Source: Octopus bimaculoides (taxonomy: Eukaryota). From it: a stretch of DNA of 40,308 bases. The stretch is taken from NCBI RefSeq assembly GCF_001194135.2, contig NC_068981.1:7573727-7614034 (forward strand). Direction: 5' to 3'. Made by a program: the position numbers and the translations under genes. The notes beneath the pieces were generated by a model. It made no database searches, was not told the DNA's origin, and worked only from the letters and a program-made list of their open reading frames with translations. The first letter of the stretch is position 1. Each line of letters starts with the position of its first letter. Below are positions 1 to 40,308 of the stretch, one piece after another.

Positions 1-22974: not shown

Positions 22975-23900
22975 GCAGTTACGATGGATTACATTGACAT
23001 TGGCGCAGAAGATATACTTCTAGCCATAGATAAGGTGGATGCAAACTCAACTGCTGGTCTTGATGGTTTCCCAGCAATCCTCCTCAAAACGTGTAAGCCC
23101 TGCGCTACCAGCGCCCAAAACTGGACGTATTACTTACAGGGTAGACTGGCCCACTGGCAATTACAATCCCAGAATTTAAATCAGTGCGGGACCTGGGTAT
23201 CGACATGAGTGATGATACTTCTTTCCTAGTGCACATTATCAAGATGGCGACAAAGTGCAGACGGCTGGCTGACTGAATCCTGAGAACCTTCAGAACCAGA
23301 GAGGAGGAAATCATGATGGTCCTCAGCCGTCTGGACTAGTGTAAAATTAACAGCGGACTTTGAAACAATTCAGCGAAGCTTCAGAAAGAAGATCGTCTCA
23401 TTGCAAAAGCTCAGCTACTGGGAAAGGCTGAAGCAGCTACGATTCTACTCCCCGGAACGAAGGCGAGAGAGGTATGCAGTAATATATGGGAGAATATACG
23501 AAAAAACAACAACAGACGAGGACAGGTGGTGTAAATAACAAAAGGATGTATTAGTATGACGCTCGGGAATACATCTGGAAGATCCTGTAAGGGATGGTGC
23601 CAAATTTTGGCATGGAAAGCTACACAAATGACTCAACGGGTCGTCACTGCACAACACCAAGGATCCCAGTAATGCTGTCGTTCTTCAGGACTAGTTACTG
23701 CAACAGCCTGGGTTTCAGGGGCCCACAGCTTTTTAAAATTCTCCGAAAGAGCCTGAGGGATCGACACAAAGTAGATTTAAGTGTTTTCAAATCAAAACTG
23801 GATCTCTTCCTGTCGAGAGTCCCAGATGAACCTACCTCGCAGCAGGAAGCGCAAATGAGGGTAGCGACATCAAACACCCATATTCACCGAACACCACATA
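22975..23900 (+). mobile_element. CR1/L2-group LINE 3' part with the RT core deleted; carries a small insert at ~23505-23575
   Basis: MDYIDIGAEDILLAIDKVDANSTAGLDGFPAILLK jumps to VRDLGI; ILRTFRTR; YWERLKQL..ERRRERY; FKSKLDLFLSRVPDEP. Confidence 0.8.
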
Positions 23901-24568
23901 TCAGAGGAGGCTCTCAATAATAACAGTGCAACAAAACGGCAGTGCTCCAGTATGACCACAGCTTTGAGCTGAGACTAATAAAATATAAAACATAAAACAC
24001 ACACACACATACACACTCACACACACACACACACATACACACGCACACGCACACAGACACACACACACACGTATATATATATATATATATTTGTGTGTGT
24101 GCGTATGTATGTATGTATATATATGCATGTATATGTGTGTGTGTGTTTGTGTGTTTATGTGTGTGTGTGTGCACTGGGTGGGGGGACTGGATATGTGAGA
24201 GTGTGAGGACCATTGGTCACCTGTTACCATTGACAACATTGTAGAACCGTTTCACGCCAGGATGACCACAACAAAATGTCCCATTTCATTGTTCTTGATG
24301 GACTTGGTTCCCCCTCCCCTTTTTCCTTTCCTTTTCTTTCTTTCTTTCTATTATACATGCATGCTTCAGTGTTTGCGCGCGCGCGCATGCGTATGCGAAT
24401 GAATATATGTGTATATTTGTTTGGGTCACTCTATGTGTATGTATGCGTAAGCTCCCATGTTCCTCTGTGCGTGTTTGTTCGTGTATGTGTGTGTCTGTAC
24501 ATGTGGATGCACGTCTGTCTGTCCATCTGTTTGTCTCTATCTCTCTCTCCTTTCTCTCTCTCTCTCTC

Positions 24569-24690
<122 letters not shown>

Positions 24691-24691
24691 C

Positions 24692-24734
<43 letters not shown>

Positions 24735-25110
24735 CAGATAAAACTTACTTAGAAATGGATGCGTGGCGTTCGATCATATAATAATATAAATAATATATAA
24801 GTACTTGCATATATACGCACGTATATGCAAATACCTACATATATATGTATATATATACATATATATGTATATATGTATATATGTATATACATATATATGT
24901 ATATATATACATATGTATATATATACATGCATATATGGGTACCGGACGTCAAAAGAACATGAACAAAATGAGAATCGGGACCGTAAAAAACAAAAGCATG
25001 GAAAACAAACTTTTTTTCGAACAATGAAAGAAACAAATAGAGAAACGAGACAGGTAACATAAAGAACATTCCCTTCATCAGTTGTCCCCTGATATATATA
25101 TATGTATGTA

Positions 25111-25153
<43 letters not shown>

Positions 25154-25369
25154 GCAATGTTAATTCTCTAAATGAAGTATTAACAGTAACTGCACGATAA
25201 AGTGTAGTATATTGCCACTTAAGTGTGGCTGACCCCTAGGGGTGGATGTTACTGTTGCTTTTAGCCCCAGGAGGACATCTCCTCCAGCTGGCTTATCGAC
25301 ACACGACTGTGTCCTGTTTGCCAAGGGAGTTATCCCTCTCACCTCGACCAGCAGCACGAACGTATCCGG

Positions 25370-25415
<46 letters not shown>

Positions 25416-25949
25416 TAAGCATGTGTGTTTATATATATATGTATATATATACTTATGAATGGGTATATGTGTATGTGTGGGTGTGCGTGTATATATGGAT
25501 AGTTAATGCATGCAAGTTTTGTAAATACATGGGTACTTTCTTATTCGAGTTATACAGCAGAAATGCAACAGAAATCGACACACAAACCTGTTTCAGTTTG
25601 AAGAATTGTTAATAAATAAATAAATAAATAATACCGACAAATTTTAATACACCCTGCTTTATTTCTCAAATATATTTTGCAGACAAATAAATCATGTTAA
25701 GAATATCCACAGGTGTATAATATTCCAAAGAGAAAATCAAAATCAAACTTTCATTTTCCCACAAAACAAGGAACATACAGCGAGCTTTTATGATGTCTTT
25801 CTTTTGAACATTTTATATTTATTTTTTAATGCTATTTTAAATTGAAATTATCTTTTAGCCATAGTATATGTTTATATTTTTGGTGTTTCCTGCTTGTGTC
25901 TGTTTGATAGGATTAGAAATATATATAGTTGGAATTTACAAAAAAAAAA

Positions 25950-26110
25950 CCCAAAAAACAATAGACGAAGATGGGTGTGTAAACAACAAACAGATGTATT
26001 AGTTTAACGCTCGGGAAGTGAGTAAGTCTTTTACGTTTCGAGCCTACGCTCTTCAACAGAAAGGAACACAGAAATAAACAGGGAGAGAAAATAGAAAAAG
26101 GGAGAGAAAA
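25950..26110 (-). mobile_element. Short interspersed repeat carrying a variant hammerhead fold (26027-26064)
   Basis: Homologous to 33885-34043 (+) and partly to 23505-23575. Minus strand: CCTTT-CTGTTGA-A-GAGC/GTAG/GCTC-GAAAC-GT-A-AAAG. Confidence 0.7.
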
Positions 26111-26574
26111 TAGAAAAAAGGTTTAATGGCTAGCAAGCTATCATGGCGAATGCCGGACAGAGGTAGTCAGACAGGAGAGCTAGGAAAAAGGGGAGATAAA
26201 AGAAAAGTAGAGAGAGTGAGTGGGAGGTTGACATATAATATAATTGTTTATGCTTATTGAAATGAAACCTGTAAAATATAACTGTCAACATTCTCACTGG
26301 TTATTGTACATCCTTAATGCGATGGCATAATGGTGAGGAGGATTGCTGTTAATGTTCTTCAAGGAATAGGTAATTACCTCCCTTTTCATAAAACTTTTTC
26401 TTTATGCGCTTGATTCATTTGGTCTATTTATATTCAGTCGTTTCATTGCATCAGTTTCTGCATATACAATCCGAATATATACATGCTTTTTTTTTTTTGC
26501 TTTATTTTATGGATTACGGCAGAGCAGAACAATTCCTCACCAATTCCACACAAACTGCAGAGTGAAAGACCATC

Positions 26575-27483
26575 TTACATGAACAAAATTATGTATATTA
26601 ATATTAGTACTTGTACAATGGAAAAGAAGCCAAGATTAATATTCCTCGAAGAGAAATTGATGCCACATTCATTGCACAACCAGGGACATTTAAATTTTAT
26701 CTCTACATTTGCACATAGTGATGTGTTTACTGTTGTGCAAGGGTCAATTGGATCAGGATATGAACAGTTCAGGAGGCAACGGGGACCAGTTATATGAAAA
26801 TGGTGTNNNNNNNNNNNNNNNNNNNNNNNNNNNNNNNNNNNNNNNNNNNNNNNNNNNNNNNNNNNNNNNNNNNNNNNNNNNNNNNNNNNNNNNNNNNNNN
26901 NNNNNNNNNNNNNNNNNNNNNNNNNNNNNNNNNNNNNNNNNNNNNNNNNNNNNNNNNNNNNNNNNNNNNNNNNNNNNNNNNNNNNNNNNNNNNNNNNNNN
27001 NNNNNNNNNNNNNNNNNNNNNNNNNNNCATATTTCTATATGAATCTGCAACACCTTCACCTGGATAAGTATAATTAAATGAATTTATTTCGGCATGCCAC
27101 GCGTTCACCACTGAACCCCAAGAAACGTATGCTAAGCCAATGTTTTGCACTAAACTATATTTGCCGGGGACATCATTATATTCTCTCTCGCTTTTCTGAT
27201 ATTCACAATTGTTTGCCCATTTCTGTGCAAGAAAAGCAAGTTCCTCATTCCATTTTAATTGAAACATAGCACAGGCTCCAGGTTTAATATCTTCCCGATA
27301 TTTGTTATGCAAAAACAGAATCAATTTCTTATCAAATGTATCTACTTCCACTGATTTCATCAAGAAAGGCGACGGTGGTAAACAAGCCACATGTTGAGGG
27401 CTATCGCTATACATATCAGGGCAGCTATGAATTCCTTCGCACAAGCCCATTATAAGCAGTAAATGTATCCACATTAAATGCAT
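26575..27483 (-). CDS. CAP/CRISP-like copy 3 (~302 aa); middle hidden by gap 26807-27027
   Basis: MHLMWIHLLLIMGLCEG signal peptide; LHNKYRE, WNEELAFLAQKWANNC, VQNIG, WHAE, CPWLCNEC, hydrophobic tail. The track start at 27678 is GTG. Gap length roughly fits the missing ~73 codons. Intactness inside the gap is unknown. Confidence 0.82.
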   Translation of the reverse strand: MHLMWIHLLLIMGLCEGIHSCPDMYSDSPQHVACLPPSPFLMKSVEVDTFDKKLILFLHNKYREDIKPGACAMFQLKWNEELAFLAQKWANNCEYQKSEREYNDVPGKYSLVQNIGLAYVSWGSVVNAWHAEINSFNYTYPGEGVADSYRNMXXXXXXXXXXXXXXXXXXXXXXXXXXXXXXXXXXXXXXXXXXXXXXXXXXXXXXXXXXXXXXXXXXXXXXXXXXHHFHITGPRCLLNCSYPDPIDPCTTVNTSLCANVEIKFKCPWLCNECGINFSSRNINLGFFSIVQVLILIYIILFM

Positions 27484-27554
27484 AATCTCTCCAAAATTTC
27501 CTATTATTTTACTTGTAGAATATACAGCAATGTTCTTTAGAAGCGGAATATTTC

Positions 27555-27726
27555 CTGTAACAGCTTTAATAAAATTCCATATCCTTTTGCTGTTCATTAG
27601 AAATAATGATATTAAAATGGTTATTGTTATTAGGGTGTTTTGAATTTTAAAATGTTTCGCAAAATCTTTTAAATGCACTCACGTAATCCTGTAATCACAG
27701 TTGGTCACTTAGCTATATCCTTTATA
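27555..27726 (-). promoter_or_regulatory. Putative TATA box and 5'-UTR intron of the CAP genes (equivalent sites at 39563-39734)
   Basis: TATAAAG (27726-27720), GTGAGT donor at 27682 (conserved at 16279 and 39690), CTAAT at 27600-27596, TTACAG|G acceptor at 27555. Motif-only prediction. Confidence 0.4.
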
Positions 27727-28314
27727 GAGTCCATTCTATAGGTATCGAATAATTTAGAAAGCTTGTCTTGATGTTGAAATCGTCTCTTATTATAAGGTGA
27801 ATGTGTCTCATTAAATGCTTATAGTCATATATTTATCATAATATAAACGTTCGTTTATATTTAGTTAACATGAAGTGAAGCCACGTAATGCAAAACGCCA
27901 AGTCGTTAACATAAATCACGAGATGAATATTCTCAAAACGCAGAAATTAAATGTAAGGATTCCGTAATAGCATTAGTTAACTGTGTCTGGTTTATGGCTG
28001 AATTTCGCCATATCTATTGCGGAATAGATATAATCCGAAAATAGTCGTTGATTAATTCTAATAATTGAAGCTCGTCGAGTTAATAAAATGTTAAAAATAT
28101 AAAGGAAAATATAAAGAAAATTACAATATTTTGAACATTGAAAATTTCGCCTTTGCTATATTTTCAACGGAGGCGAAGTTTTGCTTGCTTCCATCCATCT
28201 CATTATTAGCAATAGTCCTGTGTATTTTGAGTGCCGCCGTTAAAAATGATTTACTTTCGTAACAGTCAAAGTTTCGAGGAATGTTGATAATATTGTTTTC
28301 AAACTTTGGCAAAA

Positions 28315-28495
28315 GGGGAGACAATTCCTTCGATTACATCGACTTCAGTGCTCAATGGGTACTTATTTTACCGACCCCGAAAGGCGGAAAGACAAAGTCG
28401 ATTACGGTGAAGTTTGAACTCACAACGTAAAGGCGGACGAAATGCCGCTAAGCATTTTGCTCGGTCTACGAGTAACTCAGCCAGTTCACCGCTTC
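28315..28495 (-). mobile_element. tRNA-derived SINE with Deu/Nin-like central domain
   Basis: Minus strand: gcggtgaactggc..tgagttcaaac (B box)..gtcgactttgtctttccgcctttcggggtcggtaaaataagtacc. Related fragments at 9856-9901 and ~33545-33595. Confidence 0.7.
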
Positions 28496-28706
28496 ACAAT
28501 AATAATTTAATACTAGCTCGTTTCATGTCGCTACGCTACTGGTAAAATTATTTGTTAATCATGCAAGTACCTTCATTAGTTGTTCAAAGTGGACGTCTCT
28601 TTTTTATGAGTGTATGTTGCACAGTCTATTTGTTGACAGACACAAGCATACAAATACACACACACAAACAACTACAAAAATAACTATATATAAATCATTT
28701 GTATAC

Positions 28707-28750
<44 letters not shown>

Positions 28751-29094
28751 CCAATTTGGAAGTCTGTGGTGTGCTGCATTGACAGACTGCTGACGTTTTT
28801 AATCAAAACGTGTTAATTACTATGGTGACAACACTACTTATCTTTCTTTCACACGCACACACACACACACACGTACACACACACGCACACACACATACGC
28901 ACACACACACGCACACACACACGCACATGCACACACTATCTCTCTCTTTCTCTCTCTCTCACTCATTGTAACTCTCTCTTAACAATCTTGGGACAGAGAG
29001 AGAAAGAAAGAGAGAGTGAAGAATGAGGGCAGAAATAGGTTTGCTGTTGTAGAGCAGATACGTGGCTAACTAGCCAGAGGGAAGAGCGAGTGAA

Positions 29095-29145
<51 letters not shown>

Positions 29146-29529
29146 GATAGATAGATAGAAAGGGGGAGAGAGGGAAGAAAGAGGGAGAGAGAGAGAGAGT
29201 AGGAAACAGCACAGTGTTAGAGAGAACAGGAAAGAGAAGGTGAATTGCCAGGGTATACTCACAAGTAACAAGGAACAGAGGATTAATGTGATGGTAGAGT
29301 AAAGAAAAGAGAGGTACGAAGGACGTAATATACGCGGCCAGGTGTTGCCAAGAAGACGCTAGTAGGGAGTGGGGGTTTCAGTGATTGGCGAAAACTTGAG
29401 TAGAGGGAAGGGAAGGGGATGGGAAGACAATCATAGTTTATGAAGAGGAAATGTGAGGAAGAGAAAGATACTGTTTAGAAGAGATGTTGTTCGGTTTTTT
29501 GGGGTAGGGTGTGGGAAAAGTTTGTTGTT

Positions 29530-32270
29530 ACATGTGAGTGGGACACGAGTCTTCTAGCAATCAGTTTCGCTTTCGTGGGTGGGTCTTCTCTAGAACCTCA
29601 TATTGCAAAAGCACAACTAGGTCCATTGCCAAATCCTCCGTGAGCCCCAGCATCCTTAAGATCAGTCCTCACCATTTCACCCCATGTCTTCCTGGGTCTC
29701 CTTCTGCCACAAGTACCATCCACTTTAAGTGACAGGTACCTCTTTATACAGCTGCCTTCACACATACGCATCACACGTCGAAACCAACGCATTCTTCTCT
29801 CCTGCAAGCTACGTTTAATCCCTTTTATGCCTAACCTTATTCTCAACGCAGTTGTGTTTTGTCTGTCAAGCAAATTGATGTTGTAATTCCAACGGAGTAT
29901 ACTACTTTCATTCCTCTTCAGTTTATGCATGTCCTCTGCAGTCAGAGTCCACGTCTCACTACCATGTAATATACCCGTTCTCACACAAGCATCATACACC
30001 TCCCTTTCACTCTGAGAGAGAAAGAGAGTCCTCTTGTGGTTCATAGAGGTAGTAGCTCTCTGAACGTCTTCCATCCTATTCTTATTCTAGAAACAATACA
30101 TTCAGAGCATCCACCATCATTGGTAATTTGGTCACCAAAGTAACAGAAATTGTCTACTACCTCAAGAGAGCCTTTGAGAGCGTTTAAGTTCCTCGTACCC
30201 TTAGTGTCTATTCTTCCAGTGCATCTGCCACATACGAAAGCGACCTTATCCGTTAACCTACCTATGATTTCACTGCATCTCTTATGGGTCCAAAGCTTAC
30301 ATTTGGTGCAACAAATGGAATTACGTCCCACTCCTTTCCTACTTATTGAACAGGGCCATTTACATGATGCACGCAGAGTCTTGTCTGCTTTCTTGCTAAC
30401 AACAACTTTAGTCTTTGCTAAGTTAACTTTAAGGCCTTTTCATTCCAGGTTTTGCTTCCAAACTCGAAACTTTTTCGCCAATTCTGCTTCAGATTCTGCA
30501 ATAGGAGCAAGATCATCAGCATATAATAGTTCCAATGGGCATCCAGTTTTCAATTTATCTGTAATGGCCTGGAGAATTATAATGAATATGAGTGGACTAA
30601 GAACTGATCCCTGGTGAATTCCAACTTGTACACTAAATTCATCACCGTATTCAAGGCCGACTCTCACCTTACTTATTGCTGTACATAGCTTGAATGGCTC
30701 TAATAAGCCACTTCTCTACTCCTAGCTTCTTTAGAGACCACCAGATAAGAGAGCGGCGAATCTTGTCGAAAGCTTTCTCCAGGTCGACGAAGGCTAAGTA
30801 CAATGGCTTACTTTTGGCCAAATACTTTTCTTCAAACCGTCTTACTATGAAGATGGCATCTGACGTACTTCCCCCTGGAACAAAACCAAACTCTTCATCT
30901 CATGTAGCTTAATTTTGTCCCTTATCAGTTGAGATATAACTCTCTCTGAAATGTTCACGACCTGGTCGAGCAGACTGATGCCTCTGTATTTGTTTCTAGC
31001 TAAGGCATCACATTTACCCTTGTAGCAACTAACTATAATACTACTAGACCAGTCTTTGGGGTTGACACTTTCCTGAATAACCTGATTAACTATCCAAGTG
31101 ACTAGGCTGTATCTCACACCACTTGATATTCTAATCATCTCGGCAGTGATACCAGATGGTTCGGGGTTTTCCCAGTCTTCATAGTCTTAATTGCATTATC
31201 TATTATACTGATATCACCTCTGATGGCTGGTCCCTCGGTTAGTTCGATATTTGAAAGACACTCCTTCGCCCAATCACACTTCACATTTAATAAACTTTCA
31301 TAATGGCACCTCCGCGCAGCTTTCTTCTCTGAGTCACTAAGCCCAAGCATGCCATTATCCATTCACTCCTCACCCGCCACATCTCTATTCTCTCTGATAC
31401 ACTGCTTTGTAATCCTGAACACTTCACGCCTCTGATCCTCACGCTGTAGAACATTGGCAAACTTCTTACCTTCTGCTATTCCTTTTGTTATGTAAACATG
31501 ACGCATAACCTCCTTTCTGGCTCCCTGATATAATGTTCTCCTTCCACCGATTGTCTAGTCCTACCAGGCCTGTCTCTTCCTTTTTATAGCACTGTCCACC
31601 TCCTTGTTCCACCACCATATCGCCCTGGGGACTTTGCATCGACCACAGATTTTATCAGCGATCCACAGTAAATTGTCCTGCAGGAACTTCCAATTGTCTA
31701 GTTGTCCTCCGCCTTCTCTCTACCATCATAGGCTTCCAGTAGAATGTCTCTGAACTTTTGTTGGTTTGCTGGATCTTTGAACTTCTATATTCTTCTTTTC
31801 CAGCATAGTTTACTTCCCCAAGTCTCTCTTGTCCAAATTCTGGAGTCACAAACTAGTAGCCTATGTTGGGGTGTACACTCTTAACCCGGGAAGGACTTAG
31901 CATTTATGAGCATCAGCCTAATTCGTTGCCTAGTGAGGAGGTAGTCAACTTGGCTTATGTTCCAGACTGATAAGTGATAAGGTGGCTGGCTAGCTTTCTG
32001 AAGTTAGTGTTACAGACCATAAGATCATTTGTATCACAAGGCTGAGGTAGTCTTGTTCCCTCCTCCTTCCTGGAGCTAAAGCCATAACCACCATGCGCCC
32101 CATGGAATCCATGGGACGGCTACCAAACACGTTCATTTAAATTCGTCAGCCACAATAATGAAATCTGATAATGAAAGCACCTCGTAGAATTGGTCCTTCT
32201 GATCATCAACCATCCCAGCCTGTGGAGCACAGGCAGAGATAAATGTAATTGTTAATCTATCAATGGGATG
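29530..32270 (-). mobile_element. Near-complete but decayed RTE-clade LINE ORF (AP endonuclease, RT, PHD finger, thumb)
   Basis: EN: CDTNDLMVCNTNF..SQVDYLL..HRLLVCD. RT: YKGK.DAL..YRGISLL, GIHQGSVLSPLIF, LLYADD, YFGD, MRWF..VMRM, RPRKTW. Multiple stops and frameshifts. Confidence 0.92.
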
Positions 32271-32367
32271 TCTCAGCTTAATAACCCTGTCGCATACACT
32301 GATTACCTCAATTATCTTATCTACTTACTTCTCTGCTAAGATTATGCTCACACCACCCATTCCATAT

Positions 32368-32471
32368 ATATTGTGGCTGTGTCGTAAGAAACTTGTTTCT
32401 GAACCACGTGGTTACGGGTTCAGTCCACTGCGTGCCACCTTGGGCAAGTGTCTTCTACTATAATCTCGGGA
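32368..32471 (+). mobile_element. 5' head of the 1143-type SINE
   Basis: tgtggctgtgtcgtaagaaacttg..gggttcagtccactgcgtgccaccttgggcaagtgtcttctactata. Confidence 0.75.
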
Positions 32472-32804
32472 GCTCCTCGTAGTACTGTCAGGCAAGAGAT
32501 TTCTGGAAATTATCGAATGTCCACCTCAGCCCGTCAATTTCTACCGACGCCCAGATCTTCCTCTGACATCATCGTCTTTCTTACATTCCTTTAACCCTCT
32601 ATCAGACGTCACTGTTGACTTACCACCGATAATACTTTCCGACTGGTAGAGGAACGCGACAGGGCGTTTGACGAACTTTCAAATGCAGAGTGCCCCCTTC
32701 GCTCTTTACTTGTCTCAGAAATACATCTATGTCAAGGACACGAAATGTGAAAAACCTACCGACAAAAGGCAAGCACACCTACTCACCGTCAAGGAATGGT
32801 GGAA

Positions 32805-33345
32805 GATTTCTGCGCAGCCTCAGTGCTTCTCTGCACAGACTCAGTTTTTGTCTGCGAAAATTTAGTGATTGGCTGCACAGCCTCAGCTCTTGTATGTGCT
32901 GGATCATCCCTTGTCTGCGTAGCGTCAGCCCTTGTACACGCAGCCTCAGTCCTTGTCTGTGCAGCACCTGTGCTTGTCTGTGCAACCTGTGATTATCTCT
33001 ACAGATAATCATAGGTTGCGCGATTATCTATGCGCGATTATCTATGCGCGATTATCTGCGCAGCCTCAGCGCCTGACTGCGTAGCTGCAGCCCTTGTGCG
33101 CGCAGCCCCAGTGCTTGTCGGCGCAGCCCCAGTGCTTGTCGGCGCAGCCCCAGTGCTTGTCGGCGCAGCTCCAGTGTTTGTCTGCGATGCGCAGCTTAGA
33201 GCTCTTACATGCGCAGCCTCAGTTCTTGTCTGCGCAGCTTCAACCCTTGTGTACGCATTCTCACCGGTTGTCTGCGCAGCGTAAAGTCCCTGTGTCTGCA
33301 ACCTCAGCGCTTGCCCTTGTATTCGCAGCTTCAGCCATGGCATGA
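32805..33345. repeat. Degenerate 21-bp tandem array (consensus ~GCGCAGCCTCAGTGCTTGTCT), interrupted by a 14-bp triplication at ~33018-33060
   Basis: Three near-perfect units gcgcagccccagtgcttgtcg at ~33100-33165 and many variants either side. Confidence 0.9.
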
Positions 33346-33884
33346 TCTCAACTTCTGTTTAAGTGCTGATGGTAGGAAAAGTCAAAATAGATATAATAAA
33401 AAAATAATGGCAATAATATAATATAAAATAAATTAGGATGAAGTAAAACAAAATTATGAACGATAATGACAAAATAAAAATAAATGATCGCTTCTTTAGG
33501 CACAAATTCGAGCTGGGTGGGCATGTTTTAATGACATAGAAGACAGTATTTAACTGGTACATTATCTTATCGACCTCCAGGGGATGAAAATGCAATACTG
33601 ACCTTAACAGGATTTGATCTCATAATGTAATGATCCTGAAAAAATACTGCAATTTATTTGTTCGATGATCTAATAATTCATACATGTATATATACAGTAT
33701 ATGTATGTATGTATGTATGTATGTATGCAGGTATGTATGTGTAGATATAGATATAGATATATGTATATATATGTATATACATACATATAAATATATAGAA
33801 ATATATATATATATGTGTGTGTGTGTGTGTATGTGTGTGTGTGCGTGTATATATATATATATATAGCCATGATACATCGTTGAC

Positions 33885-34043
33885 CAAACACCATTCAATT
33901 TTTTACTGTGTTTTTCTCCTTGTTTTCTCCGTATTCTTTCTGTTGAAGAGCGTAGCTCGAAACGTTAAAGACTTTCTGTATTCCCGAGCCTCAAACTAAT
34001 ACATCCTTTTGTTGTTTACACCACCTGTCCTCGACTGTTTTTT
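33885..34043 (+). mobile_element. Second copy of the variant-hammerhead repeat (fold at 33935-33971)
   Basis: TCTTT-CTGTTGA-A-GAGC/GTA/GCTC-GAAAC-GT-T-AAAGA; downstream sequence matches 25950-26030 in reverse complement. Confidence 0.7.
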
Positions 34044-34138
34044 NNNNNNNNNNNNNNNNNNNNNNNNNNNNNNNNNNNNNNNNNNNNNNNNNNNNNNNNN
34101 NNNNNNNNNNNNNNNNNNNNNNNNNNNNNNNNNNNNNN

Positions 34139-34171
<33 letters not shown>

Positions 34172-35115
34172 TATAAATATACATATAGATTGGACATGGG
34201 CGATTCTTGTCTTGCGATTCACCGTCAAACGGTTGGGTGGAATTGCGCGAAACATTACACAGTTGTATAGAATCATCTGGTGATGATGCTGGACTTTTTA
34301 TTCTTTTCACAGATCCCGTGGTTAGTGAGATAATCTCCTATAATAATACCCTTGTGTTTATGAATGAGAAAGGAAAGGGTGATACATGATTAAGGAAGGA
34401 AGGGGTGATGTCATGTTTTTTCATAGCTTCCATGATTACCGAGATAATCTATAATAATACTGTTGCGTTTGTGACTGAGACAGAAAGGGGTGATACGTGA
34501 ATAAGGAAGGAAGAGGTGATGCCAGCGTTTTAACTCTGTGTGAATATATGTGTATGTAACGGGGGGGGGGTGAACGTGAATATGTGTGTGTTCGCGCGCG
34601 TGTTTTGAGTTTGTGTGTGTGTGCGTGTGAGCGCGCAATGGAAGGGAGATGGTTAACATTCAACGCTGAAAAGAAAATTCCTACAGCGTTTCAACTCTGT
34701 GTATTTGGTATGTTTCACTTGAGTACAATCTGTTCTCTATAAAGGTATATGTCTGTTTTTTGTTGATATAAAATAATTTCTTCGGTATTTCTCGACCAAA
34801 TTTTATTTAGCATCATTATTATTAAATTTATGCATTTCTAATCAATTTGAAGATATTTGCTATCAAGTTGCAGATTTTTAACAATGCATTTGGTGATTAT
34901 TTGCTTTATTTCTCGGGCAAAATTTACAACTTATAATAAAAGAATAAAATTAATATTTCATTCAAAAATTGATGAGCTTTGTTTTTAGTGATGACTTGAA
35001 ATGTTAAATATTTTTTCTAACTGTATTTGCTTGAAAAAACATACTTTTCTTTATATTAAGCAATTCATTATAATTACTTTTACGATGTGCCTAAATAAAA
35101 ACCATCGTTATAGAT

Positions 35116-35339
35116 CAGCATTTCTCAGCCTTCTTTGTGATTCGGCTTCCCTTGGACATTGAAAAAATCTATTTCGGCTCCCCTGTGTTGATGAAAAATT
35201 TAATTCAGCTCCCCATGATTGTGAGATAGACCGGCCTGCCCATGACAAACCTGACGAAAGGGGGGGTCAGAAAATTTTCGTACAGCTGGAGGATCCAACC
35301 GAAACAGGGGAGCCGAAATGATAAGGTTGAGAAACGCTA
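35116..35339. mobile_element. hAT/Charlie-like MITE
   Basis: TIRs CAGCATTTCTCAGCCTT / AAGGTTGAGAAACGCTA; perfect subterminal inverted repeat ATTTCGGCTCCCCTG (35171-35185) / CAGGGGAGCCGAAAT (35305-35319). No matching TSD seen. Confidence 0.7.
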
Positions 35340-35880
35340 CGCCTGAATTCCTTAACTCTCAGACAACCGCAGGACTACCACTTCACGAACTGCATTTGAA
35401 GGTTGGCGTGCCAATCATGCTGCTAAAGAATTTAGATGCTTCAATAATGTGTAATGGTACGCGAATGATTATCAAAATATCCATCTGCTCCCGAGTTCTG
35501 CAGGCAGCTGGCAGCTGGCAAAGATGTACTTATAACTCCCATGTCCCTCATTCCCTCCGATACGACCTACAAGTTTAAACGGGTGCAATTTCCCATCAAA
35601 CTCTGCTTTGCCATGACAGTCAACAAGGCGCAGGGACAATCACTGCAAGTGGTTGGTTTGACTCTGACAGAGCAAGTATTCTCACATGGACAACTGTATG
35701 TTGGCTGCTCCCGTGCTGGCATTCCCCCGTGGTTGGTCTTTCCATTTGTGCACTCGAGGGAAGGACGAAAAATGTTGTCTACCAAGAGGCACTCCAACGA
35801 TAACAATGGCAACTTCAACTGCTCCAATTTCAACTCCGCAATTTTTTCATCGTCCCGCCAGCCCACGTAAGTTTAGTCTT
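35340..35880 (+). mobile_element. Helitron RepHel C-terminal (Pif1-type helicase) fragment
   Basis: PEFLNS..GLPLHELHLKVGVPIMLLKNL..CNGTR; QFPIKLCFAMTVNKAQGQSL..VFSHGQLYVGCSR; ends NVVYQEAL. Frameshifted. Confidence 0.92.
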
Positions 35881-35999
35881 GCTTTGCGCTCCTTACTAAC
35901 TCACCATGACTGACATTCTTTTTTTTTTTCTACCAAGATCCATCGTCCAAACAACACTTCGCGTCCACTTCTTCCTTTATTTATCTTTTNNNNNNNNNN

Positions 36000-36060
<61 letters not shown>

Positions 36061-36674
36061 CAGATATATATATATAGAGAAAACAAAGTTATTTTATTCC
36101 AGATTGGTAGAAATATAGGAAAAACAGAAGTTGAAAATGCACTGAGAATAGTTAAAATTATGTTTTATTAATATATTTGAAGCTTCAAACGGTTTCACAT
36201 TTTACACTGATTTTCAAAAAGTTCAAATAGAAAGACATGGCATATCTTGTACCTGTCTTGCTTCTAACAAATATTTGAAGTTTGCCCTGTTTTTATAGGG
36301 AGTTCATGGCTCAAATTAATATGTTTTGAATAATATTTGATTAGTAGAGGATAGTCACATGACAGGTCTTAGAAACGTTTGTAGGTTCCCCGCTACGTCC
36401 GTGTATTAGTATCAAGTGACAATGTTTGGAGTCGTAAGTTATAGCTGATACGTTTGATTGCGCATGTCCAAACAATCAATGCTCTGAATGTTTTCTACGC
36501 ACACACATACATACATATATACACGCGTGTGCGTGTGTGTGTACATAAATGTATATTTCTACGTCATCATTCAGTTTTATTTCAAGATTTCTTGTCAATA
36601 GAGAAAGAACCGGTTTCTAACCTAGATCCAAGGCTCCTTCATTGGAATTTCAACATCAACAGCAGGGTATTTTG

Positions 36675-36708
<34 letters not shown>

Positions 36709-36747
36709 TGTATGGATGGATGGATGGATGGATTGTAGGATGGATGG

Positions 36748-37015
36748 ATGTAGTGAAGGCGGTATAGCCTTAATAGTTAGGATATTCAGTGCACGGTGGT
36801 AAGTTCGATTCCTGGAGTTCAATTTCCGCCGGCGCGTTGTGTCCTTTCATAGTGCCCCAGTCCACTCGGCTGGTAAACATGAGTTGTACCTATGATTTAA
36901 AGGGCTAATCTTTCTACAATCTTTGTCACGGTGAGTCTCCCCGAGAACTACGTTAAGGGCACGCGTGTGTGTGGAGTACTCAGCCACTTACACGTTGATT
37001 CCATGACCGGGTGTC
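36748..37015 (+). mobile_element. tRNA-derived SINE, third family, decayed
   Basis: tagccttaatagttagg (A-box-like), aagttcgattcc/gagttcaatttcc (B-box-like), gcgttgtgtcctt, ..gagaactacgttaagggc. Confidence 0.6.
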
Positions 37016-37124
37016 AGTTTATGTATGTATTGTGTGTATACACATTAATTCATACATACATACATACATTCATTCATACATACATACATTCATTCATACA
37101 TATATATATCTATATCCATACACT

Positions 37125-37156
<32 letters not shown>

Positions 37157-38564
37157 CAGACATAAATACATACATACTAAATCCCAAAGATGGAGCCTTG
37201 TATCATTGTTGGAAACTGGCTTCCTCCTCACTGGAAAATTTGAAGAAACATACATACATTTAAATATATATGAGCATGTCTAGAGATGTAATTATATGCG
37301 TGAGAATACATACAAAACATAGAAATCTTCACATACATACATACATACATACATACATACANNNNNNNNNNNNNNNNNNNNNNNNNNNNNNNNNNNNNNN
37401 NNNNNNNNNNNNNNNNNNNNNNNNNNNNNNNNNNNNNNNNNNNNNNNNNNNNNNNNNNNNNNNNNNNNNNNNNNNNNNNNNNNNNNNNNNNNNNNNNNNN
37501 NNNNNNNNNNNNNNNNNNNNNNNNNNNNNNNNNNNNNNNNNNNNNNNNNNNNNNNNNNNNNNNNNNNNNNNNNNNNNNNNNNNNNNNNNNNNNNNNNNNN
37601 NNNNNNNNNNNNNNNNNNNNNNNNNNNNNNNNNNNNNNNNNNNNNNNNNNNNNNNNNNNNNNNNNNNNNNNNNNNNNNNNNNNNNNNNNNNNNNNNNNNN
37701 NNNNNNNNNNNNNNNNNNNNNNNNNNNNNNNNNNNNNNNNNNNNNNNNNNNNNNNNNNNNNNNNNNNNNNNNNNNNNNNNNNNNNNNNNNNNNNNNNNNN
37801 NNNNNNNNNNNNNNNNNNNNNNNNNNNNNNNNNNNNNNNNNNNNNNNNNNNNNNNNNNNNNNNNNNNNNNNNNNNNNNNNNNNNNNNNNNNNNNNNNNNN
37901 NNNNNNNNNNNNNNNNNNNNNNNNNNNNNNNNNNNNNNNNNNNNNNNNNNNNNNNNNNNNNNNNNNNNNNNNNNNNNNNNNNNNNNNNNNNNNNNNNNNN
38001 NNNNNNNNNNNNNNNNNNNNNNNNNNNNNNNNNNNNNNNNNNNNNNNNNNNNNNNNNNNNNNNNNNNNNNNNNNNNNNNNNNNNNNNNNNNNNNNNNNNN
38101 NNNNNNNNNNNNNNNNNNNNNNNNNNNNNNNNNNNNNNNNNNNNNNNNNNNNNNNNNNNNNNNNNNNNNNNNNAGAGAGAGAGAGAGAGAGAAAGAAAAT
38201 AGAGGCTTGACATATAATTGTTTATGCTTATTGAAATGAAACATGTAAAATATAACTGTCAACATTCTCACTGGTTATTGTACATCCATAATGCGATGGC
38301 ATAATGGTGAGGAGGATTGTTGTTAATGTTCTTCAAAGAATAGGTAATTACCTCCCTTTTCATAATTGTTTTTTTTATTTATGCACTTGATTCATTTGGT
38401 CTATTTATATTCAGTCGTTTCATTGCATCGCTTCCTTGTCACTGCATATAGAATCCGAATATATACTTGCTTTTTCTTGGCATTTTTTATGGATTACGGC
38501 CGAGCAGAACATGAGTGTCATTGGTAGTATACGAAATGGGACGATCCAAATTCCTGACCAATAT

Positions 38565-39491
38565 TTAAATACTGCGAAGCGAAAGACTAACGAACATGAG
38601 CAAGGTTGTGCATCTTAATCTTAATGGTTGTCTGATGAAAGAGAAACCATCACTTTTATTTCTCGCTGAGATGGGTTTAACGTTACATTCGTTGCACATC
38701 CAGGGACATTTAAATTTTGTCTCGAACTTTGCACATATTGATTTCTTTGCAGCATCGCACGGGTCGGATGGATCGGGAAATGTACAGTTCAGGGAACAGT
38801 CCTTGCTAATTATATGTAATTCGTCATAACATGTACACTTACACGTATCGGGGTCCAGGTGACCACCATTGTAACAAATTTCGTTATGGCATTTAAAAAT
38901 TTTTATCTCGTCTTTACATTCTTTATAAATGGGTTCTTTCGGATCTTCAACAGGAGCGTAGTTGCAGACCCGAAAATCACCGAGATTGGAACAGATTGAC
39001 ACCGCACAGCCAATGTGATGAGATGTGCTGCGTATCATCTTCTTATATGAATCTGCAACACCTTCTCGTGGATCAGAATTATTAAATGATAACATTTCTG
39101 TATGCCATGCTCTCAATAATCCATCCCAGGTGGTGTATCCCATGCCAATGTTCTGATCAACATTATATCTACCAGGTACCTTATTATATTCTCTCTTAAT
39201 CTTCTTAAATTCACAGTTGTTTGCCCATTGCTGTGCAAGGAAAGCAAGTTCTACATTCCAGTATAATGGAAACATGCTGCATGGTTTAGGATTAACGTCT
39301 TCCCGGTAGTGGTTATGTATAGTCAATATTATGTACTGTTCAGCTGCACTAACTTCCACTGCTTCTACACACTTTGGCGACTTTTTTAAACAAGCCACAT
39401 GGTCAGGGTTAAATCTATACCTTTCAGGGCATTTATCAACTTTATCGCACAAGCCCACTATAAGCAGTAAATGTATCCACATTAAATGCAT
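38565..39491 (-). CDS. CAP/CRISP-like copy 4 (308 aa), intact, CDS intronless
   Basis: MHLMWIHLLLIVGLC signal; IHNHYRE, WNVELAFLAQQWANNC, DQNIG, WHTE, IGCAVSIC, RVCNYAP, CYNGG..CKCTC, ShKT-like C-x8-C-x7-C-x8-C-x3-C-x2-C, hydrophobic tail. The track start at 39686 is GTG. Confidence 0.92.
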   Translation of the reverse strand: MHLMWIHLLLIVGLCDKVDKCPERYRFNPDHVACLKKSPKCVEAVEVSAAEQYIILTIHNHYREDVNPKPCSMFPLYWNVELAFLAQQWANNCEFKKIKREYNKVPGRYNVDQNIGMGYTTWDGLLRAWHTEMLSFNNSDPREGVADSYKKMIRSTSHHIGCAVSICSNLGDFRVCNYAPVEDPKEPIYKECKDEIKIFKCHNEICYNGGHLDPDTCKCTCYDELHIISKDCSLNCTFPDPSDPCDAAKKSICAKFETKFKCPWMCNECNVKPISARNKSDGFSFIRQPLRLRCTTLLMFVSLSLRSI

Positions 39492-39977
39492 AATCTCTCC
39501 AAAATTTCCTATTCTTTTACTTGTAGAATATACTGCAATGTTCTTTAGAAGCGGAATATTTCCTGTAACAGCTTTAATAAAATTCCATATCCTTTTGCTG
39601 TTCATTAGAAATAATGATATTAAAATGGTTATTGTTATTAGGGTGTTTTGAATTTTAAAATGTTTCGCAAAATCTTTTAAATGCACTCACGTAATCCTGT
39701 AATCACAGTTGGTCACTTAGCTATATCCTTTATAGAGTCCATTCTATAGGTATCGAATAATTTAGAAAGCTTGTCTTGATGTTGAAATCGTCTCTTATTA
39801 TAAGGTGAATGTGTCTCATTAAATGCTTATAGTCATATATTTATCATAATATAAACGTTCGTTTATATTTAGTTAACATGAAGTGAAGCCACGTAATGCA
39901 AAACGCCAAGTCGTTAAAATAAATCACGAGATAAATATTCTCAAAACGCAGAAGTTAAAAATATGATGTTACAATCT

Positions 39978-40165
39978 TTTATTCTTTACTCGTTTCGTTT
40001 ATCATACTGCGGCCATGCTGCAGCACTGCCTTGGATAATTTTAGTGGAAGAATCGACCGCAGTCGTTTATTGTTTGTTGTTTAAAGTCTGATACTTATTG
40101 TATCCGTCATTTTGCCGACGTAAACACACCAAGACGGGTTGTCGAACGGTGATGGGAGACAAACA
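39978..40165 (-). mobile_element. 3' half of the 1143-type SINE
   Basis: Reverse complement of the family tail (..tgtttacgtcggcaaaa..cagcatggccgcagt..gaaacgagtaaaagaataaaag). Confidence 0.7.
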
Positions 40166-40308
40166 GACATATATATTGTATATTATATTATATACTGTAT
40201 ATTCCATATTCTATACCCCACATTGGTTCTGCAGGAATATAAATAAAACATAAAAAACAGACAGTGTTAGAACTCCTTTAAACTAAATAATATATTCCTC
40301 TATACACA

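What the first reader, a model, noticed from the sequence alone, without database searches (positions are those of the whole stretch)
27437..39959. Promoter and signal-peptide cassette shared between CAP copies 3 and 4, with the breakpoint at the signal-peptide boundary
Seen: 27437-27951 and 39445-39959 differ at only about 6 of 515 positions. Identity collapses right after ..GLC (EGIHSCPDMY vs DKVDKCPERY). The mature regions differ at many synonymous sites too (tat/tac, gat/gac, tgt/tgc, gtc/gta, ccc/cct, ggc/ggt). The 3' flanks (~26225-26520 vs ~38205-38500) are again highly similar and absent from copy 2, whereas the coding region of copy 3 is closest to copy 2. Inference: mosaic genes in which conversion or unequal crossover put different mature domains into the same expression and secretion cassette. 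This resembles the conserved-signal, variable-mature pattern of toxin families, but the synonymous divergence points to recombination rather than selection alone.
Basis: partly seen in the sequence, partly recalled or inferred. Interest (0 to 1): 0.75.

Follow-up and report, generated by a model that had tools for sequence, protein, structure and literature searches.

The report
Mosaic octopus CAP genes from gene conversion
Three neighbouring CAP-family genes in the octopus genome have swapped pieces with each other, so that two of them carry an almost identical upstream region and signal peptide in front of different proteins; this is a clean but ordinary example of how tandem gene families evolve.

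Summary
The window is Octopus bimaculoides chromosome CM046601.1 at about 7.57-7.61 Mb. It holds four single-exon CAP-domain genes on the minus strand: c1, c2 (frame-broken), c3 and c4. A fifth lies 11 kb beyond the window.

In detail: 27437-27951 and 39445-39959 differ at 6 of 515 bases, and identity collapses after the signal peptide.

Recombination is needed. Flanks and signal peptide group c3 with c4. The body, from codon 36 to 45 nt past the stop, groups c3 with c2 (permutation p<5e-6).

Three corrections:
- **Switch point.** The best-fitting switch is at 27381/27378, 60 nt inside the mature region. The 20 codons between carry 15 nonsynonymous and no synonymous c3-c4 differences. The sharp edge is therefore probably a selection boundary, though support is weak (P 0.003-0.09).
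- **Mismatch clustering.** The six mismatches sit at the block ends around a 383-bp perfect core. That core is either a very recent conversion or an assembly collapse.
- **3' flank.** It is present in c2, about 20% diverged.

Promoter function and any venom role are untested. This is a known kind of event, of modest interest.

The parts
38565..39491 (-). c4: intact single-exon CAP gene, 308 codons plus stop (ATG 39491-39489, stop 38567-38565)
   Evidence: ORF. Pfam CAP PF00188 E=6.4e-15. CRISP and GLIPR1 structures match by sequence. It is identical to the ORF call P0001 on CM046601.1.
27028..27483 (-). c3, first sequenced piece: codons 1-152 (ATG 27483-27481), open frame up to the assembly gap
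26807..27027 (.). Assembly gap inside the c3 coding region. It stands for about 70 codons, and continuity and frame are unknown.
26575..26806 (-). c3, second sequenced piece: last 76 codons plus stop (26577-26575)
27437..27957 (-). c3 copy of the shared 5' block: about 470 bp upstream sequence plus the 15-codon signal peptide (27439-27483)
   Evidence: 6 of 515 mismatches against c4. Extent.
39445..39965 (-). c4 copy of the shared 5' block, including the signal-peptide codons 39447-39491
27527..27909 (-). 383-bp core that is 100% identical to c4 39535-39917: very recent conversion or assembly collapse
   Evidence: Exact-run scan. Probability of such a mismatch-free spacing is 0.002. P(0 differences) is at most 2e-8 at the background divergence.
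27379..27438 (-). Codons 16-35 of c3, the N-terminus of the mature protein (c4 counterpart 39387-39446). 15 nonsynonymous and 0 synonymous differences from c4. Informative sites are 14 c4-like, 6 c2-like and 6 private to c3.
26532..27378 (-). c2-type tract in c3, from codon 36 to 45 nt past the stop, interrupted by the gap. 92-96% identical to c2 and about 70% to c4. Its 3' end coincides with a 38-nt deletion in c3.
   Evidence: maximum chi-square breakpoint at 27381/27378.
26216..26531 (-). c3 3' block, similar to c4 38212-38511 (277 of 300 aligned bases identical)
38212..38511 (-). c4 3' block. Its outer end runs into a (CT)n microsatellite and the 812-N gap, so its true extent is unknown.
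14657..16423 (-). c2 repeat unit: a frame-broken CAP copy. The reading frame is broken in the signal-peptide part and again in the CAP domain near 15.74 kb, and the gap 15457-15551 lies inside it. The 5' flank is 90% identical to c3 and c4. The 3' flank is about 80% identical, with indels.
   Evidence: The old gene model P0010 skips the broken part.
27720..27726 (-). TATAAAG 243 nt upstream of the c3 ATG (same at 39728-39734 in c4, altered in c2). This is a candidate core promoter only.
   Evidence: No transcript evidence.
8142..9047 (-). c1: intact 301-codon CAP paralogue, 36% identical to c4, with a different signal peptide and no shared cassette
   Evidence: (P0004).

Best explanation
c2, c3 and c4 are tandem copies of one repeat unit of about 1.75 kb. 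The unit is a single-exon CAP-family gene with about 470 bp of 5' sequence and at least 300 bp of 3' sequence.

c3 is a mosaic made by interlocus (ectopic) gene conversion. Its locus is a sister of c4. This shows in the 3' flank (about 8% diverged), the 5' block and signal peptide, and probably the first 20 mature codons. Its body, from codon 36 to 45 nt past the stop, is c2-type.

A second, very recent exchange (or an assembly collapse) made 383 bp of the 5' block identical in c3 and c4.

The abrupt loss of identity at the signal-peptide cleavage site is most likely not a recombination breakpoint. It is the point where amino-acid-changing substitutions start to accumulate, through diversifying selection or loss of constraint on the N-terminus of the mature protein. 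Upstream of that point the sequence is kept alike. High divergence in the mature part would in turn stop homology-dependent conversion tracts there, which would keep the edge sharp.

Shown: the segment genealogies, the breakpoint interval and the substitution counts. Inferred: the direction of transfer, the selection, and any promoter or secretion function.
For: **Genealogy by segment (informative sites c4-like: c2-like: c3-private)**
- 5' flank plus signal peptide: 38:1:2.
- Codons 16-35: 14:6:6.
- Body piece 1: 13:89:9.
- Body piece 2: 3:76:3.
- Maximum chi-square breakpoint at 27381/27378. Maximum-descent permutation p<5e-6.

**Substitution counts**
- c3 against c4: signal peptide 0 synonymous and 1 nonsynonymous difference. 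Codons 16-36: 0/11.3 synonymous and 17/51.7 nonsynonymous. Codons 37-152: dS about 0.6, dN about 0.32.
- c2 against c3, body: dS 0.04-0.10.
- Conserved-residue codons with a synonymous change: 0 of 20 in codons 1-35 against 15 of 58 in codons 36-152, Fisher p=0.007.

**Flank divergence between c3 and c4**
- 3' flank: 23/300.
- 5' block edges: 6/132, not different from the 3' flank (p=0.30).
- 383-bp core: 0 differences (P at most 2e-8).
- Nonsynonymous 15/46 in codons 16-35 exceeds the 3' flank rate (p=1.3e-5).

**Not an assembly chimera**
- No exact match longer than about 15 nt to c4 or c2 exists at the switch point, read from the alignment. The exact-run scan finds no run of 25 nt or more there.
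- c3 differs from c2 by 4-8% throughout, so it is a distinct locus.
Against: - The placement of the switch at codon 35/36 rests on few sites. For codons 16-35 alone, the synonymous test gives p=0.086 and a star-tree test gives p=0.085.
- An old, unconstrained divergence of this segment is rejected only at P=0.003-0.04, depending on the neutral rate assumed.
- Direction is not resolved. c4's body could be the foreign part instead, though no closer relative of the c4 body was found.
- c2's 5' flank is 10% diverged from c3 and c4, while its 3' flank is about 20% diverged. That needs a further exchange or constraint.
- The middle of c3 is unsequenced.
- No reads, transcripts or other family members could be examined.
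Confidence: 0.6

Rival explanations
1. The recent c3-c4 conversion tract ends exactly at the signal-peptide boundary. Codons 16-35 of c3 are an older, third kind of sequence (a relic or another donor) as diverged from c4 as the body is. No selection needs to be invoked.
For: - Amino-acid identity between c3 and c4 in codons 16-35 (9/20) is close to that of the body (56-57%).
- With an old neutral distance of about 0.26, the 15 nonsynonymous differences are as expected (11.9 expected, p=0.19).
- The star-like site pattern 14:6:6 is not rejected (p=0.085).
- Conversion tracts are expected to stop where homology fails (established knowledge of homology-dependent recombination).
Against: - There are no synonymous differences in codons 16-35. 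P=0.04 with the third-position rate and P=0.003 with the Nei-Gojobori rate. Taken with the signal peptide, the count is 0 of 20 codons against 15 of 58, p=0.007.
- Informative sites in the segment differ from the body (p=4e-7) and lean toward c4.
- The three mismatches at 27450-27526 show that the perfect core ends at least 45 nt upstream of the ATG, not at the cleavage site.
Confidence: 0.3
2. No recent 5' exchange occurred. The 5' block and signal peptide are simply under strong purifying selection as promoter, 5' UTR and secretion signal, while the mature part diverges. The c3-c4 edge would then be due to selection alone.
For: - The 5' flank is less diverged than the 3' flank in both comparisons: c3-c4 5/468 against 23/300 (p=3e-6), and c2-c4 about 10% against about 20%.
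- A TATA-like motif is kept in c3 and c4 and altered in the broken c2.
Against: - The block edges diverge at the neutral rate (6/132) while 383 contiguous bases have no change at all (P=0.002 for such clustering). That looks like a tract, not like scattered constrained motifs.
- Uniform constraint over about 500 bp of upstream DNA is unusual (general knowledge).
- This cannot explain the c2-type body of c3.
Confidence: 0.1
3. Assembly artefact. The near-identity of the 5' block, at least its 383-bp core, comes from collapse or gap-filling of paralogous short reads in this gap-rich short-read assembly.
For: - The window has 8 gaps, and c2 and c3 both break in the same part of the gene.
- Mismatches survive only near the block ends.
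- N-run lengths are demonstrably inexact.
Against: - Both copies of the core lie inside contigs with unique sequence on both sides.
- Collapse needs the true copies to be nearly identical anyway.
- The mosaic junctions at about 27380 and 26532 have no long shared exact sequence and cannot be k-mer chimeras.
Confidence: 0.12

Closest known systems
Interlocus (ectopic) gene conversion and concerted evolution in tandem gene arrays, for example globin, MHC and amphibian or mussel secreted-peptide clusters
   Same: - Adjacent segments of one paralogue have different nearest relatives.
- The tract is bounded on both sides and is roughly 0.85 kb long.
- Donor and recipient both survive a few kb apart in the same orientation.
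- A nearly identical patch sits within otherwise diverged copies.
   Different: - Only three copies could be examined, so the direction and number of events are unresolved.
- One partner (c2) is frame-broken.
- The middle of the recipient is unsequenced.
The 'conserved signal, hypervariable mature region' pattern of secreted toxin and defence peptide families: conotoxins (PMC3862624), funnel-web toxins (PMC4029134), frog and mussel antimicrobial peptides (PMC13128954, PMC5577615)
   Same: - There is a sharp edge at the signal-peptide cleavage site.
- The signal is identical even at synonymous sites.
- Nonsynonymous-only divergence begins right after it.
   Different: - Here the excess is limited to about 20 codons. 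The rest of the mature protein has ω of about 0.5.
- Signal and mature parts lie on one exon.
- These are about 300-residue CAP proteins of unknown function, not short peptides.
- No evidence of venom-gland expression was obtainable.
Molluscan CAP-ShK type II proteins and CRISP-like 'cysteine-rich venom protein' annotations (Mr30-like, pseudecin-like, allurin-like; PMC6409789)
   Same: - N-terminal signal, a CAP domain, then a C-terminal cysteine-rich region with a conserved Cys pattern shared with other mollusc and nemertean proteins.
- The neighbouring paralogue is named 'cysteine-rich venom protein pseudecin' by NCBI.
   Different: - Pfam finds no ShK or EGF domain in the C-terminal part.
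- The histidine of the GHYTQ motif is replaced in c1 and c4, and by translation in c2 and c3.
- Several copies end in a hydrophobic tail that looks more like a membrane or GPI signal than the end of a soluble toxin.

Membership tests
CAP superfamily (CRISP / antigen 5 / PR-1; Pfam PF00188) | Significant match to the CAP domain profile | tested here: met
   c4 E=6.4e-15 and c1 E=1.1e-15, both above the gathering score. Sequence matches to pseudecin, natrin, triflin, GLIPR1 and VAL-4 structures at E 1.7e-13 to 1e-10.
CAP superfamily (CRISP / antigen 5 / PR-1; Pfam PF00188) | Conserved cavity tetrad (two His, two Glu), including the His of the GHYTQ motif | tested here: not met
   In alignment A1 c4 reads ADSYKK and c1 reads TAQYTQ where 8 of 10 homologues have GHYTQ. 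H59, E81 and E132 are kept. c2 and c3 read ADSYRN.
Molluscan CAP-ShK type II architecture (PMC6409789) | C-terminal cysteine-rich region with recognisable EGF-like and ShKT domains | tested here: inconclusive
   Twelve invariant cysteines after the CAP domain align with mollusc and nemertean homologues. Pfam reports no ShK or EGF hit even at E up to 10. The structure model was too poor to judge.
Interlocus gene conversion | Statistically supported change of nearest relative along the sequence (phylogenetic incongruence) | tested here: met
   Informative-site walk with maximum descent 149, permutation p<5e-6. Chi-square 134 at 27381/27378.
Interlocus gene conversion | Tract bounded on both sides by sequence of the other genealogy (non-reciprocal patch rather than a single crossover) | tested here: met
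   c4-like 5' of 27379 and 3' of 26531, c2-like between. The 3' edge is only resolved to 26532-26503, where c3 is equidistant from c2 and c4.
Interlocus gene conversion | Direction of transfer and non-reciprocity shown with an outgroup or population data | not testable with these tools
   Only three copies share the unit. c1 and c0 are too distant at the DNA level.
Toxin-type accelerated evolution (conserved signal, positively selected mature region) | dN/dS > 1 in the mature region | tested here: inconclusive
   Codons 16-35: 15 nonsynonymous against 0 synonymous differences (Fisher p=0.023). Codons 37-152: ω about 0.5. Only two sequences and about 11 synonymous sites.
Toxin-type accelerated evolution (conserved signal, positively selected mature region) | Expression in a venom or secretory gland and secretion of the product | not testable with these tools
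   No transcript or proteome data could be linked to c3 or c4. Papers on cephalopod venom list CAP proteins as a class only. The searches found nothing on this locus.

The most novel reading that the evidence does not exclude
The octopus CAP cluster may use a toxin-like diversification regime. A conversion-homogenised expression and secretion cassette would be kept identical between paralogues. The first 20 or so residues of the mature protein would be driven apart by strong positive selection (ω well above 1 on a background less than 8% diverged). Whole mature bodies would be shuffled between loci by conversion. Recombination and selection would then jointly generate new secreted CAP variants in a cephalopod.
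Probability: 0.2. Interest if true: 0.5.

Novelty: new member of a known kind. Interest (0 to 1): 0.3.

Why it matters
It gives a well-delimited example of interlocus gene conversion in a lineage-specific CAP gene cluster of a cephalopod. It also shows that a sharp drop in identity at a signal-peptide boundary need not be a recombination breakpoint.

For annotation, it flags three things:
- c2 is a broken copy.
- c3 is unverifiable across its gap.
- Paralogue-specific expression of c3 and c4 cannot be measured from reads that map to the 5' block.

If the nonsynonymous burst at the mature N-terminus holds up in more copies and species, it would point to the surface that these uncharacterised CAP proteins use to meet their targets.

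Tried and rejected
- **Close relatives.** Word-indexed protein searches with c4 and with the first c3 piece found no close relatives. They returned only the window's own ORF and P0010, an old gene model of c2. Orthologues and possible donors could not be examined.
- **Exhaustive HMMER search.** It showed a large family, 1018 hits, all at 38% identity or less apart from the window's own copies.
- **Structure.** AlphaFold2 of c4 on a 10-sequence alignment gave mean pLDDT 45.6. That is unusable, so the variable N-terminal segment could not be placed on a structure and no fold search was run.
- **C-terminal domains.** Pfam at E up to 10 found no ShK or EGF domain in the C-terminal region.
- **Wider homology.** Searches upstream of 27957/39965, upstream of the c2 boundary and beyond the 812-N gap gave only scores at the level of shuffled controls or low-complexity matches.
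- **Neighbouring DNA.** The 21 kb before the window (L002) and 9 kb after it (L001, mostly gap) hold one more CAP copy (c0) but no further copy of the cassette.
- **Literature.** Searches found nothing on this locus.
- **Rejected: single unequal crossover as the origin of c3.** That would leave c2-type 3' flank, but c3's 3' flank is c4-type.
- **Rejected: k-mer chimera at the junctions.** No long exact matches exist there.
- **Rejected: c3 and c4 as haplotigs.** Their bodies are 30% diverged and their intergenic DNA is unrelated.

Full report
**Where this is.** The ORF of copy 4 is on record on CM046601.1 of assembly GCA_001194135.2, a 199.9-Mb record. NCBI names the neighbouring paralogue as an Octopus bimaculoides protein. 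Window position w corresponds to about chromosome position 7,573,726 + w. The window is AT-rich and full of microsatellites, and it is cut into nine contigs by eight N runs.

**The gene cluster.** tblastn with copy 4 finds four CAP-domain genes, all single-exon and all on the minus strand:
- c1: 8142-9047, intact, 301 codons.
- c2: about 15177-16081.
- c3: 26575-27483.
- c4: 38565-39491, intact, 308 codons.

A fifth copy, c0 (P0151), lies 11 kb before the window. NCBI names it 'cysteine-rich venom protein pseudecin'.

**Gaps first.** The three gaps inside the finding's interval (34044-34138, 35990-35999, 37362-38173) are intergenic, and each abuts a simple repeat: (AT)n, (AC)n, and (CATA)n with (AG)n. 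They interrupt neither compared block nor the c4 ORF. Two consequences follow:
- The 3' block of c4 runs into (CT)n and the 812-N gap 38 nt later, so its outer end is unknown.
- The 12,008-bp spacing contains 917 N of estimated length.

A gap outside the stated interval matters more. 26807-27027 lies inside the c3 coding region and hides about 70 codons. c4, and the old c2 model P0010, predict about 209 missing bases rather than 221 (my arithmetic from the alignments). Continuity and frame of c3 cannot be tested here. P0010, which carries sequence across c2's own gap, implies about 122 nt where the window has 95 N. N counts therefore say nothing about frame.

**Observation.** 27437-27951 and 39445-39959 differ at 6 of 515 positions.
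- The alignable block runs to 27957/39965. Beyond that there is no detectable homology.
- It holds about 470 bp of upstream DNA plus the 15-codon signal peptide MHLMWIHLLLI(M/V)GLC. Cleavage after GLC is inferred from the -3/-1 rule and from alignment with c1.
- Directly after it the proteins read EGIHSCPDMY (c3) and DKVDKCPERY (c4).

**Anatomy of the repeat unit.** A three-way alignment and BLAST give the following.

| Segment | c3 vs c4 | c2 vs c3 or c4 |
|---|---|---|
| 5' flank | 98.9% (5/468 differ) | 90% to both, over 27452-27828 |
| Codons 16-35 | 75% | about 62-65% |
| Body, 27378-27028 and 26806-26532 | about 70% | c2 vs c3: 91.8% and 96.4% |
| 3' block, 26531-26216 | 92% of aligned bases (277/300) | c2 is homologous but about 20% diverged |

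- The c2-type body of c3 ends at a 38-nt deletion in c3, 45 nt past the stop.
- c2's 3' flank aligns at 141/176 with many indels, scoring 68 against a shuffle maximum of 36.
- c2's reading frame is broken twice relative to c3 and c4: once within the signal-peptide part and once in the CAP domain. Its TATA-like motif is also changed. Intact copies exist (c1, c4).
- I compared the pieces of c2 separately and did not build a frame-corrected version.

**Is recombination needed?** Yes.
- Among 276 variable columns where all three copies align, the counts of c4-like: c2-like: c3-private sites are as follows.

| Segment | c4-like : c2-like : c3-private |
|---|---|
| 5' flank plus signal peptide | 38:1:2 |
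| Codons 16-35 | 14:6:6 |
| Body piece 1 | 13:89:9 |
| Body piece 2 | 3:76:3 |

- A 3SEQ-like maximum-descent statistic of 149 was never reached in 200,000 permutations (p<5e-6).
- c3-c4 synonymous divergence in the body is high: Nei-Gojobori dS about 0.6, and 15 of 58 conserved-residue codons differ. c2-c3 dS is 0.04-0.10.
- Because the c2-type tract is bounded on both sides by c4-type sequence, one unequal crossover cannot produce it. A conversion patch or double exchange is needed.
- The junctions cannot be assembly chimeras. The longest exact matches at the switch are about 15 nt (read from the alignment, with no run of 25 nt or more), and c3 differs from c2 throughout.

**Where is the 5' breakpoint?** The best single breakpoint is between 27381 and 27378 (codon 35/36; chi-square 134). 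That is 60 nt inside the mature region.
- In codons 16-35, c3 and c4 differ at 15 sites, all nonsynonymous. The nine conserved codons are identical.
- With the signal peptide included, 0 of 20 conserved codons carry a synonymous change, against 15 of 58 further on (p=0.007). For codons 16-35 alone p=0.086.
- **Young reading.** If this segment shares the young c3-c4 ancestry of the flanks (d about 0.05-0.08), zero synonymous changes are expected (P=0.42-0.61). The 15 nonsynonymous changes are then a large excess (P at most 1e-6). That would mean diversifying selection on the N-terminus of the mature protein in both lineages.
- **Old reading.** If the segment is as old as the c4 against c2/c3 split, the nonsynonymous count is unremarkable. 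The absence of synonymous change then has P=0.003-0.04.

I favour the young reading, at roughly 60:30. The data are few.

**The block is not uniform.** The six mismatches lie at 27450-27526 and 27910-27946. Between them, 383 bp are identical, and the probability of such a spacing is 0.002.
- The edges (6/132) match the 3' flank divergence (23/300, p=0.30).
- The core is far too clean for that background (P at most 2e-8).
- So c3 and c4 look like sister loci about 5-8% apart, with a very recent conversion of the core. Alternatively, two nearly identical paralogous stretches were collapsed in this short-read assembly.
- Either way the perfect core ends at least 45 nt upstream of the ATG, not at the cleavage site.

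**Most likely history (inferred).**
1. c2 and the c3/c4 ancestor are old paralogues. Third-position and 3'-flank divergence are about 0.2-0.3.
2. The c4-type locus duplicated to give c3 and c4, now about 0.08 apart.
3. A c2-type tract of at least 0.85 kb replaced the body of c3.
4. The 5' region was exchanged or constrained among all three. c2 is only 10% diverged there.
5. Most recently, the 383-bp core was homogenised between c3 and c4.

The reverse polarity, with c4's body as the foreign part, is not excluded, but no closer relative of c4's body was found. High divergence of the mature N-terminus would itself terminate homology-dependent conversion coming from the 5' side. That gives a simple reason why the edge stays at the signal/mature junction.

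**What the genes are.**
- The CAP domain is certain.
- Homologues from molluscs and nemerteans share the cysteine pattern of the C-terminal region. This resembles the CAP-ShK type II proteins described for a gastropod (PMC6409789), but Pfam finds no ShK or EGF domain.
- c1-c4 have lost the histidine of the GHYTQ motif.
- c1, c2 and c3 end in a hydrophobic tail. c4 has lost the ancestral stop, runs nine codons further and has a less hydrophobic tail.
- Function, secretion and tissue of expression are unknown.
- 'Promoter' is a guess. A TATAAAG lies 243 nt upstream of the ATG. An in-frame upstream ATG (27597) and a possible splice acceptor near 27592 lie between them.

**Comparison and verdict.** The mechanism is ordinary interlocus gene conversion in a tandem array. 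The conserved-signal, variable-mature pattern is well known from conotoxins, spider toxins and amphibian or mussel defence peptides. Here it is confined to about 20 codons, with ω about 0.5 over the rest.

This is a real feature, correctly spotted, with the interpretation largely right but the breakpoint probably misplaced and one sub-observation wrong. It is a new member of a known kind, of modest interest.

Noticed in passing
window 2160-2858 (-): Uninterrupted ORF whose last 168 or so residues, from MGNASS, form a four-EF-hand protein of the calcineurin-B type (Pfam EF-hand_7 E=2e-27). Being intronless and next to LINE fragments, it may be a retrocopy.
   Followed up: partly
window 4820-6083 (+) and 29598-30109 (-): Fragments of a non-LTR retrotransposon. 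RVT_1 E=2.9e-12 for 4820-5232, cut by the gap 5233-5406. A related tail fragment lies inverted at 29888-30109, 75% identical to 5634-5850, with further copies in L002.
   Followed up: partly
window 15457-15551 and 26807-27027: c2 and c3 both have their assembly gap in the same part of the gene (c4 codons about 153-222). This suggests the assembler could not separate two nearly identical paralogous stretches there. The old gene model P0010 carries 41 residues across the c2 gap.
   Followed up: partly
window 38565-38594 versus 26575-26577: c4 has lost the stop codon shared by c2 and c3 and runs nine codons further. Its C-terminal tail is much less hydrophobic than those of c1, c2 and c3, which look like membrane or GPI-anchor signals. 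c4 could be soluble while the others are anchored.
   Followed up: no
c4 residues 147-154 (window about 39030-39053); c1 equivalent: The nearly invariant GHYTQLVW motif of CAP domains reads ADSYKKMI in c4, ADSYRNM in c2 and c3, and TAQYTQLVW in c1. One histidine of the CAP cavity tetrad is missing.
   Followed up: no
L002 10001-10924 (chromosome 7,561,490-7,562,413): A fifth CAP paralogue (c0, P0151, 307 aa) lies 11 kb before the window in the same orientation. It is 56% identical to c1 and has no shared 5' cassette. A Logan-derived protein, P0152, is 53% identical to c1 and closely resembles P0151 in alignment A1.
   Followed up: partly
window 25955-26099 versus 33900-34043 (inverted); 23511-23573 versus 33977-34039; 28330-28464 versus two places in L002: Short dispersed repeats (78-94% identical) flank the CAP units, one of them ending exactly at the gap 34044. 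They are probably SINE or MITE-like elements and were not classified.
   Followed up: no
window 27597 / 39605 (-): An in-frame ATG 38 codons upstream of the signal-peptide ATG gives the 346-residue ORF call P0001. It has a weak start context and sits just before a possible splice acceptor (…TTTCTAATGAACAG|C). The true 5' end of the mRNA is unknown.
   Followed up: no
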